IMG/VR virus record: IMGVR_UViG_3300021137_000001
Location: 124,001 to 188,000 of that record
Reading direction: 5' to 3' (one strand)
Length of the DNA: 64,000 nucleotides
The notes beneath the pieces are model-generated. The model was not told the origin of the DNA. It searched no databases and was given only the letters and a program-made list of their open reading frames with translations. The position numbers were made by a program, and so were the translations under genes. This document shows positions 1 through 64,000 of the stretch, piece after piece; position 1 is the first letter of the stretch, and each line of letters starts with the position of its first letter.

Positions 1-896
1 GACTCTGTATTGCATCAGATATACATTTGGAGTTTGGTAGCATTGAATTAACCAATACCTCTAATGCTGACGTGCTAATCTTAGCTGGCGATATATGTGT
101 TGCTCGTGACATTGAATTAGCTGGCAAGAATATGTACAGCAATCGTAAACGTGCTGATCGTTATATTGAATTCTTTCAGCAGGTAAGTCGTGCGTTCCCT
201 AAAGTTATTTACGTAGTGGGCAATCACGAGCACTATGATGGTGATGTTAAGTACACAAACGGCATTCTTAAACGTGCATTAGCAGAGTTTGAAAACATTC
301 ATATACTTGAAAAAGAAACATTGGAACTTGGTGACGTTACATTTATCGGTGCTACTATGTGGACTGATATGAATGGGGGCGATCCACTTACACTAGCGGG
401 CATTAAAAATGCAATGAATGACTTTAGGTGCATTGATAACAGCAACAACATGGTTCAACGTAAAGTCCCATTATACGATGAAGGTGGTGAATTTAATAGT
501 GTACGTAATGTTATTGGGTTTAAGTTTAAAGAAGAAGCAAGCAAGTTTACACCAACTGATGCTATGGATGATCACAAGCAGGCAATAGATTATATCAATC
601 ATGTTGTTACTAATGATACAACTAAGAAATATGTAGTTGTGGGACATCACGCACCAAGTATGCAAAGCTGTGCTGATAGATTTCGTGGCGACAGGATTAT
701 GAACGGCGGGTTCTATACAGAGCTCGGTGACTTTATGGCATACCGCCCTCAGATTGCCTGCTGGATTCACGGTCACACTCACGATCCATACGATTATGTC
801 ATTGGGGAAACACGTGTTGTATGTAATCCACGTGGTTATATTGGATACGAAGCACAAGCAGTTGATTTTGAGTTAAAATACATAGATGTTGCATAA
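1..896 (+). CDS. Calcineurin-like metallophosphoesterase (5' partial; true start lies just before the window)
   Basis: Frame is open from position 3 (LCIASDIHLEFG). Motifs DxH, AGD, GNHEHY, HHAP and HGHTH are present. Confidence 0.9.
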   Translation, partial: LCIASDIHLEFGSIELTNTSNADVLILAGDICVARDIELAGKNMYSNRKRADRYIEFFQQVSRAFPKVIYVVGNHEHYDGDVKYTNGILKRALAEFENIHILEKETLELGDVTFIGATMWTDMNGGDPLTLAGIKNAMNDFRCIDNSNNMVQRKVPLYDEGGEFNSVRNVIGFKFKEEASKFTPTDAMDDHKQAIDYINHVVTNDTTKKYVVVGHHAPSMQSCADRFRGDRIMNGGFYTELGDFMAYRPQIACWIHGHTHDPYDYVIGETRVVCNPRGYIGYEAQAVDFELKYIDVA

Positions 897-1030
897 AAAC
901 AACACTTTTATTATTTTTATATCAAAAAACAACAAAAAGATTGACAGGGTTGATAAATACATATACACTATACACTATACAAATACTATAACTTATAGTG
1001 TATCAATTATTAATTAAGGAACTAAATCAA

Positions 1031-1624
1031 ATGAGTAAAATTTTATTAGCATTAGTATTAGCAGCATCAGTATTAACAGCATCAGTGGCACAAGCTGATG
1101 AATCAACATCGGTATCAGGTACATTTGATGTTAAAGACAAACAACATTCACCATTAAATCATGAAGTATTTGGCTTAAACGTCGGACACAACTTCGGTAA
1201 CACATGGTCAGTTGAAGGTCGTATGGAAGATGAACGTGTTGTAGGTAACGGCGGGTCACACGAAGGCCTTGTTCAACTTAAAGTAAACAAAGACATTGGT
1301 ACTTGGTATGGTTTCACTCCATATGCAGGTGTTGCAATTGGTGAGAAATCTAAATCAACAACTAACTTTGCTTACTATGTAGCAGAAGTTGGCGCAAAAT
1401 ATGTAGTAACTCCAAGTTTAACATTAAATGTACAAGAACGTTTACGTACACCATTTAATGAAAACTTTGATAGTCATACTGGTTATAACTACAAAACATG
1501 GGAAACACAAATTGGTGCAAAATACGCAATTAACAAAAACAACATTGTTGGGGTTAAGTATGCAGTTGAGCGCGGTGATTCAACATACAATACAACTGGT
1601 GGGAGCTATACATACAAGTTCTAA
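1031..1624 (+). CDS. Outer-membrane beta-barrel (porin-like) protein
   Basis: AAGGA RBS before ATG 1031; Sec signal peptide ending AQA; alternating amphipathic strands; C-terminal YTYKF BAM-type signal. Confidence 0.8.
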   Translation: MSKILLALVLAASVLTASVAQADESTSVSGTFDVKDKQHSPLNHEVFGLNVGHNFGNTWSVEGRMEDERVVGNGGSHEGLVQLKVNKDIGTWYGFTPYAGVAIGEKSKSTTNFAYYVAEVGAKYVVTPSLTLNVQERLRTPFNENFDSHTGYNYKTWETQIGAKYAINKNNIVGVKYAVERGDSTYNTTGGSYTYKF

Positions 1625-1635
1625 TTTGAACTAAT

Positions 1636-1660
1636 AAAAAGGCACTTTGGTGCCTTTTTT
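1636..1660 (+). terminator. Rho-independent terminator
   Basis: AAAAAGGCAC-TTTG-GTGCCTTTTTT. Confidence 0.85.
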
Positions 1661-1696
1661 GTTGACTTTATTTTCTGTGTGCTATATACTAGTACT

Positions 1697-3706
1697 ATGA
1701 TTAAAAAATTTGTACTCTCACCGTGGACAGCGTTACTCACGTTAGTCCTTATTATCGCTGTTAAAAATGCAGACTTTACATTTGTCGAAAGCGTAAAACT
1801 ACGTTACTTTGATACATTAATTACACACGAACCCGTACAAAACTCTGGTGTACATACAGTAAACATTGATGAAGCAACACTAAACAAATATGGGCAATGG
1901 CCATTTAGTCGAGACATATATGCAAAACTAATTGAAGATACATTTGCACATGGTGCAGGATTGGTTGTGTTTAATGTTATGATGCCAGAGAAAGATCGCT
2001 TTGGTAAAGATGATGTACTTGCTAACACCTTGCGCAATCACGCCGTTATATTACCTAACGCTGGTGATATGCAGAACAAAAACACTCCACGTCATCCAGG
2101 CGCAAGTATTATCGGAGTAAGCCCTGTTGGATTGGTAGTTGAATATCCGGGCATTATTGCAAATACAAAAGTATTAGAAGAAGCCGCAAGTGGTGTTGGG
2201 CTAGTTAACACATTCCCAGAAGTGGATGGTGTTGTCCGTCGTGCACCTTTAGTTATATTGAGTGGGCAAGACTTATACCCTGCATTAAGTTTAGAAACAT
2301 TACGTGTTGCGGCCGGCGATCCAAGTTTTCAAATTAAACTAAATGACATGGGTGTTGATAAAATGCGCATACCAGCATTTGGTCCTATTCAAACTGACTC
2401 GCTAGGTAGAGTGTGGGTGGATTGGCAACAACGTGCAACATCTCACAGCGCAATGGATATGCCCAACTTTAATAAAGCAATTGTCATCATTGGCACAACA
2501 GCACGTGGCATTAGTAATCCCGTTGCAACAAGTAGAGGCGAAGTATTCCCACATGAGTTACAAGCAAGTGTACTTGGCACAATGATTGCTGGTACAAACA
2601 TACAACGACCCGCATGGGCAGACAGTGCAGAATTGTTTGCGCTAATTGCTATTAGTATTATTATGTTAGTGCTATCACGCTGGGTCTATGTTGGATTAGC
2701 AAGTGGTATTATATTACTTGGTGCAGTAATCCCTGTCACAATGTATTTCTATCACGCAGACAAGTTTTTATTAGACGGCACGTTTATATTAGCAGGTGGT
2801 GTACTTGTTATGCTACATGCTTATGGCATTAAGTTTGTAAGCGAGTTCTTACAAAAACAACAAATTAAGCGACAGTTCGGTAGTTATGTCAACCCTACTA
2901 TTGTTGAACGCTTACAGAAAGACCCAAGTCTTATTAAGTTGGGCGGAGAGAAACGTGAGCTTAGTATTGTTATGACAGACCTGCGTGGGTTTACTACATT
3001 AGGTGAAAGCTTCGGTGATGATGTAGAAGGGCTTACACAAATTATGAATGACTACATGACAGCGTTAAGTATCCCTGTACTAAAGAATGATGGTACACTG
3101 ATTAAATTTATTGGCGATGCAAGTTTACACGTACACGGCGCACCGATTGATGATGTGTATCACGCACGTAACGCAGTCAAGACAGCACTTGAAATGATTA
3201 AAGCCATCGAAGAATTTAACGTTACACTAGTTGCAAGTGGTCGTCCACCAGTTGGTATGGGTGCAGGTGTTAATACTGGCCCAACGCTTATTGGTAACAT
3301 TGGTGCTAAGAGCAAGTTTGGTTATGACGTGTTGGGTGACAGTGTAAGCACAGCCGCACGTTTAGAAGGACAGACTAAAGCATATGGTGTATTACTAATT
3401 ATTGGACCAGAAACTGCTCGCTTGGTTAAAGATGATTTTCATATTGTACATCTCGACAACATTGCGGTTAAAGGTAAGACAGTTGGCTTAGACATCTATA
3501 CTGTTGGACACACAGTTAATTACATACATGATGAATATTTAAAAGAATACTTCCGCGGTAATTGGAAAGAAGCAATTGGGTGGGCCAAGAAGTTAGTTAA
3601 TAATGACGACGTTGATATTAAACATTATTACGAACTAATGATTGAACGTATGGAAGGCGGGCTTCCAGCTAATTGGGATGGAACATATCATGCTACTTCG
3701 AAATAG
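1697..3706 (+). CDS. CHASE2-domain class III adenylate/guanylate cyclase
   Basis: N-terminal TM; CHASE2 motifs (IDE..L..YGQWPFSR, DGVVRR); three TMs; cyclase motifs TDLRGFT, KFIGDA, YDVLGDSVSTAARLEG, VKGK. Confidence 0.92.
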   Translation: MIKKFVLSPWTALLTLVLIIAVKNADFTFVESVKLRYFDTLITHEPVQNSGVHTVNIDEATLNKYGQWPFSRDIYAKLIEDTFAHGAGLVVFNVMMPEKDRFGKDDVLANTLRNHAVILPNAGDMQNKNTPRHPGASIIGVSPVGLVVEYPGIIANTKVLEEAASGVGLVNTFPEVDGVVRRAPLVILSGQDLYPALSLETLRVAAGDPSFQIKLNDMGVDKMRIPAFGPIQTDSLGRVWVDWQQRATSHSAMDMPNFNKAIVIIGTTARGISNPVATSRGEVFPHELQASVLGTMIAGTNIQRPAWADSAELFALIAISIIMLVLSRWVYVGLASGIILLGAVIPVTMYFYHADKFLLDGTFILAGGVLVMLHAYGIKFVSEFLQKQQIKRQFGSYVNPTIVERLQKDPSLIKLGGEKRELSIVMTDLRGFTTLGESFGDDVEGLTQIMNDYMTALSIPVLKNDGTLIKFIGDASLHVHGAPIDDVYHARNAVKTALEMIKAIEEFNVTLVASGRPPVGMGAGVNTGPTLIGNIGAKSKFGYDVLGDSVSTAARLEGQTKAYGVLLIIGPETARLVKDDFHIVHLDNIAVKGKTVGLDIYTVGHTVNYIHDEYLKEYFRGNWKEAIGWAKKLVNNDDVDIKHYYELMIERMEGGLPANWDGTYHATSK

Positions 3707-4448
3707 TTTAATAGCATTATTATTATTCAGCAGTTCTGTATTTGCTGATGTAACTGCTAAAAGTTATCTTGTTACTGATACGCAAGGACAAGTTATTAAT
3801 GAGCGTGATGCCGACCAGCCACGACCCATTGCTAGCATTACTAAACTAATGACTGTTATGGTTGTGCTCGATGCTAAACAACCGTTAGACGAAGATATTA
3901 AATTAAACTTTAAGTTGGCTAAACAATATCATACACATTTACCACGTAGTATCAAAACGCTAACACGTCACGAACTAATAGATTTAGCAATGGTTAAGAG
4001 TGATAACTTCGCCGCTTACACGTTATGTTTAAATTACCCAGGTGGCATAGATAATTGTGTATATGCTATGAACAACAAAGCTGTTACGTTAGGTATGGAC
4101 CATACCACCTACACAGACCCAACAGGGATAGAAGAAACTAATGTAAGTACAGCACGTGATTTAATTAAATTAATTATCTCAGCTAGGAGTTATTTAGAGA
4201 TTGTTGGTGCTACTAGATCTAGTGTAGATATTAAAGTTAAGAAACATTGGTGGCAGTTTTGGAATACTAATTTGTTAGTGCGTAATACAGATGATGTTAT
4301 TGTAAGTAAAACAGGATACATACATCAAAGTGGAGGGTGTGTTGTGATGCTTATGAATACTCAATTTGGACAGCGCATAGTAGCAATACTTGGTAGCAAA
4401 AATACACATACCCGTATTCCAGAAGCGCAAACTTTAGCTAATATTTAA
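3690..4448 (+). CDS. Peptidase S11 D-Ala-D-Ala carboxy/endopeptidase (PBP7-like)
   Basis: Signal peptide; SxxK (ASITK), SDN and KTG motifs. Confidence 0.9.
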   Translation: MLLRNSLIALLLFSSSVFADVTAKSYLVTDTQGQVINERDADQPRPIASITKLMTVMVVLDAKQPLDEDIKLNFKLAKQYHTHLPRSIKTLTRHELIDLAMVKSDNFAAYTLCLNYPGGIDNCVYAMNNKAVTLGMDHTTYTDPTGIEETNVSTARDLIKLIISARSYLEIVGATRSSVDIKVKKHWWQFWNTNLLVRNTDDVIVSKTGYIHQSGGCVVMLMNTQFGQRIVAILGSKNTHTRIPEAQTLANI

Positions 4449-4789
4449 TCTTTCTTTATTTTCGGTAAGGTATCATCTAACTTAGCGGCTTCGTCAAATT
4501 GTGCAGCGGCAGTGCGATCAACTTTAACCTGTTCCATAACACGATCCGATTCAATCATCTTGCCACGTAAATGTAGTACAGTATTAACTTTTTGATTAAG
4601 TCTAATCAAGTCATTATCTAACATACGTATGCGGTCAATAAGGGCAATCAATACATTATTTGCATCTGTGATAACTGGCTTAACTTCTTTAGTACACCAT
4701 TCCCATACCATACGAATAATATATCCCATACCAATTGTCATAATGATAGGAAAACCGTACTTATTAATTAAATCTGCTATTTCGTTCAT
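4445..4789 (-). CDS. Small membrane/coiled-coil protein, paralog of 6194-6472
   Basis: GFP-TM N-terminus; IRMLDNDLIR resembles VKTMNHDVIR in the paralog. Confidence 0.7.
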   Translation of the reverse strand: MNEIADLINKYGFPIIMTIGMGYIIRMVWEWCTKEVKPVITDANNVLIALIDRIRMLDNDLIRLNQKVNTVLHLRGKMIESDRVMEQVKVDRTAAAQFDEAAKLDDTLPKIKKD

Positions 4790-4790
4790 A

Positions 4791-4925
4791 TTATGCTCCT
4801 ATTGCATAAAGTAACATCCATCCTATTGCTACTACAACTGCTATAAACAATGCTTCGTATCTATGACCAGCACCACATTCACATTGTGCGCAAGTACAGT
4901 GCCGATTACGTTCGCGTACACTCAT
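4791..4925 (-). CDS. Small Cys-rich membrane peptide (44 aa, not in ORF track)
   Basis: MSVRERNRHCTCAQCECGAG... with C-terminal TM; ATGA overlap with the upstream small ORF. Confidence 0.55.
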   Translation of the reverse strand: MSVRERNRHCTCAQCECGAGHRYEALFIAVVVAIGWMLLYAIGA

Positions 4926-5074
4926 AATATAACACCAATACATAAACCAATAGCAAAGCCGATTGTTAAAGAAAGTAGCATATCACTATCGTGCCATAAT
5001 GCTTGTTTTGCTAACCAATTTTGTGTTCTTACATCACCTTCAGGCCAATCACTTTTGAAATTCCACGACATCAT
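4922..5074 (-). CDS. Small membrane protein (50 aa, not in ORF track)
   Basis: MMSWNFKSDWPEG...LCIGVIL; GGGA RBS; fills the operon gap. Confidence 0.6.
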   Translation of the reverse strand: MMSWNFKSDWPEGDVRTQNWLAKQALWHDSDMLLSLTIGFAIGLCIGVIL

Positions 5075-5080
5075 ATTCCC

Positions 5081-5875
5081 CTAAATGTTATCTTGCGGCG
5101 CTTGCTCGCCAGCTGCCCAACGAGCTAAATTATTACTGTAACGTGTAATACTGTGATTTGAAAAGAAGTTAATATCTTTACGCATAATGCCTTTTACAAA
5201 TCCTCGTGCTACATCTTTAATTAGCTGAGTATAGGTCAGGGTGCGTAAATTTCCCCAGTGATTCATATAGTACATACCACCGAAGTGATGGAATGGCCAT
5301 AATGGAACACGTGCAACAATGTCTGCATTGTTTACGAAGCGGAAGTGTAAAACACCTGTTGCAGTAATGCCTTTAATGTATGCGCTATCACCAACACGTG
5401 GGCTACCATATGTAAACAATGCTTGCGCACTTGGCAATTCTTCATTACGTTGTAGTTTATATGCGACGATTGTAGCCATTGCTGCACCCAAGCTATGTCC
5501 GGCACACCAAATGGTTCGTTTCTTGCTTAATTTGATTAGTTTTGGCTCTAAAGTAGGCCAAATATTGTCTACACTTGACTTAAAACCGTGGTGAACTTTA
5601 CCGATGCCTGTACTACTTGCGACTGGTCGTGCATCTAAATCTGCACCGATATCTTTAAACTCTGTTGGCTGTGTACCGCGACATACGACAATTGCATCAT
5701 CTGCGTTAGTTAGCAAATATGCTTGACTGCTATTAACATTAATAAACTCTGACTTAAAGCCGAGCTCTTTAAATTGCACTTCACTATCTTTTGGGTCACT
5801 ATATGCAATGTCACTTAGTTGTGCAAACAAATGTGCTTGCTCTGGAAACGGGCGCATGTTAATCGGAGTTGTCAT
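5081..5875 (-). CDS. Class 3 lipase (alpha/beta hydrolase)
   Basis: RGT, VHHGF, GHSLGAA, TYGSPRVG, DIVARVP and C-terminal His. Confidence 0.92.
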   Translation of the reverse strand: MTTPINMRPFPEQAHLFAQLSDIAYSDPKDSEVQFKELGFKSEFINVNSSQAYLLTNADDAIVVCRGTQPTEFKDIGADLDARPVASSTGIGKVHHGFKSSVDNIWPTLEPKLIKLSKKRTIWCAGHSLGAAMATIVAYKLQRNEELPSAQALFTYGSPRVGDSAYIKGITATGVLHFRFVNNADIVARVPLWPFHHFGGMYYMNHWGNLRTLTYTQLIKDVARGFVKGIMRKDINFFSNHSITRYSNNLARWAAGEQAPQDNI

Positions 5876-6056
5876 TTTGAGTATATCCCTTAATAAATGT
5901 TAAAAGTGGGTCGAGCTTAACTAATTGTGTTACACCATCGATGTTTACGAGCTTAAAGTGGTCACCACCCTTCCAACCTAATGCATCAATATTGAGTTCA
6001 CTATCAAATACTATTCTGTCGGGACTTAAATCCCAGTTATAATCTACGTACTTCAT
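5859..6056 (-). CDS. Hypothetical protein, possibly AbrB-like
   Basis: LGWKGGD motif; sits within the operon. Confidence 0.5.
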   Translation of the reverse strand: MKYVDYNWDLSPDRIVFDSELNIDALGWKGGDHFKLVNIDGVTQLVKLDPLLTFIKGYTQNDNSD

Positions 6057-6057
6057 A

Positions 6058-6210
6058 TTACTGTTTTTTAAGTATTTCGCTTAACCGATCTGCAACATTT
6101 CGCACATCTTCGCTTAATTGTCCATTGCCAATTGTTTGTTCTATTTTTCTAGCAATGTTATGTAATGTTATAACATCGTCGTCTAATGTTTTATTAATCT
6201 CGTCTTGCAT
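6058..6210 (-). CDS. Small helical hypothetical protein (50 aa, not in ORF track)
   Basis: MQDEINKTLDDDVITLHNIARKIEQ...; fills the operon gap. Confidence 0.6.
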   Translation of the reverse strand: MQDEINKTLDDDVITLHNIARKIEQTIGNGQLSEDVRNVADRLSEILKKQ

Positions 6211-6472
6211 CATTTTTCCCATCAGCACGACTAATACGGTCGACGTCTGGCTTTAATCCGAGAGCATTGCTCACGACAGTGTCGATACGTATAACATCGT
6301 GATTCATTGTTTTAACTCTATTGTCTAATGCAGTGATAATACCAGCCATACCTTTAATGCTACTTAGTACGCCGCCTAGTAATAATTTGATTGTAAGATA
6401 AACAAAGTACCCGCCGGCTAGTGCCATTGCAACGGGAAAGCCCAAATCGCCAATTAATTTGAAAATATCCAT
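6194..6472 (-). CDS. Small membrane/coiled-coil protein
   Basis: LGFPVA plus TM; GAGGGG RBS and TATAAATA late promoter upstream. Confidence 0.75.
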   Translation of the reverse strand: MDIFKLIGDLGFPVAMALAGGYFVYLTIKLLLGGVLSSIKGMAGIITALDNRVKTMNHDVIRIDTVVSNALGLKPDVDRISRADGKNDARRD

Positions 6473-6522
6473 ACATTCCCCTCGAACTTTGTTATTATTA
6501 TATTAGTATTTATAGATTTCGG

Positions 6523-6551
6523 TTGACTTTTGGGTAAACTGGCTGTATAAT
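6523..6551 (+). promoter_or_regulatory. Sigma70-type early promoter
   Basis: TTGACT-N17-TATAAT. Confidence 0.85.
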
Positions 6552-6584
6552 GCTATACATACACTAACAACAAGGAAGAACAAA

Positions 6585-6905
6585 ATGACTACACAAACTA
6601 TATTCGACGAAGCGCAACAAGCTGCAATCAAAGCAGAACAAGCATTTCTTGCTACACATGGTGATATGGCTTACTGCGGATTTGCATGGGTAGATGTATT
6701 TGTAGAACGTACTAACTCAACAGCGGCTAAAGAATTGTTAGCAGTCGGCTTTAAGAAAAGCTATCGTCCTAAAACATTAAACTTGTGGACTTGTGGTAGC
6801 TATCATGGACAAAGTATGGATGTAAAAGAAGCTGGTGCGCAAGCGTTTGCAGAAGTTTTACAAAAACATGGCTTCCGTGCTTATATGGGTTCACGTGCAG
6901 ACTAG
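6585..6905 (+). CDS. Hypothetical phage early protein
   Basis: RBS; CGFAWV motif; follows an early promoter. Confidence 0.8.
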   Translation: MTTQTIFDEAQQAAIKAEQAFLATHGDMAYCGFAWVDVFVERTNSTAAKELLAVGFKKSYRPKTLNLWTCGSYHGQSMDVKEAGAQAFAEVLQKHGFRAYMGSRAD

Positions 6906-6906
6906 T

Positions 6907-7122
6907 ATGGAAGTTATTAAAGAAATAACTGATTGGAATGTGGACTTTCGTCAACCCAACCATGTGTACTTGATGGATGGGGATAAAGTATTAGCATATC
7001 AAAAATGGGGCGAAGGTGAACCCATCTACTTTAAGACTAAACAGAAGCTAGATAAGCGTAGACGCAAGTTTGAAAAAGTTAAGGTTAGCCCATTTAATTC
7101 GGTTGACATTTTGGTAAAATGA
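6907..7122 (+). CDS. Hypothetical protein
   Basis: ATG directly after the upstream stop (MEVIKEITDW...PNHVYL). Confidence 0.7.
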   Translation: MEVIKEITDWNVDFRQPNHVYLMDGDKVLAYQKWGEGEPIYFKTKQKLDKRRRKFEKVKVSPFNSVDILVK

Positions 7123-7131
7123 CTGTATAAT
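7103..7131 (+). promoter_or_regulatory. Sigma70-type early promoter
   Basis: TTGACA-N17-TATAAT. Confidence 0.9.
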
Positions 7132-7188
7132 GCTATACATACACTAACAACACGGAGTAATAAAAAATGAACGCACAACAAATTACAA
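7123..7188 (+). repeat. 66-bp direct repeat, copy 1 (promoter -10, RBS and first 7 codons)
   Basis: 65/66 identical to 21323-21388. Confidence 0.95.
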
Positions 7189-7982
7189 ATAAATTTAGTA
7201 AGATGGGTATTTTAGCAGTTGCAGGGTGTTCTTTTGCAGCAGGAACTGGATTTTTCGATGAGAAAGATTCTCCAGAATTATGGGTCAATTTATGTCACAG
7301 AAACATTAATTGTTTCAATGAATTACAATTAGTCAACCTAAGCAAAGGTGGTGCTAGCAATGCTGAAGTTTTTGAACAAGCCGTAGAAGCAATTAGTTTA
7401 TATCCTAATTTAAAATATTTAATTTGTTCTTGGACTTCAATGCCGAGATATAGTTTTAATGTAGGATTTGAATTGTATGACACTAATGCCGGAAACCCGC
7501 CCAGAGAACATAAGTTAAATGATAGGGTTATTCCGGCCGATTATATTGCCAATGTGCGTGATAGACTCAGATCATTGATTCATTTACAATATGAAATAGT
7601 TAAATTAATAAAATATATTAACATAATTAAACAATTAGCACCTAATGTTAAAATTATCAATGTTAATAGTCTATGTCCGTGGGATAATCAGTTTTTTACG
7701 CAACTAACTGATAATTTTTTACCCAGTGACATGACTGAGTTTACAAGAAAAGAAATTTTAAATACCAAAACAAGAGATGATGAAGAAATTTATAAACTAT
7801 ATGCTTTACAGCACAAACAATATACGCAAGTCGGCGGGATAACTGCAAGCTCTTGGGTTAATTTATATAATTCGTTTTTAACTTTACAAACAGATGTTAA
7901 TTTAGATAATCATCACCCTGGCATTAATAGTAACAAATTGTATTACAATTTAGTAAAAATATATACAGAAACAAATTATTAG
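7167..7982 (+). CDS. SGNH/GDSL-like hydrolase
   Basis: GCSFAAG, NLSKGGASN and DNHHPG blocks. Confidence 0.65.
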   Translation: MNAQQITNKFSKMGILAVAGCSFAAGTGFFDEKDSPELWVNLCHRNINCFNELQLVNLSKGGASNAEVFEQAVEAISLYPNLKYLICSWTSMPRYSFNVGFELYDTNAGNPPREHKLNDRVIPADYIANVRDRLRSLIHLQYEIVKLIKYINIIKQLAPNVKIINVNSLCPWDNQFFTQLTDNFLPSDMTEFTRKEILNTKTRDDEEIYKLYALQHKQYTQVGGITASSWVNLYNSFLTLQTDVNLDNHHPGINSNKLYYNLVKIYTETNY

Positions 7983-8246
7983 CCCCTTTGCAGATTAAGT
8001 TCTGTATCCAGAGGAGATGGTGCTCGCGTAATGGCCGCACTTGTAACGTGTAGAGTAGACTACACACTGGATGGCATCAGGTGCAGTGCGCTACACAAAA
8101 GAAGTTAAGTAGTTAACTAACAAAGACCTAGCATTTCTCTCGTAGCTTATACGAGTCGGAGTTGGTCGCCCAATCTCCTTTACTCTGTAGCTTTGCGGAG
8201 TCAATAAGCAAAAGCAAAAGGCAATAGACAGTCGGAAACGATAGTC
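7982..8246 (+). ncRNA. Candidate large structured ncRNA (multi-helix, pseudoknotted)
   Basis: ORF-free, GC-elevated gap with about 9 complementary helices, a terminal closing stem and a GAAA tetraloop. Confidence 0.7.
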
Positions 8247-8252
8247 CTATAT

Positions 8253-9500
8253 CTAAGTAGTTAGTACTCGGTAAAGATCATCATAGGCTATGGCGTTATC
8301 GTTGTAGCCTATTTCCTCGAATAGCGTCTTACAATTATCAAGTAGTTCACGAGTAATGATATGCTTAAACTCACCGTAGAAGTGATGGAAATTGTACTCT
8401 ACGATTGGCGCTATAGCCTCCATAACGCTTCGCTTCTCTTCTGCACTTAACGCACAGTACCACGCAATCTGCGCAACAACAGCTTCTGTACGTGCATCGT
8501 TGTCTGTAATAGTATCATAGCTTTCATCTATAATACCTTCGAATGTTTTAAATCCATATGACTTCAAGTAAGCCAAGTTACCAACCGCCCCAAGTAACAT
8601 AAATGGTTGTTTCATTACAATTGGCTTAAATATTTTTTCAGTTAACTGTAGTTTGTCATAGTAGAATACAGTTTCTGTAACAACATGCCATAAGCTGTCA
8701 TTAGTACAACGTGGGATATCTGCACTAGCTGAACCTAACACACGTTCATTGTCTATAATCAATGGAGTGCTAGGTAAGTGTAATTTAATGTGGTCTACGG
8801 CTTTGCTTGACAACTTTGTATTAACATCAGCAATCTCTTCTTGCCAGCTTGCTTGTTCTGTAGCTAGCCCAAAGCTCACTTGTCCATGTTCTAATAATAA
8901 TTCTTCGGCTAATTTGCTCACAAAGTAGCAACGATAGCTACGATCATTTGACACAAGCCTATTGAATGTTATATAATCGTAAGTATAGTCCTTAATTACT
9001 TGTTTGTTATAGTTTAGTGCGTAAAACCCGCGATACCAATCAAGTGCGGCAAAACCGTGAAAGAAGTAATACAATAGTCGAGCATCATATTTTATAGCAC
9101 AAGAATCAACTAGTGCAGATTTCTCACTAGTAACAATAGTTTTCTTTTTATATACATATTGTGGATTAGCCAAATTTTCCATGTGTTCGTCCAACGATAT
9201 ACAACCAGTTAATCCATATGGAAGATTATTTTGTAACATAAGTTGATACATTTCATGCATATCTCTCCCATCAGAATATGTAAATAAATCCATATATTGT
9301 TCGACTATTTGCTGCAGGTGCGGTTCCTGATCATAAAAGAAGATTTTTTCTGTGGTGCGGAAACTTGGCGTAAATAATACTATATCATTGATAGTTACCT
9401 GATTAGTATTAATTACACCATTTTTACAATAATAGAAATCAAAGTTCTCAACAAAGATAGTAGAATATAAAAATTCGTAAACATGATCAATTTGGAGCAT
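8253..9500 (-). CDS. Putative glycosyltransferase-like protein, paralog of 15088-16080
   Basis: VVTET...LTEKIFKPI...PF...YLKSYGFKTF...IDESYD block resembles the C-terminus of GT-B/fucosyltransferase-like proteins. The ORF is solid; the function is tentative. Confidence 0.55.
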   Translation of the reverse strand: MLQIDHVYEFLYSTIFVENFDFYYCKNGVINTNQVTINDIVLFTPSFRTTEKIFFYDQEPHLQQIVEQYMDLFTYSDGRDMHEMYQLMLQNNLPYGLTGCISLDEHMENLANPQYVYKKKTIVTSEKSALVDSCAIKYDARLLYYFFHGFAALDWYRGFYALNYNKQVIKDYTYDYITFNRLVSNDRSYRCYFVSKLAEELLLEHGQVSFGLATEQASWQEEIADVNTKLSSKAVDHIKLHLPSTPLIIDNERVLGSASADIPRCTNDSLWHVVTETVFYYDKLQLTEKIFKPIVMKQPFMLLGAVGNLAYLKSYGFKTFEGIIDESYDTITDNDARTEAVVAQIAWYCALSAEEKRSVMEAIAPIVEYNFHHFYGEFKHIITRELLDNCKTLFEEIGYNDNAIAYDDLYRVLTT

Positions 9501-9503
9501 TAA

Positions 9504-9554
9504 ATGTCGTCTCAATTAAAAACAGTAGGTTTCATTGGTATTGGCAAATTATAG
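9504..9554 (+). pseudogene. Orphan 5' fragment of the nucleotide-sugar dehydrogenase (MSSQLKTVGFIGIGKL*)
   Basis: GGAG RBS; the peptide matches the N-terminus VGFVGLGKL of ORF 10198. Confidence 0.85.
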
Positions 9555-9583
9555 GTTTTGTTGGTATCGGTATAAATACTAAT

Positions 9584-10201
9584 ATGAACCAACCATACAC
9601 ATATTTAATCGGATGGAGTACCCAGCAAAAATATTATTACGGAGTACGCTATGCCATTGATTGTAATCCCACTGATCTTTGGGCAAAATACTTTACATCT
9701 TCGCCTACTGTTAAAGCAATGCGATTAATTTATGGTGAACCAGATGTGCGCCAAATTAGAAAAATATTTACTGACAAACAAGCTGCAAGATTATGGGAAA
9801 CAAAAGTATTACGCAGAATGAAAGTAATACGTAGAGAAGAATTTTTAAACAAGAATGATGCGCCGGCTCCTCCAATAAACAATAGAATTATGTCGGATTC
9901 AACTAAAGAAAAAATAAGTGCGTCTAATAAAAGTAAGCCTAAATCAGAAGAGCACAAACAAAAGATTAGAGAAGCAAGAGCAAAACAAATTAATACAAGA
10001 AAAGGGCAGACTCAAACTGAAGAAACAAAACAAAAGATTAGAGAAGCAAGAGCAAAACAAATTACGTCAGATGAAACAAAACAAAAAATGAGTATGCAAC
10101 AAAAATTAGCAGGTGGGTATGGTCCTAAAAAACACACCGAAGAAACAAAACAAAAAATTAGAAATACATTAATGGAAAAATTTAAAAAGGGTAGTATATG
10201 A
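9584..10201 (+). CDS. Free-standing homing endonuclease (GIY-YIG-like with NUMOD3 repeats)
   Basis: YTYLI...YYGVR; repeated (H/Q)TEETKQKI motifs; TATAAATA promoter at 9571-9578. Confidence 0.85.
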   Translation: MNQPYTYLIGWSTQQKYYYGVRYAIDCNPTDLWAKYFTSSPTVKAMRLIYGEPDVRQIRKIFTDKQAARLWETKVLRRMKVIRREEFLNKNDAPAPPINNRIMSDSTKEKISASNKSKPKSEEHKQKIREARAKQINTRKGQTQTEETKQKIREARAKQITSDETKQKMSMQQKLAGGYGPKKHTEETKQKIRNTLMEKFKKGSI

Positions 10202-11427
10202 ATAATGTAGGATTTGTAGGGTTAGGGAAATTAGGAATGGCATGTGCAGAAGTGATGGCACAAACATATGACGTCACTGGCTATGATATTTACCCACGTA
10301 CTGGTGATAAGATAGCAATATCTGATACATTAGAAGGAGCAGTAAAGGGCAAGGATGTTATCTTTGTTGCAGTACAAACACCGCATGATCCGATCTATGA
10401 TGGCTCGCAACCAATTACACATTTACCAAACAAAGACTTTGATTATACAATTATAAATCAAGTATTAGCAGACATTAATCAATACGTTACGCAAGATCAA
10501 CTTGTAGTATTAATCAGCACAGTACTACCAGGAACAACACGTAGAGAGCTACGTAAGCATATCACTAACGCACGTTTCATCTATAACCCATACTTAATTG
10601 CAATGGGTTCTGTAGCGTGGGATATGGTTAACCCAGACATGATTATTATCGGTACAGAAGATGGTAGCGTAACTGGTGATGCTAAGTTGCTTACAGACTT
10701 TTACGCACCACTAATGCAAAACAATCCACATATTGCAATTGGCACATGGGATGAAGCAGAAGCAATTAAAATCTTCTACAATACATTTATTAGTACTAAA
10801 GTTGGCTTAGTAAACATGATACAAGACGTTGCTATGAAGTCAGGCAACATTAATGTTGATGTTGTAACTGACGCATTATGCGCTTCTACTATGCGTATCA
10901 TTAGTACAAAGTATATGACAGCGGGTATGGGTGATGCAGGCCCGTGTCACCCACGTGATAACATTGCGCTACGTTGGTTAGCTGAGAATTTAGACTTGGG
11001 CTACGATATTTTTAATACAGTTATATATGCACGTGAGATACAAGCAAAGAATCTTGCTATATATCTTAGTGATTTACAAGAATTAACTGATTTGCCTATC
11101 GTTATACACGGAAAAGCGTACAAGCCAGATGTGGATCTATTAGATGGCAGTTATAGCCTCTTAATCGGCAGTTATCTGACTGAAATAGGAGCAAAATACA
11201 CTTATTCTGATCCTTTAACAGGTGACATTGTTGCTGATGACACAACTGCTATTGTACTACTTGCTCACAATAGAACTATTACCTACGGTTACACCGGCGA
11301 ACTGCCAGAACAACAATTGTATTACCGACTTGGATTAAGTAGTATTGTAGTTGACCCGTGGCGCAAGTTTAAAACAGACACAAAATCAATTAAGGTTCTG
11401 CATTATGGCAACACACGAATTAATTAA
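10198..11427 (+). CDS. UDP-glucose/GDP-mannose 6-dehydrogenase family
   Basis: GLGKLG Rossmann motif, AVQTP, STVLPG, KIFYN, catalytic GPCHPRD, KAYKP. Confidence 0.92.
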   Translation: MNNVGFVGLGKLGMACAEVMAQTYDVTGYDIYPRTGDKIAISDTLEGAVKGKDVIFVAVQTPHDPIYDGSQPITHLPNKDFDYTIINQVLADINQYVTQDQLVVLISTVLPGTTRRELRKHITNARFIYNPYLIAMGSVAWDMVNPDMIIIGTEDGSVTGDAKLLTDFYAPLMQNNPHIAIGTWDEAEAIKIFYNTFISTKVGLVNMIQDVAMKSGNINVDVVTDALCASTMRIISTKYMTAGMGDAGPCHPRDNIALRWLAENLDLGYDIFNTVIYAREIQAKNLAIYLSDLQELTDLPIVIHGKAYKPDVDLLDGSYSLLIGSYLTEIGAKYTYSDPLTGDIVADDTTAIVLLAHNRTITYGYTGELPEQQLYYRLGLSSIVVDPWRKFKTDTKSIKVLHYGNTRIN

Positions 11428-11932
11428 GATAGAACCAAATTGGGGCGAAGCGTATACTCGACTAGATTATGTCACAGAACCATTTAACAATTCCGATGAT
11501 ACTACACGTTGGCTAGCACAGGGATATAGTAATAAGTTTACTGGTGCTATGTGTGATATGCGTAAGTCACAACCAATTTGGAATAGTTATATACTAGCAC
11601 AGTTCGAACAACGTGGTTGGAAAGATGTTTGTACAAGTTATTATAGGATGGATACTGGTACTACGTTACCGGTACACTATGATATATATAAACGATATGT
11701 TGAATTGTTTAATTTACAAGGTAAAGAACAAACAATACACCGCGCAATTGTATTTTTAGAAGATTGGCAGAGCGGACATTACTTAGAAATAAACGGCGAA
11801 CCGATAGTTAAATGGTCAGCCGGTGACACAGTAATATGGCAATATGATGCACCACATATGGCGGCCAATATGGGTTTATTGCCACGATACACGCTTCAAA
11901 TAACAGGACACATGGATGAAATTAAGCAGTAG
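11405..11932 (+). CDS. 2OG-Fe(II)/cupin-fold oxygenase
   Basis: HYD (HxD), distal His in PHMAAN, and RYTLQITG. Confidence 0.75.
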   Translation: MATHELIKIEPNWGEAYTRLDYVTEPFNNSDDTTRWLAQGYSNKFTGAMCDMRKSQPIWNSYILAQFEQRGWKDVCTSYYRMDTGTTLPVHYDIYKRYVELFNLQGKEQTIHRAIVFLEDWQSGHYLEINGEPIVKWSAGDTVIWQYDAPHMAANMGLLPRYTLQITGHMDEIKQ

Positions 11933-12830
11933 CAATGAATGGGGTAAACTTAAAAGTATAGTAGTGGGGTCAGCAACACATGCGAACTGGCCAAGCAACG
12001 ATTCTGTATTCTCACAAGAACATTTAAAAACATCTTGGCATGAAACACCTGTACCAAGCGGACCAGTGCCACAATGGATTGTCGACGAAGCAAATGAAGA
12101 TTTAGATAACTTAGCCAGTGTACTTACTAAACTAGGTGTCGAAGTATTCCGCCCAAATGAAATGAACTTTGTTGAACGTGACGGTATGTACAACTATTGC
12201 CCACGTGACAGATTATTGATTGCAGACAATTGCGTAATCAACCCTGCTATGATGTATCCATGTCGCGACCAAGAGCTTGAAACATTAGACTTTGTACTTG
12301 ATAGGGCACAGACTGTTAAGAACATGCCACGCAATCAAGATATGGTTATGGATGCGGCTAATGTATGTAGACTTGGCAGTACGTGGTTGTACTTACTAAG
12401 CGACAGTGGCAATCAACTTGCATTAGATTGGTTACGTGATAAGTTACCGAACATCAATATTGAAGCATGCAACTTTTACAATGGTGTACACATTGATAGT
12501 ACAATTGTTCCGCTACGTCAAGGATTTGTTGTGCTTAATGCAAGTAGAGTAACTCCAGACAACTGCCCACGAGCATTTGATGGTTGGACTAAGTTATGGG
12601 TAAATGATGTCGAAGCACAAAGTTTTCATGAATACCCATACGCAAGTAAATGGATCGGATTGAACATGTTAAGTGTTGACCCAAAGACAGTAATTGTTGA
12701 TCGTGCGCAATATACTCTTATAGAAGACTTAGAGAAGGCGGGATTTACTACTATTCCGCTAGAGCTACGTCACAGCAGGACATTAGGAGGGGGATTTCAC
12801 TGTGTAACCCTTGATCTAGAAAGAGAATAA
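11916..12830 (+). CDS. Amidinotransferase (glycine/inosamine-phosphate amidinotransferase family)
   Basis: NEWGKLK, CPRD, DAAN, HIDST and GGGFHCVTLD (catalytic Cys). Confidence 0.92.
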   Translation: MKLSSSNEWGKLKSIVVGSATHANWPSNDSVFSQEHLKTSWHETPVPSGPVPQWIVDEANEDLDNLASVLTKLGVEVFRPNEMNFVERDGMYNYCPRDRLLIADNCVINPAMMYPCRDQELETLDFVLDRAQTVKNMPRNQDMVMDAANVCRLGSTWLYLLSDSGNQLALDWLRDKLPNINIEACNFYNGVHIDSTIVPLRQGFVVLNASRVTPDNCPRAFDGWTKLWVNDVEAQSFHEYPYASKWIGLNMLSVDPKTVIVDRAQYTLIEDLEKAGFTTIPLELRHSRTLGGGFHCVTLDLERE

Positions 12831-12869
12831 GCTACAAATTGCTAAGTAAATGTAACACGGGGAATCAAC

Positions 12870-13601
12870 ATGCCGCAGTCTTTCGCGACGTACACACAAA
12901 CATCACTTAGCGCCTTAAAATTTAATCTTAAAAGTCAAGATGCAATTAATAAGAAACAAGAGATATTACATGGCATCGAACAACATTATAACTCAACCCC
13001 CGACAGCGTATTATTTGTTGGCTTTAGCCCATTGATGCTCGGTGTAACATACAAGAACATATTTGTAACTGGTATTAGTGCAGAAACAAAAAATTACCTC
13101 GACAGTATTGCGATTAAATACACATATATAGATGCTAAAGATTTAAAAGGTTACACTAAACAGTTTTCGTGGGTTGTGGCCGGCGATGAGTATTTTACAT
13201 TTGCAGAAACAGAACAAGATCAGCAGGCAAGTGTGGCGTTAATTGCAAGTTTAGCAAATGAATTAATAGTAACAACATTACGTGATTATAAGAATCAAAA
13301 CTTTCGAGAGCGTGAATTTAGTCAACCTCTTGCTGTATATAGAAACAATGATAGTTTAGTATTTTTAGAATATCACAAGTATGAATATGTAGATAAGAAT
13401 GCATGGCAGACAACAGTGTTTGAAATGCAAGATAGTAACACACAGTCGCATGGTCCGTTTGCAAGACGTAATATGTTTTTTAAACAGTTAGCAAAGTTTA
13501 GTATTGACGCTGGTGCAAAAGAGTTTTATGTACACAAAGATTTAATGTACAAAAGTCTCATACGTAAAAACTATGAGCACGTAATTAGTATTTCAATTTA
13601 G
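12870..13601 (+). CDS. Hypothetical protein (possibly a degenerate Rossmann/methyltransferase fold)
   Basis: Long ORF with RBS; SVLFVG strand. Confidence 0.6.
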   Translation: MPQSFATYTQTSLSALKFNLKSQDAINKKQEILHGIEQHYNSTPDSVLFVGFSPLMLGVTYKNIFVTGISAETKNYLDSIAIKYTYIDAKDLKGYTKQFSWVVAGDEYFTFAETEQDQQASVALIASLANELIVTTLRDYKNQNFREREFSQPLAVYRNNDSLVFLEYHKYEYVDKNAWQTTVFEMQDSNTQSHGPFARRNMFFKQLAKFSIDAGAKEFYVHKDLMYKSLIRKNYEHVISISI

Positions 13602-13620
13602 AGTTTTTTCGAGTGAGTAT

Positions 13621-14889
13621 ATGGATATCAATCAACAGCTACAACCTATCGTCGCAGGTTTAATCGACGGTCTTAAAGTATCAATTGAACAAGAGCTACA
13701 GGCTAAAATTACTGATGAGGTAATTAAAAAAATTGCCGCAACAGAACTTGATGCAGTAGTTGATACTTTAGTTAAACAACAAATTGGTACACGCCTAGAC
13801 ACATTTAACTTTGCTGATACAAGTAGAGAACAACTTACCGCACAAATTGCAAAAATCACCGCCGATGTTAACAAGACAGTAGTTGACAAAGCCAACGCAC
13901 AAATAGTACAAGAAATTAAACGCCAACTTGCCTCCATTGATATTAATTTAATAGTTAATGAAATTGTAAAAACTTCGTTGGCTAGCATAATTAAATTACA
14001 AAACTTCCCATCACAAAGCATTGCGCATACTGCAATAAACTTTCAAGGTCTTAAACTAACAGGCGATAGCATTGCCGGCGGCATTATAGAACAATTTGGT
14101 AGTACTGGTATCGAGGACAGAGCTAGCTTTGTACAGATGACGTTAATGGATCATGCTGTTGCGTTTGAAGGTCCATTGTTTGCACCCAGCGCAGAGATTA
14201 AAGGCGACTTAGTAGTAGATGGCGCACTAACACTTAATGGCACAGTAACAGAAGATTGTGTGGGCTTTACACAGTTAGTTGCCGCCACAAGTGTTGCAGT
14301 AACAGCGGGCTTAAACGATACATTGTTTACTGGTTATAGTAACATTATACAAGAACAACTTAAAACATCTGGCATTGATTTAGATCGCATTACGCAAGGT
14401 GGTAAGGAAATTGTTAAAGGTGCGCAACTGGGCTATCAGATTGTTGACAGTAATTTACAACGTGTTGGTGTGCTTAAAGACTTACAAACATCGGGTGAAA
14501 ACTTTTTAAGTGAAACACTTTATGTTACACAACGTAGAGTTGGTGTTAACACGATGGACCCGAGTGCTGTGTTCGCAGTGTGGGACGAAGAAGTCGAACT
14601 TATCGTAGCTAAACGTAAAACAGATGTTGCTTATCTTGCAACACCACGCAAACAACAACTTATACTTGGTAGCAACGGAAAAGAAAACATTATACTTGAT
14701 ACTGATGGTAGTGCGCATATAGAGAACTTAGTAGTGGGTCGGGTTGCTATGTCGTCGGCCACAGCAGTCCCAAACTATGCAGGTACAATGGCACAAATTG
14801 TCTACAACGAATCGCCGGCACCAGGCAGTCCAATTGGATGGGTATGTATTGGTGGCTCACGCTGGGCTAAGTTTGGGATAATCGAATAA
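13621..14889 (+). CDS. Putative virion structural protein
   Basis: Coiled-coil N-terminus, beta-rich body and C-terminal PIGWVCIGG..W.KFG fibre-like motif. Confidence 0.6.
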   Translation: MDINQQLQPIVAGLIDGLKVSIEQELQAKITDEVIKKIAATELDAVVDTLVKQQIGTRLDTFNFADTSREQLTAQIAKITADVNKTVVDKANAQIVQEIKRQLASIDINLIVNEIVKTSLASIIKLQNFPSQSIAHTAINFQGLKLTGDSIAGGIIEQFGSTGIEDRASFVQMTLMDHAVAFEGPLFAPSAEIKGDLVVDGALTLNGTVTEDCVGFTQLVAATSVAVTAGLNDTLFTGYSNIIQEQLKTSGIDLDRITQGGKEIVKGAQLGYQIVDSNLQRVGVLKDLQTSGENFLSETLYVTQRRVGVNTMDPSAVFAVWDEEVELIVAKRKTDVAYLATPRKQQLILGSNGKENIILDTDGSAHIENLVVGRVAMSSATAVPNYAGTMAQIVYNESPAPGSPIGWVCIGGSRWAKFGIIE

Positions 14890-15116
14890 TGGGAACTGGA
14901 TATACAACACCGTGGAATGATTCTTGGCTAGATGGTGAATGGCATTGGGCGTTAGTATTTGTTTGGTGGCCACGCAAAACTGAATATGATAAATGGATTT
15001 GGCTTACAACAGCATATCACGGTATGCGAGGAATATCTGGCCCAGGTACTCCGGTTTATTTACACAAATGGATGACACCAGGAGAGTTTACTTGGTTTCA
15101 GTTAACACAGTCTTAA
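14889..15116 (+). CDS. Trp-rich hypothetical protein
   Basis: TAATG coupling to the upstream gene. Confidence 0.6.
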   Translation: MGTGYTTPWNDSWLDGEWHWALVFVWWPRKTEYDKWIWLTTAYHGMRGISGPGTPVYLHKWMTPGEFTWFQLTQS

Positions 15117-16080
15117 GATTCGCGTGAAACTGTCCTAACCAATCTGTCTCTAACATAACTTTACGATTGTGTTCTGTTATTGGTCGTATACTATCCAACA
15201 CTTGTTGTTGTGGTAAATTAAATAATCTATTCATTTCATTACATACCATTTCGAATCTGATATTATTATCTGCTTCTTCATCATAACGTTCATCTACAAT
15301 AATATCAAATGTTTTAAATCCCATACTGCGTAAATTGCGTAGATAATGCTGTCCACTAAACACAAGAAATAATCTTTCTGCTAATATAGGTTTAACAATC
15401 TTCTCAGTGTAAAAACTATAATGATTGTCAAAATTTGTTTCTGCAACAATGCTGTATGCAGTTTGATTATAGATACTAATTGGTATTATTTGACTTAATG
15501 ATAATGTACTATTCTGATAGCTCACCGAAGTAACAGTCCATTTAAATTCATCAGACGTTGGCTCAGATTCCCAAATCCATCCATCCGAGTCTTGTTGCTG
15601 TATTATTTTGTTTTGCAGATAAGTCATTATAACCCGATTATTTAATTCATTGCGACATATATAATTGTATACATAATCTCTATGTCGTCTGGGCTGACCT
15701 AACAGTATATCAAATGTTTTTGGCTTTGATAGGTATGGAGTTAGTTGATTTAATATATTACTTTGTTTGTAAAATTCAGTACTTGTAATAAACCAATCCA
15801 TCCAATTTTGCGTAGTAATGTCACTAACGACACCACATAAAAAATAAGTTATTTTTGGATTCTGATATTGTGTTATAAAGTCAACTGTGCTTGCATGCAA
15901 TTCTGACCCTAATATTACAATACAGTCGTGTTGAATTAATGCATCATTGATTGCTTGCTTAAACTCGATAGTAAGTGGAAATGGTATATGAAATATTGCG
16001 TGTCTTGTGTCAAGAAGATTGATACAATTCAAATGCCATCGGCAAGGGTCTAAATATTCATCGTCCCTTGCCGCTGTCAT
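15088..16080 (-). CDS. Putative glycosyltransferase-like protein, paralog of 8253-9500
   Basis: SIVAET...YTEKIVKPI...LRSMGFKTF..IVDERYD. Confidence 0.55.
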   Translation of the reverse strand: MTAARDDEYLDPCRWHLNCINLLDTRHAIFHIPFPLTIEFKQAINDALIQHDCIVILGSELHASTVDFITQYQNPKITYFLCGVVSDITTQNWMDWFITSTEFYKQSNILNQLTPYLSKPKTFDILLGQPRRHRDYVYNYICRNELNNRVIMTYLQNKIIQQQDSDGWIWESEPTSDEFKWTVTSVSYQNSTLSLSQIIPISIYNQTAYSIVAETNFDNHYSFYTEKIVKPILAERLFLVFSGQHYLRNLRSMGFKTFDIIVDERYDEEADNNIRFEMVCNEMNRLFNLPQQQVLDSIRPITEHNRKVMLETDWLGQFHANLKTVLTETK

Positions 16081-16083
16081 TTA

Positions 16084-16320
16084 TTACTTAGTTGCGACTG
16101 CTTTTGGTTTAGTAGTTGCTTTCTTCTTACCGTAATATGGTTTACGTTTCTTAGCTGGCGCCGGTGCTACTGCCAATGGTGCTAGCTTAACTCCTGCTAC
16201 TGTACCTGCACGTTGTTTTACTGGTGCTTTAACTGCTACTTCTTTTACTTCTTCAACTACTACTGCTGCTGGTGCAGAGCCGAATAAATCGGATAGTAGT
16301 CCTTTGATATAATTAATCAT
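16084..16320 (-). CDS. Small basic Lys/Ala/Pro-rich protein
   Basis: AAGGAG RBS; late-type ATAAATA upstream. Confidence 0.7.
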   Translation of the reverse strand: MINYIKGLLSDLFGSAPAAVVVEEVKEVAVKAPVKQRAGTVAGVKLAPLAVAPAPAKKRKPYYGKKKATTKPKAVATK

Positions 16321-16379
16321 GTGTTACTCCTTGTACATTATTTATTCATTATATACGCATAGATAAATTTATATTTCGG

Positions 16380-16408
16380 TTGACATTTTGGTAAAACGAC
16401 TGTATAAT
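16380..16408 (+). promoter_or_regulatory. Sigma70-type early promoter
   Basis: TTGACA-N17-TATAAT; one mismatch from the 7103 promoter. Confidence 0.9.
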
Positions 16409-16445
16409 GTTACACATACGCTAACAACACAGAGAAGAAAACGAA

Positions 16446-16709
16446 ATGACTACATTTGTTACTTACAACGTAAAAAGTACACAATCAATTAACTATTTTG
16501 ATACATTAGCTTCAGCTAAACGTAGTACTACATGTGCAAATAAACGTGCAGGTGCTGGTGTTGTTGCTTATGCTACTTTAGAATATTATAATACTGTTAT
16601 TGTTACTAAGAAAACAGTACGTAATATTATGTCAGGTGCGCTTGTTGAAATTGATAGCAACACTCCGCGTTGTTGCGATCCGAGTTCAGAATTATACTGG
16701 AGCATGTAA
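16446..16709 (+). CDS. Hypothetical phage early protein
   Basis: C-terminal TPRCCDPSSELYWSM. Confidence 0.75.
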   Translation: MTTFVTYNVKSTQSINYFDTLASAKRSTTCANKRAGAGVVAYATLEYYNTVIVTKKTVRNIMSGALVEIDSNTPRCCDPSSELYWSM

Positions 16710-16727
16710 ATTAAAAGGAGATTTAAA

Positions 16728-16944
16728 ATGAAAATATTAGTAACGATTTTAGGTGCATTCGGTCTTATAGTATTGCTTAGTTTTTTACTAAGCTGGCCCA
16801 TTATGATGTTATGGAATGGTTGCTTAGTCGGCGCAGTGGATGCGTGAAAATGGAGTTGAGTACGCACTACAAGCATCGGGCAGTAATGGGTATGGATTTA
16901 CAGTAAAAACAAACGTGGATTGGTTTAGGTTGAAATGGGTATGA
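16728..16944 (+). pseudogene. Probable deletion scar joining two gene remnants
   Basis: Strong RBS and a 39-aa TM peptide ending GAVDA*, overlapped by an RBS-less 34-aa tail (MRENG...FRLKWV*). Confidence 0.4.
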
Positions 16945-17168
16945 TTGATAACTGTCGTATTAACTTTTGGTTACGCTGGGTCGCTTGCTGTATTACAATA
17001 GCAGGCGCACTCTGCACTAGCTTTCGTATCGACCCACTTAACATTTACTTGTTAAACATCGGCGCTGTAGTGTACTTAACGTGGAGTATACGCATTAAAG
17101 AAACAAGTTTAATTACAATCAACGTGGCGCTACTAACGATTTACTTTATTGGATTGTTTGTAAAATGA
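16941..17168 (+). CDS. Small multi-TM membrane protein
   Basis: Three hydrophobic segments; similar layout to 62182-62442. Confidence 0.7.
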   Translation: MIDNCRINFWLRWVACCITIAGALCTSFRIDPLNIYLLNIGAVVYLTWSIRIKETSLITINVALLTIYFIGLFVK

Positions 17169-17587
17169 CAAAAGACTGGGTTTCACCTGAAGAGAATAAA
17201 GCTAAGAAAGATGCTTATTATTCTAAATTATCAAACGACACTAATCGTTCATTAACTTATTATTGGCAACAAGCTCGCAAGGGAGCAAGAGATCGGAAAA
17301 TTGATTTTAGCATTACTGCCGATGATATTATTTCTCTCTGGTCAAAACAACGAGGATTTTGTAAGTTAAGCAACATACCAATGACACTTACGCACGGAAC
17401 ATTACGATCACAAAATCCTACAAAAGTAAGTTTTGACCGAATTGATAATTCTAAAGGATATCATGTAGGGAATATTCAATTAGTTACGTGGCAGGTAAAT
17501 TGTGCGAAAAGTGTTTGGTCAACTGATCAATTAGTTGAACTATGTATATCTATTACTGAGAAAGCATTAATGAATAAATTAAAATAG
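17165..17587 (+). CDS. HNH-like (His-Me finger) endonuclease
   Basis: SFDRIDNSKGY..GNIQLV...VN.AK. Confidence 0.8.
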   Translation: MTKDWVSPEENKAKKDAYYSKLSNDTNRSLTYYWQQARKGARDRKIDFSITADDIISLWSKQRGFCKLSNIPMTLTHGTLRSQNPTKVSFDRIDNSKGYHVGNIQLVTWQVNCAKSVWSTDQLVELCISITEKALMNKLK

Positions 17588-17588
17588 G

Positions 17589-17617
17589 TTGACAAAAGTA
17601 GTTAAATAGTCTATAAT
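17589..17617 (+). promoter_or_regulatory. Sigma70-type promoter
   Basis: TTGACA-N17-TATAAT. Confidence 0.85.
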
Positions 17618-17647
17618 GTTACACATAAACTAACAATAGGAATAAAC

Positions 17648-17974
17648 ATGTCTACAGAGAACACAGTCGAAGAACAGGATATGCTGGACGCTTTAAAGGA
17701 GTTAGCAGAGGCAAACACAGTTACTTACACTAACGCACCCACTGACTTAGATGAAGCTATCGAGCGTTTATATCGTGTTGAGATACTACTCGAAGATTTA
17801 GCACGTGGCGCAGAGCTTGCTGAAATTGTACAAGACCCAAAGTTAACAAATGTGTTTCGACTTGCGGCAGAAGAATACTTAGTCAACAAGTTACAAGAAG
17901 TAGAGAAAGAAACTAAAGATTTAAAAATACAAATTAACGACTACAGCAACGTAGGCAAAAAGGAAGAAGCATAA
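17648..17974 (+). CDS. Acidic helical hypothetical protein
   Basis: AGGA RBS after the promoter. Confidence 0.75.
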   Translation: MSTENTVEEQDMLDALKELAEANTVTYTNAPTDLDEAIERLYRVEILLEDLARGAELAEIVQDPKLTNVFRLAAEEYLVNKLQEVEKETKDLKIQINDYSNVGKKEEA

Positions 17975-17977
17975 TGG

Positions 17978-18571
17978 TTACTTGGACAAGTTATTCACCC
18001 ATTGTGTATATTGTTGGATAGCCATTTCTTTTCTGTCAGATATACGGCATATGATCTTTGGTAATGGTTTACGTAGGTTTGCTTTAAAGGCTTCGGATTT
18101 GGGCTTACGCAAATTTTCTTTAAACTCTTCGGACCGAATATATACTCCGATAATTCCTTTGTTCCACGGAATACATCCTTGTTCCCACTGACCTTTAAGA
18201 TTATCCTTATGCTCCTGCGATCTATTTTTGGCAAGATTAGACATCTTTTTCCGAGTTTCAATTGAACGATTTCCTCCATCGCCGCCGTAGCTCATATTAT
18301 ATCCGTTGCCATAATCAACGTGGGTATTATATTTGCGGATAAAGAATTCTTCCATTTCAAGTAAGGTATGTTGCTTGTCGGTGGATTGATATAGCACAGA
18401 CCAAACAAATGCCTCCCAACCATATTTACGTATAGCGGCATAGAAACGAGAATTCTTTTTAATTGAATTTCTTTTATGATCAGCACAGCGAGTAGGCCAA
18501 GAAGAATCAAATCCGATATAGGATTTACCATTTATTGTGTTAGTGGCTTTATAGATTGAATAAATATTCAT
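17978..18571 (-). CDS. GIY-YIG homing endonuclease
   Basis: SIYKATN..NGKSYIG, R..H, GYNM..GG; start reassigned to MNIYSIY. Confidence 0.9.
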   Translation of the reverse strand: MNIYSIYKATNTINGKSYIGFDSSWPTRCADHKRNSIKKNSRFYAAIRKYGWEAFVWSVLYQSTDKQHTLLEMEEFFIRKYNTHVDYGNGYNMSYGGDGGNRSIETRKKMSNLAKNRSQEHKDNLKGQWEQGCIPWNKGIIGVYIRSEEFKENLRKPKSEAFKANLRKPLPKIICRISDRKEMAIQQYTQWVNNLSK

Positions 18572-18628
18572 GCTGACATTCCTTAAAATGTTAGAGTCCT
18601 TAGATATTACCAGTATCGTGAGGGACAT
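18572..18628 (-). ncRNA. Conserved structured leader of a GIY-YIG gene (copy 1)
   Basis: Homologous to 34964-35020 with compensatory base changes. Confidence 0.7.
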
Positions 18629-18633
18629 TTTTG

Positions 18634-18662
18634 TTGACAACGTATTAAATTTCTGTTATAAT
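18634..18662 (+). promoter_or_regulatory. Sigma70-type promoter
   Basis: TTGACA-N17-TATAAT. Confidence 0.85.
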
Positions 18663-18698
18663 ACTATTTATATTATTTTACGATGAAAGAGAACTTAT

Positions 18699-18956
18699 AT
18701 GACAGCTACACAAAGTTATGATGATCATGATTATAGCAATGACAATCTCGAAGAAGCAGAATTCGGACAGCTCCATGCAATTCATAATAACATGAATCAT
18801 ATTGCCGCAGTGCAACGTGAGCTTGCTAAACAAGCATTACAACCAAGTTTAAGTGAATGCGAAGAATGTGGTGAAGATATCCCACTAGCACGTCAGTTAG
18901 CAATCCCCGGTGTTAAACTTTGCGTATTTTGTAAAGAACGTGCAGAACGACATTGA
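18699..18956 (+). CDS. TraR/DksA C4-type zinc-finger protein
   Basis: CEECGEDIPLARQLAIPGVKLCVFC. Confidence 0.92.
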   Translation: MTATQSYDDHDYSNDNLEEAEFGQLHAIHNNMNHIAAVQRELAKQALQPSLSECEECGEDIPLARQLAIPGVKLCVFCKERAERH

Positions 18957-19008
18957 TCTTTTGAAATAAATCCTGTATACTTAATAAACAATCACAAAAG
19001 GAAATACA

Positions 19009-19629
19009 ATGCCGAATTTAGTCCCAATGGTAGTAGAACGTACAAGTCAAGGCGAACGTGCTTATGACATTTATTCACGTCTACTTAAAGATCGTATCGT
19101 TATGTTAGATACAGATGTTAACGAGCAGACAGCAAGTTCAATCGTTGCACAGTTGCTATTTTTAGAAAGCGAAAGCCCAGAGAAAGACATTTTGTTCTAC
19201 ATTAACTCACCGGGCGGAAGCGTAACTGCTGGCTTGGCAATTTACGATACAATGCAGTTTATTAAATGCGATGTGTCGACTATTGTACTTGGACAAGCAT
19301 GTTCAATGGGTTCATTCTTGGCGCAAGCTGGTGCTAAAGGTAAGCGTATTGTATTGCCAGAAGCACGTACAATGATTCATCGAGTTAGCTCCGGCACTCC
19401 GGGCACACGTGGTAGCGTACACGTACAAGAATTACAATTCGAAGATGCTAAACGTAGCTTTGACGAATCAATGCGTATTAATCAACGCTTAACTGAATTG
19501 TATGTACGTCATAATACTGCGGGAAAAACTTACGAAGACTTATTTGAAACTATGAAGTTTGATACGTTCTTATCAGCAGACGAAGCAGTAGCATATGGTT
19601 TGGCAGATGAAGTTATTACAAAACGTTAA
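19009..19629 (+). CDS. clpP: ATP-dependent Clp protease proteolytic subunit
   Basis: [25 protein letters not shown] (Ser) and MIH (His). Confidence 0.97.
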
Positions 19630-20942
19630 TGCTTAAAGATACATTTTGCTCAAGTCCATGGTTTCATATTAGGATAGGGCCATCGGGTAAATTTTTACCT
19701 TGCCGATGGGGGTCGCATGACGATACTGGTTATAATATTGCAACAACATCTATCGCAGAATTTATGAATTCTGATATCATGCAAGGAATTAGAGCCTCTC
19801 TATTAGATGGTGACAAATTACGTATGTGCAGTAGTTGTCATTATGAAGATTCGAACAATAAAGTAAGTGGACGTCAACGCCAACTCTTAAAGAGCGTAAT
19901 TAGTATTACAAATTTTGATAAGACATTTTGTGCAAGCCCACATTATGAAATATTTGAATATAGTGCCACTAATAATGGTCATACTAATAGTTTGCCAATT
20001 GATTTACAAATTGATCTCGGCAATACTTGTAATAGTGGTTGTATTATGTGTACTCCGACTTATAGCAGTAAATTATCTAACGACTATGTTAAACTTAACA
20101 AACTAGAACCGACATTATTTAAATCCTTTTCTAAATTTAAGAATTGGGCAGATGATCCAATATTAATGGATAAGTTTGTAGCAGAATTAATTACTATTCC
20201 TAACATTAAATACATACATTTCTTGGGTGGTGAAACACTTTACTTAAAAAGTTTTTATGATATTTGTGAAAGATTAATAGAAGCAGGAGTTGCGAAGGAT
20301 ATTAATATCGGAACAACAACTAATTGTACTGTGTATTCAGAAGAATTAGAAAACATTATTAAGAATTTTAAGCATGTTCATTTGGGACTTAGTATTGAAT
20401 CTCTACATGAAGTTAATGATTATATTCGTTATCCGAGTACGATTGATTCAGTATCATCGAACATTCAGAAATTTTTGGATCTTAGAAAGCAAACTAATTT
20501 ACATTTAAGTTTGCGTATAACGCCGACTATCTTCAGCATTTATCATTTAGATACATTATTTGAATTTATGATTAATAATTCTATTATTGCAGAAAGTTGT
20601 GATATATTATACGAACCGAGTTGGTTACGAATTGAACTATTGCCACCAAATTTAATTGCTATTGCACTTGAAAAACTTAATGCAGTTATAAATAAATATC
20701 AATTAACCAATAGTAATCAGGTTATTATTAATCGCAGGCGAGATGATTTGATTGACCCAGTTATTACAAGCATACTTTTTGAATATAAACATTTCCTTGA
20801 GAATTACCAAGTACCCAATGATGTGGACGAAGAACGCCACAATTTAGTTAAATTTATTAAAGCATTCGAATCATTGCGCAATAATACAATATTGGATTAT
20901 CTCCCAGAATATGAAGAATTTTTACGACAGTACGGTTATTAA
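19629..20942 (+). CDS. Radical SAM protein with N-terminal twitch/SPASM-like domain
   Basis: CxxPW...PC...CxxC followed by CNSGCIMC and GGETL. Confidence 0.88.
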   Translation: MLKDTFCSSPWFHIRIGPSGKFLPCRWGSHDDTGYNIATTSIAEFMNSDIMQGIRASLLDGDKLRMCSSCHYEDSNNKVSGRQRQLLKSVISITNFDKTFCASPHYEIFEYSATNNGHTNSLPIDLQIDLGNTCNSGCIMCTPTYSSKLSNDYVKLNKLEPTLFKSFSKFKNWADDPILMDKFVAELITIPNIKYIHFLGGETLYLKSFYDICERLIEAGVAKDINIGTTTNCTVYSEELENIIKNFKHVHLGLSIESLHEVNDYIRYPSTIDSVSSNIQKFLDLRKQTNLHLSLRITPTIFSIYHLDTLFEFMINNSIIAESCDILYEPSWLRIELLPPNLIAIALEKLNAVINKYQLTNSNQVIINRRRDDLIDPVITSILFEYKHFLENYQVPNDVDEERHNLVKFIKAFESLRNNTILDYLPEYEEFLRQYGY

Positions 20943-21294
20943 ACCAACCCTAAGATTAGATGTAGTAATTACATTAACTCCTGTCGGTCAGTGTCCATGC
21001 ATTGTATTAATCAATGATGGAGTAATTTATAACAACAAGTTAACTGAACTAACGGTATTACAGCACAGTCATTCATTAATCGATCCATTAAATATATCAA
21101 TAAATGTAACCCGTCAACATCCCGATGCAGTAATAGTCGACATTACTGTAGACGGATTTCCTATCATTCCATTATATCAACATTATGCGCAACCGCCGAC
21201 TGATTACATAGATACCAATGATACTTGGGTATTAACCATTCCGAGTTTTTATCCGTGGTATCATGAAATTACTGGACAAGGTTGGATTGCTTAA
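20911..21294 (+). CDS. Hypothetical protein
   Basis: Overlaps the radical SAM gene; PFYPWYH-type C-terminus. Confidence 0.7.
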   Translation: MKNFYDSTVIKPTLRLDVVITLTPVGQCPCIVLINDGVIYNNKLTELTVLQHSHSLIDPLNISINVTRQHPDAVIVDITVDGFPIIPLYQHYAQPPTDYIDTNDTWVLTIPSFYPWYHEITGQGWIA

Positions 21295-21302
21295 AATAAA
21301 GG

Positions 21303-21331
21303 TTGACATCTGGTTGTTTTGGCTGTATAAT
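21303..21331 (+). promoter_or_regulatory. Sigma70-type early promoter
   Basis: TTGACA-N17-TATAAT. Confidence 0.9.
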
Positions 21332-21388
21332 GCTATACATACACTAACAACACGGAGTAATAAAAAATGAATGCACAACAAATTACAA
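21323..21388 (+). repeat. 66-bp direct repeat, copy 2
   Basis: 65/66 identical to 7123-7188. Confidence 0.95.
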
Positions 21389-21639
21389 CTGCTTTAGTTC
21401 AAGGTACATTTACTAACGAAGAATTACAAAGCGTAATCGAAGCTGTTAAGTATGCTCGCGTTAAGTTAGGTAGAGCAACTAAACGTAGTTTAACTGTAGG
21501 TGATAATGTTTCATTTGTTAGCTCACGTAGCGGGCTAACTGTTAAAGGTACAGTGCTTAAAATTGCAATTAAAAATGTACGTGTTAGCACTGCACAAGGC
21601 ATTTGGAACGTGCCAGCTAATATGTTGGAAGTTGCATAA
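21367..21639 (+). CDS. Small SH3/KOW-like hypothetical early protein
   Basis: VGDNVSF...GTV.K...V.V...W.VPANML. Confidence 0.75.
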   Translation: MNAQQITTALVQGTFTNEELQSVIEAVKYARVKLGRATKRSLTVGDNVSFVSSRSGLTVKGTVLKIAIKNVRVSTAQGIWNVPANMLEVA

Positions 21640-21690
21640 TAACAGTTAACTTGCATTGGAACAATTCAAATGTTACAATGCAGATTTTGG

Positions 21691-21719
21691 TTGACAGTTT
21701 ACCAAAATGGTTATATAAT
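21691..21719 (+). promoter_or_regulatory. Sigma70-type promoter
   Basis: TTGACA-N17-TATAAT. Confidence 0.85.
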
Positions 21720-21756
21720 AGTATTTAGAAGTTAATTAAACGACAGGAGAACTAAA

Positions 21757-21951
21757 ATGCGATTCGAAGTTAGTTATAAAACTTTAGCACGTGGCTTAAA
21801 TGAAGGTGGTAGTATTCAGGGCACCGATGGCCCAAGCAACTATGTTGTTGTAGTTGAAGCGGCAAATCAAAATTATGCAGAAAATCAAGTACGCAATATG
21901 AACGGTGGTGCAAATCGTTGTATCATTCAATACGCACGTCACATTAGTTAA
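21757..21951 (+). CDS. Hypothetical protein
   Basis: AGGAG RBS. Confidence 0.75.
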   Translation: MRFEVSYKTLARGLNEGGSIQGTDGPSNYVVVVEAANQNYAENQVRNMNGGANRCIIQYARHIS

Positions 21952-21962
21952 GGGAAGTAAAA

Positions 21963-22277
21963 ATGGCATACGCAGTAATCACAGTATCGAACGGTATCGA
22001 ACTTAAAAAAGTACCACTAGGATTTTCTTGGACCACGTTCTTTTTTAGTGGTATCCCGGCATTACTTCGTCAGGATTGGTTACCTGGAATTCTTATCATT
22101 GTAGCCAATGTGTTTACGTGGGGCATTGCAGGTATTGTTATGGCATTTATCTATAACAAGATGTATGCAAAGTCACTGTTTGAAAAAGGTTTTACTATTC
22201 AGTCTTTACCACTTGGACAAACTGCTGAATCAGTGAAAAGCTATTTAGGTTATATTAAATTCCCAAACGAAGCATAG
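21963..22277 (+). CDS. Membrane protein (DUF2628-like)
   Basis: GFSWTTFFF..PALLR.DW...YNKMY...KGF. Confidence 0.7.
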   Translation: MAYAVITVSNGIELKKVPLGFSWTTFFFSGIPALLRQDWLPGILIIVANVFTWGIAGIVMAFIYNKMYAKSLFEKGFTIQSLPLGQTAESVKSYLGYIKFPNEA

Positions 22278-22288
22278 GAGAACTAGTA

Positions 22289-22480
22289 ATGGCAAAGAAA
22301 AATAAAGCAATTGTAAATGGTGTTGACAGTTTTAGTGTTAGCATTTTAGACAATGGTTATACATTGGAGTACACTGGTAACAACAGTGACAATGATTGGG
22401 TCACCAATAAAGTTATTGTTGGTGATGTAGATAAACTTTGTGAATTAATCCGCGGCGTGGTTGTACTTCCGCAGGCATAA
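22289..22480 (+). CDS. Hypothetical protein
   Basis: AGGAG RBS. Confidence 0.7.
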   Translation: MAKKNKAIVNGVDSFSVSILDNGYTLEYTGNNSDNDWVTNKVIVGDVDKLCELIRGVVVLPQA

Positions 22481-22489
22481 GGAGAAAGT

Positions 22490-22813
22490 ATGTTTAAGAT
22501 AGTAGGCGTTTCGACGCATGCAGGACAAACAAAAGTACGTTTTGCAAATGACTTTGTAACACGTGTTAAGACATTAGTTAAAGGTGGACACACTAATGTT
22601 AATCTAATTGAAATGGATACATTCTGTTCTAAAGCAGATGCAGTCGCGTATCTTAAGACAACTGACTTAATCAACACTCCGCTATTTGCACAAGCAATTG
22701 CCGAAGCAGATGAGAAGTACAATGGTTCTGGCGCACCAGTTTATCGTGTTACCAAACCCGAGTTAAGTTTAGATGCTATTCGTTCACGTATCAATGTGGA
22801 GAAAACTGCGTAG
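22490..22813 (+). CDS. Hypothetical phage protein
   Basis: AAGGAG RBS; KVRFAND motif. Confidence 0.75.
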   Translation: MFKIVGVSTHAGQTKVRFANDFVTRVKTLVKGGHTNVNLIEMDTFCSKADAVAYLKTTDLINTPLFAQAIAEADEKYNGSGAPVYRVTKPELSLDAIRSRINVEKTA

Positions 22814-22876
22814 TTAACTAAATAGCTATAATGCTGTCCTAAATGCAATCTTAATGACGGCCTTAGGGGAGTCATT

Positions 22877-23299
22877 ATGAAACTTGCTTTAGTAGCATTG
22901 CTCGTATCGCTATCAGTTAGCGCAGAAGAAGTACCAAAAGAAATGTACATGCCAAATGATGCTGGTGGCTTTGTTGTATTAACTACAGAGCCCTGTGCAT
23001 TTGAACAAGTGGCAAAAGAATATGAGTACAGAACTTATGCTACAGAAAGTTCAGATGTAGTAGCACACGAAGGTTGCTGGACTCTGCCAGATGTATCGAA
23101 TGTGCCAACTAAGTTATTTTCAAAGTCAGAAGGCGCACCGGAAGCACCAACAATACGTGTTATTGTTATAGTTAATACTTGGTGGAAAGAGGGCGGTAAG
23201 GCATCATTCTTTCAAACAAACTTTAATAAAGAGAAGAAACGTTATTTAAGTAATGGCACATTTGAACTGACATTGCCACCAATTGTAGTTAAGCCATAA
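22877..23299 (+). CDS. Secreted/periplasmic hypothetical protein
   Basis: Signal peptide; GCW motif. Confidence 0.7.
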   Translation: MKLALVALLVSLSVSAEEVPKEMYMPNDAGGFVVLTTEPCAFEQVAKEYEYRTYATESSDVVAHEGCWTLPDVSNVPTKLFSKSEGAPEAPTIRVIVIVNTWWKEGGKASFFQTNFNKEKKRYLSNGTFELTLPPIVVKP

Positions 23300-23308
23300 G
23301 GAAGTAAA

Positions 23309-23440
23309 ATGAAAAGAAAGAAATTAATAAGAAAAATGTATCTAGCATGTGTGCGTAAGAATACAAAGAAACAAAAGAAACTATGGCTTAAAGCATTAAA
23401 GCTAAGTTTGAAACACAAACACACTGAAGTAATTCAGTAA
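23309..23440 (+). CDS. Small highly basic protein (43 aa) immediately upstream of tmRNA
   Basis: AAGGA RBS; MKRKKLIRKMYLACVRK... Confidence 0.6.
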   Translation: MKRKKLIRKMYLACVRKNTKKQKKLWLKALKLSLKHKHTEVIQ

Positions 23441-23447
23441 AAGAAAT

Positions 23448-23783
23448 TGTTGTATAACTCTCAAAGTAAGGATTGCAAGACGCGGGGGCAGAACCCGCCA
23501 TCTCCACCAAAGATATATTAAGCAATATTGGCAAGAAACGCCATAAGTTCGGTAGTATATCTTTGATGGGGATGACTTAGATTCGATTGCGATAGATAGG
23601 ATAAAGGGCAACACGTGGGGTCACGTTAAATGCAAAAACCGTAAATGCAGAAAAAGCAAATACAACTGGTGCAGTAAAAGTATCTATGGGTCGTGGCTTC
23701 CGCTTCGGTTCACGTACTGATGCTGCTGTTTTAGCTTAGTCTAAAACAACCGGGGTAGGACTTACCTGGCAACAGAAACAACC
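23448..23783 (+). ncRNA. ssrA: Circularly permuted two-piece tmRNA (outer ends approximate)
   Basis: T-arm plus CATCTCCACCA ending 23509; hairpin spacer; GGGGATG 5' end at 23568 (G3-U70 pair); tag ORF 23647-23739; terminator follows. Confidence 0.92.
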
Positions 23784-23808
23784 AAAAAGCCCCGCAAGGG
23801 GCTTTTTT
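23784..23808 (+). terminator. Rho-independent terminator of tmRNA
   Basis: AAAAAGCCCC-GCAA-GGGGCTTTTTT. Confidence 0.9.
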
Positions 23809-23832
23809 ACGACAACGCAAATAAATACTATT

Positions 23833-24234
23833 ATGGGAAGACCAAAACTAATAGAAACAGAAGAAGAACGCAGACTACGATTACGAGCTGCTTATAACCG
23901 ATGGATAGCAAAACCTGGTAATAAGGAAAAGAAATATAAATCGGATAAGAAATATTCAGCAGACGCACATAAGCGTTGGCGTCAAGCAAATAAGCATAAG
24001 ACACGATTAAAAAGTGCCAACGAACGAGCCGCAAGATTACAGAGAATCCCACCGTGGGCAGATAAAGAAGCGGTTAAAGAGTTTTATCTAAGCTGCCCTG
24101 CAGGATATCATGTTGATCATATAATTCCGTTGCGTGGTAAAATAGTAAGCGGACTACATATAGTAGAGAATATGCAATATCTTATAGCTGAAGTAAATTT
24201 AAGTAAAAGTAACAAATATGTGATATCCGCCTAA
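23833..24234 (+). CDS. HNH endonuclease
   Basis: HVDHIIPL.GK.VSGLH..EN.Q.L....N.SKSNK. Confidence 0.9.
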   Translation: MGRPKLIETEEERRLRLRAAYNRWIAKPGNKEKKYKSDKKYSADAHKRWRQANKHKTRLKSANERAARLQRIPPWADKEAVKEFYLSCPAGYHVDHIIPLRGKIVSGLHIVENMQYLIAEVNLSKSNKYVISA

Positions 24235-24310
24235 GAAACTGCTTCGTCCGGGGTAGCTATACCTTGTTACCAAAACTAGTAGAAAGCTCACTTCGGTGGG
24301 CTTTCTTTTT
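24229..24310 (+). repeat. Diverged second copy of the tmRNA 3' end plus terminator
   Basis: CCGGGGTAG....TACCT.G..AC..AAAC matches 23750-23779 and is followed by a TTCG-loop terminator at 24281-24310. Confidence 0.7.
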
Positions 24311-24312
24311 GG

Positions 24313-24341
24313 TTGACATTTTAGTAAATCGAGCGTATAAT
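24313..24341 (+). promoter_or_regulatory. Sigma70-type promoter
   Basis: TTGACA-N17-TATAAT. Confidence 0.88.
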
Positions 24342-24418
24342 AGCTTTATAAGCTAAGAGAACGGCTTATTTTGTAAACAATGTTTACATAATTTTGTACA
24401 TTATACGGAGAAGTAACA

Positions 24419-25408
24419 ATGAGTAAATCTGAAGATTTAAAAATGCAACCTTTTGATCCTAGTCAAGGACGCAAAGACAAGAAAGTGTCTTTGATTCAAG
24501 TTGGACGAATGGTCCAAAAACGAGTCGGCACTATTGCAACAAACCCAAGTTTCCCATACCAAGATATATTAAAGTTTGCATGGGTGCCTGCTGAATTAGT
24601 TTATTTTAATTATGAGCGCCAACGTTGGCCTGAGCCAAAACACCAAAAGAAACTACGTGGTAAGTGGAATATTCATTGCGTAACTCCGCTTCAATGCCGT
24701 TATAGTCCTAGCGAAAATCGTTACTATGGTGCAGATGGTCAACAACACTCCACTGAGTGGATTGCGCAGTATGGAGAGCAAAGCATGGTTCCTGTATTCT
24801 ATGTTGAGAGTGAGGACGAAAATGTAGAATCGATTATGTTATTGGCACTTAATAATGATAATGAGCCGATGGCAAAATATTTTATTCACCAACAAGAAGT
24901 TATCATGGGTGAGAAAGATGCTGTTGCCCTTGAAAATTGTGTTATCGATGCTGGTTGTACTACCGGCTACAAAAAACGTACAGCAGGAGTTATTACTCAC
25001 ATCAGTGATTTAACCATGGCCCGGGATCAGTTTGGGTTAGGTGCGCTAGGACAAATTTTAAGTAAAATGCGTACATATTGGCCGACTGAAAAAATCGCCA
25101 CAGCAACTATGCTAGGCTTCCTTAAAGTTCGTGAACTTATGATATCTGCTGAATTATATACAGATGACTTATTTGAAGATGTTGTATATCAAAATTCAAA
25201 TTTCTTTGAGAGTAGTGATAGACTTCACGGCGACATTAAGGATCAATTTGAATATGAGTACCCAACAAACTACAAGGGTATGGGTGTTCGTGAAAAAATT
25301 GCAAGCGGTATCATTGATGCGTATGAATATAAGACTGGTAAAACATTAGTTGCCAAACCATTTAGCATTACGATGCCAGTAATCGATGATGAACTAAAGG
25401 CGGCATAA
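24419..25408 (+). CDS. ParB/Srx-fold protein (DUF262/DndB/DUF6551-like)
   Basis: YERQR and DGQQH motifs; later LNN. Confidence 0.65.
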   Translation: MSKSEDLKMQPFDPSQGRKDKKVSLIQVGRMVQKRVGTIATNPSFPYQDILKFAWVPAELVYFNYERQRWPEPKHQKKLRGKWNIHCVTPLQCRYSPSENRYYGADGQQHSTEWIAQYGEQSMVPVFYVESEDENVESIMLLALNNDNEPMAKYFIHQQEVIMGEKDAVALENCVIDAGCTTGYKKRTAGVITHISDLTMARDQFGLGALGQILSKMRTYWPTEKIATATMLGFLKVRELMISAELYTDDLFEDVVYQNSNFFESSDRLHGDIKDQFEYEYPTNYKGMGVREKIASGIIDAYEYKTGKTLVAKPFSITMPVIDDELKAA

Positions 25409-25851
25409 TGGCAAAATTATATAATAAATATGACCCCGGCACATATCATAGCCGTACCCTTTATCGTATAGTTTGCAATACCAATGACTTACGTCCTGTT
25501 TGGGCATATAAAAATGCCAACAAATGGGGTGTAGAAAACGAACCGTTTTTAAAACTATGCGGCGAAATGTGCTCGTGTTGTGGAAGTACTTTAAACTATG
25601 GATTAGGTAAAAACAACATAGAAGATAAACTTGATATTAACACTCCTAGCACCGATCATATTGTGTCGCAGGACGAAGCTAAAAAGTTGGGTTGGTCTAA
25701 GGAACAAATACATGACATAAGCAATCTTTGGATTATATGTATGCGATGCAATTTGTTGAAAAATAATTCAACCGCAGAAGATATACATCGTTACAAGGCA
25801 ATTGTGGAAGTATTAGAACGTACTAAATTAAACAGTATATTAATTGAATAA
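25408..25851 (+). CDS. HNH nuclease translationally coupled to the ParB-like gene
   Basis: CSCCG...STDHIV...NLWIICMRCN..K; TAATG overlap. Confidence 0.85.
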   Translation: MAKLYNKYDPGTYHSRTLYRIVCNTNDLRPVWAYKNANKWGVENEPFLKLCGEMCSCCGSTLNYGLGKNNIEDKLDINTPSTDHIVSQDEAKKLGWSKEQIHDISNLWIICMRCNLLKNNSTAEDIHRYKAIVEVLERTKLNSILIE

Positions 25852-25965
25852 AAATAAATCCACAGAAACCCATTGACATAAGTAATTATCTGTAATACAC
25901 TATGTATTTCGTGCCTAACTTAGGGCGGCGTACATAATTCTATTTGCTTAATAAAGGAGTAAGAA

Positions 25966-27856
<1,891 letters not shown>

Positions 27857-27875
27857 TTAGCAATATGTTATAACT

Positions 27876-27902
27876 AATAGCACCTTCGGGTGCTATTTTT
27901 TT
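27876..27902 (+). terminator. Rho-independent terminator
   Basis: AATAGCACC-TTCG-GGTGCTATTTTTTT. Confidence 0.92.
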
Positions 27903-27950
27903 GTCTGGAATAAATACTATATAATTCATTCATTTGGGGAATATGGAACC

Positions 27951-29705
27951 ATGGCAAATAGTAACTTCGTAGTACACAATGGCTTAACAGTTGGGCCACT
28001 AACAATATCAGCAGCAACAGGTGATATTACAACAACAGGTAATGTAACATTATCTGGAACAGGTAGTTTAGGCGTTAGTCAAATTGCTAAAAACGATTCG
28101 AGCATTACAATTAATGACACTGGTACTGGATCTAATGTTGTTATGAATGTAGATGGCTCACTTGCATCTACTCTTTCGGCCGTTGGATTAAATCTTACAG
28201 CATCAACAGCAAGTACTACATATACAGATGGTGCATTGGTAGTAGCAGGTGGTGTTGGTATTGGCGGTAACGTACACATACAGTCTAGTAAAATTCTACA
28301 CGTAGGACCGGATTTAATCGGTGCGTATAGTAATGTACTTGCACAATTTAATGCCAACGTTAACAGTTATAGTCAAATATTATTGCAAAATATCAGCAAT
28401 GGTACAAGTGCATCAGCAGACGTTGTAGTTGTGGCAGATACTGGTAGTGACAGTGCAAACTATGTTGATATGGGTATTAACTCGAGCAACTATTCAGATG
28501 TAGCATACACCATTGGTACTGGATTAGATGCTTACACATATTCAAATGGTGGTAATTATGCAATTGGTACACAGACATCAGGTAAAGGATTAATATTCCA
28601 CACTGGTGGTACATTAAGTGCTCAATTACGTGCTAAAATTAATGATACTGGCTTAACGGTTAATACAACAACAGCAACAAGTTCAATCTCATCTGGCGCA
28701 TTAGTAATTAACGGTGGTTGTGGTATTGCTGGTGATTTACGTCTAGGTGGTAACTTATACGTAACTAATATTATTAGTTCAAGTTCACAAACAATTACAG
28801 TTAACGACCCATTATTGTACTTGACTACAAGTGCACCATACCCATATAACTACGACATTGGTTTTTACTCTGCATTTACCGGCGGACCTGCTAACGTTTA
28901 TGTACATACTGGTTTAGTACGTAATGATGCAGATAGCTCGTGGAGTTTATTTAGTAATGTTGGTGAACCCTCTGGTGGGCAAGTAAGTTTAACAAATGCA
29001 ATATATGACCCAATTAATCACGGGGCATTAACAATCTTAGGTGCCACAGTGACTGGCACCGGTGGTACTGCAATAGTCAATGGTGGTACAAGTGGTGTTG
29101 GTAATATTGGTGCTGCAGCTGGTTTATTTAATACTGTGTATGCATCTAAACTACAAGGTACATTAACAACTGCAGCACAAACTAACGTTACTTCACTTGG
29201 TACATTATCTGCAACATTAACAACACAAATTGTTCAACCCGATGGTGATAATACTCGTACATTGGGTGCATCAGGTGTACGTTGGTCAACAATATACGGA
29301 GTAACATTTAGTGGTACATCAACTACTGCTAACTATGCCGATTTGGCAGAAAATTATCAAGCAGATGCAGAATACGCACCAGGTACAGTAGTACACTTTG
29401 GTGGTGAGTTTGAAGTTACAGCATGTGATACAGATGGTTGTACAAGTGTAGCAGGCGTAGTATCTACTAACCCAGCACATTTGATGAACACTGGTTTAGA
29501 AGGTGCTAACGTTGTTGCGGTTGCATTAAACGGTCGTGTGCCATGTCAAGTACAGGGTACTGTACATAAAGGTGACTTAATGGTATCAGCCGGTAGTGGT
29601 CGTGCTAGAGCAGAAGCTAATCCGAAAGTTGGATCAGTAATCGGTAAAGCACTGGCAAATTCAGAAGGCGACGCAGTAATTGAAGTAGTAGTTGGCGTTA
29701 GATAA
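27951..29705 (+). CDS. Tail fibre-like protein with C-terminal intramolecular-chaperone-type domain
   Basis: G/T/S-rich GALVVAGGVG repeats; YADLAENY...PGTVV.FGG...G.VP; late promoter upstream. Confidence 0.8.
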   Translation: MANSNFVVHNGLTVGPLTISAATGDITTTGNVTLSGTGSLGVSQIAKNDSSITINDTGTGSNVVMNVDGSLASTLSAVGLNLTASTASTTYTDGALVVAGGVGIGGNVHIQSSKILHVGPDLIGAYSNVLAQFNANVNSYSQILLQNISNGTSASADVVVVADTGSDSANYVDMGINSSNYSDVAYTIGTGLDAYTYSNGGNYAIGTQTSGKGLIFHTGGTLSAQLRAKINDTGLTVNTTTATSSISSGALVINGGCGIAGDLRLGGNLYVTNIISSSSQTITVNDPLLYLTTSAPYPYNYDIGFYSAFTGGPANVYVHTGLVRNDADSSWSLFSNVGEPSGGQVSLTNAIYDPINHGALTILGATVTGTGGTAIVNGGTSGVGNIGAAAGLFNTVYASKLQGTLTTAAQTNVTSLGTLSATLTTQIVQPDGDNTRTLGASGVRWSTIYGVTFSGTSTTANYADLAENYQADAEYAPGTVVHFGGEFEVTACDTDGCTSVAGVVSTNPAHLMNTGLEGANVVAVALNGRVPCQVQGTVHKGDLMVSAGSGRARAEANPKVGSVIGKALANSEGDAVIEVVVGVR

Positions 29706-29724
29706 TTAATTAGTAGTAAAACAT

Positions 29725-29748
29725 AATAGGACCTTCGGGTCCTATTTT
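29725..29748 (+). terminator. Rho-independent terminator
   Basis: AATAGGACC-TTCG-GGTCCTATTTT; TATAAATA late promoter follows at 29751. Confidence 0.9.
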
Positions 29749-29781
29749 CGTATAAATACTTAGAATAATACGAGAATCCAA

Positions 29782-32700
29782 ATGGCATTAACCAGACCAA
29801 AATACAGTCAGATATACGATACAGATTACAAACAAAGTGTTCGTGTGGCTACTACAGGCGACGTGGGAACTTTATTAGTAGCCGGCGGTGCGCCCAACAC
29901 AGTTGATACAGTTACATTAATATTAAATGATCGTGTTTTAGTTAAAGATCAAACTGACTCTGCACAAAATGGTATCTATCGTGTTACTGTAGTAGGAACG
30001 GGTGTCAATGGTACATGGATAAGAGATCATGATGCTGATGCTAGCGACAAAGTAACAAGTGGATTAACTACAACAGTAGCGGAAGGTGTAACAAATATTG
30101 GCAGAACTTATAAATTAACAACCTCAGATCCTATTACCCTGGGATCAACATTATTAACATTTACTAATCCATTTGCTGCAACTGCGACGGGGTCAGATAC
30201 GCAAGTATTATTTAATAATGCTACTTTATTAGCAGGTGCAACAAGTTTACATTATTTTACAGGTAATGGTGTAGTACTAGCAAGCGCCGGAGTAGTATCA
30301 ACATCAACCACAACCGGAACATTACAGGTAACTGGTGGTATTGGAGCGAGTGGTAATATTAATGCTGGTAACATTATTGGTACAACTGCTACCTTTACTA
30401 ACTATCAAGGTACATTATTAACAGCAAGTCAACCAAACATTACAACATTAGGTGGCGTTACTAGTATCGGTGCTAGCGGAACAACTACACTTACTGGTAT
30501 ATTACAAACTGCGGAACAAACCAATGTTACATCACTTGGTACACTGACAAGTTTGGCAACAGGTGCGATTACTACAACAGGCACACTAGCATTAAATGCG
30601 GCCGGTGGATTAACAACAAACCAAACTACATTTTTATTAGCAAATGCAACTGCAACTACGCTTAATATCGGCGGCGCGGCCACTACACTTAACATTGGTG
30701 CGGCAACAGGTACATTAAATCTTAATAACGCAACTACAGCGATAGCAGGTATTGCCACTGTCAGCGGCATAGTGTATGCCAACTCGGCGGTTGATAGCAC
30801 CACGTACACAGATGGTGGATTAGTGGCCAAAGGTGGTGTTGGTGTTGCAGGCAATGTACACATACAATCAACTAAAATTTTACACATCGGTCCAGACTTA
30901 ATTGGTGCGTATAGTAACGTATTAGCACAGTTCAATGCAAATGTTAACAGCTATACTCAAGTACTATTACAAAACATCAGCAGTGGCACAAGTGCATCAT
31001 CTGATTATATTTGCGTAGCAGATACTGGCACCGACAGCATAAATTATATCGATCATGGCATTAACTCGAGCAACTATTCAGATGTAGCATACACAATCGG
31101 CACTGGATTAGATGGATATTCATACACAAATGGTGGTAACTATGCAATTGGTACACAGACATCAGGTAAAGGATTAATATTCCATACTGGTGGTACATTA
31201 AGTGCTAATAAACGTGTGACAATAAACGACACTGGGCTTACTGTTAATACAGCAACAGTAGCAAGTTCAATCTCAACTGGTGCATTAGTAGTTAACGGTG
31301 GTGTTGGTGTTGCTGGGCATTTATGGATTGGCGGCAACTTATATGTAACAAACGTTATTAGTTCAAGCACTCAATCAATAAGTTCAAATGCTCCATTGCT
31401 ATATCTCGTAACGAGTGCACCATATCCATACAACTACGATCTTGGTTTTTACTCGGCATTTACCGGTGGCCCAGCCAATGTTTATGCACATACTGGTATG
31501 ATTCGTAACGATGCTGACAGTACATGGTATCTGTTTAGTAATGTAGCTGAACCCACTGGCGGACAGGTAAGTTTAACAAATGCAATATATGACCCATTAA
31601 GTATGGGTGCATTAACAATTAATGGAACATCTGTTACAGGAACTGGTGGTACAGCAATAATTAATGCTGGTACAAGTGGACAAGGTAATATTGGTACTGC
31701 ATCTGCTACATTTAATACAGTATATGCTCAAAAATTACAGGGCGTAATACAAACAGCAAGTCATCCACTTATTACAACATTGGGTGGTGTTACAAGTATC
31801 GGTGCAAGTGGCACAACAACTATCACAGGTATATTACAAACTGCGGCACAAACAAATATCACATCAGTTGGTACACTATCAGCACTTACAGTAACAGCCG
31901 CTATTACAGGTAGCGTAAGTGGTAGTGCAGCAACAGTAACAACAGCCGCTCAACCAAGCATTACTTCTGTCGGTACACTATCGGCACTTACAGTAACAGC
32001 GGCCATAGTAGGGTCAGTAACTGGTTCGGCGGCAACAGCTACTGATACAACAAATGCAGTTTATTCAGTAGCGGGCAAAAATGTCAATATTGCTGCTGAT
32101 ACCAACTTACAGACTTGGGCAGATACATTACCAAGATGTGGTCATTATGATATATCTACTACAACTGTTCAAGGTGCTTTGCCGGCCGCTTGGTGGCATA
32201 TTCAACTACAGAGACATTCAAACGATACTAGTGTCAACCTTTATCATGTTCTTACAGCAACAGGATTAACAACGGGTAGTGGAATTATATATACTAATAC
32301 TAGAGTCAATGCTTCTTGGGGTGGGTGGGTACAAGTTGTTACAACAACAGCACTAACAGCAATTACATCAGTTGGTACGTTGACTGCACTTACTGTAAGT
32401 GGTGCAATTACAGTCAATAGTGGTAGTGCTGTTACTGCTATTATCAATGGTGCTACTACAGGTGTTGGTAATATTGGTAGTTCGACTGTAACATTTAATA
32501 CTGCGTTCCTTAAAGCAACAACAGCTCAATATGCCGATTTGGCAGAAAAATACACATCAGATAACGACTATGTGCCAGGCACAGTAGTTGTGTTTGGTGG
32601 CGATAAAGAAATTACCATTAGTACAGTTAGTCATGATACTGCGGTTGCTGGCGTTATATCTTCCAATCCAGCATATCTAATGAATTCTGAACTTGATGGC

Positions 32701-32907
32701 TTACCAGTTGCATTACAAGGTCGTGTTCCGTGCTTAGTACAGGGCCCAATTAATAAAGGTGACTTAGTAGTTACAAGCGACACAGCCGGTGTAGCACAAA
32801 GATTAGACCGTGCGCAATACTTCCCGGGCTGTGTGATTGGTAAAGCACTTGAAGATATTACAGAAAATAGAATAGTTACTATCGAAGTAGTTGTTGGTAG
32901 GGTCTAA
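29782..32907 (+). CDS. Long tail fibre-like protein
   Basis: N-terminal KQSVRVATT...RVLVKDQ..QNGIY fibre domain; ITSVGTL repeats; knob-like insert (WGGW); YADLAEKY C-terminal domain. Confidence 0.85.
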   Translation: MALTRPKYSQIYDTDYKQSVRVATTGDVGTLLVAGGAPNTVDTVTLILNDRVLVKDQTDSAQNGIYRVTVVGTGVNGTWIRDHDADASDKVTSGLTTTVAEGVTNIGRTYKLTTSDPITLGSTLLTFTNPFAATATGSDTQVLFNNATLLAGATSLHYFTGNGVVLASAGVVSTSTTTGTLQVTGGIGASGNINAGNIIGTTATFTNYQGTLLTASQPNITTLGGVTSIGASGTTTLTGILQTAEQTNVTSLGTLTSLATGAITTTGTLALNAAGGLTTNQTTFLLANATATTLNIGGAATTLNIGAATGTLNLNNATTAIAGIATVSGIVYANSAVDSTTYTDGGLVAKGGVGVAGNVHIQSTKILHIGPDLIGAYSNVLAQFNANVNSYTQVLLQNISSGTSASSDYICVADTGTDSINYIDHGINSSNYSDVAYTIGTGLDGYSYTNGGNYAIGTQTSGKGLIFHTGGTLSANKRVTINDTGLTVNTATVASSISTGALVVNGGVGVAGHLWIGGNLYVTNVISSSTQSISSNAPLLYLVTSAPYPYNYDLGFYSAFTGGPANVYAHTGMIRNDADSTWYLFSNVAEPTGGQVSLTNAIYDPLSMGALTINGTSVTGTGGTAIINAGTSGQGNIGTASATFNTVYAQKLQGVIQTASHPLITTLGGVTSIGASGTTTITGILQTAAQTNITSVGTLSALTVTAAITGSVSGSAATVTTAAQPSITSVGTLSALTVTAAIVGSVTGSAATATDTTNAVYSVAGKNVNIAADTNLQTWADTLPRCGHYDISTTTVQGALPAAWWHIQLQRHSNDTSVNLYHVLTATGLTTGSGIIYTNTRVNASWGGWVQVVTTTALTAITSVGTLTALTVSGAITVNSGSAVTAIINGATTGVGNIGSSTVTFNTAFLKATTAQYADLAEKYTSDNDYVPGTVVVFGGDKEITISTVSHDTAVAGVISSNPAYLMNSELDGLPVALQGRVPCLVQGPINKGDLVVTSDTAGVAQRLDRAQYFPGCVIGKALEDITENRIVTIEVVVGRV

Positions 32908-32914
32908 TTATCGG

Positions 32915-32943
32915 TTGACAAGATAGCAAATTGGCTGTATAAT
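32915..32943 (+). promoter_or_regulatory. Sigma70-type promoter
   Basis: TTGACA-N17-TATAAT. Confidence 0.88.
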
Positions 32944-32961
32944 ACACTTATAAATTAACAA

Positions 32962-34308
32962 ATGGGTGTACAAATGATAAACGCTATTTTAGAAGAAGTT
33001 GCAAACGAACCAAGTAAGAATGCAAAAATTGCTATCCTTACTCAGCATAAAGACAATAAAGTATTACAAGAAGTTGTTCGTTTAACCTACGACCCAACTG
33101 TAAACTTCTTCATTAAGAAAATTCCTACATACAAACAAATTGATACAACAGATATCAGTTTAACAGAAGCAATTAGTCAACTTGGTCAGTTAAGCAGCAG
33201 ACAAGTTACTGGTACTGCTGGTATTAATCATTTACAAAATATTCTAAGTAACTTACCTGAAGAAAAAGCAAAAGTAATTGCTAAAATTATTGACCGTGAC
33301 TTACGTGCGGGCTTCGGTGAGTCAACAGCAAACAAAGTATGGAAGAATTTAATTCCAGAGTTTCCATATATGCGTTGCGCACTTCCTAAAGCCGCTAAGT
33401 TAGATGAGTTTAGCTGGGTTGATGGTGTGTTTAGTCAGCTTAAAGCAGATGGTATGTTTGCCAACGTAAATCATACAGCAGATGGCGAAGTACAAATTTT
33501 AAGTCGCGCTGGTTCATTGTTTCCACAACAACACTTTGCACATTTAGTCACTGATGTACAAGCAACGTTCCCAACTAATACACAATCACATGGTGAATTG
33601 TTAATTAAACGTGATGGTGTTGTGCTTCCCAGACAGTTAGGTAACGGTATCTTAAACAAGGTACAAAAAGGTGGCGACATTGGACCAAATGACGAGATTG
33701 TTTACTTAGTTTGGGACCAAATTGCCTTAACTTCAGTCGTTTCTAAAGGTACTTACAATGTTCCGTATAAAGCTCGCTTTGCTGAATTAGCAACACAAAC
33801 ATTAACGGCAACTTGTATTACCCTAATCCCAACTGTTATTGTACATAACATGGAAGATGCACTTACACACTATCGTGAAATGCTTGCAGAAGGATTAGAA
33901 GGCACAATCATTAAAGATGCACAGGGTATTTGGAAAGATACAACAAGCAAACAACAAGTTAAAATGAAACTCGAAACAATCATTGATCTTATTATCACTG
34001 GGTTTAATGCAGGTAAAGGTAAAAATGAAGATACATTTGGTTCTATTGCTTGTCGATCAAGTGATGGCTTACTTGAAGTTAATGTAAGCGGCTTTACTGA
34101 TTCAGATAGAATCAGTATCTGGGCAAGCAAGGACGAAGTAATTGGCAAGATTATGGCAGTTAAATCTAACAGCATTATGCCACCGAGTGATAGTAATACA
34201 AGTTACTCATTATTTTTACCACGTTGCGAAGAAATTAGAGATGATAAACAAATAGCAGATGATTTACAACGTATCATCGATCAATTTGAAAGCGCAATTA
34301 AGGATTAA
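32962..34308 (+). CDS. ATP-dependent DNA ligase (T4 gp30-like)
   Basis: KADG, HGEL, VWD, EGTIIK, KMK and SLFLP motifs. Confidence 0.95.
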   Translation: MGVQMINAILEEVANEPSKNAKIAILTQHKDNKVLQEVVRLTYDPTVNFFIKKIPTYKQIDTTDISLTEAISQLGQLSSRQVTGTAGINHLQNILSNLPEEKAKVIAKIIDRDLRAGFGESTANKVWKNLIPEFPYMRCALPKAAKLDEFSWVDGVFSQLKADGMFANVNHTADGEVQILSRAGSLFPQQHFAHLVTDVQATFPTNTQSHGELLIKRDGVVLPRQLGNGILNKVQKGGDIGPNDEIVYLVWDQIALTSVVSKGTYNVPYKARFAELATQTLTATCITLIPTVIVHNMEDALTHYREMLAEGLEGTIIKDAQGIWKDTTSKQQVKMKLETIIDLIITGFNAGKGKNEDTFGSIACRSSDGLLEVNVSGFTDSDRISIWASKDEVIGKIMAVKSNSIMPPSDSNTSYSLFLPRCEEIRDDKQIADDLQRIIDQFESAIKD

Positions 34309-34963
34309 TTCTTTTCATGACACCTACGTATTTTATATTCTTGTAGGTGTCAAATTCTTCTTTTGTGACACGTAATGTTAATCCTGTTACCAGATCACGT
34401 GCGCTCACCATACGACTATTAGTGCCTGAGACTTTATTCTTACATAGGTCTGATTGAGTTTTACCATACATTCCATTACCTTCTCCTGTACGTTGATCTG
34501 AGAATTTAGCACAAACAATATCACTGTGCTTTTTGCCCAACATACCACGGGGATGATTCAGTTGGCGCACTTCTTTAAGATGTTGTTTGGTTTCAATTGA
34601 ATGTTTCTTTCCTAGCATTCCTCGAGGATGTGGTATAGTTGCCATTTGTGCTTTGCGTATAATAGATATCTTTTTCTTTGTTTCATTGGACATTACATAA
34701 CCAGAGTTACCTTCGCCACCGTCTGTTAAATTACGTAATATGCCAGTACCATTACTTTTACGCCCATACAGCGCAATAAGTTTCTTTTCAAATAAGTGTG
34801 CTTCGTACTCGAAAAGTTTGTGTGCTATTATTTGTATAAGGTCTTTATTCTTCGGAGGAATATGATTCTTACCCTTTGACCACGCACGTTTTCCTTTGCC
34901 TTTGCCAATATAATATGGAGTTAAATCTTCTCTGAGGTATGCGTAAACGTAATAAATAGACAT
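34298..34963 (-). CDS. GIY-YIG homing endonuclease with NUMOD3
   Basis: YYVYAY...YYIGKG...R, LRNLTDGGEG, GKKHS repeats; start reassigned to MSIYYVY. Confidence 0.9.
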   Translation of the reverse strand: MSIYYVYAYLREDLTPYYIGKGKGKRAWSKGKNHIPPKNKDLIQIIAHKLFEYEAHLFEKKLIALYGRKSNGTGILRNLTDGGEGNSGYVMSNETKKKISIIRKAQMATIPHPRGMLGKKHSIETKQHLKEVRQLNHPRGMLGKKHSDIVCAKFSDQRTGEGNGMYGKTQSDLCKNKVSGTNSRMVSARDLVTGLTLRVTKEEFDTYKNIKYVGVMKRINP

Positions 34964-35020
34964 GCTGGCATTGTTCCATAATGTTAGAGCTAGTGGATAC
35001 TTCAATATCGCGACTAGCAC
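34964..35020 (-). ncRNA. Conserved structured leader of a GIY-YIG gene (copy 2)
   Basis: Homologous to 18572-18628; preceded by an ATAAATA late promoter. Confidence 0.7.
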
Positions 35021-35041
35021 TTTTATTTATCTAATCTCCGA

Positions 35042-35070
35042 TTGACTTCTCCACAAATTCATAGTATAAT
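35042..35070 (+). promoter_or_regulatory. Sigma70-type promoter
   Basis: TTGACT-N17-TATAAT. Confidence 0.8.
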
Positions 35071-35075
35071 AAGTA

Positions 35076-35369
35076 ATGTTAAAATTAGTAAAACGACTAA
35101 TAGGATTATTATCAATGACTAAAAACTATAAACTAGCACAGGAAGCAAACAAAGATGTTGTGTATGGTGCGCTACAAGGGCTAATTAAAAACCCTAAACT
35201 CTGGCACACTAGTCCAGTTGGGCGCGAGTATTGTAATTTGACAGAATCGGGTCGTGAAGTCATTGTTGATTTAGTGCAGGACTTAATGCGCACTATTGAT
35301 GTGTTAGAACGCAAGGCATTAGATGAACGTGCAAAAGAAATTACATTTGAAACATTGAAGGCAAAATAA
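35076..35369 (+). CDS. Hypothetical protein (start may be 35115)
   Basis: ORF track; AGGA precedes ATG 35115. Confidence 0.7.
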   Translation: MLKLVKRLIGLLSMTKNYKLAQEANKDVVYGALQGLIKNPKLWHTSPVGREYCNLTESGREVIVDLVQDLMRTIDVLERKALDERAKEITFETLKAK

Positions 35370-35411
35370 TGTTATTAGGATGCATTTACTGAAGCAAACG
35401 AAAGGAATCGT

Positions 35412-35669
35412 ATGAAACTAACTAAAGAAGAACTGATCGAAGCATTAAAGAACAATGTGTGTACTGTTACATTCACTAAAGTAAATGGTGAAGTGCGAGT
35501 TATGCCGTGTACGCTTAAAGCAGATATGATTGCAAGTGTTAAGTCACTTAAAGAAGTTGTAGTAACTGAGGCTGTAGTAAAGCCCACTATCAGCGTTTGG
35601 TGTACTGATGCTGGCTCATGGCGCAGTTTCCGCTTTGACAGTGTTACAAAGGTGGAAATTAATGTCTAA
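35412..35669 (+). CDS. SH3/WYL-like phage protein
   Basis: VTFTKVNGEVRVMPCTL...WRSFRFDSV. Confidence 0.8.
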   Translation: MKLTKEELIEALKNNVCTVTFTKVNGEVRVMPCTLKADMIASVKSLKEVVVTEAVVKPTISVWCTDAGSWRSFRFDSVTKVEINV

Positions 35670-35835
35670 GACATGGACTGCGGTATTAGAAGAAGATTTG
35701 GCTACTGGAGAATTACTCCTCCCTCTACCCGACGAGCTAATTGCAAGTTTAGGGTGGAAGGAAGGTGATAATTTAGTTTGGGACGTTAGAGCAGATGGAA
35801 GTATTGGATTAACTAAACAGTTGATTGTTGAATAA
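35662..35835 (+). CDS. AbrB/MazE-like DNA-binding protein
   Basis: LLPLPDELIASLGWKEGDNL. Confidence 0.75.
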   Translation: MSKTWTAVLEEDLATGELLLPLPDELIASLGWKEGDNLVWDVRADGSIGLTKQLIVE

Positions 35836-35850
35836 CCCTTTATTCAATAG

Positions 35851-36210
35851 TTAGTTTGGCCAATTACCAGTTGGCCAAACCGCGTAAGGCCAATCATAAC
35901 TAGTAGTAATCGTTGGTTCAGTATCCGAAAGTTGTTCTATCGTAACGGTATATGATATATTATATGCTGTTTTCCATTCGGCGAGCTGAGAAATCTCGTC
36001 TGTTGTAAGTTTAGTGGCAGTAATAAATGATATTAATGCAGTTTGATCTACAAAAGTAATTTTAAAAGTTTCGACGGTATCGGTGTTAGTATAGACAGCA
36101 TTTAATGAGTCGGTTATATCCTTAAAGTTGTTATGCAACAAAACTAATGGTGAAAGTCCAGTGATTGATGAATATGGCTTAGTAATCGTAAATGTATGCA
36201 GTATTGACAT
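35851..36210 (-). CDS. Hypothetical protein
   Basis: AGGA RBS; GATAAATA late promoter upstream. Confidence 0.7.
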   Translation of the reverse strand: MSILHTFTITKPYSSITGLSPLVLLHNNFKDITDSLNAVYTNTDTVETFKITFVDQTALISFITATKLTTDEISQLAEWKTAYNISYTVTIEQLSDTEPTITTSYDWPYAVWPTGNWPN

Positions 36211-36244
36211 TGTATTCTTCCTATTTTAAATATTTATCATTCTC

Positions 36245-36273
36245 TTGACTTCTGAGTAAAACTATAGTATAAT
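36245..36273 (+). promoter_or_regulatory. Sigma70-type promoter
   Basis: TTGACT-N17-TATAAT. Confidence 0.8.
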
Positions 36274-36303
36274 ACACTTGTTTTAAACATTAGAGAAAGC
36301 ATC

Positions 36304-36873
36304 ATGATAAAACGTGGCTTAATTTACATTGTTATTGCAGGTGCTATATATGTACTATTTATGCAAGATCAACGCATAGATAGGATGGAAGAACAGGTTA
36401 CTGGCATACATAATGATGTTACTGAAATTAAAGATGCTATATTAGAACGCAGTAGCGTACATGCCAAGTTTACCCCAAAAGAGTTTGAATGTATGGTACG
36501 TAACATATATTACGAAGCAGGTGTTGAGAATGATATGGGCAAGTATGCGGTTGCGCAGGTAACATTAAATCGTAAGAAGTCAGGTTACTGGGGAAAGAAT
36601 ATATGCAACGTTGTATATTCAAAAGCACAGTTTAGTTGGACGAAAGTTAAAGAACGTGCTTGGTCCAAACCTAAAGACGCAACTTGGGAACGCAGTAGAG
36701 AAATTGCAAGTCAAGTATTAAACAATGGTGTAAGAGTTAAGCCATTGAAGAAAGCTCTTTTTTATCACGCAGATTATGTAAGTCCAACATGGCGTGATAA
36801 TAAACGTAAAATAATGAAGATTGGCGCACACATCTTCTACACACAGGCAAAAGGATCGACGATTACATTATGA
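36304..36873 (+). CDS. SleB-like cell wall hydrolase (Hydrolase_2)
   Basis: N-terminal TM; C...NIYYEA..E...AVAQVTLNR...IC.VVY...QFSW...FYHADYV.P.W...IG.HIFY. Confidence 0.92.
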   Translation: MIKRGLIYIVIAGAIYVLFMQDQRIDRMEEQVTGIHNDVTEIKDAILERSSVHAKFTPKEFECMVRNIYYEAGVENDMGKYAVAQVTLNRKKSGYWGKNICNVVYSKAQFSWTKVKERAWSKPKDATWERSREIASQVLNNGVRVKPLKKALFYHADYVSPTWRDNKRKIMKIGAHIFYTQAKGSTITL

Positions 36874-37328
36874 AGAAACTATATATGAGCTATGGCATGA
36901 ATACAAACTTAGCACAAATGGCTAGACGTTGCCCAACAGCAGTAAGTTTAGGTGCGGCAGTGCTACCATGCTATCGCTTTGAGTTTAAAAACTTTGCAAC
37001 TGTTGAGTACGACCTCGAGTCTGATGTTGATGGTGTGCTATGGGAAATACAACCTGATGATGAGGCATCACTTGATATACTTGAAGGCTACCCATTCTAC
37101 TACGATAAGAAGATGGTTGACGTTATCGTAGACGGCATTACTGTACAAGCAATGACATACTTTATGTACCCAGAAGAAGTGTTGGGCATGCCAAGCAAGA
37201 GCTACTACAATTTAGTTGCCGATGGCTACGAAGCACACGGTATCAGATTGGATCAATTGAATGATGCTGTTGACCGTGTACACGTCAAATATCGCTTGAC
37301 AGATGACGCATTTGGCTGTATAATGTAA
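36870..37328 (+). CDS. Gamma-glutamylcyclotransferase family protein
   Basis: YGMNTN..QM..RCP, V.GVLW, LD..EGYP..Y. Confidence 0.9.
   Translation: MKKLYMSYGMNTNLAQMARRCPTAVSLGAAVLPCYRFEFKNFATVEYDLESDVDGVLWEIQPDDEASLDILEGYPFYYDKKMVDVIVDGITVQAMTYFMYPEEVLGMPSKSYYNLVADGYEAHGIRLDQLNDAVDRVHVKYRLTDDAFGCIM
37296..37324 (+). promoter_or_regulatory. Sigma70-type promoter embedded in the GGCT 3' end
   Basis: TTGACA-N17-TATAAT. Confidence 0.8.
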
Positions 37329-37457
37329 TACATAAACTAGCGCAACGGAGAAATAAGATGCGTAACTTTTTAGAAAACTTAATTATTGCGATTATATTTG
37401 CAGTTCCTACAGCATACGTACTACGCGATTACTTAGCAGGATATTAGGAGAAATAAG

Positions 37458-37673
37458 ATGGCTGTATTTGTATTGTTAGGACAAATTGATTACGAAGGAC
37501 AAGGACTATTGGGAGTGTATTCAACTCGCGAAGGTGCTGTGTCGGCTAAAGATTTATACGTTGCTAACGGTGGTACATTTGATTCGTACGTTGTAGAGAA
37601 ACGTGAGCTTGATGTAATTGCGTTGCCAGACTATGAGATTACTGAGTATGCTGATATTGTGGAGTATATCTAA
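37458..37673 (+). CDS. Hypothetical protein
   Basis: AGGAG RBS; YEG..LLGVYST motif. Confidence 0.75.
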   Translation: MAVFVLLGQIDYEGQGLLGVYSTREGAVSAKDLYVANGGTFDSYVVEKRELDVIALPDYEITEYADIVEYI

Positions 37674-37844
37674 TGGACTTTACAAAATTTGTTGGCATGA
37701 GTGCTGTTGATGTTTTTAATCTATTACCAGCTTACGTGCCAACCGAGAAAGAATACTTAGTTAAAAACTTCACTGTTGAATCATTGACAGAACGTGCTAT
37801 CTTAGATCAGCAAGCACACATTCATTTCGAATAAGGGAATTACA

Positions 37845-38075
37845 ATGGCAACTATATATAAAGAAATTGAAGTTGATATTAGTTTAGATGACTTCAGCGA
37901 CGATGAAATTGCAGATGAATATGAAGAACGTGAATTGGGTGATTCGTTATCTTCGGATCGTTCATCACGTCTATTAGTCACAGTGCTCGACATCTACAAT
38001 GCTAAGACATTAGGTAAAAATTACGAAGCGTTACTTGATCAATTAATTTTTGATGCTATTGGGAGAATTGTTTAA
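37845..38075 (+). CDS. Acidic hypothetical protein
   Basis: RBS; EVDISLDDFSDDE. Confidence 0.75.
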   Translation: MATIYKEIEVDISLDDFSDDEIADEYEERELGDSLSSDRSSRLLVTVLDIYNAKTLGKNYEALLDQLIFDAIGRIV

Positions 38076-38833
38076 TGGCAACTAAAAAAGAGAAAGATGT
38101 ATTAATGCAAACATTAAAGTTTACTCCGCGAACGTACACTATATCGCTTGGTGGGTTTGGTGGGGAAATTGTAGCTGGACGTGTTGACCGTAAGATTTAC
38201 GATTACTTCCAAGAGAACGATATCGACATCGAAGAATACGCAGGTGACTGGGATAATGAACTAGCAGTGCCAGAAGATATGATGCCGTTCGAACCAGGTA
38301 GCTGGCATGACTGCGATAACGCCGCACACGAATCTGGAGTTGAGCTGGAGGCAGGATGTGAGGTAACTGTCAATGATGAGAATGGTAATGAAGTATGGGT
38401 ACACAATCTTGATATTGATGAATTAATTAAAGACGGATGTAATGTTGCTGATGCATGGAGTTTTAATTCAGAATCTGAAGATGTTGGTACTTGCATTTAC
38501 GTTGGACAAAGTACAGAGAAAGGTACATTCTTTGATGGCGAGATTAAACTTACTGCACCATTCGACCCAACGAAACTAACGTTTGAATACAATGTTATCG
38601 AAGGCTGGCAACTGTGCGGTGGATTAACATATGATGGTGATGACATCGATAATGACTCAGGTGGCGACACGTGGGGTAAAGGTATGTATCATACATTGAC
38701 TTGTATTGGTGAAGATGAAGACGACGAAACTATTGATGGATTCGACAAACAACTTAGTAAGTTACACAAACAAATGGACAAGTTAAGTGAAGATGAAGAC
38801 GACGAATCTAACGCAACGGAACAGGGAGGTTAG
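38075..38833 (+). CDS. Highly acidic hypothetical protein
   Basis: TAATG coupling; EKGTFFDG motif. Confidence 0.8.
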   Translation: MATKKEKDVLMQTLKFTPRTYTISLGGFGGEIVAGRVDRKIYDYFQENDIDIEEYAGDWDNELAVPEDMMPFEPGSWHDCDNAAHESGVELEAGCEVTVNDENGNEVWVHNLDIDELIKDGCNVADAWSFNSESEDVGTCIYVGQSTEKGTFFDGEIKLTAPFDPTKLTFEYNVIEGWQLCGGLTYDGDDIDNDSGGDTWGKGMYHTLTCIGEDEDDETIDGFDKQLSKLHKQMDKLSEDEDDESNATEQGG

Positions 38834-38835
38834 TA

Positions 38836-38996
38836 TGATTAGTTACGTAATATTAGCACTAGCAGTAATGGTAGCGATTGGTTGGGGTTTGGTTTATATG
38901 GTGGTTGGACCGAATGGTTGTAGCGACACTGGCTGTACGGGCAATTGTAATCAAGGTCGCAACTGTGATTGCAAGGACGAAACTAGTGGCGACTAA
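38836..38996 (+). CDS. Small TM protein with Cys-rich tail
   Basis: GGAGG RBS; GCTGNCNQGRNCDC. Confidence 0.65.
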
Positions 38997-39468
38997 TAAT
39001 GTTACGCTTAACGGCGCTGGATCTAGTGGGCAGGTATTAGTTGGTGGCGCTGGTGCAAGTGGTACTAATACGTTTGGCTCTGGTGCAATACCATCAAATA
39101 TTACTGTATCCGGCATTGGCGCAAGTGGTACTAATACGTTTGGCTCTGGTGCAATACCATCAAATATTACTGTATCCGGCATTGGCGCAGGTGGCGGCGG
39201 TTTAAGTATGGCAAATACAGCATGGGTAAATTCGACTGCGGCAAAAGTATCAATGTCTGGGCAACTAACGTTAGAAGGGTTTGAACCAGACATTGTGATT
39301 GGTGGGAAAAGTATGGTTACGTGGATGCAGAAAGTAGAGCAACGTCTTAGCATACTCGAACCTAAAGCAGAGCTACTTGCTAAGTATGAAGCATTACAGC
39401 AAGCATATGAGCACTACAAGACGTTAGAAAATTTATTATATGGCACAGAGAACGATGTACAAGATTGA
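38878..39468 (+). CDS. Gly-rich hypothetical protein (start probably GTG 38986)
   Basis: Gly/Ser repeats plus a helical C-terminus (KYEALQQAYEHYKTLE). Confidence 0.65.
   Translation: MVGVWFIWWLDRMVVATLAVRAIVIKVATVIARTKLVATNNVTLNGAGSSGQVLVGGAGASGTNTFGSGAIPSNITVSGIGASGTNTFGSGAIPSNITVSGIGAGGGGLSMANTAWVNSTAAKVSMSGQLTLEGFEPDIVIGGKSMVTWMQKVEQRLSILEPKAELLAKYEALQQAYEHYKTLENLLYGTENDVQD
39055..39186 (+). repeat. Perfect 2 x 66-bp in-frame tandem repeat
   Basis: 39055-39120 is identical to 39121-39186. Confidence 0.95.
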
Positions 39469-39638
39469 TATCTACAGTGATGTTGCCCGTACCGCAAAAT
39501 GTATTGACTGGTGTCATGCGAACTTAAATAACAATGAGTGGGATTTACAATTGTTATCAATGAGCCCACTGCATTACAAGTTTGAATTTAATGACCCGCA
39601 GATACATTTAATGGCAGTATTAGCACACTAGGAGTTGT

Positions 39639-39971
39639 ATGGAAACACAAATACCAGCAGAAGGAATTATGTTACATAAGAGTTGGGGTGATATGAAAAT
39701 GTATACTGTCTCCTGCGAATGTGGTTGCGATGACGGACAACAGGAAGTTAGCATCGAAGCAGATGACTGCGGTATTGCTGTACACATTTATACTACACAA
39801 AAGACTAATTGGTGGACTATGAATCGTTGGCAACATATCTGGACATTGCTAACTAAGGGTTATATTAAAACTCAATCGACTACACTGTTAACAAAACAGC
39901 AAGCATTTAATTATGCAGAAACATTAAAGTCAGCAATTAAAGACGTTGAAGAATTTAGGAAAATAAAATGA
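39639..39971 (+). CDS. Hypothetical protein
   Basis: AGGAG RBS; CECG motif. Confidence 0.75.
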   Translation: METQIPAEGIMLHKSWGDMKMYTVSCECGCDDGQQEVSIEADDCGIAVHIYTTQKTNWWTMNRWQHIWTLLTKGYIKTQSTTLLTKQQAFNYAETLKSAIKDVEEFRKIK

Positions 39972-40088
39972 ACTGGGAAGAAGCATACTTTGAAACACTA
40001 GCTAAACTGCAACAAGAAATCGTAAAAAACATAAAACTTAAAGATGAAATTGCTCGTCTACGATGGGAAGCAAATATTCAAGATTAGA

Positions 40089-40117
40089 TTGACATCTACT
40101 TCATTTGAATGTATAAT
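40089..40117 (+). promoter_or_regulatory. Sigma70-type promoter
   Basis: TTGACA-N17-TATAAT. Confidence 0.85.
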
Positions 40118-40305
40118 ATTTGTATTGAACTGGAGCAATATATGACTGATGACTTAAACGAATTGAATACTAAATTACCAAAAAAAGAGCCCACAATTGA
40201 AGAGAAAATTGAGTATATGCGAGAGGCATTGGCTGCGGCAGAGCGGGCACATGCCACTATGCTAAAAGCACACGCTCGGATCGAAAAGGAACGCAATGCT
40301 AATAA

Positions 40306-40542
40306 ATGAGATCTATAATGAACGAGATACTTAAAGCACTTGCTAAAGAACATTTTTGTTCAACTGAATTTAATGACGGAACTGTACATGAGTGTTACGA
40401 GTTTAGCGAAGTTGAATTAGTAAAGTTTGCTGAGTTGATTGTGACTGAATGTGGCGTAGCGTTGAGTCCTATGTTGCGTGATATGGTCAGTAGAGGCCAG
40501 GCTTTTGATTTGATTAAGAAACATTTCGGAGTTGAAGAATGA
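40306..40542 (+). CDS. Hypothetical protein (KFAELIV.EC family)
   Basis: Paralog-like to 40539-40724. Confidence 0.7.
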   Translation: MRSIMNEILKALAKEHFCSTEFNDGTVHECYEFSEVELVKFAELIVTECGVALSPMLRDMVSRGQAFDLIKKHFGVEE

Positions 40543-40724
40543 ACGAGAAGATTAAAGCATTAGCCGACGAATGTGGGTTAACTATTGATAGTAATAGCCC
40601 AGAAGCAACTTGGAAAGAAATTGAATTTTTTGCTGAGCAAATAGTACAAGATTGCGTAAATACACTGTATAACAATGGGTATGATGACGCCGCAATTCAA
40701 TTAACGGAGCATTTCAAGCAATGA
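40539..40724 (+). CDS. Hypothetical protein (FAEQIV.DC family)
   Basis: ATGA overlap; MNEKIKALA start. Confidence 0.7.
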   Translation: MNEKIKALADECGLTIDSNSPEATWKEIEFFAEQIVQDCVNTLYNNGYDDAAIQLTEHFKQ

Positions 40725-40857
40725 TGAAACATGATTTACTGTTGGCAGTACAGGAATTATTAGAAAGACATTGGGACGTATTTGAAGTAGCAACTAAACT
40801 TAAAGTTGATCCCGCAATCATAATGGCAATAATCGAAACACTGAAAGGTACTATGTA

Positions 40858-41715
40858 ATGAGATCACACTATTGGACAATTGGAAAGTTTGCGGACTGGC
40901 TTCGTGGTACTAAATGTATCCCAAGTGGTACAGGTGAAGAATGGAATACGTGGACCAGGTTAGCAAAAACTACACATCCATTTCGCTACTGGCTAGTCGA
41001 AACAGCATTGCACAAAGCACAGGATGTTTTTTGCTATGTGCCAGACAAGATTAATGATGTACGCTACTATCTAAACAACCGCTATACAACTAAGACACAT
41101 GCGCTTACAAGCACACTTAAACGTGGGCAATGGCATGAGTTTAGTACACGTTTACTACATTGCTCATTTGATAGCTTTGTAGACTTTATTGAAATTGAAA
41201 CAGCATGGAGTCATCTATGTTGGGCAAATAAAGAAGAACGTGCAAAATACAATCTGCCATGGTGGAGAGAACAATGGTACACTCGCTGGTTTATGGAGTG
41301 GCGCTGTGCCGAAGCCGCTATTGCACACCTACAGTGGGAAATGACTCTTCAATATGACGATGCTTATATTCCTGTGGACCATCCAGACTTTGGACAACCA
41401 ACTCATCAAGCAATTGCCGCTAAAGAGAAATGGGCATTGTACTACTGGTGGAAACATGTTCGCCCACGTCGTGTAGATGAAAGTGAAGCAAGTGGTTGGA
41501 GTGCGCTATGTGAACGGCGTCGACTAAAACAAGTGGCAGAGAATGGTGGCGATGATGATTTTTGGTCATTGATGTCAGACGATAAAACTGACGAAGACAA
41601 GGCAGAAACACGTCGCGTTCTTGATGCTAGTACTGCACTTGAAAAGCAATACTCAGATGAAGATACAGAAATGCTTACACGTTTAATTAAGATAAGAGAA
41701 AATTTATGGACTTAG
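40858..41715 (+). CDS. Trp-rich hypothetical phage protein
   Basis: Long ORF ending LIKIRENLWT. Confidence 0.8.
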   Translation: MRSHYWTIGKFADWLRGTKCIPSGTGEEWNTWTRLAKTTHPFRYWLVETALHKAQDVFCYVPDKINDVRYYLNNRYTTKTHALTSTLKRGQWHEFSTRLLHCSFDSFVDFIEIETAWSHLCWANKEERAKYNLPWWREQWYTRWFMEWRCAEAAIAHLQWEMTLQYDDAYIPVDHPDFGQPTHQAIAAKEKWALYYWWKHVRPRRVDESEASGWSALCERRRLKQVAENGGDDDFWSLMSDDKTDEDKAETRRVLDASTALEKQYSDEDTEMLTRLIKIRENLWT

Positions 41716-42014
41716 CTATGTCAATACTACACGGAATGTGGACAGCATATCTCGTGTTTTGTTTTATATTCACAACATTCTTTATGGTTAAGTTCTTCAC
41801 TGGTATTAAGCCAGCACTAGATGAAGCACGTCGAGATAAAGTAATTAATGATGTACTTAAATCAGTTAAGCTAGTTAGCGTTGAAGTTGTTGCTGACCGC
41901 GTCATGATGTATGATGCTATAAATCATGCATTTATCTGCCAGGCCGCAACAGAAGAAGAACTGTGGGCACTTGCTAAAGACCTATTCCCAAGCAAAGAAT
42001 TGCTACTTAAATAA
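41706..42014 (+). CDS. Membrane-anchored hypothetical protein
   Basis: N-terminal TM; FICQA motif. Confidence 0.7.
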   Translation: MDLAMSILHGMWTAYLVFCFIFTTFFMVKFFTGIKPALDEARRDKVINDVLKSVKLVSVEVVADRVMMYDAINHAFICQAATEEELWALAKDLFPSKELLLK

Positions 42015-42017
42015 CGG

Positions 42018-42046
42018 TTGACAACTACTCTGAATGATTGTATAAT
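42018..42046 (+). promoter_or_regulatory. Sigma70-type promoter, followed by late-type CATAAATA at 42052-42059
   Basis: TTGACA-N17-TATAAT. Confidence 0.85.
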
Positions 42047-42077
42047 GTACACATAAATAGTTAATAAGGAGTTAGTT

Positions 42078-42272
42078 ATGAAGTTAAACGAAATTAAAAA
42101 AACAAATGATGAAGCATTGATGGAGTCAATTGTTGCTGAAAATGATACAGGTTACAGCAATAATGATTTGTTTAACATTGTAAAAACTGCACAACTTCCA
42201 GATTCTGCGTGGACTACTTATACAGCAGATGAAATGATTGCACGTACTAAGCAACTTTGTGGAATTGTTTAA
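42078..42272 (+). CDS. Putative antitoxin (small acidic protein)
   Basis: Lies directly upstream of, and TAATG-coupled to, the RelE/YafQ-like gene. Confidence 0.55.
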   Translation: MKLNEIKKTNDEALMESIVAENDTGYSNNDLFNIVKTAQLPDSAWTTYTADEMIARTKQLCGIV

Positions 42273-42634
42273 TGGAGCAGGTGCAATTTAGAGAATGTTC
42301 TCTTCATGTAGAATCATTGATTAAACACAGACAAGTAGTTCAAAAACTATTAGATTTTTTTGAATTTAAAAGAAACAATCCCCTTGCACCATTCGGTGCG
42401 TCAGATAGAAAATTTGCGTCAAGTGGTTTATATAATACAACTATTCCAAATTTACGACATGCGCATCTTTCGACTGATATTAGTATAGTTTATAAAGTAC
42501 ACAGCAAAAATCCAATGCTAATTGATCTATATGGTTTATTTTCGCATGAAGAACTCGGTACTGGAAATCCATCTAAAGCAAACACACAAAAAGCAATGGC
42601 TAAACGCTTCTCACAGCAATCATTTAACCAATAA
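42272..42634 (+). CDS. RelE/YafQ-superfamily mRNA interferase-like toxin
   Basis: LRHAHL..DISIVYK...LYGLFSHEEL resembles the YafQ pattern ECHI.PD.LLIY....L...GSHSEL. Confidence 0.7.
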   Translation: MEQVQFRECSLHVESLIKHRQVVQKLLDFFEFKRNNPLAPFGASDRKFASSGLYNTTIPNLRHAHLSTDISIVYKVHSKNPMLIDLYGLFSHEELGTGNPSKANTQKAMAKRFSQQSFNQ

Positions 42635-42642
42635 AATATCTC

Positions 42643-42671
42643 TTGACAAACGACTAATTTTACTGTATAAT
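42643..42671 (+). promoter_or_regulatory. Sigma70-type promoter
   Basis: TTGACA-N17-TATAAT; close relative of the 43867 promoter. Confidence 0.88.
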
Positions 42672-42703
42672 ACTTGTATTGACAATTAAGAAAGGTACTG
42701 AGT

Positions 42704-43331
42704 ATGGGCGTTCCGGTTTATATGGATATAGAAGATGCGTATAGAGTTGTTACTGGTTACGGTAACATACAAGGTATACATGGCTTATTTGCAATACTTC
42801 AAGATATGGAAGGTTGTTGGGACGACTTGGATAGACACGAGCGCACTGCGTACAACATGATTAAGCGAGACTTAATTGCAACTACAGGTACTGGCTTATG
42901 ATAGTTGGCTTCGAGCATGTCGGTGAGGAACATAAGTGTAACATTTGTTCATGCGACTTTACAGAAGATGAAGGAGGCACACTTGGTTACTTTGGTATGT
43001 TACCTGTAGCGTTTTGTCCATTCTGCTTTAGCTCAATGTGTGATATGGTTGGGCAATTTACTTGTGATGACGAGTTAGTGGAAGAATGACGTTAACTAAA
43101 GAACAACAACAGGTATGGGATAGATTAGCAATCCCAGATCCAAATAATTTTTTCCAACAGCATAGACTTAAGAATGGCAAGATGTGGTTGACTAAAGAGT
43201 GTGTCGGAGTTGCTATAGTTGATATGTCTACATCGCATATTCAAAACTGTATTTGGTTGTTAGAGAAAAATAATCAAACAAACACAAAAGCATATCGTGG
43301 GCTAACAGCAGAATTAGAAAAGAGAAGTTAA
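42704..43331 (+). other. Three small coupled hypothetical CDSs (42704-42901, 42898-43089 with a Zn-finger, 43086-43331)
   Basis: ATGA overlaps; CxxC...CxxC in the middle ORF. Confidence 0.7.
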
Positions 43332-43726
43332 TGTCAATGCACATGGAAAAAGCGTATCTTACTACAACAGGTAAGAAGAAAGGTAAGGCAAAGTTTCGCA
43401 CTGTTATACACGCACAAAGGGCACGTATGGAAGAAGAATCTTGGAAAGAGTTACAGAAGCGTTGGGGCATTGAAGCCGATGAAAAGAAGAAGCAACGTGG
43501 ATTAAAAGCGCCAGTTGCACAACCTAAGCCTGCACCATATAGACGTGACACTGGTCCGCGAATTGCTTCGTTAGAAACAACAGGCAATGGGCAATGTGTT
43601 CGACCACCAGATAAAGTGTACACAGGTACAGCAATGATTGGCATTGGACAGTTGCATAAGAGTAACGCTATTCCTGTGTTTAGTAAAGAAGATGCTGTTG
43701 ATATTAGTAAGATGCGGAGAGGATAA
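43331..43726 (+). CDS. Basic hypothetical protein of T4-like phages
   Basis: YTGT.MIGIG..HKSNA.PVFS. Confidence 0.75.
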   Translation: MSMHMEKAYLTTTGKKKGKAKFRTVIHAQRARMEEESWKELQKRWGIEADEKKKQRGLKAPVAQPKPAPYRRDTGPRIASLETTGNGQCVRPPDKVYTGTAMIGIGQLHKSNAIPVFSKEDAVDISKMRRG

Positions 43727-43866
43727 TGGGCTACGTAATACTTCCTAGTCAGAGAAATGCAACAAGAATCGGTGACACTGATTATTACCGAGTGGAGCAA
43801 TACATTAATGAATTGTTTTATACAGTTAAAATATTCACTTGGCATCAGTTAACTTGTGAATATCGA

Positions 43867-43895
43867 TTGACAAAAGACTAATTTCACTGTATAAT
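43867..43895 (+). promoter_or_regulatory. Sigma70-type promoter
   Basis: TTGACA-N17-TATAAT. Confidence 0.88.
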
Positions 43896-43928
43896 ACTTG
43901 TATTAACAATTACTTTAGAGAATCAAAA

Positions 43929-44219
43929 ATGATATTAACTGACGAACAACTACGCGATACCGACGAATTTCGTAATATATATGCCCACATTACAGAAACT
44001 AACTGGACTGGTTATGATGATGTTTGCCGTCGAGCATTACAGCAAGCTAGAGATAATCTTCTATTACGTGATACTAATGAATTTCGTAATGTTTATGCCC
44101 GCATTACAGAAACTAATTGGACTGGTTATGATGATGTTTGTCGCCGCTCATTAAATGAAGTTAGGGCAGGTTTATCTGAACTTGATATGATTATATTAGA
44201 ACAAAAGGCCAACAAATGA
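43929..44219 (+). CDS. Hypothetical protein built from two 38-aa repeats
   Basis: LRDT(D/N)EFRN(I/V)YA.ITETNWTGYDDVCRR occurs twice. Confidence 0.75.
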   Translation: MILTDEQLRDTDEFRNIYAHITETNWTGYDDVCRRALQQARDNLLLRDTNEFRNVYARITETNWTGYDDVCRRSLNEVRAGLSELDMIILEQKANK

Positions 44220-44350
44220 TAGAATATGTACTATGTTATGCGTGGAGTTTTACAATGGGTGCCGCAGTTGGCGGAGCAATCGTTTGGTATTTAATATCTA
44301 CCTCAATAGCTAAAAATTAGTTAAATAGTATTACATTAAGGAAATAACGG

Positions 44351-44566
44351 TTGGCAAAAGAAGAAGTATTAAAGTTTAGTGGAGTGGTTGAGGAAGTTCT
44401 CGGCAATTCACTATTTAGAGTTAAATTAGAAAACAATCACATGGTGACTGCGTATATCGGTGGACGATTGCGTAAGTTTACTATTAAGATCATTCAAGGC
44501 GATAAAGTCGATATTGAAATGAGCCCATACGATTTAAATAAAGCAAGGATAGTATACAGACGATGA
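44351..44566 (+). CDS. infA: Translation initiation factor IF-1
   Basis: MAKEE....GVVEE.L.N..FRVKLEN.H...AYI.G..R...I.I..GDKV..EMSPYDL..ARIVYR; TTG start. Confidence 0.96.
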
Positions 44567-44886
44567 TTACATTACAACCAACAGCTATTGCAAAACTTAA
44601 AGAACTATTTGCAGAAGAAGATAACCCAAACTTAAAACTACGTGTATTTGTACAAGGTGGCGGATGTTCGGGCTTTCAATATGGCTTTACATTCGACGAA
44701 GAAGTTAACGAAGATGACTTTGATTTAGAGTTTGATGGTGTACGTTTACTAGTAGACAGCATGAGTTCAAGTTACTTGCAAGGTGCTGAAATTGAATATT
44801 TAGAAAGTTTAAATGGCAGCTCATTCAGCATTAAAAATCCACAGGCGGTTACTCAATGTGGGTGCGGAAGTTCCTTTAGCGTCTAA
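44563..44886 (+). CDS. erpA: A-type Fe-S cluster carrier (ErpA/IscA/HesB)
   Basis: [17 protein letters not shown]...NP.A...CGCGSSF. Confidence 0.93.
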
Positions 44887-44944
44887 ATATACCTACTTAA
44901 TTTAGCGTATGGATTGCTAAATATATGTAAGGAGATTACATATC

Positions 44945-45496
44945 ATGTATCTATACGATAGTGTTAAGGAAAATACACACGAAGCTACTCGATGGGGTAA
45001 GCTAGTAACAATCAAAAGCAAACAAACTCTACATCATTTTAAATGTAACCATTGCAATGTTGAATTCACTAAAGCAAAAAATGGCAAACGAGGGCAATCT
45101 GATGTACATTTTTGTACTACTTGTTTTACTCCTGAACTTGCACAAAAAGAAACAATCAAATGTCGAGATAAAAAAGCTGAGATTAGAGGAGAGAAGTTTG
45201 ATAGAGGGTATAAAGAAATATTCGTAGGCAAAGATTATCCATATCGATCCACTAAGTGGGTGAGAGAACATATTGTTAATATGGAAACTCATATAGGTAA
45301 TAAAATTCCAACCGGTATGGTAGTCCACCATATAGATGGTTCCAAAACAAACAATGAAATTGACAATTTATTATTGTGTTCGGTTAGTGATCACAATAAT
45401 TGCCATGCCAAAATAGAACGATTGGTATTTGAATTATATAAACAAGGCTTAGTTGGATTTGATTCTAACAATTTAGAATATTATTTTAAAGGTTAA
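44945..45496 (+). CDS. HNH homing endonuclease with N-terminal Zn finger
   Basis: CxxC...CxxC; VVHHIDG.K.NN...NL......H...H. Confidence 0.9.
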   Translation: MYLYDSVKENTHEATRWGKLVTIKSKQTLHHFKCNHCNVEFTKAKNGKRGQSDVHFCTTCFTPELAQKETIKCRDKKAEIRGEKFDRGYKEIFVGKDYPYRSTKWVREHIVNMETHIGNKIPTGMVVHHIDGSKTNNEIDNLLLCSVSDHNNCHAKIERLVFELYKQGLVGFDSNNLEYYFKG

Positions 45497-45512
45497 CTAA
45501 GTTTTAACTAAC

Positions 45513-45536
45513 AAGCCCGCACTTAGCGGGTTTTTT
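45513..45536 (+). terminator. Rho-independent terminator
   Basis: AAGCCCGC-ACTTA-GCGGGTTTTTT. Confidence 0.85.
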
Positions 45537-45606
45537 ATTGACTGTATGTTCAAAGCAATAATAGTTTTAACATAAATACTTAATAAAAGTATATTAGAGC
45601 GAAACT

Positions 45607-47532
45607 ATGACCATAACCACATCACAATTTATTGCAGTTAACGTAGGTGTCACAGCCAACGACGGTACAGGGGATGACTTACGCACAGCATTTACTAAAG
45701 TCAATGATAACTTTGCTAATATTAGCGATGTTGGGTATAGTGCGGCAAATATTAGCGTAACAGGTGATGTAGTGGCTGTAGGAAACATAACTGCTGCTAA
45801 TGTAACTGCTACTAATGTAATTGCAACTAACTTATACGGACTTATACAAACACCAACACAATCACAAATTACTTCACTTGGTACGTTAACTGGATTAACA
45901 TCAAGTGGTATTATACACGTAACAAATACAACACAATCAACAAATTTTAATAATGGTGCAGTAATAATCGACGGCGGCCTTGGCGTTGCTGGAGATATAC
46001 GTATCAATGGTAATTTATATGTTCAGAATGTAGCTTCGGTTAATACAACAACATTGGTATCAACAAGTCCATTGGTGTTCTTTGATACAATTCCTGCATA
46101 TCCATACAATTTTGATATCGGTTTTTATGGTAATTTTACCGGTGGCGTTGGCAATGTAAATCAATATACTGGTTTTGTGCGCAACGATGCCGACGGTAAA
46201 TGGAATTTATTTAGTAATGTGGCATTGCCAGCGGCCAATCAGGTATCATTTACTAATGCAAAATACGATACATTAGTATTAGGTAATATTGTACTTAATA
46301 CTCCAACTCCGACTGCAATTACAAATGGCGGAACAACTGCAACAGGTAATATTGGAGCAATTGGTGCAACATTTAACTACGGTTACTTTACAAACTTAAC
46401 TGGCACATTACAAACAACTGCACAAAATACTATTGCATCAGCAAGCGCATTAGCAACAGTCGGCACAATTACTACTGGTACTTGGTCGGGCTCATTTGGT
46501 ACAGTAAGTGGCGCTAACTTAACAAGTTTAACGGCAGCAAATTTAACAGGTACTATTCCAAGTACAGTAATGGGCAATAGTACTGTATATATCGGTACAA
46601 CAGCGGTTGCGTTAAATCGTACTAGTAACGTGCAAGCATTAACTGGTGTAAGTATTGATGGAGCAGCAGGGTCGGTTGCAGCAAGTGCTATTACAGGTAC
46701 AGCATTGCCAACAGCATTAGTAACGTCAAGTTTAACCTCAGTGGGCACATTAACTGGTTTAGCGTCAAGCGGAGTTATTAGAACAACGGGTATTGTATAT
46801 GCAAATGCCGCAGTAGCAAGTACATCATCTGTTACCGGCGGATTAGTAGTAGCTGGTGGGGTAGGAGTTAGTGGTAATATCAACACAGCTGGTATTATAA
46901 CAGCACCAACATTTATTGGTAACATCACAGGTAATGTAATTGGTAATGTGAGTGGGTCGGCATTAACAGTAACTCAAGCGGCACAATCAGCAATTACATC
47001 AGTGGGTACATTATCTGGATTAACTGTTACTGGTGCCATCACAGTTAATAGTAGTAATGCAGTTACCGCTATTATAAATGGTGGAACAACTGGTGTAGGT
47101 AATATCGGAAGTGCAACTGTTGGATTTAATACTATATTTGCTAAAGCAACTTCGGCGGTATACGCCGACTTGGCAGAAAACTATTTAAGTGACAGCAATT
47201 ACGAAGCGGGCACAGTGGTTGTGTTTGGCGGCGATAAAGAAATTACTACTACACAATTATTTGCTGATACTGCGGTTGCTGGTGTTATTTCAACTAACCC
47301 AGCATATTTAATGAACAACGAATTAGTAGGACAACCAGTAGCGTTACGTGGTCGTGTTCCTGTAAAAGTACAAGGATTTACTAGAAAAGGTGACTTATTG
47401 GTAACGGGTAATATTCCCGGAACAGCAATAAGCGTGGGACGTGATGTTAAATACGGTCAGGCTGTATTTGCTAAAGCACTCGAAAACAAAACTACTAAAG
47501 AAGTTGGCATTATCGAAGCAGTAATTATTTAA
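45607..47532 (+). CDS. Tail fibre/baseplate-attached fibre protein
   Basis: N-terminal NVG..ANDGTGDDLR.AF.KVN.NF (T4 gp9/gp10-like); YADLAENY C-terminal domain. Confidence 0.85.
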   Translation: MTITTSQFIAVNVGVTANDGTGDDLRTAFTKVNDNFANISDVGYSAANISVTGDVVAVGNITAANVTATNVIATNLYGLIQTPTQSQITSLGTLTGLTSSGIIHVTNTTQSTNFNNGAVIIDGGLGVAGDIRINGNLYVQNVASVNTTTLVSTSPLVFFDTIPAYPYNFDIGFYGNFTGGVGNVNQYTGFVRNDADGKWNLFSNVALPAANQVSFTNAKYDTLVLGNIVLNTPTPTAITNGGTTATGNIGAIGATFNYGYFTNLTGTLQTTAQNTIASASALATVGTITTGTWSGSFGTVSGANLTSLTAANLTGTIPSTVMGNSTVYIGTTAVALNRTSNVQALTGVSIDGAAGSVAASAITGTALPTALVTSSLTSVGTLTGLASSGVIRTTGIVYANAAVASTSSVTGGLVVAGGVGVSGNINTAGIITAPTFIGNITGNVIGNVSGSALTVTQAAQSAITSVGTLSGLTVTGAITVNSSNAVTAIINGGTTGVGNIGSATVGFNTIFAKATSAVYADLAENYLSDSNYEAGTVVVFGGDKEITTTQLFADTAVAGVISTNPAYLMNNELVGQPVALRGRVPVKVQGFTRKGDLLVTGNIPGTAISVGRDVKYGQAVFAKALENKTTKEVGIIEAVII

Positions 47533-47540
47533 GGTATATT

Positions 47541-50500
47541 ATGGCATTACCAAAGTGGATTACCCCCGCAGGACAATTAGGCATAGTACCAGAACTTGAG
47601 TACTATGAATATGTGCTGGATGCGTATGATGCATCTGGTGGTGCATTGGTTTACAGTAAGATTTCTGGACAACTTCCGTTAGGTATACAATTAATACCAA
47701 CCGGTAAACTACAAGGTATTCCAGTAAGTGAACTAGGTGGCGATCAAAATGTTACTTATACATTTACTATCAGAGTAAAGAATTCTGTAACAGGTGGATT
47801 GTCTGACAGAACATTTATTATTACAGTATCTAATGTTGCTCCTCCGATTATTATTCCACGTAACGTTGATCTTGGTTTATACTTTGATGGCACTGTAATT
47901 AATATACAGTTAGTCGCTGTCGAAGCAACACCGGGTGCAACATTAACATGGCGATTAAAGAATGGCGACTTACCAAGTGGGATATCAATATCTACTACCG
48001 GTTTGTTATATGGTTATATTAACCCAATTGTGCATCCAGGGCCAAGTAGTGAACCGGGATGGGATCAAACGCCATGGAATGAATTAGGATGGGATTTTTC
48101 AATAAATTCAATTAGTAAAACGTTTGACTTTACAATAGAAGTGTTTGATGGCGTAAATTACGATGCAACTCCATATACATTATTAGTTGTACCGCAAGAT
48201 GCACTCGAATCCGATTCAACAGGATTTACAGCAGATACAACAATATCATCGGGTCACGCACTTACCATTGATACAGGTGCACGACACGATCCAATTATAT
48301 TAACTACCCAGGCAGATTTAATGCCAGAAAGACAAGGCAGTTACTTTGCGTTTCAAATTCTTGCAGTTGATTTAAATGGCGATGTATTGCGCTATGTAAT
48401 ACCAACTGCTGCATCTGGTGCATTTGATGAACAGGTTACTCCGTCGATCAATCCATATATTACATCAACATTGGTAGGTGGCAATTTATATGTAGGTGTT
48501 AATTCAACTATCGATAACAGTCGAGCAGCATTGCTACCAAGCGATACTATTAAAGTATTAAGTTTAACTACGCCAGATGAATTAAACTGGTATGATGCAA
48601 CTGTAACTAATTTTATATCAATGAAGTTAACGGGCACTAAGATAATTACAGGCGTTGCTGGCAATTTTATTACACAGGCAATTGGACTAGCAAATGCAAC
48701 TGTGTCTAGTGTTAGTACTACGACAGGTAGTATTACAACAACAGGTAGTGTAGTTGCTGGTAGCTTATCATTGCATGGTAATACTAATGTAGGTACACTT
48801 GCAGTATCGGACCAATTAATTACTGCAAACGTGGGACAATTTATTACACAGTTTGGCAGTACTGCGAATGCTACTGTGCGAGCAAATGTTGTAAGCTCAT
48901 CTACTGTGCCAATCACATTAACTGCTGGTGCATTTACTAATGGTAGCGGTAATGTAAAAGTCAATGGTACTTTTATTAACGCATACCCTATCTCATCTGC
49001 ATATGATGATAGATTAATTACTGCCAACGTCGGCGATATCATAACACAAACAATCACTGGCGCAACTGCACGAATTACTGCAAATGTAGTAAATGTAGTT
49101 AGTGTCCCTGTTGTTTATACAGGCGGAATATTTACATTTGATAGTGGTAATATACAAATTAATGCAACAAGTATTGCAGTGTATCCAACTGCGTTCACTG
49201 GAACAACAATACCAGTTGGAGTTACTGCTAATGTCGGTGATATCATAACACAAACAAGCACAGGCGCAACCGCAACCGCAACAGCTAATGTTGTAACTGC
49301 ATCTGTTATTCCCGTAACATTTACATCAGGCATATTTTCAACAGTATCCGGTAATATTACAGTTGGCGCAACAAGTTTTGCTGCGCACCCAAGTCAGATT
49401 AATGCGCAAGCGACTGTTAGTGCAGTATATAACAACACAAATAGATTTGTGTTTAACTCAACTGATGTAAATGCAATTATATATATTAATGCTGTAAGTA
49501 CTGCCGCAACACCAACTTCAGTTGTTAGTGTCGGAGTTACGTTAGGTTTAAAATCTGCCGAAGGTACTATCGGATATGATGAATCTAAATTTGATCAAAC
49601 TGCATTGGAAATTGCAAATGGTATAACACTAGATTTAAATTCCGGATGGATGACAGGTCATTTACCATCACAAACAATCAATGAAGTTAATTACGATTTT
49701 GAAGTTGTTGTATATAAGAGAGATTACCCTGCTTATACATCAAGTCAACTATACACATTAACCGTACTGGGCGATTTAAATAATCGAATTGACTGGATAA
49801 CTCCAAGTGATTTAGGTACTATCGAAAATGGTAAAGTAAGCGATATATTTATAAATGCAGTTTCTACTATAGGTAAAACTTTAAATTATACATTAACTTC
49901 TGGAGCCGCTCAACGCTTGCCACAGGGATTAATGATTACGTCTACTGGATTATTATCTGGCAGAGTTAGTTTCGAATTGTTTAGTTTAGATCGTGGCACT
50001 ACTATAATTGATAGTAATGTACTAGGTGCAGCAACTACAACCTTTGATAATACATATACATTTAATGTTACTGCTAGCGATATTGCGCAGACTGTTAGTG
50101 CTGACCGCACATTTACTATTAGAGTAGTCGAACGTAATGTTACTCCATACGAAGATTTGTATCTTAAAGCATTACCAACAAGAGAACAACGTGCGCAATT
50201 TAGTGCAATTGTGAATAACACTGATATATTCCCACTAGATTTAATATACAGAAATGAAGATCCATTCTTTGGGCTTGCAACTGATATTAAATCATTATTC
50301 TTACCAGGATTAACTCCGAGTTTACTAGCAGATTATGCCGCCGCAGTAACAACTAACCATTATGATAAAAGAATTATAATGGGAGATGTAAAAACTGCGC
50401 AGGTATTAGACAGTAATTTTAATATTAAATATGAGGTTGTATATCTGGAAGTATTGGATGATAACACAAATGCTTACGGCCAAGGGCCAGCTAACGTTCA

Positions 50501-51548
50501 GCATCCACAAATTACTACACCATACTATGATGCTGATGGCAATACATATACAACTGCATATCCAAATGCATTTAGTAATATGCAAGATGTTATGATTTCT
50601 GCTATTGGATTTGCTAATAAAGGTGCATTACCGGACTGGATGACTAGCAGACAAGTTAACGGCAACATACTTGGATTTACTCGTGCTGTTGTACTTGCCT
50701 ATACAGTGCCGGGTGCAAGTAGTTTAATTGCTTATCGATATGCACAACAAAACTTTAATATGAATGAAATTGACTTTACAGTTGATCGTTATGAACTTGA
50801 TAATAGTTACACTGCAAATTATGATGTTACTGCAAAAGCATTTATTACCAGTAGAGAAACAACATTTGATCGCTACCCAGGTTTGGCTGGTGTATTTGCT
50901 CCAGTCGGAACAGTTGATTATGCAGTAAATATATCATTCGAAAGTATTAATAATCGTGCCGTATCGTCGATTATTGAACTCGGTGGATTAGATGGCATTA
51001 ATCACTTTAAAGATGGTGAAACATTAGTATTTGCTCAGCAAGAATTTAATCAAGGGCAGAACGATATTGGTGATTACAATCAAGGCTGGAATGATGTTAT
51101 TTCTATATGGGATGGATCAGAATGGGATTATGATAACGGAACAGTTCCAACAACAGATGATTTAGGTTGGGACGCATCAATTTATGTACCGGGCTATAAT
51201 GAACATAACTTTAACCCACTTGTTGCAAATGAGCGTATTGGCGTTTGGCAAATTAATATCGATTCTGCAGGTATAGTTACACTAACATTCATACAAGCAA
51301 TTGAAATATACAATAAACTATATGTAAGAAATGGTTATACACATGGTGGTACTAATATTTACTTTGATCCCATTGTTAAATCAGGCAATTTAATTCCTAG
51401 TTATAGTATTATACCAGAACAAGTTAAAACAATATCAACAGAATTCGACGGAAATGGTACACGCTTCTATAGCAATCGAGATAGTTATACCGTACCTGAA
51501 TCTAGAGATAAATATATAAAATTTAGTAAACTCGGAGTATTTAATTAA
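47541..51548 (+). CDS. Large virion structural protein (baseplate wedge-like, Ig-like repeats)
   Basis: P.WITPAG.LG, LP.G..L...G.L.G and Y.FT.R repeats. Confidence 0.75.
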   Translation: MALPKWITPAGQLGIVPELEYYEYVLDAYDASGGALVYSKISGQLPLGIQLIPTGKLQGIPVSELGGDQNVTYTFTIRVKNSVTGGLSDRTFIITVSNVAPPIIIPRNVDLGLYFDGTVINIQLVAVEATPGATLTWRLKNGDLPSGISISTTGLLYGYINPIVHPGPSSEPGWDQTPWNELGWDFSINSISKTFDFTIEVFDGVNYDATPYTLLVVPQDALESDSTGFTADTTISSGHALTIDTGARHDPIILTTQADLMPERQGSYFAFQILAVDLNGDVLRYVIPTAASGAFDEQVTPSINPYITSTLVGGNLYVGVNSTIDNSRAALLPSDTIKVLSLTTPDELNWYDATVTNFISMKLTGTKIITGVAGNFITQAIGLANATVSSVSTTTGSITTTGSVVAGSLSLHGNTNVGTLAVSDQLITANVGQFITQFGSTANATVRANVVSSSTVPITLTAGAFTNGSGNVKVNGTFINAYPISSAYDDRLITANVGDIITQTITGATARITANVVNVVSVPVVYTGGIFTFDSGNIQINATSIAVYPTAFTGTTIPVGVTANVGDIITQTSTGATATATANVVTASVIPVTFTSGIFSTVSGNITVGATSFAAHPSQINAQATVSAVYNNTNRFVFNSTDVNAIIYINAVSTAATPTSVVSVGVTLGLKSAEGTIGYDESKFDQTALEIANGITLDLNSGWMTGHLPSQTINEVNYDFEVVVYKRDYPAYTSSQLYTLTVLGDLNNRIDWITPSDLGTIENGKVSDIFINAVSTIGKTLNYTLTSGAAQRLPQGLMITSTGLLSGRVSFELFSLDRGTTIIDSNVLGAATTTFDNTYTFNVTASDIAQTVSADRTFTIRVVERNVTPYEDLYLKALPTREQRAQFSAIVNNTDIFPLDLIYRNEDPFFGLATDIKSLFLPGLTPSLLADYAAAVTTNHYDKRIIMGDVKTAQVLDSNFNIKYEVVYLEVLDDNTNAYGQGPANVQHPQITTPYYDADGNTYTTAYPNAFSNMQDVMISAIGFANKGALPDWMTSRQVNGNILGFTRAVVLAYTVPGASSLIAYRYAQQNFNMNEIDFTVDRYELDNSYTANYDVTAKAFITSRETTFDRYPGLAGVFAPVGTVDYAVNISFESINNRAVSSIIELGGLDGINHFKDGETLVFAQQEFNQGQNDIGDYNQGWNDVISIWDGSEWDYDNGTVPTTDDLGWDASIYVPGYNEHNFNPLVANERIGVWQINIDSAGIVTLTFIQAIEIYNKLYVRNGYTHGGTNIYFDPIVKSGNLIPSYSIIPEQVKTISTEFDGNGTRFYSNRDSYTVPESRDKYIKFSKLGVFN

Positions 51549-52481
51549 ATGTCATCAATTAACCCAAACAACATTAACGGTAGCTATCCAATTGCAGGTC
51601 AGGACAATGATTCGCAGGGATTTCGTGATAATTTCACTAATGTTAAAAACAATCTAACCTTTGCCAAGACAGAGATAGAAGATTTACAAAACAATGCTAT
51701 TTTAAAAACTGGACTAGCAGGTACTACACTAAACAACGAAATGAATAATGCGCAACTTAAAGGCGCACAATTATTAAAAACTGTTGAAACATTTAAAGAC
51801 TTAGGCGCACTAAGCACAGCTTCTATTAGTTGGGCAGATGGCCACTATCAAAAACTAACTACAAGTGGTGCAACTACAATCAGTGCAATTACAGATTGGC
51901 CAACTAGTGGATTATATGCTAAGTTAAGACTTGAAATTGCTGTGGTTACACCAGCAACTGATACCTTAACATTACCGAGTGCAGTTTCAGTTGGCTTATC
52001 AATTGTACAGGGTGCAGTTGGACAAACAATTACATTCTTACAAGCTGGCTCATATGTGTTTGAATTTACAAGTTATGATGCAGGTACAACAATTACTATT
52101 ACTGATTTATCACGTAATTCCGATAGCGTAGTTAATGACTTTACAATTTCGGGCAATTTAACAGTTGGCGGTGCTATTCAAACTGCTGGATATCAATATA
52201 GTGTTGGAACAACTGGCTTTAATGATACTGTTAACTCGGGTATTTCTCAAGTAATATACGACCCAGCTGGCACATTAGCTAATGGTACAATTACTTTACC
52301 GATTGGTAACGTTGACGCAAGAACAGTTACTATTTCAAGTACAGCAACTATTACAGCATTTCAAGTTAAACCAAGCATTGGTACAACATTGGCGCCAAGC
52401 GGTAATATTACATTAGCAGCAGGTACAGGTGTTTCATACTTCTATCACGCTGTAGAGTCTAAATGGTATAAAATAGGTTAA
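51549..52481 (+). CDS. Virion structural protein
   Basis: YPIAGQDNDSQGFRDNF N-terminus; beta-rich C-terminus. Confidence 0.7.
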   Translation: MSSINPNNINGSYPIAGQDNDSQGFRDNFTNVKNNLTFAKTEIEDLQNNAILKTGLAGTTLNNEMNNAQLKGAQLLKTVETFKDLGALSTASISWADGHYQKLTTSGATTISAITDWPTSGLYAKLRLEIAVVTPATDTLTLPSAVSVGLSIVQGAVGQTITFLQAGSYVFEFTSYDAGTTITITDLSRNSDSVVNDFTISGNLTVGGAIQTAGYQYSVGTTGFNDTVNSGISQVIYDPAGTLANGTITLPIGNVDARTVTISSTATITAFQVKPSIGTTLAPSGNITLAAGTGVSYFYHAVESKWYKIG

Positions 52482-52546
52482 TTTCAACCAAACCCATTGA
52501 CTCCTGTCAAGTATTAGTGTATTATTAATACTTACAGGAGTTTTCT

Positions 52547-52927
52547 ATGCAACCCACTTTCCCACATCCGTTTACAGAAGTACAGAAATTTTTAGAAGCA
52601 TTTGACCAAACAGTCGACTGCGATAATGACCACCAACGTGTATTATATGCAAAATTAATTTCAGAAGAGTTTGCTGAATTCTTACAGGCATATTTTGAAA
52701 AAGATAATATCGAACAACTCGATGCAGTATGCGATTTAGTTTGGGTATTAACTGGATATGCAATGTCACGTGGATGGGATATTTACGGTGCATTCGACGA
52801 AGTTGCTCGTTCAAACATGAGCAAACTTGACCCAGATACAGGCAAACCAATTAAACGCGAAGATGGCAAAGTATTAAAAGGTCGCGACTATTTTCCGCCT
52901 GACTTACATAAGTACCTAAACAAATAA
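52547..52927 (+). CDS. MazG-like (all-alpha) NTP pyrophosphatase
   Basis: EEFAE...LDA..DL..V...EVARSNMSK...REDGKVLK. Confidence 0.9.
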   Translation: MQPTFPHPFTEVQKFLEAFDQTVDCDNDHQRVLYAKLISEEFAEFLQAYFEKDNIEQLDAVCDLVWVLTGYAMSRGWDIYGAFDEVARSNMSKLDPDTGKPIKREDGKVLKGRDYFPPDLHKYLNK

Positions 52928-52945
52928 TGGCATTAGGAGAATAAG

Positions 52946-53182
52946 ATGCATCCACTAACACAAGACTTATCTACATTAACAGATGAAGAATTGCACACTA
53001 AGCGATCTGAATTAAGTAATCGTATGGTGTTTGCATATCGCATGGGTCATGCTGAAATGATCGGGCAGATACAATTAGTAATGGGCGATTATGAAGCAGA
53101 AGTACAACGTCGTAATTATAAAATGCTAGAAGATTTAGAAAAGAATAGCAAAACATTTAAGAACAAAATCGATATCAGCTAA
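52946..53182 (+). CDS. Hypothetical protein
   Basis: AGGAG RBS; MHPL..DLS.L. Confidence 0.75.
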   Translation: MHPLTQDLSTLTDEELHTKRSELSNRMVFAYRMGHAEMIGQIQLVMGDYEAEVQRRNYKMLEDLEKNSKTFKNKIDIS

Positions 53183-53694
53183 TGAAGTACGATGCTTACG
53201 GACAAGGGTATACAGACAGTAGCGAACTGTGTAATCTGTTGTACACCAATCCAGAAGTTGATATCTCGGCAATTAAAGTAATTGACCCTGCTGAATATAA
53301 TACAAGCATTGCAACGATGTTTGCGTCAATGCCATCGCTTAAACAGTATACAGAAGCAATTGGTAGTTTAGCGGAGTTTGATGTTAGTCAACAAGCAAAC
53401 TGGCACATGCCCGATGAATATAAGCAATTAGATATTGCAGAGTATATTTTGAGTTTATGTAAAGAAGATTATGAGTTACAACGTGTGGCACAAGAGTTAT
53501 TATTGTATCAAGAGCGTGATTTGTTTAACTTGTTGCGTTACTTAAAATATCTCGTTGATACATTGCGCAAGAATAAAGTAGTATGGGGAGTTGGCCGTGG
53601 TAGTAGTGTCGCATCATATGTTCTTTACCTTTTAAGTGTGCATCGCATCAATTCTATCTACTACGATTTAGATATTAAGGAATTTTTAAAATAA
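53182..53694 (+). CDS. DNA polymerase III alpha (DnaE)-like short subunit/fragment
   Basis: RV..EL..Y......L..L..LVD......V.WGVGRGSSVASYVLYLL.VH.I matches the DnaE GxGRGSxxGSLVxY region. Confidence 0.8.
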   Translation: MKYDAYGQGYTDSSELCNLLYTNPEVDISAIKVIDPAEYNTSIATMFASMPSLKQYTEAIGSLAEFDVSQQANWHMPDEYKQLDIAEYILSLCKEDYELQRVAQELLLYQERDLFNLLRYLKYLVDTLRKNKVVWGVGRGSSVASYVLYLLSVHRINSIYYDLDIKEFLK

Positions 53695-53730
53695 CACATA
53701 AGTTGATAAATAATTATACTGGAGAACAAT

Positions 53731-54429
53731 ATGTTTATAATCAACAAATATACTAAATGGTATAATGCAATTATCTACAAGGCTTTGCGTGATTTAAATA
53801 GAGGGGGATATACAGAAAAACATCACATCATTCCCAAATCACTTAGTGGCGATAATTCAACAGATAATTTAGTAAAACTTACAGCCCGAGAACATTTTAT
53901 ATGTCATTGGTTACTAACTAAAATGACAACAGGTGAAAATAAAGCTAAAATGGTTTGTGCGTTAAATAGAATGCGGTGTATAAATGGACAGCAACAAAGA
54001 TATCAGACTAAAATTACTAGTCGAGTCTTTGAACATATTAGAGAGTCGTTATCTAATAGAATGCGCGAATTAAATACAAATCGTGTCAGAGCTCCTATAA
54101 CCGAACAAGCTCGAAAAAATATGTCAAATGCGCAAAAGAGAAGAATAGTATCTGAAAATGCACGAAAAAATATGTCGTTAGCACAAGTTGGGAAAAAAAA
54201 GAGTCAAGAGACAAAAGAAAAAATAGCCAAGTCAAAATTAGGTAAAATATTCACCGACGAACATAAAGAAAATATGTCAAACGCACAAAAAGGAAGAATA
54301 ATGTCAACCGAACATAAAGAAAAATTGTCATTATCAAAAATAGGAAAAAAGAGAAAACCGTTTTCAGAAGAAACTAAGAAAAAAATGTCAGAATCAAGAT
54401 TGCTTGCTATGGCACAGAAAAGTAAATAA
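53731..54429 (+). CDS. HNH homing endonuclease with NUMOD3 repeats
   Basis: EKHHIIPKSL.G.N...NLV.LTAREHF.CH.LL; repeated S.E.K.K.S motifs. Confidence 0.9.
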   Translation: MFIINKYTKWYNAIIYKALRDLNRGGYTEKHHIIPKSLSGDNSTDNLVKLTAREHFICHWLLTKMTTGENKAKMVCALNRMRCINGQQQRYQTKITSRVFEHIRESLSNRMRELNTNRVRAPITEQARKNMSNAQKRRIVSENARKNMSLAQVGKKKSQETKEKIAKSKLGKIFTDEHKENMSNAQKGRIMSTEHKEKLSLSKIGKKRKPFSEETKKKMSESRLLAMAQKSK

Positions 54430-54454
54430 GTACACATATAATAGGAGAAAGACA

Positions 54455-54871
54455 ATGGCAACATACAGAACAGCAATGGGCAAGGCAATTGATATTGATA
54501 CAATTCGTGTTGCAAACGAAAATGTAATTGCAGTTGGTAACATGCGTACAAACGGACGTGGTGACGAATTAGGATCGGGTGGGCAAGTAGTAAAAACTCG
54601 TGCTCAACTAATGCAAGAATATCACAAATTAAATACACCAGTTGCAGCACACGATGATGTTGTGGCAACATCAATTGATACTCCAGCTAGACCAGTAACT
54701 AAACTTGCACAACCAACAGCTGATGACACACCGGTTGCTACATCAGCACCAACACCGGACTATGTTAAACCGCGTGGTAGTTTTGCAGGCGCAGTTGCTA
54801 CCGAAACTGAAGTTAAACAAGAGTTGTTAAATCCACTACCGGGTGTTACTCCTGGTGTTAAACGAATTTAA
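54455..54871 (+). CDS. Hypothetical phage protein
   Basis: AGGAG RBS before MATYRTAMGK; AVGNMRTNGRGDELG. Confidence 0.75.
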   Translation: MATYRTAMGKAIDIDTIRVANENVIAVGNMRTNGRGDELGSGGQVVKTRAQLMQEYHKLNTPVAAHDDVVATSIDTPARPVTKLAQPTADDTPVATSAPTPDYVKPRGSFAGAVATETEVKQELLNPLPGVTPGVKRI

Positions 54872-54879
54872 GGAATAAT

Positions 54880-55236
54880 ATGGCTGCATTTGAAGCACAC
54901 AAAGTAGAAAACATTAGGGCATTGCAAGACCATGTGCTAGTAACTGATATGAACTTTGATCAGAAGATTAGCTACGGTGGTATCATTATACAAAACACAG
55001 ACGGCAAGTTAGAAGGCATACATGCACGTTGGGGTCGAGTATATGCAGTTGGTACTAAGCAAACCGATGTTAAAGTTGGGCAATATGTTTTAGTTAAACA
55101 TGGTCGCTGGACACGTGGTATTGACATTGAAGATACAGCAGGCGAACATACGCTACGTAGAATTGATCACAAAGACATTTTGTTAGTTAGCGATGAACCA
55201 AGAACAGATGAAATTATGGCAAGGGGATCAACATAA
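54880..55236 (+). CDS. Divergent second co-chaperonin (GroES/gp31-like)
   Basis: ALQDHVLV...GGIII...G.VYAVG....VKVG..VL. Confidence 0.75.
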   Translation: MAAFEAHKVENIRALQDHVLVTDMNFDQKISYGGIIIQNTDGKLEGIHARWGRVYAVGTKQTDVKVGQYVLVKHGRWTRGIDIEDTAGEHTLRRIDHKDILLVSDEPRTDEIMARGST

Positions 55237-55418
55237 TGACACAACAATTACCAGACGCAAGAAAACATCAAATTATTAGTTTTGCCAAAAGTGCATTTCG
55301 GCTCTTGGCAGGCGGCTTCTTATGTGCTAATATATTAGTAAGTGCTGGGGTATTGTTTATCGTAGCAGAGCTATTAGGCATCTTAGAAGAATTAGTATAA
55401 TCAACAGAAAGGATTTAA

Positions 55419-56348
55419 ATGTCAGTCAAGCAACTTTGGGTAGAGAAATTTCGCCCAGCAGATATCGAGGGATATGTATTCCGTGATGAAACACAACGTG
55501 AACAAGTTAAGCAATGGATTAAGGAAGGTGCAATACCTCACTTACTATTCAGTGGTTCGGCTGGCATTGGTAAAACAACATTGGCAAAGATTCTTATCAC
55601 AGCGTTAAACATTGATGAGTATGATATTTTACAAATCAATGCGTCACGTGATAATGGTGTGGACTTTATTAGAACACGCATCGAAGGCTTTGTGAGTACA
55701 ATGCCATTTGGTAAGTTTAAAATTGTCCTGTTAGATGAAGCTGATTACTTATCACCGGGTGCGCAGGCAGTGTTGCGTGGACTTATGGAAACATACAGCG
55801 ATACAGCACGTTTTATTATGACCTGTAACTACCCACACAAAATTATCCCAGCGTTACATTCACGTTGTCAGGGTTTTCATATTGAGAAAGTTGACCATAC
55901 CGAGTTCACAGCACGTGCGGCAACTGTGTTGGTAACAGAAGGTGTGGATTTTGATTTGGATACCCTTGATACCTATGTTAAATCATCGTATCCAGACTTG
56001 CGTAAGTGTTTAAACTTATTACAAATGAATAGTACAGATAATATACTTAAAGCACCAAGCGAAACAGGTACAGGTACAAGTGATTACAAACTTGCAATGA
56101 TTGATTTGTTTAAGAATGGCAAGATTCGCGAAGCACGTAAACTGTTATGCGAACAAGCCCGCCCAGAAGAAATGGATGAAATTATCTCTTGGGCATATAA
56201 CAATCTGGAAATGTGGAGCAAAACTGATGAAGGGCAAGACGAAGCAATTTTAATTATTCGTAAAGCCGCAGTTAACGCACCGCTTGTTGCAGACCACGAG
56301 ATCAACTTAGCGGCAATGATGATTGAACTAGCACAGGTGACACAATAA
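55419..56348 (+). CDS. Clamp-loader AAA+ subunit (T4 gp44/RFC-like)
   Basis: LWVEKFRP, GSAGIGKTT, INAS, LDEADYL, SRC. Confidence 0.95.
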   Translation: MSVKQLWVEKFRPADIEGYVFRDETQREQVKQWIKEGAIPHLLFSGSAGIGKTTLAKILITALNIDEYDILQINASRDNGVDFIRTRIEGFVSTMPFGKFKIVLLDEADYLSPGAQAVLRGLMETYSDTARFIMTCNYPHKIIPALHSRCQGFHIEKVDHTEFTARAATVLVTEGVDFDLDTLDTYVKSSYPDLRKCLNLLQMNSTDNILKAPSETGTGTSDYKLAMIDLFKNGKIREARKLLCEQARPEEMDEIISWAYNNLEMWSKTDEGQDEAILIIRKAAVNAPLVADHEINLAAMMIELAQVTQ

Positions 56349-56647
56349 TGGCAGATTTAAGCATTTACTTAATTGCAAAGTACACAGGGCAACCTAAAGA
56401 TCCTAAGCAGACTCATAAAGCGGGTTATATGAAAGATCCTGCTAATATTGAATATGAAGAGCAAGTGTACATCACCCGCGGACTGAAGGATAAAGAACTC
56501 AAAAACCAAGTGATTTTGAACCTAACCGAAGCCAAAATCATCAAAAACACCTTCAAAAATGCCAATACTTTTGAGGAGCTATTCGTACACTATTATGACG
56601 GATATGCGGAATATATTGATGAAGCAGTCTCTTCTTTAAACGGTTAA
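56348..56647 (+). CDS. Hypothetical protein
   Basis: TAATG coupling to the clamp loader. Confidence 0.7.
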   Translation: MADLSIYLIAKYTGQPKDPKQTHKAGYMKDPANIEYEEQVYITRGLKDKELKNQVILNLTEAKIIKNTFKNANTFEELFVHYYDGYAEYIDEAVSSLNG

Positions 56648-56654
56648 TTAACAC

Positions 56655-56683
56655 TTGACAATCCTTATTAACTAGTGTATAAT
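56655..56683 (+). promoter_or_regulatory. Sigma70-type promoter
   Basis: TTGACA-N17-TATAAT. Confidence 0.85.
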
Positions 56684-56709
56684 AGCTTTATAGTTAATAA
56701 GGAAGTAAG

Positions 56710-56883
56710 ATGAAAAGAATACTAGACTGGTTTGCAAACTTGTTTGATACAAGATCAGAATCAACTAAACAACAAGACCTACGCGACTCAGCTCAAATTA
56801 AAGAACTTAGTAAAACATATCACGTTACAGTCGAAGGACGTGGTAAAGTATCTATTATTAAGAAAGGTAAAAATGAGTTATAA
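56710..56883 (+). CDS. Small hypothetical protein (57 aa, not in ORF track)
   Basis: AAGGA RBS; MKRILDWFANLF...KNEL. Confidence 0.6.
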   Translation: MKRILDWFANLFDTRSESTKQQDLRDSAQIKELSKTYHVTVEGRGKVSIIKKGKNEL

Positions 56884-57750
56884 CAACTTCCATCCCTTAC
56901 ATGATTTGTAAAGTCCAGCTGTAAGTTTCCATATCTCTGCATTGTGATATTTTTTAGTAAATGTGTCGGGATAATGTTTTATCAATGCTTGAATAGTACC
57001 TGTAAAGTTGCCGTGCTCATCATGCACAAAATTATATGTTTTTTCAACTCGATTCAGTCGAGCAATGCTTATATTTTTTTTATGCTCGAGTGAGAATGGA
57101 CCTTTCTTAAATGAGTCAGGATTGTTTATTTTTCGTTGCTTTTGTGAGATTGACATTTGCAATCTCATTTCAGTAGTCCATATCCGCGAACTATTTGATT
57201 TTTTAATTTGATCTTTTTGATAATCTGAAATTGGATGCATAATTTTACCGCGTCGCTTACTAGCACCTTGTTCAATGGAACTGCTAGATTGAGTTTTACC
57301 ATACATAGGATTGCCTTTGCCTTTGTTCCGTATACTTAAATTGATTTTTAATTTATCGGCTACTTCTTTACCATATAAATCTTCATAAGACTTACCTATA
57401 CGGGCAGCAGATAATTTTTTCTTTGTTTCAGTAGATACAATATGATGTTCGCCGCCTTTGGACATATTAGTTAGTATACCGCCATCATTAATTCTACCAT
57501 AAAATGCAATTAATTCTAATTCTTTTTTAATTGATTCTTCTTTATTAGTTGTTGTAACTACCACACTTATCAACGGAGTTAATCCTGTTGCTAATATTTC
57601 ATTAATCATTTTAGTCTTACTAATATTAATTATTTTCTTTTCATTTATGTGTTCGTATAATCTCTTATTAGTTGCTCTAGAGGTCCACCCAACATAAAAA
57701 CAAATTTTAGTTACAGGGTGAATTAATTCATATACAGAATAGGTTGACAT
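56878..57750 (-). CDS. GIY-YIG homing endonuclease with NUMOD3
   Basis: YSVYEL.......FYVG....KR..EH; YGR....GILTN...GG. Confidence 0.88.
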   Translation of the reverse strand: MSTYSVYELIHPVTKICFYVGWTSRATNKRLYEHINEKKIINISKTKMINEILATGLTPLISVVVTTTNKEESIKKELELIAFYGRINDGGILTNMSKGGEHHIVSTETKKKLSAARIGKSYEDLYGKEVADKLKINLSIRNKGKGNPMYGKTQSSSSIEQGASKRRGKIMHPISDYQKDQIKKSNSSRIWTTEMRLQMSISQKQRKINNPDSFKKGPFSLEHKKNISIARLNRVEKTYNFVHDEHGNFTGTIQALIKHYPDTFTKKYHNAEIWKLTAGLYKSCKGWKLL

Positions 57751-57778
57751 ATTGTTCCTTTGATGTTATTATTAATGT

Positions 57779-58390
57779 ATGACTACAAATAATATTTATG
57801 CAGGAAGGCGCTTGGTGTTGTCAGATGTGGATGGCGTACTTTTGGATTGGGAGTATGCATTTCACGTATGGATGCAAGAGCGTGGATATGTGCTTAAAGA
57901 AGATGCAAAACTTACATACTACATTCACTTAATGTATAATGATCTTGAGCATGACGAAAGTAAGAAGTTAGTGCGCTTGTTTAACGAAAGTGCGGCTATG
58001 GGCTTTGTACCCGCATTGCGTGATGCTGTGTACTATGTTAAACGTTTACATGAAGAATATGGATACGTGTTTCACTGTATCACAAGCATAAGCAAAGATG
58101 TTAATGCGCAGAAGTTACGTGCAATGAATCTTCATAAATTGTTTGGTGTGAATACATTTGAAGAGATTGTTTGCTTAGATACTGGTGCAGATAAGAATGA
58201 AGCACTTGAGAAGTACAGAGACAGTGAGTTGTATTGGATTGAAGATAAACCCGAGAATGCAGACTTAGGTCATGCAATTGGGTTGAAATCAATACTATTC
58301 GAACATGGACACAACATGCATCATGAGTGCCCATATCCTGTAGTTAAAAATTGGAAAGAAATCTTCGAGTTAATTACCCGTTTGGATTAG
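57779..58390 (+). CDS. HAD-superfamily 5'-nucleotidase-like phosphatase (start uncertain)
   Basis: DVDGVL, ITS, K and WIEDK motifs. Confidence 0.88.
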   Translation: MTTNNIYAGRRLVLSDVDGVLLDWEYAFHVWMQERGYVLKEDAKLTYYIHLMYNDLEHDESKKLVRLFNESAAMGFVPALRDAVYYVKRLHEEYGYVFHCITSISKDVNAQKLRAMNLHKLFGVNTFEEIVCLDTGADKNEALEKYRDSELYWIEDKPENADLGHAIGLKSILFEHGHNMHHECPYPVVKNWKEIFELITRLD

Positions 58391-59150
58391 CTTCGTTCCA
58401 CATTTCTTCAGCAATAATAAATTCACGAACGAATCCACTACGTACAATATCATCGTGTCCAAAGTAAACACTGCGGAACGATGGTATCATTGCAGCAATT
58501 TTCACAAACTTAGCAAAGCCACTGAAGTCACTTCTTTTACGATGTAAATCGTTTTGTGCAATATCACCGCAGTAGATAAGTTTAGAGTGTTGTCCGACAC
58601 GTGTTGCTACTGTAGATAATTCTTCGTAGTTTGCATTTTGAAATTCATCAAAGATAACAATACTATTATCCCATGTTACACCACGAATGTTACCTGTAGT
58701 GTGAAATTCCACAATGCCTGCTTCTTTTAAGAATTTGTATTGATTTGTTTTCTTAAATAAATCGTTAAACAACTGCGTATATGGCAGTTCATAAATTGCA
58801 TTCTTTTCCTCTTGTGTGCCTGGAACAAAACCTTGTTCTCTAGCTTGTACTGCACTACGTACAATAATTATTTTCTCATATCCGTTTACTTTGTCTAGTA
58901 CATCACACAATGAAAGATACAATGCAATAAAACTTTTACCCGAACCTGCAGACCCAGCAAGTATCATGGAGTAGTCATCACTCCACATATCAAAGACTTT
59001 TTCTTGGTTTATTGTTTTTGGGCTAACATTCACTAAATCAAGACTTGAAAACTTCTTTTGATTATAGGCTGTTGGGATTGGTATTGGATTGTTATCGATA
59101 AATCTTACAAATTCACGTGCTTTTACTGAACCGCTTCTACGTTTTGTCAT
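58374..59150 (-). CDS. phoH: PhoH-family ATPase
   Basis: GSAGSGKS, IIIVRS, RGVTWD, DEFQN, TRVG, GD..QND, DIVRS. Confidence 0.93.
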   Translation of the reverse strand: MTKRRSGSVKAREFVRFIDNNPIPIPTAYNQKKFSSLDLVNVSPKTINQEKVFDMWSDDYSMILAGSAGSGKSFIALYLSLCDVLDKVNGYEKIIIVRSAVQAREQGFVPGTQEEKNAIYELPYTQLFNDLFKKTNQYKFLKEAGIVEFHTTGNIRGVTWDNSIVIFDEFQNANYEELSTVATRVGQHSKLIYCGDIAQNDLHRKRSDFSGFAKFVKIAAMIPSFRSVYFGHDDIVRSGFVREFIIAEEMWNEANPNG

Positions 59151-59457
59151 ATGTCACCATTGTTAGTTAATTAGTTATTAGTCGAACTGTGTGGTAAATG
59201 TTGCGCCACTGTTAATTAAAGGTTGGTTGTATAATTATGTTTTGCTAATACAGAGTAGTGCAGTTTAATTGAGACTGTCCGAATATGTCTTCTTGTAGTT
59301 GTCAGTGTTATTATATCGCGTTGTCGTCTGAGTGTACAATTTATTAAACGTATGGCTTATGCTGTATTACTTTATCTCCTATGTTAAATTTATTTAACCA
59401 TAGAAAAAAGATTGAAAGTACACAGTTATATCTGAGATTTAATTACTAAATACTGAG

Positions 59458-59973
59458 CTACACACTCCACTCGGCATAAATTCTATTACCAGTATCCCAT
59501 TGCGCAACAACTAACTTGTATCCAAAGCGATCAGCAAACTCTATATGCTTCTCTATTGTCCATGGATAGAAGTCAATATCTTTGCATTGTTCATTGTTGT
59601 GGTCTGCCACGCCGGGATTACAGCGCCAGTATATTCTACTCTTGGGTTTGAGATTTTTGATTACACATTCGATTTGATTTAGTATGTTTTCTTCTGAGCC
59701 AAAGTTAATACTACCTAAACAAAATGCTACATCAAACTTATCATCTGATATAAAGCCCTCTATGCTTAGTCTGTAGTCTGCCATTGCGTTTGCTGGGTCA
59801 ATACCGACAAGATTTGGAATACGTGTACTAAATTCGTTAAAGCCGCAACCAACGTCGAGTACAGTTTCGCCTGAGTTAATTTTGTTTACTAATGCCCATC
59901 CTGAGAATTTGTATTGATTTATATTACTTTGCCATGTAGTGCTAAAATAATTATTGAGTGCTGTTTGTTTCAT
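59458..59973 (-). CDS. Class I SAM-dependent methyltransferase
   Basis: VLDVGCG, GID, FDVAFCLGSINF. Confidence 0.85.
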   Translation of the reverse strand: MKQTALNNYFSTTWQSNINQYKFSGWALVNKINSGETVLDVGCGFNEFSTRIPNLVGIDPANAMADYRLSIEGFISDDKFDVAFCLGSINFGSEENILNQIECVIKNLKPKSRIYWRCNPGVADHNNEQCKDIDFYPWTIEKHIEFADRFGYKLVVAQWDTGNRIYAEWSV

Positions 59974-59988
59974 ATAATTACTTATATG
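59971..59988. promoter_or_regulatory. Symmetric bidirectional late-type promoter between head-to-head ATGs
   Basis: CATATAATTACTTATATG reads TATAATTA-N5-ATG on + and TATAAGTA-N5-ATG on -. Confidence 0.55.
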
Positions 59989-60867
59989 AAGAATATTTGT
60001 ATAATATATAATGCTGGCAGTTATGGTACTTTTATTAACTGGTGCTTAAATTATTTCAGCGATTTAACTTTTGATGAGTCACTACCATTTACTGAAATTG
60101 GAAATTCGCATAATTTTGTCACTCCTACGTTAATGAATTTTCAAGGTTGTGTAAATTTTGTCGAATCAAATAGTACTGCATCGATTGTTAGATTTCATCC
60201 AAAAACACAAATTGACGAGAATATAATAGATAATCTAGTATATATTAATGTGCATTTTAAAAAAATTATATATTTAATTCCCACTGTTGATACTATAGCA
60301 TGGAATATAAATAATAAGTTTGAAAAAATATGGACAGAAGGATGGTTACTACACAACGAGCCATCCTATTCAAATAATCTGACTTGCTGGGAGGGAAATA
60401 ATCTAGATCAAATGCAACTATGGGAAAAGAGAGAATTTTTATCTCTGTATATTTACCCGCAGCATCTGTCAGAATGTAGAATATCACACTATCCACAAAT
60501 ACAACAAGAATTTACTAAGTTTCAATTTGTCACAATTGATTCACTAAGGGATAATTTTAAAGAATCTATACTATCAATGTTAGAATATTGTAACTTACTG
60601 CCTGTTCGTATTGACAAGTTTGATTATGTCTATAGAGAATGGATAAAATTACAATATCATAGTAATAAAGATCAACTAATCGATACAATAATCAAGTCCG
60701 TTTTAAATAATAATTATTATGATTGGTCAGATAGTAAGTTAACATTAATTGACGAAGCACTAATACAATATTATCTCAGAGAGAATAAAATAGAAATTAA
60801 ATGTTATAACTTAAATATATTTCCAACAAATGCAACAGAATTAAAGGAATATTTATATAGTGCCTAG
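59986..60867 (+). CDS. P-loop/sulfotransferase-like hypothetical protein
   Basis: IIYNAGSYGTFI..L N-terminal loop; very AT-rich. Confidence 0.5.
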   Translation: MKNICIIYNAGSYGTFINWCLNYFSDLTFDESLPFTEIGNSHNFVTPTLMNFQGCVNFVESNSTASIVRFHPKTQIDENIIDNLVYINVHFKKIIYLIPTVDTIAWNINNKFEKIWTEGWLLHNEPSYSNNLTCWEGNNLDQMQLWEKREFLSLYIYPQHLSECRISHYPQIQQEFTKFQFVTIDSLRDNFKESILSMLEYCNLLPVRIDKFDYVYREWIKLQYHSNKDQLIDTIIKSVLNNNYYDWSDSKLTLIDEALIQYYLRENKIEIKCYNLNIFPTNATELKEYLYSA

Positions 60868-61435
60868 TTACATATTCTTTACCGGAGTACCCGGATCACG
60901 ATGGAGTGGCATTGCGCAAGTGTTAGAGTCAATGCCCACCATGAATACAAGTGACCGCACTCCTGCACGTACATACAGCCATCACAGCTACACAGGGCAT
61001 GTTGGCGCATACTTTGGTCGCGGTATGGAACTTGAAGCTACGTTAGATGCAGCGCACATAAACAGTGCATGGACAACAGAGGGTGATACTAAGTTAGTTA
61101 AAAGTCACGATTGGGCATACAAGTTACAAGAAATCAAAGATACATTCCCAGATGCGTGGATTATGCTAGTCTATCGCCCAGACATGACAAGTTATGCTTG
61201 GTGGCACGAAGCTGGGGGATTTCAAATTAAGTATCCGTGTTATGATGCGTACAAAAACAGCCCAACTATGTTAGGAGAAATAATAGCACAGAATACCGCC
61301 ATACTCGAGTTCGGAATGATAAATAACTGTAAGTGGGAGTACTTTACGTCCAAGTGGATTAAAGAAAACTTCGATACTGACCTTGATGTAACTAACGTCT
61401 GGCCAGATATATTAGTTACATTAATTAAATTATAA
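60860..61435 (+). CDS. Sulfotransferase/P-loop-like protein
   Basis: FFTGVPGSRWS, VKSH, F.DA.I.LVYR. Confidence 0.6.
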   Translation: MPSYIFFTGVPGSRWSGIAQVLESMPTMNTSDRTPARTYSHHSYTGHVGAYFGRGMELEATLDAAHINSAWTTEGDTKLVKSHDWAYKLQEIKDTFPDAWIMLVYRPDMTSYAWWHEAGGFQIKYPCYDAYKNSPTMLGEIIAQNTAILEFGMINNCKWEYFTSKWIKENFDTDLDVTNVWPDILVTLIKL

Positions 61436-61456
61436 CGTTATTAAAAGGATATTAAA

Positions 61457-62152
61457 ATGAACTCAAAACAATTTGTTGCTAAAATGGCACAAGACAATGA
61501 AGCACTATTTCAAGCAAGCGAAATGCAAGTTGAAGCATATTTCAACAGCAAACCAACACAAGAACAATTAGTAACACATTTCGTTGGTCGTATGGTTAAC
61601 GAAAGAATGAACATGGTAGCTATTGCTGGTAAAGTTGCAGCTATGCCTGCAGATGCAACAGCAGAATATTGTGCGCTAATCAGCAAACAAGCATTAGATG
61701 AAGCTAATCACTTCCGTATGGTGCGTGATGTTATTGAACACATGACAGGTGAGAAATTAGACGTTGCGGCTGCAATTGCTAACGAAGAAGCTAATCCAAC
61801 TGCTAAAGGTGCGGCGCTATTAGCAACATACGAAGCTGAAAGCGATCCACTAGCGTTAGCTGCATATCAGTTCATTGCAGAAGGCCGTGCGGAACGTGTA
61901 TGGAACAAAATGGCTGATTGTATTCAAGACGAATTTATCTCAACAACATACGCTAAAATTGCTAAAGATGAAGGCTTCCATGCTAACATTGGTGCACGTT
62001 CATTAGAACTATTAGCAACAGACGAAGCTACACAGGCACGTATTGAGCAAATTGCTCGTACAATGCGTATGGACTTGTTTGCTGTTAGTTGCATGAACAC
62101 AACAGCATTACCAGAAGCTGCAAAATTAATTGCTGACGCTTACGGCGCATAA
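61457..62152 (+). CDS. Ferritin-like di-iron carboxylate protein
   Basis: E...DEANH...E...DEGFH ligand set; strong RBS and own terminator. Confidence 0.85.
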   Translation: MNSKQFVAKMAQDNEALFQASEMQVEAYFNSKPTQEQLVTHFVGRMVNERMNMVAIAGKVAAMPADATAEYCALISKQALDEANHFRMVRDVIEHMTGEKLDVAAAIANEEANPTAKGAALLATYEAESDPLALAAYQFIAEGRAERVWNKMADCIQDEFISTTYAKIAKDEGFHANIGARSLELLATDEATQARIEQIARTMRMDLFAVSCMNTTALPEAAKLIADAYGA

Positions 62153-62171
62153 TTAGTTATATAAGTTTCGC

Positions 62172-62196
62172 AAAAGGGACTTTGGTCCCTTTTTTT
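62172..62196 (+). terminator. Rho-independent terminator
   Basis: AAAAGGGAC-TTTG-GTCCCTTTTTT. Confidence 0.88.
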
Positions 62197-62211
62197 ACCT
62201 CTAGGATTTCA

Positions 62212-62442
62212 ATGAAAGATTATACAGTTATCATTAAATGGTGTTCAGCAACAATGATTTTATGTGCTATGCCATTGCATATATTAGGCATTACGCCATG
62301 GAATAGCATACTACAAATTATCGGTGCTTGCGGTTGGGTATATGTAGGTTTTAAATGGAATGAGAAATCTCTTATTACTAATTTCTTGCCGCAGATTTTT
62401 ATGATTATTGCTGGATTAATGTACTTCGCATACTTCAAATGA
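62212..62442 (+). CDS. Small multi-TM membrane protein
   Basis: AGGA RBS before MKDY; three hydrophobic segments. Confidence 0.65.
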   Translation: MKDYTVIIKWCSATMILCAMPLHILGITPWNSILQIIGACGWVYVGFKWNEKSLITNFLPQIFMIIAGLMYFAYFK

Positions 62443-62975
62443 TTATAGCAATTTCGCAAACACAAACTAATATCAATGATACAATTTATGATTGTCTAGA
62501 TCCTAGATGGTACAATTTCTTAGACAATCATAAATTGATTCCTATTCCGAATATTATAGATGTACATTTTAATGCAGATATGCTAATATTAACTGGTGGA
62601 GAAGATACTCCGGAACGACTAGTAACAGAAACAGCTCTTTTTAATATAGCATTGACAAAAAATATACCTATCCTTGGTATATGCAGAGGTGCATTTATTT
62701 TAAACAGTTATTACAATGGCATTAATAGAACAATCACAGGACATAGTAAAACGGAACATGTAATAGAGATGGAAGAAGAAACATTTATTGTTAATAGCTT
62801 CCACAGTACATCCATTTACCTAGTAGGCGAGGATATCGAAATTATTGCAACAGCCGACGAATGTGTTGAAGCATATAAACATAAACAATTACCAATTTGG
62901 GGACTTTCGTGGCACCCGGAACGAATGGAAGAACCTGTGTTACCAAAAGAGTTAAAGGAGTTATTACTTGTCTAA
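62439..62975 (+). CDS. Class I glutamine amidotransferase / peptidase C26 (PuuD-like)
   Basis: LTGGED, GICRG (Cys), VNSFH, WHPE. Confidence 0.9.
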   Translation: MIIAISQTQTNINDTIYDCLDPRWYNFLDNHKLIPIPNIIDVHFNADMLILTGGEDTPERLVTETALFNIALTKNIPILGICRGAFILNSYYNGINRTITGHSKTEHVIEMEEETFIVNSFHSTSIYLVGEDIEIIATADECVEAYKHKQLPIWGLSWHPERMEEPVLPKELKELLLV

Positions 62976-63594
62976 AATGTTGATTTTAACTGGGCCTCAA
63001 GGTGCCGGAAATCATCTCTGGAGTAAAATATTCAGCTTGCATCCAGAAGTATACGGATGGAAAAGTCTATTAGACAATTACTGGGAAGCACATAGATTTG
63101 CAGAACCATTTTGCGAGCATTGGCGTGACCACAGTAAGTTAGCAGACTTTGATTGGGCGCAAAGCAAATATTTCTTTACAAGTATCAGTTGTCCATTAGG
63201 TATACAAGATAAGAAATGGATGCCTGATGTTGCTGGATTTGTACAGGCAATAGAGCAACAAGGAGTAGAAGTGCAGATTGTTGTGTGTGGGCGTGATCAA
63301 ACTATATTAACCAATCAGCAAACACGTATTAGAGATGAGCACACGTTTCCATTGTTTATGCAACAGCTACCTAAATTTAACAAACCAACATTCCTAAGTT
63401 ATGAATTGTTATATTTGTATAAAGAACAATACTTACACAGTTTATCTCTCAATATACCTATTGCGTGGAATGATCCAACTGTACATACTATTTTAGAAAA
63501 CGATAGTAATGCAAAATATATACACTATGTTGACGATTATATTTTAGATAACTGTAATAAGACGGGTATTCCGCTTAGTGAACTACCAAAATGA
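62968..63594 (+). CDS. P-loop/sulfotransferase-like protein
   Basis: LILTGPQGAGNHLWSKIFSLHP. Confidence 0.6.
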   Translation: MSKMLILTGPQGAGNHLWSKIFSLHPEVYGWKSLLDNYWEAHRFAEPFCEHWRDHSKLADFDWAQSKYFFTSISCPLGIQDKKWMPDVAGFVQAIEQQGVEVQIVVCGRDQTILTNQQTRIRDEHTFPLFMQQLPKFNKPTFLSYELLYLYKEQYLHSLSLNIPIAWNDPTVHTILENDSNAKYIHYVDDYILDNCNKTGIPLSELPK

Positions 63595-64000
63595 AGAAAC
63601 TATTAATTATTACAGGCCCACAAGGCTCGGGCAATCATTTGTTTAGTCGTGTGTTAAGCACACACCCACAAGTTGGCGGCTGGAAAGAATTGTTAAAACA
63701 ATATTGGGTACCTAGTGACGAAGAACCTTTTGCTAAGTTTTGGGTTAACCCAGACGAACTAACAGCAACACACTTTGAAGGCTATAACTATTGGCTTGCC
63801 AATGTAAGCTGCCCATTCTTTTATGACGGAGTGCGTCATGTACCAAAAATACTCGAAGTAGCAGAGCAAGCACGTGCGTTAGATATTGATGTACAGATTG
63901 CTATTATTGTACGTGATCAAAATATTAACGCAGAACAGCAACAACGTGTACGCAATGAAGTAACATTACCTATCGCACAAAATTACTATTATAATGTGTT
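63591..64000 (+). CDS. Tandem paralog of 62968-63594 (3' partial)
   Basis: MKKLLIITGPQGSGNHLFSRVLSTHP...EPF; ATGA overlap; runs off the window. Confidence 0.75.
   Translation, partial: MKKLLIITGPQGSGNHLFSRVLSTHPQVGGWKELLKQYWVPSDEEPFAKFWVNPDELTATHFEGYNYWLANVSCPFFYDGVRHVPKILEVAEQARALDIDVQIAIIVRDQNINAEQQQRVRNEVTLPIAQNYYYNV

What the first reader, a model, noticed from the sequence alone, without database searches (positions are those of the whole stretch)
7982..8246. Orphan ~265-nt multi-helix, pseudoknotted RNA
Seen in an ORF-free gap: closing stem 7982-7991 with 8214-8222; AGGAGA 8012-8017 with TCTCCT 8174-8179; GGTGCT 8019-8024 with AGCATT 8130-8135; GCACTTG 8037-8043 with CAGGTGC 8078-8084, enclosing hairpin GTGTAG/CTACAC 8048-8065. 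Further hairpins lie at 8103-8118, 8139-8155, 8182-8201 and 8227-8246 (GAAA tetraloop). Two crossing pairings (ATCCAG 8006-8011 with CTGGAT 8067-8072; GACC 8125-8128 with GGTC 8164-8167) imply pseudoknots. G-U pairs and the GNRA loop favour the + strand. No + gene follows, so it is unlikely to be a 5' cis-regulator here. The GGAGATGGTGCTCGC segment loosely recalls the phage-associated manA motif, but this is from memory and unverified. Inference: a free-standing large ncRNA or ribozyme-like RNA of unknown function.
Basis: partly seen in the sequence, partly recalled or inferred. Interest (0 to 1): 0.82.

Follow-up and report, generated by a model that had tools for sequence, protein, structure and literature searches.

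The report
Partial copy of large phage RNA
The gap holds a real, strongly conserved RNA fold, but it is only the front domain of a larger, unexplained RNA that more than a hundred uncultured freshwater T4-like phage contigs carry next to nuclease genes, and this copy is probably a leftover.

Summary
The ORF-free gap and most of the listed hairpins exist. Only the first ~95 nt (7982-8076, + strand) are a conserved RNA. They form a three-way junction found in 65 distinct sequences, with 99.9% of cells paired and 19 of 24 pairs showing compensatory changes. This junction is the "type-A" 5' domain of a ~450-nt structured RNA found in more than 120 IMG/VR contigs. It was not found in cultured phages or in bacterial genomes. 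The RNA lies downstream of a SegE-like GIY-YIG or a PDDEXK nuclease gene and converges on a T4 baseplate gene. Its ~330-nt 3' core, with a covarying pseudoknot, has no Rfam family. In sister lineages the 5' domain is instead the orphan Rfam motif Polynucleobacter-1. The window copy lacks the 3' core. It has U where 64 of 65 members have G (8044). It sits in a mosaic insertion that replaced a uvdE-like gene. The same 329-kb phage has a regular copy about 180 kb away. The most likely reading is a co-transcribed but degenerate partial copy. A working short variant is not excluded. No transcript data could be obtained.

The parts
7103..7131 (+). Sigma-70-type promoter (TTGACA, 17 nt, TATAAT; 12 of 12 matches), 35 nt upstream of the 271-aa ORF. 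It is the likely source of transcripts that run into the RNA element.
   Evidence: No terminator-like site lies between it and the element. That the RNA is transcribed is inferred, not shown.
7167..7982 (+). 271-aa ORF, SGNH/GDSL-esterase-like (a lead only). Its stop codon TAG overlaps the first base of the RNA element.
   Evidence: No Pfam, PHROG, NCBIfam, PADLOC or PDB match. Its protein-atlas neighbours are phage 'SGNH hydrolase-type esterase', DUF6071 and Lipase_GDSL clusters. Homologs (33-56% aa identity) lie near the same RNA in T4-like contigs. Those of L043 and L088 abut its 5' end directly. Others lie in a gap of about 810-840 nt between the seg-like gene and the RNA (L174, L206 and four more).
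7982..8004 (+). Variable 5' leader with a small hairpin (7991-7994 paired with 8001-8004).
   Evidence: The helix covaries: 3 of 4 pairs change on both sides. The leader sequence varies among members.
8005..8073 (+). Type-A 5' domain, a three-way junction. The closing helix is 8005-8011/8067-8073. The junction strand AGGAGAU is 8012-8018. One helix is 8019-8023/8037-8041 with an inner 8026-8027/8034-8035. The junction strand UGUAAC is 8042-8047, with U8044 where 64 of 65 members have G. The hairpin is 8048-8053/8060-8065 with loop AGUAGA.
   Evidence: The covariance model R1 scores it 117.5 bits, E about 2e-29, as high as full-length members. Covariation is shown. The minimum-free-energy fold of 7982-8076 alone gives the same structure. 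The deviation at 8044 is.
8077..8170 (+). Divergent spacer with local hairpins 8103-8118 and 8139-8155. It takes the place of about 160 nt of conserved helices in full-length members.
   Evidence: Identity to L043 drops from 92.6% to 39% at 8077. No homolog was found in any fetched locus or by a k-mer scan of IMG/VR. The same breakpoint is seen in strain variants. GUUAACUAAC at 8112-8121 resembles the family's pseudoknot loop GCUAACUAC, by eye only.
8171..8181 (+). CAAUCUCCUUU, identical to the family's conserved strand CAAUCUCYUUU. It is preceded by a small hairpin (8162-8165/8170-8173), as in the family, and is complementary to AGGAGAU 8012-8018.
   Evidence: A match this good arises in about 0.2% of dinucleotide shuffles of 8077-8252. 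The pairing itself is unproven: it does not covary in the family, and 12 of 84 sequences break its central pair. Strain variants A8172G and A8173G keep the small hairpin as U.G on the + strand only.
8182..8201 (+). Hairpin ACUCUGUAGCUUUGCGGAGU, with no comparative data.
   Evidence: Minimum-free-energy folds. It has no U-tract, so it is not terminator-like.
8203..8252 (.). An A-rich tract plus the hairpin 8227-8246 (GAAA loop on +). This is probably the 3' flank of the 420-aa gene: read on the - strand it is a hairpin followed by a U-rich run. It may be a decayed remnant of the uvdE-like gene's 3' end. It is probably not part of the conserved RNA.
   Evidence: It resembles weakly the uvdE-like 3' end next to the 420-aa gene in relatives L006-L008 (nhmmer E = 2.7e-6, a value that includes the coding part). 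The consensus scan calls no terminator.
8254..8263 (.). Second copy of the 10-nt direct repeat TAAGTAGTTA (first copy at 8106-8115), at the stop codon of the 420-aa gene. A natural variant joins the two copies and so deletes 8116-8263.
   Evidence: The sequence is. The joining unitig is in DNA run X23 (loose end after 8115).
8253..9515 (-). Convergent 420-aa ORF of unknown function. It is complete, since relatives align to its last residue.
   Evidence: No family match.

Best explanation
The element is a partial extra copy of a large structured phage RNA.

Shown:
- Positions 8005-8073 fold into a three-way junction (the 'type-A' 5' domain) that is under strong RNA-level selection in 65 distinct sequences.
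- In 82 of the 83 loci where the model finds this domain, a ~330-nt 3' core with a covarying pseudoknot and a terminator-like end follows about 25-60 nt later. The whole ~450-nt RNA sits downstream of a nuclease gene and converges on a T4-type baseplate gene.
- The window copy has the junction and one 11-nt strand of the core (8171-8181). The rest of the core is missing.
- The window copy carries U at a junction position that is G in 64 of 65 members.
- It lies in a roughly 1.3-kb insertion (small ORF, promoter, esterase-like gene, RNA) that replaced a uvdE-like gene.
- The same genome has a regular copy about 180 kb away.

Inferred:
- The esterase-like gene and the adjoining front of the RNA were imported together by recombination. 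The 5' edge of this RNA gene is a hot spot for insertions and homing-endonuclease genes.
- The fragment is transcribed from the perfect sigma-70-type promoter at 7103-7131 as the 3' tail of the esterase-like mRNA.
- It is functionally degenerate. Any residual activity would be that of the isolated junction, for example binding whatever partner recognises it.

The function of the parent RNA is unknown. My best guess is a stable protein-binding RNA scaffold made early in infection. The reasons are that its junction strands and several loops are conserved in sequence while the helices covary freely, and that its 5' domain type goes with the type of the upstream nuclease gene.
For: Family membership: nhmmer with the family profile matches window 7983-8079 to profile positions 2-98 (E = 7e-31) and nothing else in the window. 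Model R1 scores it 117.5 bits.

Structure: 99.9% of cells paired, 19 of 24 pairs with changes on both sides, covariation score 0.563 against 0.149 in shuffles (0 of 500), and 23-46% paired when the partners are slid. An independent MAFFT alignment gives 98.1% paired and 11 such pairs.

The core is missing: identity to L043 is 92.6% in 7982-8076 and 39% after 8077, and no homolog of 8074-8255 was found.

The core is the widespread part: its pattern hits more than 120 contigs. It is present without the type-A domain in L061, L118, L135, L141, L148 and others. Its helices and pseudoknot covary in 110 unique sequences.

Deviant base: 8044 is U in the window and G in 64 of 65 members.

Second copy in the same contig: L136 lies at contig 303593-313086, and the window is contig 124001-188000.

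Mosaic locus: relatives L004 and L009 have a uvdE-like gene here and no RNA. Homology with them ends just after the 106-aa gene. Strain variants show the same breakpoint and a repeat-mediated deletion.

Insertion hot spot at the RNA's 5' edge: the seg-like gene's end lies 5 to 1775 nt from the RNA's 5' end. The gaps hold esterase-like, GIY-YIG or radical-SAM genes, or a promoter spacer.

Promoter.
Against: The junction itself is intact: all 24 pairs are kept, and it is 93-97% identical to T4-like members, while the adjoining gene is only 68% identical in DNA (56% at third positions and in protein) to its closest sampled relative. A dead remnant of that age should have decayed, unless the donor is unsampled or gene conversion refreshed it.

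The retained CAAUCUCCUUU (p about 0.002) and the collinear scraps suggest a reduced but ordered RNA rather than a random fusion.

The short form persists at 95% identity or more in several lake metagenomes from 2012 to 2023, and some contigs are more diverged.

There is no transcript evidence either way. I could read only the first ~290 nt of the 'regular' copy, so I have not shown that it is complete.
Confidence: 0.5

Rival explanations
1. A working short variant. The three-way junction is an autonomous functional module, and the window RNA (about 7982-8201) is a reduced form kept by selection. It would bind the same partner as the 5' domain of the long RNA, with AGGAGAU 8012-8018 clamped by AUCUCCU 8173-8179.
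For: The junction is intact and scores as high as true members. It is far better conserved than the adjacent gene. The family strand CAAUCUCYUUU is kept behind a small hairpin as in the family, and here its U to C change turns a G.U into a G-C. The strain SNPs at 8172, 8173 and 8229 keep their pairs only on the + strand. The gene before it has its own strong promoter. The element persists in several lakes and years.
Against: It lacks the part of the family that is most widespread and that exists even without this junction. It has a unique substitution at a G conserved in 64 of 65 members. The AGGAGAU:AUCUCUU helix has no covariation, and its central pair is broken in 12 of 84 members. The right part does not fold significantly and is polymorphic for a 148-nt deletion. 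The genome has a regular copy.
Confidence: 0.3
2. RNA partner of a nuclease. The large RNA is a cofactor, scaffold or guide for the small nuclease encoded just upstream: a 144-aa GIY-YIG protein made of the catalytic domain only, or a 173-aa PDDEXK protein. The 5' domain would be the protein-specific handle. The window copy would then be an orphan handle acting in trans with the seg-like protein encoded elsewhere in the genome, or a decoy.
For: The type-A domain goes with a seg-like gene upstream in nearly every locus that has enough flank. Loci without it have a PDDEXK_15 gene and another 5' domain. The seg-like protein is little more than the GIY-YIG domain (residues 7-123 of 144). The association holds in the distant L061, where the seg-like protein is 39% identical.
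Against: Linkage of a homing-endonuclease gene with a resistant allele of its neighbouring target explains the same pattern more simply. Seg-like homologs in cultured Kyanoviridae (Melnitz, P-SSM4) have no RNA gap downstream. L201 pairs PDDEXK_15 with type A. Insertions of up to 1.8 kb separate the gene from the RNA. No variable guide-like segment was identified. There are no biochemical data.
Confidence: 0.07
3. There is no RNA function at all, only the 3' ends of two convergent genes, with terminator hairpins and chance complementarity.
For: The element lies between convergent genes. The right part folds no better than chance. The hairpin 8227-8246 followed by a U-rich run on the - strand could end the 420-aa gene's transcript.
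Against: The left part is a member of a family with overwhelming covariation. The consensus scan finds no terminator-like site.
Confidence: 0.05
4. A member of a described class: manA motif, group I intron, small self-cleaving ribozyme, riboswitch, tmRNA or tRNA-like RNA.
For: Homing-endonuclease genes nearby suggested an intron. The junction has the size of an aptamer.
Against: No Rfam 15 family matches 7800-8450 at E up to 10 except one chance snoRNA hit, and none matches full-length relatives. Both flanking genes are complete, so there are no exons. ARAGORN finds nothing. No gene follows on the + strand.
Confidence: 0.02

Closest known systems
Polynucleobacter-1 RNA motif (Rfam RF01718; Weinberg et al. 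2010, PMC2864571)
   Same: In sister phage lineages it occupies the slot that the window's domain holds in type-A members: immediately 5' of the same ~330-nt core, after a nuclease gene. L061 scores 88.7 bits; L118, L124 and L148 score 39.2 bits against a gathering score of 37. It comes from fresh water and its function is unknown. By eye, both have a GGAAC-like junction followed by a hairpin whose loop holds AGUAG. That resemblance is unverified.
   Different: The RF01718 model does not match the window or any type-A member, even at E up to 10. The helix layout differs. The 2010 description covers 141 nt only and lists the motif as possibly cis-regulatory in Burkholderiales and in fresh water or estuary samples. 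It does not mention the downstream core or a phage context.
GOLLD, ROOL and OLE large ornate RNAs
   Same: They are large, many-helix, pseudoknotted non-coding RNAs of unknown biochemical role. GOLLD and ROOL are often phage-borne (my own knowledge, and PMC12286853 as listed).
   Different: There is no sequence or model match. The parent RNA here is smaller (about 450 nt). I have no evidence of multimer formation. The window copy is only a fragment.
T4 SegB and the tRNA gene cluster; nuclease genes at boundaries of exchange between phages
   Same: A free-standing GIY-YIG homing-endonuclease gene sits beside structured-RNA genes and drives co-inheritance of its flanks (PMC2330249). Nuclease genes mark recombination boundaries (PMC10448857; both are cited from the abstracts listed). 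Here the seg-like gene and the RNA front are much better conserved than the neighbouring baseplate gene (76-89% against 40-57% aa identity), and the homology breakpoints are sharp.
   Different: No cleavage site is known here, and homing is inferred only. The window copy has no adjacent seg-like gene.
Nuclease-associated RNAs (HEARO/omega RNA of IscB, TnpB reRNA)
   Same: A conserved structured RNA lies next to a small nuclease gene on the same strand.
   Different: The nucleases here are of GIY-YIG and PDDEXK type, not RuvC or HNH. There is no Rfam match, no guide segment and no transposon ends. The link may be mere genetic hitch-hiking.

Membership tests
Type-A 5' domain of the large freshwater-phage RNA (family defined here) | A three-way junction of 24 base pairs in four helices, in the family's register | tested here: met
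   R1 scores it 117.5 bits over model positions 1-100. All pairs are standard in the window row. The minimum-free-energy fold agrees.
Type-A 5' domain of the large freshwater-phage RNA (family defined here) | Conserved junction nucleotides (GAGGAGAU and UGGAAC) | tested here: inconclusive
   GAGGAGAU is kept. UGGAAC is UGUAAC in the window: 8044 is U, against G in 64 of 65 distinct members.
Full-length large phage RNA (about 450 nt) | The ~330-nt 3' core: helices Pf, Pg, Ph, Pi and Pl, the pseudoknot GCUAACUA:UAGUUAGU, and two terminal hairpins | tested here: not met
   The family profile aligns only positions 2-98 to the window. Only the 11-nt strand CAAUCUCCUUU is kept.
Full-length large phage RNA (about 450 nt) | Position downstream of a seg-like GIY-YIG or PDDEXK_15 gene and convergent with a T4 baseplate gene | tested here: not met
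   Upstream is the esterase-like ORF, as in L043 and L088, but without the seg-like gene. Downstream is a 420-aa ORF of unknown function.
manA RNA motif (RF01745) | A match to the curated covariance model | tested here: not met
   No hit at the gathering score or at E up to 10 on 7800-8450.
Polynucleobacter-1 RNA (RF01718) | A match to the curated covariance model | tested here: not met
   No hit in the window or in the type-A relative L030. The model does match the 5' part of L061, L118, L124 and L148.
Group I intron | A match to the Rfam model, and a host gene split into exons on the same strand | tested here: not met
   No Rfam hit. The 271-aa and 420-aa ORFs are complete and convergent.
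Intrinsic terminator | A G+C-rich hairpin followed by a U-tract | tested here: not met
   No site on either strand in 7700-8500. The hairpin 8227-8246 with an interrupted U-rich run on the - strand remains a weak candidate by eye.
Expressed non-coding RNA | A transcript with defined ends | not testable with these tools
   No RNA run was listed for the element. The one RNA run laid on the window covers only 8235-8494 at about 92% identity.

The most novel reading that the evidence does not exclude
The parent RNA is the RNA subunit of a new kind of phage ribonucleoprotein nuclease. Interchangeable 5' domains (type A, or Polynucleobacter-1-like) would be handles matched to the co-encoded small GIY-YIG or PDDEXK nuclease, and the shared pseudoknotted core would carry the common function. 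The window's isolated type-A handle would then be a trans-acting regulator or decoy of the seg-like nuclease encoded 180 kb away.
Probability: 0.07. Interest if true: 0.9.

Novelty: new variant of a known kind. Interest (0 to 1): 0.6.

Why it matters
Following this fragment led to a ~450-nt, pseudoknotted RNA with very strong covariation in more than 120 uncultured freshwater T4-like and jumbo phage contigs. Its 3' core and its type-A 5' domain are absent from Rfam 15, from 50,697 cultured-phage records and from 185,579 bacterial and archaeal genomes.

It also gives a context to an orphan Rfam motif from 2010, Polynucleobacter-1. In these phage contigs that motif lies directly 5' of the core, in the slot that the type-A domain fills in other lineages, which suggests it is an alternative 5' domain of the same RNA.

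The exchangeable 5' domains track the type of nuclease gene next door. That makes two ideas testable: homing endonucleases reshaping a structured-RNA gene by co-conversion, or an RNA-nuclease partnership.

The window copy itself matters mainly as a natural dissection. It is the 5' domain alone, with one change at a nearly invariant base, in a genome that also has the full RNA.

Tried and rejected
- Rfam on the window (gathering score, and E up to 10 around the element) and on relatives found nothing relevant. manA, group I and II introns, ribozymes, riboswitches and the large RNAs are rejected.
- ARAGORN found no tRNA or tmRNA in the element or in relatives.
- Coding and readthrough. The small ORF inside the junction is broken by compensatory hairpin changes (TAG in L025, by eye). 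Reading through the TAG at 7980 gives no conserved frame, and TAG also ends the 420-aa gene. Rejected.
- Synteny in relatives of the jumbo phage (L004-L016). The RNA is absent, and a uvdE-like gene sits there instead.
- A second copy inside the window: none.
- Cultured phages: no DNA match for the window element, for L030, for L061 or for the L141 and L148 types.
- Bacterial and archaeal genomes: no match to either pattern.
- A k-mer scan for the right part of the element found only chance hits and the same phage.
- A scan with the baseplate protein found only itself.
- RNA-seq: no run was listed, and the one RNA run does not cover the element.
- The long-range helix AGGAGAU:AUCUCUU looked attractive in the first alifold but has no covariation in 84 sequences, and some of them break it. 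It is kept only as a possibility.
- My early belief that the 35-nt core is invariant came from the search pattern itself. The larger set shows that helix 8019-8023/8037-8041 covaries freely.
- A catalogue of about 10,000 candidate viral RNAs (PMC10690425; candidates of 29-151 nt) may hold pieces of this family. Its supplements are not held as text, so this could not be checked. A full-text search for core sequences found no paper.
Full report
**1. What is at the coordinates**

The window is part of a 329-kb phage contig, IMGVR_UViG_3300021137_000001. The window corresponds to contig positions 124001-188000. Its genes include a T4-type clamp loader, tail-fibre-like proteins, a chaperonin and a DNA ligase.

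Positions 7983-8252 hold no ORF of 50 aa or more. They lie between a 271-aa ORF (7167-7982, +) and a convergent 420-aa ORF (8253-9515, -). G+C rises to 0.47 there. The 265 nt fold better than shuffles on the + strand (z = -3.1) and less so on the - strand (z = -2.0). No Rfam 15 family matches, either at the gathering score or at E up to 10. That includes manA. There is no tRNA or tmRNA at this place.

**2. It has relatives, but only its left part does**

Relatives of the jumbo phage found through the 420-aa gene (L004-L016) lack the element. L004 and L009 have a uvdE-like gene in its place.

An exact 16-mer from the element found T4-like contigs that share window 7982-8076 at 93-97% identity. 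From there they continue into a different, well-conserved, ORF-free stretch of about 450 nt in total, which ends in a terminator-like hairpin.

The family profile aligns only its positions 2-98 to the window (7983-8079, E = 7e-31). Against L043 the identity is as follows:

| Region | Identity |
|---|---|
| Esterase-like gene, DNA | 68% |
| Esterase-like gene, third codon positions | 56% |
| Esterase-like gene, protein | 56% |
| 7982-8076 | 92.6% |
| Right of 8077 | 39% |

The right part (8074-8255) has no relative in any fetched locus. A k-mer scan of IMG/VR found only the same phage.

**3. The left part is a real RNA domain**

On an independent MAFFT alignment of 18 distinct sequences, the four-helix three-way junction has 98.1% of cells paired and 11 pairs with changes on both sides. 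No shuffle out of 500 does as well.

I built a covariance model from that alignment (R1). It finds the domain in 83 loci, which give 65 distinct sequences. On that alignment:
- 99.9% of cells are paired.
- 19 of 24 pairs change on both sides.
- The covariation score is 0.563 against 0.149 in shuffles (0 of 500).
- Slid controls pair at 23-46%.

The caveat is that this alignment is fitted to the model.

In window coordinates the domain is:
- closing helix 8005-8011/8067-8073
- junction AGGAGAU, 8012-8018
- helix 8019-8023/8037-8041, with inner pairs 8026-8027/8034-8035
- junction 8042-8047
- hairpin 8048-8053/8060-8065

The minimum-free-energy fold of 7982-8076 alone gives the same structure.

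Conserved G.U pairs fix the strand as +. The closing pair is U.G in 65 of 65 sequences. The first pair of the second helix is G.U in 30 sequences.

The window copy scores 117.5 bits, as high as full-length members. It is also the only one of the 65 with U instead of G at 8044, in the UGGAAC junction.

**4. The right part**

Taken alone, 8077-8252 does not fold significantly (z = -1.6 on +, -0.6 on -). It is a row of simple hairpins.

One piece is clearly family-like. CAAUCUCCUUU (8171-8181), behind a 4-bp hairpin, equals the family's CAAUCUCYUUU. A match that good arises in about 0.2% of shuffles. In the family, however, this pairing never covaries, and 12 of 84 sequences break its central pair. 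I treat the helix as unproven.

Positions 8203-8252 resemble weakly the decayed 3' end of the uvdE-like gene that abuts the 420-aa gene in L006-L008. Read on the - strand they are a hairpin followed by a U-rich run. This stretch probably belongs to the 420-aa gene's 3' flank.

Contigs from other lake metagenomes carry the short form at 95-99% identity. Their few SNPs (8172, 8173, 8229) keep pairs on the + strand only. Some unitigs differ left of 8074 or 8057. One unitig joins 8115 to 8264 through the 10-nt direct repeat TAAGTAGTTA, which occurs at 8106-8115 and 8254-8263. The locus is therefore mosaic and polymorphic.

**5. The family is large, and its core is the part the window lacks**

Most of these carry the whole RNA, with 5' cores that my first patterns had missed.

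In 110 unique sequences the core helices covary, and so does a pseudoknot. The pseudoknot joins the loop GCUAACUA with UAGUUAGU, and 4 of its 8 pairs change on both sides. In the distant L061 the pseudoknot reads UUGGUUU:AAACCAA (by eye).

A subset of loci has the core without the type-A domain: L118, L135, L141, L148, L166, L167, L175, L213 and L061. In L061, L118, L124 and L148 the sequence just 5' of the core is the Rfam motif Polynucleobacter-1. The scores are 88.7 bits for L061 and 39.2 bits for the other three, against a gathering score of 37. That motif is an orphan from 2010, listed for Burkholderiales and fresh water or estuary samples. No other paper in the library mentions it.

The family is absent from cultured phages. 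Neither search pattern is found in 185,579 bacterial and archaeal genomes.

**6. Context of the family**

Type-A members follow a 144-aa SegE-like GIY-YIG gene (PF19835, E = 4e-39). The gene's end lies 5 to 1775 nt from the RNA's 5' end. The larger gaps hold varied cargo:
- an esterase-like gene (L043, L088, L174, L206 and others)
- another GIY-YIG/NUMOD3-like gene (L048, L058)
- a radical-SAM gene (L092)
- a 115-nt spacer with a promoter-like site (L032)

Members without the type-A domain follow a 173-aa PDDEXK_15 gene instead (PF24608). L201 combines PDDEXK_15 with type A.

All members converge on a T4 baseplate gene (PF12322). Among the same loci the seg-like protein is 76-89% identical and the baseplate protein only 40-57%. 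The nuclease gene and the RNA front therefore behave as an exchanged block.

Seg-like homologs in cultured Kyanoviridae (Melnitz, P-SSM4) have no such RNA gap after them.

**7. The window locus in that light**

Homology with the jumbo relatives ends just after the 106-aa gene, near 6925. It resumes at or near the end of the 420-aa gene. Between these points lie:
- a 71-aa ORF
- a perfect sigma-70-type promoter at 7103-7131, followed by the phage's own 5'-leader motif
- the esterase-like gene
- the RNA fragment

The junction between the esterase-like gene and the RNA is the same as in L043 and L088.

The same contig has a regular family copy at about 312,794 onward (L136). It is preceded by three homing-endonuclease-like genes. 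Its type-A domain differs in sequence from the window's and shows compensatory changes, for example UUCGG/CCGAA where the window has GGUGC/GCACU. So the window fragment is not a duplicate of the resident copy. It resembles the copies of smaller T4-like phages.

**8. Explanation**

Shown: the element contains a bona fide type-A 5' domain plus one short core strand, it lacks the family's core, and it lies in an inserted mosaic.

Inferred, confidence 0.5: it was imported together with the esterase-like gene at a recombination hot spot, it is co-transcribed from the promoter at 7103, and it is a degenerate partial copy.

What speaks against a dead remnant is the intact junction beside a much-diverged gene. 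For that reason a working short variant keeps 0.3.

The parent RNA's function is unknown. Its junction strands and several loops are conserved in sequence while the helices covary freely. Two hairpin loops flanking one long helix change in parallel between lineages. The 5' domain type is matched to the nuclease type. Together these suggest a protein-binding scaffold. Co-conversion by homing endonucleases explains the linkage at least as well. An RNA-nuclease particle is the most novel reading left open (0.07).

**9. Novelty and limits**

The type-A domain and the ~330-nt core are in no Rfam family. One alternative 5' domain is a known orphan motif. I therefore rate the finding as a new variant of a known kind, namely large orphan structured RNAs of phages.

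The limits are:
- No expression data could be obtained.
- The regular copy could be read only for its first ~290 nt.
- The more diverged short forms seen in run X23 could not be fetched.
- The catalogue of candidate viral RNAs (PMC10690425) could not be checked for fragments of this family.

Noticed in passing
window 23404-23786 (+): A permuted (two-piece type) tmRNA gene in this jumbo phage. Rfam tmRNA_permuted scores 91.6 bits and alpha_tmRNA 71.4 bits. ARAGORN does not call it.
   Followed up: no
L136 (same contig, 303593-313086), RNA from locus position 9202 to the locus end: The window's own phage carries a regular copy of the large RNA about 180 kb away. It is preceded by three homing-endonuclease-like genes: a 192-aa NUMOD3 gene, a seg-like GIY-YIG gene and a 232-aa NUMOD3 gene.
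   Followed up: partly
L061 3927-4069; L148 6160-6299; L118 9817-9956 (-); L124 240-379 (-): In these phage contigs the Rfam orphan motif Polynucleobacter-1 (RF01718) lies directly 5' of the same ~330-nt RNA core, downstream of a nuclease gene. It appears to be one domain of a larger phage RNA.
   Followed up: partly
window 9584-10201 (+): A GIY-YIG plus NUMOD3 homing-endonuclease-like ORF of 205 aa lies just beyond the 420-aa gene, next to a UDP-glucose/GDP-mannose dehydrogenase-like gene at 10198-11427.
   Followed up: no
window 1679-3706 (+): A phage-encoded protein of 675 aa with a CHASE2 sensor domain and an adenylate/guanylate cyclase domain.
   Followed up: no
window 6560-6585 and 7140-7166: The same 5'-leader motif, ACACTAACAACA followed by a GGA-rich ribosome-binding site, precedes both the 106-aa gene and the esterase-like gene. 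It also precedes the 106-aa gene in relatives L004 and L007. It looks like a shared early-gene leader.
   Followed up: no
window 8106-8115 and 8254-8263: A 10-nt direct repeat, TAAGTAGTTA. A unitig in DNA run X23 joins the two copies, which deletes 148 nt including most of the right part of the element.
   Followed up: partly
window 8258-8271; L006, L007 and L008 at the end of the 420-aa gene homolog; family RNA after AUCUCUUU: A two-block identity, TAGTTAGT plus ACTCG(G), links the family RNA with the stop-codon region of the 420-aa gene, even in relatives that have no RNA there. It may be a microhomology joint of the insertion, or a coincidence.
   Followed up: partly
long-form RNAs, for example L030 about 4740-4830: Two hairpin loops on either side of the long helix Pl (ACUCGGAUGAU and AUCUGGAUGAU) change in parallel between lineages: both become CAGAUAA-type together.
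   Followed up: no
window 5081-5875 (-), 26246-27856 (+), 32962-34308 (+), 19629-20942 (+): A class-3 lipase, a Cpn60-type chaperonin, an ATP-dependent DNA ligase and a radical-SAM/SPASM protein, all encoded by the phage.
   Followed up: no

What the first reader, a model, noticed from the sequence alone, without database searches (positions are those of the whole stretch)
9494..10240. Endonuclease insertion that appears to replace the N-terminus of its target gene
Seen: RBS + MSSQLKTVGFIGIGKL* (9504-9554) sits before the endonuclease. After the endonuclease, overlapping its stop (ATGA), the dehydrogenase restarts as MNNVGFVGLGKLG with different codons (GTAGGTTTCATTGGTATTGGCAAATTA versus GTAGGATTTGTAGGGTTAGGGAAATTA). 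Inference: the element invaded the conserved Rossmann GxGxxG codons and carries a recoded, cleavage-resistant 5' end, so the gene stays functional without splicing and is driven by the element's late promoter.
Basis: partly seen in the sequence, partly recalled or inferred. Interest (0 to 1): 0.68.

Follow-up and report, generated by a model that had tools for sequence, protein, structure and literature searches.

The report
Endonuclease cassette replaces a gene's start
A selfish endonuclease gene in a 329-kb freshwater phage sits inside the first codons of a sugar-dehydrogenase gene, strands the old 16-codon start as a fossil, and supplies a new recoded start, which is the mirror image of a trick so far described for fungal mitochondria.

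Summary

- **Native start.** Endonuclease-free close relatives, up to 93% identical in the dehydrogenase, read MSSQLKTVGF(I/V)GIGKLG without a break. Window 9504-9551 is therefore the stranded native 5' end.
- **The inserted gene.** 9584-10201 encodes an intact free-standing GIY-YIG + NUMOD3 homing endonuclease. Its fold matches the I-TevI catalytic domain and the catalytic residues are conserved.
- **The new start.** The endonuclease stop overlaps (ATGA) a new start of the dehydrogenase. The first ~90 nt of that gene differ from the clade; the rest is native.
- **No intron.** No intron was detected.

- A third, untranslated copy of the Gly-motif codons (9554-9571) runs straight into a TATAAATA box 5 nt before the endonuclease ATG.
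- That copy, the box, the ATGA overlap and the position in front of a dehydrogenase are conserved in five endonuclease lineages.
- A paralogous endonuclease does the same to a second dehydrogenase 20 kb away in this genome.

Endonuclease and host-gene similarities disagree, so the element moves horizontally. Cleavage resistance of the new 5' end, promoter use and any operator role of the third copy are inferred, not shown. I rate it a new variant of a known kind, of moderate to good interest.

The parts
8253..9500 (-). Upstream divergent gene (415 aa from ATG 9500, no family hit). Its start lies 3 nt from the native dehydrogenase start, so the remnant at 9504-9551 is also its upstream region.
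   Evidence: The orthologue directly abuts the dehydrogenase start in endonuclease-free relatives.
9494..9497 (+). Native Shine-Dalgarno sequence (GGAG) of the dehydrogenase, still in place.
   Evidence: The upstream sequence is conserved in the relatives.
9504..9554 (+). Copy A: the stranded native 5' end of the dehydrogenase (9504-9551, MSSQLKTVGFIGIGKL), closed by TAG 9552-9554. The TA at 9552-9553 is extra relative to the uninterrupted allele.
9554..9571 (+). Copy B: an untranslated third copy of the G-F-V-G-I-G codons, carried with the element in all five lineages. Read here as an older remnant; it may also serve as an operator or a recombination arm.
9571..9578 (+). TATAAATA, a T4-type late-promoter-like box 5 nt before the endonuclease ATG (leaderless-type spacing).
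9584..10201 (+). Free-standing GIY-YIG + NUMOD3 homing endonuclease gene (205 aa). Its last codons contain the Shine-Dalgarno-like AAGGG (10187-10191) for the next gene.
10198..10286 (+). Copy C: the replacement 5' end of the dehydrogenase (new ATG overlapping the endonuclease stop, MNNVGFVGLGKLGMACAEVMAQTY...). The tract is rich in differences private to the window. Its 3' limit is approximate.
10198..11427 (+). Hybrid nucleotide-sugar dehydrogenase gene (409 aa; UDPG/GDP-mannose dehydrogenase family). It is native from about codon 30 onward.

Best explanation
Window 9552-10286 is a mobile cassette built around a free-standing GIY-YIG homing endonuclease. The cassette always sits directly ahead of a nucleotide-sugar dehydrogenase gene.

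**Inferred mechanism**
1. The enzyme cuts endonuclease-free alleles inside the conserved Rossmann GxGxxG codons, about 30-50 nt into the gene.
2. The break is repaired from the endonuclease-bearing genome.
3. On the right, repair uses homology in the gene body. It therefore copies in the donor's ribosome-binding site, ATG and first 15-30 codons. These must be a non-cleavable version of the site.
4. On the left, donor and recipient share little or no homology when they belong to different lineages. The broken end is then joined illegitimately.
5. The recipient's own start (copy A) is left stranded upstream as a 16-codon mini-ORF.

**Copy B** is read as such a remnant from an earlier host. It now travels with the element, fused to its TATAAATA box.

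**Expression.** The endonuclease is probably expressed from that box as a near-leaderless late transcript. The dehydrogenase is read from the same transcript by ATGA stop-start coupling.

**Shown:** the anatomy, the empty sites in close relatives, the recurrence of the arrangement, the integrity of the endonuclease, and its horizontal movement.

**Inferred:** the cut site, the repair route, immunity of copy C, and promoter use.
For: 1. **Empty sites.** L005, L007, L010, L021 and others carry a contiguous MSSQLKTVGF(I/V)GIGKLG next to the same upstream gene, with no endonuclease. L021 is 93% identical in protein.
2. **Hybrid gene.** DNA identity to L021 is 88-97% over columns 60-240 of the alignment. 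Differences private to the window number 2, 6, 3 and 1 in the first four 30-nt bins, then 0, 0, 0.
3. **Recurrence.** Every endonuclease at least 60% identical falls into one of five lineages, across viral and metagenome contigs. Each has motif copy + GGTATAAATA + 3-5 nt + ATG, and an ATGA overlap onto M..(V/I)GF(V/I)G(I/L)GKLG.
4. **Lineage 2 repeats the whole pattern.**
   - Its endonuclease-free relatives are 95-97% identical and start MKKIGFIGIGKLG.
   - L086 keeps MKKIGFIGIG-stop upstream.
   - L086 restarts as MTVEKKKIGFVGIGKLG. Over the first 60 columns this is closer to another clade (72%) than to its own (52-55%).
5. **Paralogous case in the same genome (L164).**
   - The layout is MKIGIIG-stop, fused to ATAAATA, then an endonuclease 55% identical to the window's, then a TAATG overlap onto MAIIGIIGFGYVGG.
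   - The target is a second dehydrogenase only 24% identical to the first.
   - Its endonuclease-free relatives read MKIGIIGFGYVGG.
   - The closest relative contig lacks both endonucleases (L021 and L171 lie on one contig).
6. **Endonuclease intact.**
   - Y7, Y18, G20, E72 and N89 are invariant and R22 is conserved in at least 90% of 50 homologues.
   - The model has pLDDT 85.
   - Residues 2-97 superpose on the I-TevI catalytic domain at Z 8.7, rmsd 2.7 A, 89 residues aligned.
   - NUMOD3 scores 45 bits.
7. **Horizontal movement.**
   - The dehydrogenase-linked endonucleases form one clade (SH-aLRT 97), and the window's is sister to lineage 2 (98).
   - Endonuclease and dehydrogenase identities disagree: window vs L086 71% / 58%; L086 vs L252 66% / 84%.
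8. **Promoter.**
   - The genome encodes a gp55-like late sigma factor (E 7.9e-23).
   - 22 of 34 TATAAATA boxes lie in the ~11% of the genome that is non-coding.
   - 71 ATAAATA boxes precede ORFs.
Against: - No cleavage, binding, transcript or protein data exist.
- No donor of the window's copy C was identified. Over 69 nt it is no closer to other clades than to its own, so fast local divergence after a duplication is not excluded for this one lineage.
- The Pfam GIY-YIG-type hit is below threshold (19.1 bits against a cut-off of 25).
- TATAAATA is not enriched within the window alone (8 found, 11.6 expected).
- The remnant end-points differ between lineages: after GKL, after GIG, after GF, after the first G. 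This fits resection plus illegitimate joining, but it also means the cut site is not pinned down.
Confidence: 0.8

Rival explanations
1. Endonuclease-bearing group I (or II) intron. Copy A would be exon 1, 9552 to about 10233 the intron, and splicing would restore MSSQLKTVGFIGIGKL|GMACAEV...
For: - A join at 9551/10234 would give a perfect native-like protein.
- Short, unannotated first exons next to endonuclease genes have been overlooked before, for example the ICP1 terminase (PMC10448857).
Against: - Both strands of 9000-11500 give no Rfam match at E <= 1.
- Only about 30 nt lie outside the ORF on either side, which leaves no room for a ribozyme core.
- Copy C has its own Shine-Dalgarno sequence and ATG, overlapped with the endonuclease stop, in all five lineages.
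- Lineages 3 and 4 have no start-bearing remnant.
- The remnants end at different codons in different lineages.
Confidence: 0.04
2. A local tandem duplication of the gene's first codons arose first, by slippage. The endonuclease later landed between the copies, and the copies then diverged. On this view no foreign 5' end was imported.
For: - Copies A and B are adjacent and 17 of 22 bases identical.
- The window's copy C has no clearly closer relative outside its clade.
Against: - The same layout recurs with independent native remnants in lineage 2 and at the second dehydrogenase.
- In L086 the new start carries a 4-codon extension typical of another clade.
- Copy B and its junction with TATAAATA are shared by all lineages, so they travel with the element.
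Confidence: 0.08
3. Genes-in-pieces. The 16-residue peptide from copy A would be a functional subunit that assembles with the downstream protein, as in the split nrdA of phage Aeh1.
For: - Copy A keeps its ribosome-binding site, ATG and reading frame, and is about 90% identical to relatives.
- Split genes created by endonuclease insertion are known (PMC2988022).
Against: - The downstream protein already has a complete GxGxxG N-terminus, so the peptide is redundant.
- Remnants in other lineages are truncated, frame-shifted or lack a start.
- Copy A may be preserved simply because it is the upstream region of the divergent gene that starts at 9500.
Confidence: 0.03
4. A dead relic. The endonuclease no longer cuts anything, and the layout is a frozen accident inherited vertically.
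For: No activity data exist. Many phage endonuclease genes are defunct.
Against: - The ORFs are intact and the catalytic residues conserved across 50 homologues.
- Presence and absence vary among relatives 93-97% identical in the host gene.
- Endonuclease and host-gene similarities are incongruent.
Confidence: 0.05

Closest known systems
Free-standing Seg-type GIY-YIG homing endonucleases of T4-like phages ('intronless homing': SegF, SegG, SegB and others)
   Same: - A GIY-YIG catalytic domain followed by NUMOD-type DNA-binding repeats.
- No intron or intein.
- Placed next to a conserved target gene.
- Patchy distribution among relatives.
- Flanking markers are co-converted.
- Late, weak expression signals (PMC2988022).
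   Different: - The recipient's own gene start is left behind as a remnant.
- The element supplies the ribosome-binding site, ATG and first codons of the target gene.
- The T4 review mentions no such duplication: the term 'duplicat' has 0 occurrences in it.
- The target is a short protein-family motif (GxGxxG) shared by paralogous genes.
Mobile endonuclease ORFs (mORFs) of fungal mitochondria that carry a foreign C-terminal gene end (Allomyces atp6; Glomus atp6, atp9, cox2, nad3)
   Same: - An endonuclease ORF sits inside a coding region.
- It brings a diverged copy of the displaced gene end.
- The native end is stranded as an unexpressed duplicate and matches close relatives.
- A hybrid gene results (PMC3630166).
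   Different: - The geometry is the mirror image: the 5' end is replaced instead of the 3' end.
- The ORF is separate, coupled by an ATGA overlap, rather than fused in frame.
- The setting is a phage, not an organelle.
- The element carries its own promoter-like box.
Genes-in-pieces made by endonuclease insertion (mobE in Aeh1 nrdA; mobA between T4 genes 39 and 60)
   Same: A free-standing endonuclease gene interrupts a conserved coding sequence at a functionally critical motif (PMC2988022).
   Different: In those cases both pieces are needed and reassemble. Here the downstream gene is complete and the upstream piece is redundant.
I-TevI autorepression: an operator that resembles the homing site and overlaps the late promoter of the endonuclease gene
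   Same: A target-like sequence (copy B) runs directly into the TATAAATA box of the endonuclease gene. In I-TevI the operator and homing site share 15 of 20 bases (PMC2988022). Here copies B and A share 17 of 22.
   Different: Binding and repression are untested here. Copy B can be explained as a remnant alone.

Membership tests
GIY-YIG homing endonuclease | GIY-YIG catalytic fold | tested here: met
   Model residues 2-97 against the I-TevI catalytic domain 1mk0: Z 8.7, rmsd 2.7 A, 89 of 97 residues aligned. The next hits are other GIY-YIG domains.
GIY-YIG homing endonuclease | Catalytic residue set (Tyr of GIY, Tyr of YIG, Arg, Glu, Asn) | tested here: met
   Y7, Y18, G20, E72 and N89 are invariant and R22 is conserved in at least 90% of 50 homologues.
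GIY-YIG homing endonuclease | Curated sequence model above its threshold | tested here: not met
   - Pfam SegE_GIY-YIG: 19.1 bits against a cut-off of 25.
- NCBIfam: no hit.
- PDB sequence profile: nothing.
- PHROG 314 'homing endonuclease': E 2e-17.
GIY-YIG homing endonuclease | Site-specific cleavage of the endonuclease-free allele | not testable with these tools
   Needs protein and substrate.
Free-standing (Seg-like) endonuclease, intronless homing | Not embedded in an intron or intein | tested here: met
   No Rfam family at E <= 1. The gene has its own ATG and stop, with about 30 nt of flank on each side.
Free-standing (Seg-like) endonuclease, intronless homing | Presence/absence polymorphism among close relatives, with co-conversion of flanking sequence | tested here: met
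   - Empty sites occur in relatives whose host gene is 93% identical (window lineage) or 95-97% identical (lineage 2).
- Private differences cluster next to the insert.
Fungal mitochondrial mORF with terminal gene duplication | The endonuclease ORF brings a diverged copy of the displaced gene end, and the native end is stranded | tested here: met
   compared with PMC3630166.
Fungal mitochondrial mORF with terminal gene duplication | Replacement of the 3' (C-terminal) end, usually in phase with the host gene | tested here: not met
   Here the 5' end is replaced. The endonuclease is a separate ORF upstream of the restored gene.
Group I intron with endonuclease ORF | Ribozyme core detectable | tested here: not met
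T4-type late promoter | TATAAATA box, a gp55-type sigma factor in the genome, and motif enrichment ahead of genes | tested here: met
   - Box at 9571-9578.
- phrog_234 hit at E 7.9e-23.
- 22 of 34 boxes lie in about 11% non-coding DNA.
- 71 ATAAATA boxes lie less than 60 nt before ORFs.
- Transcription start not mapped.
I-TevI-type autorepression operator | The endonuclease binds a target-like site over its own promoter | not testable with these tools
   - Only the sequence layout is shown.
- Copy B is more conserved than synonymous sites of the endonuclease gene in 9 of 10 lineage pairs.
Nucleotide-sugar dehydrogenase (UDPG/GDP-mannose dehydrogenase family) | N-terminal NAD-binding and central domains above Pfam thresholds | tested here: met
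   - 58.9 and 59 bits against cut-offs of 27 and 25.4.
- TIGR03026 scores 139 bits, below its cut-off of 189.8, and the C-terminal domain is weak. The substrate is therefore unknown.

The most novel reading that the evidence does not exclude
This endonuclease clade may use the codons of a protein-family motif (the Rossmann GxGxxG) as a portable homing site.
- That would let it hop between paralogous dehydrogenase genes and between phage lineages with no other homology. Each time it would repair the damage with a self-carried 'gene-start cassette': promoter, endonuclease, ribosome-binding site, ATG and recoded motif.
- The conserved untranslated motif copy fused to its TATAAATA box would be functional rather than junk. 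It could be an operator for autorepression in the manner of I-TevI, the left recombination arm, or both.
- The stranded remnants would then be dated, mappable fossils of individual break-repair events.
Probability: 0.35. Interest if true: 0.75.

Novelty: new variant of a known kind. Interest (0 to 1): 0.58.

Why it matters
How homing endonucleases reach new sites and new hosts without killing the genes they invade is a long-standing question. The usual answers are introns, inteins or intergenic placement.

Here a free-standing phage endonuclease appears to use a fourth solution: it carries a replacement for the gene end it displaces. The searched literature describes this only for the 3' ends of fungal mitochondrial genes.

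Two features make the case useful:
- **Target switching.** Two paralogous endonucleases sit at the same motif of two dehydrogenases that are only 24% identical. This is a concrete, testable case of switching targets through a conserved protein motif.
- **Annotation.** The remnants look like spurious mini-ORFs, and the hybrid genes carry foreign 5' ends. Both matter for annotating phage genomes and for building gene trees.

Tried and rejected
- **Rfam** on 9000-11500, both strands, E <= 1: nothing. The intron reading was dropped.
- **PDB sequence-profile search:** only a chance hit. The fold search was needed instead.
- **Foldseek alone** gave weak E-values (0.17-0.4), though the top hits were all I-TevI. 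The VIA re-alignment gave Z 8.7.
- **Donor search for the window's copy C:** no allele is clearly closer than the window's own clade over 69 nt. L061 and L063 share the residues VGFVGLGKLGMACAEVM but lack an endonuclease.
- **Base positions separating resistant from sensitive alleles:** GGG glycine codons recur in the replacement copies, but some endonuclease-free alleles have them too (read from the listings). No recognition sequence could be derived.
- **TATAAATA enrichment within the window alone:** absent. It appears only genome-wide and by position.
- **The minus-strand sigma-70-like site at the A|B junction:** not conserved in other lineages (read by eye from the and 47 sequences). It is kept only as a side note.
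- **Literature searches** found no phage case of 5'-end replacement. The library is incomplete, so this is not proof of absence.
Full report
**Setting**

The window is bases 124001-188000 of a single 329,321-bp virus contig with direct terminal repeats, from a freshwater metagenome (record Ga0214165_1000003). G+C is 37%. The phage encodes GroEL, a DNA ligase, tail fibres and a T4 gp55-like late sigma factor (phrog_234, E 7.9e-23).

- GGAG lies at 9494-9497.
- ATG 9504 opens MSSQLKTVGFIGIGKL, closed by TAG 9552-9554.
- A 205-codon ORF runs 9584-10201.
- Its stop overlaps (ATGA, 10198-10201) the start of a 409-codon ORF beginning MNNVGFVGLGKLG.
- The downstream protein has the NAD-binding and central domains of the UDP-glucose/GDP-mannose dehydrogenase family. 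It lies below the curated NCBIfam cut-offs, so I call it a nucleotide-sugar dehydrogenase of unknown substrate.
- The middle ORF has a NUMOD3 motif above threshold and a sub-threshold SegE GIY-YIG match, plus PHROG 314 'homing endonuclease'.

**The decisive comparison**

Searching viral contigs with the dehydrogenase gave many relatives. In the window's own clade (75-93% protein identity: L005-L021) there is no endonuclease. The same divergent upstream gene abuts the dehydrogenase start. The gene opens with contiguous MSSQLKTVGF(I/V)GIGKLGLACAEVMAQSY. The mini-ORF at 9504-9551 is therefore the native 5' end, 43 of 48 bases identical to L021 or L010. The endonuclease-bearing allele is interrupted after the G-K-L codons, with two extra bases (TA).

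Downstream, the window's gene is 88-97% identical in DNA to L021 over columns 60-240 of the alignment. Differences private to the window, measured against the five closest relatives, number 2, 6, 3 and 1 in the first four 30-nt bins and then 0, 0, 0. The gene is thus a hybrid: about 90 nt of new 5' end on a native body.

**A third copy, and a conserved cassette**

Between copy A and the endonuclease ATG lies a third copy of the motif codons (9554-9571, G-F-V-G-I-G). It has no start codon, and it runs straight into TATAAATA (9571-9578), which lies 5 nt before the ATG.

Searching with the endonuclease showed that every homologue at least 60% identical falls into one of five lineages. All share the same cassette:
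- a motif copy;
- GGTATAAATA;
- 3-5 nt, then the endonuclease ATG;
- an ATGA overlap onto a dehydrogenase that restarts M..(V/I)GF(V/I)G(I/L)GKLG.

The last endonuclease codons always contain an AAGGA/AAGGG Shine-Dalgarno sequence for the dehydrogenase (read from the sequences). More distant homologues (40-63%) sit elsewhere, behind a TATAAATA + hairpin + AGGAG arrangement.

**Independent repeats of the pattern**

- *Lineage 2 (L086 and relatives).* Endonuclease-free relatives 95-97% identical start MKKIGFIGIGKLG. L086 keeps MKKIGFIGIG-stop upstream, with the native promoter-like TTGTATAAT and its Shine-Dalgarno sequence. It restarts as MTVEKKKIGFVGIGKLG. Over the first 60 alignment columns L086 is 72% and 68% identical to L323 and L318, which belong to another clade, but only 52-55% identical to its own clade. 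After that it tracks its own clade.
- *Same genome, 20 kb upstream (L164).* ATG-AAG-ATT-GGA-ATT-ATC-GGA is fused to TAAATAC. A paralogous endonuclease follows (251 aa, 55% identical). A TAATG overlap then leads onto a 263-aa dehydrogenase that restarts MAIIGIIGFGYVGG. That dehydrogenase is only 24% identical to the window's. Its endonuclease-free relatives read MKIGIIGFGYVGG (L167) and MKHIGIIGFGYVGG (L171). L171 and L021 lie on one 218,902-bp contig, so the closest relative lacks both endonucleases.

**The endonuclease looks active**

- In 50 homologues Y7, Y18, G20, E72 and N89 are invariant, and R22 is conserved in at least 90%.
- The AlphaFold model has mean pLDDT 85.
- Residues 2-97 align to the I-TevI catalytic domain at Z 8.7, rmsd 2.7 A, 89 residues. 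Other GIY-YIG domains follow.

**It moves horizontally**

- The dehydrogenase-linked endonucleases, including the paralogue, form one clade (SH-aLRT 97; quick tree).
- The window's endonuclease is sister to lineage 2 (98).
- Identities disagree between the endonuclease and its host gene. Window vs L086 is 71% for the endonuclease and 58% for the dehydrogenase. L086 vs L252 is 66% and 84%.

**Promoter**

- Genome-wide, 22 of 34 TATAAATA boxes lie in the roughly 11% non-coding DNA (by my crude ORF call). In addition, 71 ATAAATA boxes lie less than 60 nt before an ORF.
- They fall into two classes: about 18-24 nt before the ATG with an AGGAG, or 4-7 nt before the ATG with none.
- The endonuclease belongs to the second class, which has leaderless-type spacing.
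- Of the 21 genes with ATAAATA 1-8 nt before the ATG, at least 8 are endonuclease-like.
- Together with the gp55 homologue this makes a T4-type late promoter credible. No transcript was mapped, and the box is not enriched in the window alone.

**Mechanism (inferred)**

1. In a donor, the endonuclease is an ordinary intergenic free-standing gene just ahead of its target.
2. It cuts endonuclease-free alleles in the GxGxxG codons.
3. The right end of the break is repaired by homology in the gene body, which imports the donor's start and first codons. These must be uncuttable, because the element lives next to them.
4. The left end has little or no homology in a foreign lineage and is joined illegitimately. 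This strands the recipient's own start.
5. The remnants end at different points: after GKL in the window, after GIG in lineage 2, after GF in L096, and after the first Gly at the second dehydrogenase. That fits variable resection.
6. Copy B would be such a remnant from an earlier host, now part of the element.

Copy B is not translated: its frame varies and it carries indels in L245 and L247. Even so, it is more conserved between lineages (68-86%) than the synonymous third positions of the endonuclease gene (52-72%) in 9 of 10 pairs. This hints at a DNA-level role. One candidate is an I-TevI-like operator over the promoter. In T4 the operator and homing site share 15 of 20 bases (PMC2988022); here copies B and A share 17 of 22. 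Another candidate is a recombination arm. This part is speculative.

**Rivals**

- *Endonuclease-bearing intron.* Disfavoured, because Rfam finds nothing and there is no room for a ribozyme core. The restored gene also has its own start signals, and some lineages have no start-bearing remnant.
- *Genes-in-pieces.* Unnecessary, because the downstream protein has the whole motif.
- *Purely local duplication.* Cannot explain the recurrence or the foreign 4-codon extension in L086. For the window alone it is not fully excluded, because no donor was found.
- *Assembly error.* Unlikely, because other samples give the same layout with 100% protein matches.

**Comparison with what is known**

By fold, domain order and behaviour this is a Seg-like free-standing GIY-YIG homing endonuclease. 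The new feature is that it replaces the 5' end of its target gene and leaves a stranded native remnant.

The closest described analogue is the mirror image in fungal mitochondria. There, mobile endonuclease ORFs carry a foreign C-terminal end of atp6, atp9, cox2 or nad3 and leave the native end downstream (PMC3630166; see also PMC6279837). The T4 mobile-element review describes split genes and embedded promoters but no such duplication. Five further searches found no phage example. Because the library is incomplete, novelty is stated cautiously as a new variant of a known kind.

**Limits**

The tree is a quick one. The ORF calls behind the promoter statistics are crude. The 3' limit of the replaced tract (about 10286) is approximate.

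Noticed in passing
L164:2347-3934 (= G000 113,347-114,934, outside the window): A second instance in the same genome. The native remnant MKIGIIG-stop is fused to ATAAATA. A paralogous GIY-YIG/NUMOD3 endonuclease follows (251 aa), and then a 263-aa dehydrogenase restarting MAIIGIIGFGYVGG. The new start contains a tandem ATTATCGGA/ATTATCGGG.
   Followed up: yes
whole genome G000; in the window e.g. 9571, 29751 (+), 18665 (-): A genome-wide nATAAATA motif sits ahead of genes in two spacings: about 18-24 nt with AGGAG, or 4-7 nt with no Shine-Dalgarno sequence. At least 8 of the 21 genes with the box 1-8 nt before the ATG are GIY-YIG, HNH or NUMOD3 endonuclease-like (L384-L389 plus the two studied). 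Leaderless-type late expression therefore looks like the house style of endonuclease cassettes in this phage.
   Followed up: partly
window 9548-9576, minus strand: The best sigma-70-like site in 9000-11600 (TTTATA-17-TATAAT, 10 of 12) points at the divergent gene that starts at 9500. Its -10 box is created by the extra TA at the A|B junction, and its -35 is the reverse of the TATAAA box. It is not conserved in other lineages, so it may be chance.
   Followed up: partly
window 9500 / 9504: The divergent upstream gene (ATG 9500, minus strand) and the native dehydrogenase start (ATG 9504) are 3 nt apart. Each gene's expression signals therefore lie inside the other's coding sequence. This may explain why remnant A is so well preserved (about 90% identical to relatives).
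   Followed up: no
L260, L262, L265, L268, L271, L272, L279, L284, L285, L293, L294 (upstream of the endonuclease ATG): More distant homologues (40-63%) are not next to dehydrogenases. Many of them share a different leader: TATAAATA (or ATAAATA), a G+C-rich hairpin, then AGGAG and the ATG. This recalls the hairpins that gate translation of T4 endonucleases.
   Followed up: no
L318, L323, L327, L329, L337, L348 versus L305-L315: Endonuclease-free dehydrogenase alleles of one clade differ in N-terminal length (MKKIGF against M..EKKKIGF and others). The longer form equals the replacement start carried by lineage-2 elements. These alleles could be donors, or footprints of past invasion followed by loss of the endonuclease.
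   Followed up: no
window 26246-27856; 32962-34308; G000 306113-306412: The phage encodes a GroEL-type chaperonin (E 5e-169), an ATP-dependent DNA ligase and a gp55-like late sigma factor, in a 329-kb genome with terminal repeats.
   Followed up: no

Follow-up and report, generated by a model that had tools for sequence, protein, structure and literature searches.

A predicted antisense RNA cassette at the start of homing endonuclease genes in freshwater T4-like phages

The analysed window, a 64,000-nucleotide stretch (positions 124,001 to 188,000) of the IMG/VR virus record IMGVR_UViG_3300021137_000001, contains two homing endonuclease genes (HEGs) on the minus strand that are preceded by similar structured segments. 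The first gene (17978..18571, minus strand) encodes a 197-residue protein with a GIY-YIG domain (Pfam, E 9e-6; PHROG 'homing endonuclease', E 4e-30), while the second (34298..34963, minus strand) encodes a 221-residue protein with a GIY-YIG-like N-terminus and NUMOD3 repeats (Pfam NUMOD3, E 1.5e-11; PHROG 'homing endonuclease'). The two proteins share only 25% identity over 95 residues (E 0.027). The segment preceding the first gene, copy 1, runs 18626..18569 with its ATG at 18571-18569, and that preceding the second, copy 2, runs 35018..34961 with its ATG at 34963-34961, 2 nt away at each end from the coordinates of the original prediction. The composite motif CTCTAACATT-N-AATGYCAGCATG occurs exactly twice in the window, against 0.00 expected from shuffles. 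The three compensatory changes reported in the outer helix by the original prediction are correct, although pair 5 of copy 1, which it missed, is a C·A mismatch. The observation of two look-alike, covarying segments at these genes is therefore confirmed.

Regular-expression, nhmmer and covariance-model searches of the 329,321-bp genome, a complete virus record with terminal repeats assembled from freshwater metagenomes, recovered exactly nine copies, all of which precede endonuclease genes, one of them coding for an HNH enzyme. The genome, that of a T4-like jumbo phage, encodes a T4-type Gp23 capsid protein and holds about 30 endonuclease genes, of which most of those without the cassette lie on the majority strand. 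In an alignment of the nine copies 14 of 16 proposed pairs show double-sided changes and 94% of cells are paired; none of 500 shuffles reached these values, and slid controls gave 26-39% paired cells. Two pattern scans of IMG/VR, the first anchored on hairpin 1 and the second only on the linker and the CAGCATGA-N-TATTTA end, each yielded at least 120 stretches, which together represent at least about 200 contigs of uncultured freshwater T4-like phages and 179 distinct cassettes. In the second scan CTCTAA, CAGCATGA and TATTTA were fixed while the outer stem and hairpin 2 were unconstrained, and 108 of its 109 distinct hits carried hairpin 1, with 34 different outer stems. All the cassettes precede free-standing homing endonuclease genes, with downstream ORFs carrying NUMOD3 (30), several HNH families, GIY-YIG, I-TevI-type DNA-binding, TnsA-like and other domains. 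Seven further cassettes were found on short, evidently mis-binned MAG contigs, which gave no clue to the host.

Comparison with catalogued sequences, which the original prediction had proposed as a test, supports its claim that the element is uncatalogued. A scan of the window against Rfam 15 at gathering thresholds found only tmRNA models (ARAGORN found neither tmRNA nor tRNA in the window), and a permissive scan (E up to 10) of three loci carrying four copies gave no relevant hit. Megablast and blastn searches against cultured phages returned only noise at E≈1-3, and a full-text literature search for the conserved strings recovered only unrelated primers. The 'moraphage' paper (PMC12619734) concerns a different lineage.

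Read in the direction of the endonuclease, the cassette comprises a late-promoter box NATAAATA, a 5-nt spacer, hairpin 1 (a 6-bp outer stem, then C-R-C opposite a single C, then a 4-5-bp inner stem), the linker UCUA, hairpin 2 with the Shine-Dalgarno purines in its loop and 3' arm, a conserved CAGC, the start codon and a TATTTA motif. The box NATAAATA behaves as the general late-type promoter of this genome, as 47 of 70 boxes lie within 80 nt upstream of a same-strand ORF start, against about 5% expected by chance. TATTTA is the reverse complement of the late-promoter core TAAATA and is over 90% conserved in all three reading frames relative to the start codon (M-x-I-Y, M-Y-L and M-I-F-I). It also keeps its position relative to CAGC where the ATG lies upstream of CAGC, as in copy c6 and the L035, L061 and L106 types, indicating that it is a nucleotide signal and not a protein one. 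The cassette is bracketed by two face-to-face T4-type late-promoter cores, each 4-6 nt from a conserved G, which the original prediction did not recognize. The spacing is tight on both sides, with 5 nt from box to stem in 96 of 111 cassettes and 5 nt from CAGC to TATTTA in 85 of 111. Read on the other strand, the inner 8-mer is [A/T/G]ATAAATA, i.e. NATAAATA, in 77 of 87 cassettes, and is followed by a spacer ending in T and then by G, the same layout as in the sense promoter.

In copy 1 the inner late-promoter-like box AATAAATA lies at 18559..18566 on the plus strand, as the reverse complement of codons 2-4 of the endonuclease, and is followed by a 5-nt spacer and then G18572. The predicted antisense RNA (18572..18636, plus strand) comprises this G, hairpin 2' at 18573-18594 with an anti-Shine-Dalgarno CCUU loop, hairpin 1' at 18596-18626 and a U-rich tail at 18627-18636. 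The sense late-promoter box TATAAATA of copy 1 (18665..18672, minus strand) is displaced, being separated from hairpin 1 by about 38 nt and not the usual 5, while at the usual position copy 1 carries CAACAAAAA, which overlaps the -35 hexamer of a plus-strand promoter. The latter is a perfect sigma-70-type promoter (18634..18662; TTGACA, 17 nt, TATAAT; 12 of 12 consensus matches) for the downstream DksA-like gene (PHROG) at 18699-18956, and starts 8 nt after the base of hairpin 1'. In copy 2 the inner box AATAAATA lies at 34951..34958 on the plus strand, followed by the spacer GACAT and G34964, and the predicted antisense RNA (34964..35032, plus strand) comprises hairpin 2' at 34965-34987, hairpin 1' at 34989-35018 and a U-rich tail at 35019-35032. 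The sense box GATAAATA of copy 2 (35024..35031, minus strand) is 5 nt upstream of hairpin 1 and overlaps this U-rich tail, and a sigma-70-type promoter (35042..35070, plus strand; TTGACT, 17 nt, TATAAT; 11 of 12 matches) faces the downstream gene at 35076-35369.

The pattern of tolerated non-Watson-Crick pairs points to the strand on which the fold is selected, since an A·C on one strand is a G·U on the other. In the scan that left hairpin 1 unconstrained, its outer stem has 534 Watson-Crick pairs, 18 A·C and neither G·U nor transversion mismatches on the endonuclease-sense strand, spread over 34 distinct stems; the pair next to the bulges (32-49) is GC in 70, A·C in 15 and AU in 7. In an alignment of 87 cassettes in antisense orientation 96% of cells are paired (98.3% in hairpin 1'), 348 cells show double-sided changes, and G·U outnumbers A·C 99 to 20 (p 9e-14), with the A·C cells situated almost entirely at loop-closing pairs. 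The basal pairs of hairpin 2 behave similarly, being C·A or A·C in 22-25 of 84 cassettes on the sense strand, and U·G is the commonest state at one of them when read antisense. RNAalifold independently predicts both hairpins on the antisense alignment and extends hairpin 2' by C-G, U-A and an invariant G·U, formed by the conserved GCUG and UUAGAG, which accounts for the invariance of CAGC and the linker. Two bulged G residues in hairpin 1' are invariant although the search pattern did not fix them. The minimum free energies agree with this, as the antisense strand is more stable in 84 of 87 cassettes (-17.0 against -12.0 kcal/mol, p 1e-15) and in all nine copies of this genome. In copy 1 the plus strand folds at -16.8 kcal/mol (z -2.75) and the minus strand at -7.4 kcal/mol (z +0.13), no better than shuffles; in copy 2 the values are -17.9 kcal/mol (z -2.82) and -13.2 kcal/mol (z -1.93), respectively. 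Two earlier tests had not shown this asymmetry: the inner helix of the first, pattern-biased set gave none (GU 9, AC 7 at the loop-closing pair), and hairpin 2 folded in isolation slightly favored the sense strand (73 against 31), a result that was reversed once the basal pairs and the CUG/UAG extension were included. The sets used for these strand counts came from pattern scans.

The genomic contexts of the cassettes provide further clues. Cassette-bearing HEGs are mostly inverted relative to both neighbors, in 7 of 9 cases in this genome and in 77 (-,-) against 21 (+,+) in IMG/VR, and the upstream neighbor is on the opposite strand in 110 of 156 scorable cassettes. The antisense fold is preferred even where both neighbors are co-oriented with the HEG (20 against 1), so read-through from the flanks is not needed to explain it, which argues that the antisense transcript would have a promoter of its own. 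Beyond hairpin 1', on the strand of the neighbors, copies 1, 2 and 4 have strong sigma-70-type promoters for the next gene (12/12, 11/12 and 10/12 matches), and in IMG/VR such matches within 100 nt are enriched (21 of 106 against 6 of 106 in controls), albeit at variable distance. The U-tract rule for intrinsic terminators is satisfied after hairpin 1' in 82 of 87 cassettes and in the sense direction in 1 of 87. However, a simple terminator scan does not call hairpin 1', the helix of which is interrupted by bulges and separated by 2 nt from the U-run, and as the U-rich tail is also the HEG's own promoter its conservation does not by itself prove termination. In two related phages, L231 and L235 (77% and 69% ligase identity), the ligase stop overlaps the start of the homolog of the gene at 35076-35369 and there is neither an endonuclease gene nor a cassette, indicating that 34309..35075 (endonuclease gene, cassette and outward promoter) is an insertion. 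Similarly, the copy 1 cassette is absent from most of the 41 ClpP-linked relative loci searched, including L311 at 92% ClpP identity, but reappears at the corresponding position in one 89% relative, L314.

Taken together, these observations are best explained by a portable control cassette of free-standing HEGs in T4-like phages, a structured segment of about 60 nt between two opposing late-promoter cores. In this model the outer box drives the HEG mRNA, which would start at the base of hairpin 1, whereas the inner box, built from HEG codons 2-4, most likely drives a cis-antisense RNA of about 65-75 nt that would start at the G complementary to the conserved CAGC. This RNA would fold into hairpin 2' (8-10 bp, with the anti-Shine-Dalgarno sequence CUCCUU or CCUU in its loop) and hairpin 1' (6 bp, then two invariant bulged G around one pair, then 4-5 bp), and end in the U-rich stretch that is the complement of the HEG's own promoter. 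It is fully complementary to the HEG 5' UTR including the Shine-Dalgarno sequence, though the AUG itself is covered only in the subfamily whose ATG lies upstream of CAGC. It would accordingly block translation or trigger decay of the HEG mRNA and keep the nuclease low, while hairpin 1' with its U-tract would also stop antisense-direction transcription before the next gene. The family, its linkage to HEGs, the covariation, the strand of the selected fold, the positions of the boxes and the insertion status come directly from the sequence analysis, whereas firing of the inner box, termination at hairpin 1' and repression of the HEG are inferences; a search for RNA sequencing runs listed none for this uncultured, metagenomic phage. 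In addition, TAAATA and TATTTA are complementary and could instead form a closing helix in read-through RNA, which is thermodynamically possible (mean predicted probability about 0.5). Confidence is high for the family and the strand but only moderate for the mechanism, which we consider slightly more likely than not (roughly 0.55).

The original prediction, that an uncatalogued cis-regulatory RNA leader or single-stranded DNA end signal travels with free-standing endonucleases, is partly supported: the structure is conserved and covarying, travels with endonucleases of different families and is absent from Rfam 15, but its action as a leader of the endonuclease mRNA is not supported, and the 'ssDNA end signal' alternative has no support. 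In that sense-strand model hairpin 1 would be a 5'-terminal stabilizer or protein site and hairpin 2 a weak Shine-Dalgarno-occluding throttle. Alternatively, as in I-TevI, mobE and T4 e, the late-promoter box in read-through RNA would pair with UAUUUA just after the AUG and silence translation until late transcripts start inside the structure. The position of the late box, from which the mRNA would begin at the stem, and that of the Shine-Dalgarno purines in hairpin 2 are compatible with it; furthermore, the box is complementary to UAUUUA at +1 to +12 of the ORF, with a mean predicted pairing probability of about 0.5, although no covariation is possible as both partners are invariant. The same logic is documented for I-TevI, I-TevII, I-TevIII, segB and mobE (PMC2988022), and as most pairs are Watson-Crick the sense leader folds too and may also matter. 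However, the A·C bias in both hairpins, the weaker sense fold, the mean of only -2.1 kcal/mol for sense hairpin 2 and the predominantly inverted orientation, due to which the sense read-through transcripts required by the classical mechanism should be rare, make this reading unlikely. Somewhat less improbable, but still unlikely, is that the structure works on the antisense strand without a promoter of its own, as a terminator, insulator or processing structure in transcripts of the flanking operon that read through the inverted HEG, shielding the promoter of the next gene and ending the long antisense transcript. The prevailing inversion, the U-tract, the nearby sigma-70-type promoters and the possible closing helix between the two boxes favor this view. 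Against it, the antisense fold is equally favored where both neighbors run in the direction of the HEG and no flanking read-through exists on that strand, and it explains neither why TATTTA-N5-CAGC is fixed independently of the start codon and reading frame nor why the inner box matches the NATAAATA promoter consensus.

An action at the DNA level, as a single-strand hairpin, a nuclease or operator site, or a recombination cassette that shuffles HEG modules, appears more doubtful still. The sharing of the cassette by HEGs with unrelated catalytic domains does suggest module exchange at this boundary, the promoter/stem-loop (PeSL) cassettes of T4-type phages are conserved promoter/terminator motifs that mediate shuffling (PMC2839356, PMC4122927), and I-TevI binds an operator over its late promoter (PMC2988022). 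However, free covariation of the stem sequence argues against a double-strand protein site and the strict strand asymmetry of wobble pairs is the signature of an RNA fold, though a recombination role could still coexist as a by-product. Least likely is that the similarity is non-functional, left over from recent duplication or gene conversion among HEG paralogs: while the outer stem GTAGTT/AACTAC and the linker are nearly identical in many copies, the proteins behind the cassettes are as low as 25% identical or belong to different nuclease families, and this reading is already contradicted by the 34 distinct outer stems with zero transversion mismatches and the double-sided changes.

The proposed arrangement is reminiscent of the IS10/Tn10 RNA-OUT/RNA-IN system and type I toxin-antitoxin pairs such as hok/sok, in which the 5' end of the mRNA of a selfish-element nuclease or toxin is overlapped by a short, stably folded antisense RNA that is made from an opposing promoter close to the first codons and covers the ribosome-binding region. 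Relative to these, the sequence and fold of the present element are unrelated, both predicted promoters are of the T4 late type, the overlap spans the whole 5' UTR of about 55-60 nt, the putative antisense terminator tail doubles as the sense promoter, and the genes concerned are phage homing endonucleases rather than transposases or toxins. The RBS-sequestering hairpins of T-even endonuclease genes (I-TevI, I-TevII, I-TevIII, segB, Aeh1 mobE) and of T4 genes e and soc likewise place a TATAAATA-type late promoter next to an RNA structure at the translation start, are linked to HEGs and restrict nuclease expression (PMC2988022, PMC3014915). Those are single hairpins on the sense RNA that need read-through from upstream early or middle promoters, whereas here there are two hairpins with the selected fold on the antisense strand, a second, opposing promoter core, and HEGs mostly inverted relative to their neighbors. 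In ocean metagenomes, hairpins with two conserved motifs forming the stem, ten of them including TATAAATA, were noted upstream of free-standing GIY-YIG or Vsr-like endonuclease ORFs in 'fractured genes' (Dassa et al. 2009, PMC2677866); those loci are co-oriented with the split host genes, the hairpins were read as sense RBS hairpins, and they may or may not belong to the present family. The PeSL cassettes are also small, conserved, composite promoter/terminator motifs repeated in intergenic regions of T4-like genomes and associated with insertions and deletions. However, they carry sigma-70 early promoters and flank assorted small ORFs, while the present cassette carries late-promoter cores, is tied to HEGs and has a sigma-70 promoter nearby only sometimes and at variable distance, which rules out its identity with PeSLs. 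No description of an antisense RNA attached to homing endonucleases was found in the literature searched.

Homing endonucleases are the commonest selfish genes of large phages, and how they are kept harmless is known for only a handful of T-even examples. A conserved antisense-RNA module shared by unrelated nuclease families would be a new and apparently widespread answer, would add a well-supported structured RNA family to the catalogs, and would offer a compact bidirectional late-promoter/antisense switch. The case also shows that the pattern of tolerated wobble pairs can overturn a strand assignment made by eye. It is possible, though on present evidence somewhat less likely than not, that the cassettes define a previously unrecognized family of late-expressed cis-antisense small RNAs, the first RNA family specifically tied to homing endonucleases, in which the two invariant bulged G residues of hairpin 1' would mark a binding site for a conserved phage or host protein. 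Together with the two opposing late promoters, and sometimes an outward sigma-70 promoter, such an RNA would form a plug-in kit that lets endonuclease genes of unrelated nuclease families insert backwards between essential phage genes without harm, and the module would also explain how backward insertions between coupled genes are tolerated.

Examination of the whole 329-kb genome revealed that it carries about 30 homing-endonuclease-like genes, including about 23 ORFs with NUMOD3 plus further GIY-YIG ORFs, for example at 8.5, 71.4, 97.6, 103.0, 113.4, 119.2, 133.6, 177.7, 262.8, 304.9, 312.1, 314.2 and 323.5 kb. Most have a plain NATAAATA box and a very short leader in place of the cassette. 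Outside the window, at genome positions 68496-70108 (locus L005), two cassette-bearing GIY-YIG genes sit back to back and are transcribed divergently, with their promoters separated by about 280 nt. Also outside the window, at genome positions 310857-310950 on the minus strand, the sense-oriented covariance model recovered a weak hit (E 0.017) on the strand opposite to one of the genomic copies of the cassette (copy c3), reflecting the near-palindromic box-hairpin-box layout of this element. In an IMG/VR locus (L017, positions 716-802, minus strand) the promoter box and hairpin 1 are intact, but the end comprising the CAGC, the start codon and TATTTA is replaced by unrelated sequence. This looks like an orphan cassette, and is reminiscent of the endonuclease-less hairpin noted previously (PMC2677866).

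On the plus strand of the window at 18634-18662 a perfect 12/12 match to the sigma-70 promoter consensus, with a TG extension, lies in front of a gene for a DksA-like zinc-finger protein (18699-18956), which is followed by ClpP (19009-19629) and a 437-aa cysteine-rich ORF (19629-20942). In the region 35065-35078 of the plus strand the TATAAT hexamer of the sigma-70-type promoter ends only 5 nt before the annotated ATG (35076) of the downstream gene. This mRNA may be leaderless, or alternatively the gene may start at an in-frame ATG located 13 codons further downstream.

With respect to the potential host, a search of the window with the Rfam models recovered a permuted, alphaproteobacterial-type tmRNA at 23404-23786 on the plus strand, well above the gathering score (RF04321 at 91.6 bits and RF01849 at 71.4 bits), although ARAGORN reported nothing in the window. 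Such a phage-borne two-piece tmRNA might hint at the host group. Genuine cassettes were also found at seven loci (L216, L217, L220, L221, L223, L226 and L227) on contigs binned into metagenome-assembled genomes of Geobacteraceae, Nitrosarchaeum (a 49-kb contig), Thiobacillus, Bacteroidetes, Bacteroides and Erysipelotrichaceae; however, these are probably phage contigs that have been mis-binned into cellular genomes. Search patterns for the ClpP encoded in the window matched more than 600 stretches in IMG/VR, a lower bound, and the 80 loci retained from these (L310-L389) are 77-100% identical, with several lying on contigs of 300-354 kb. Thus, the phage belongs to a very large, uncultured freshwater lineage of T4-like jumbo phages.
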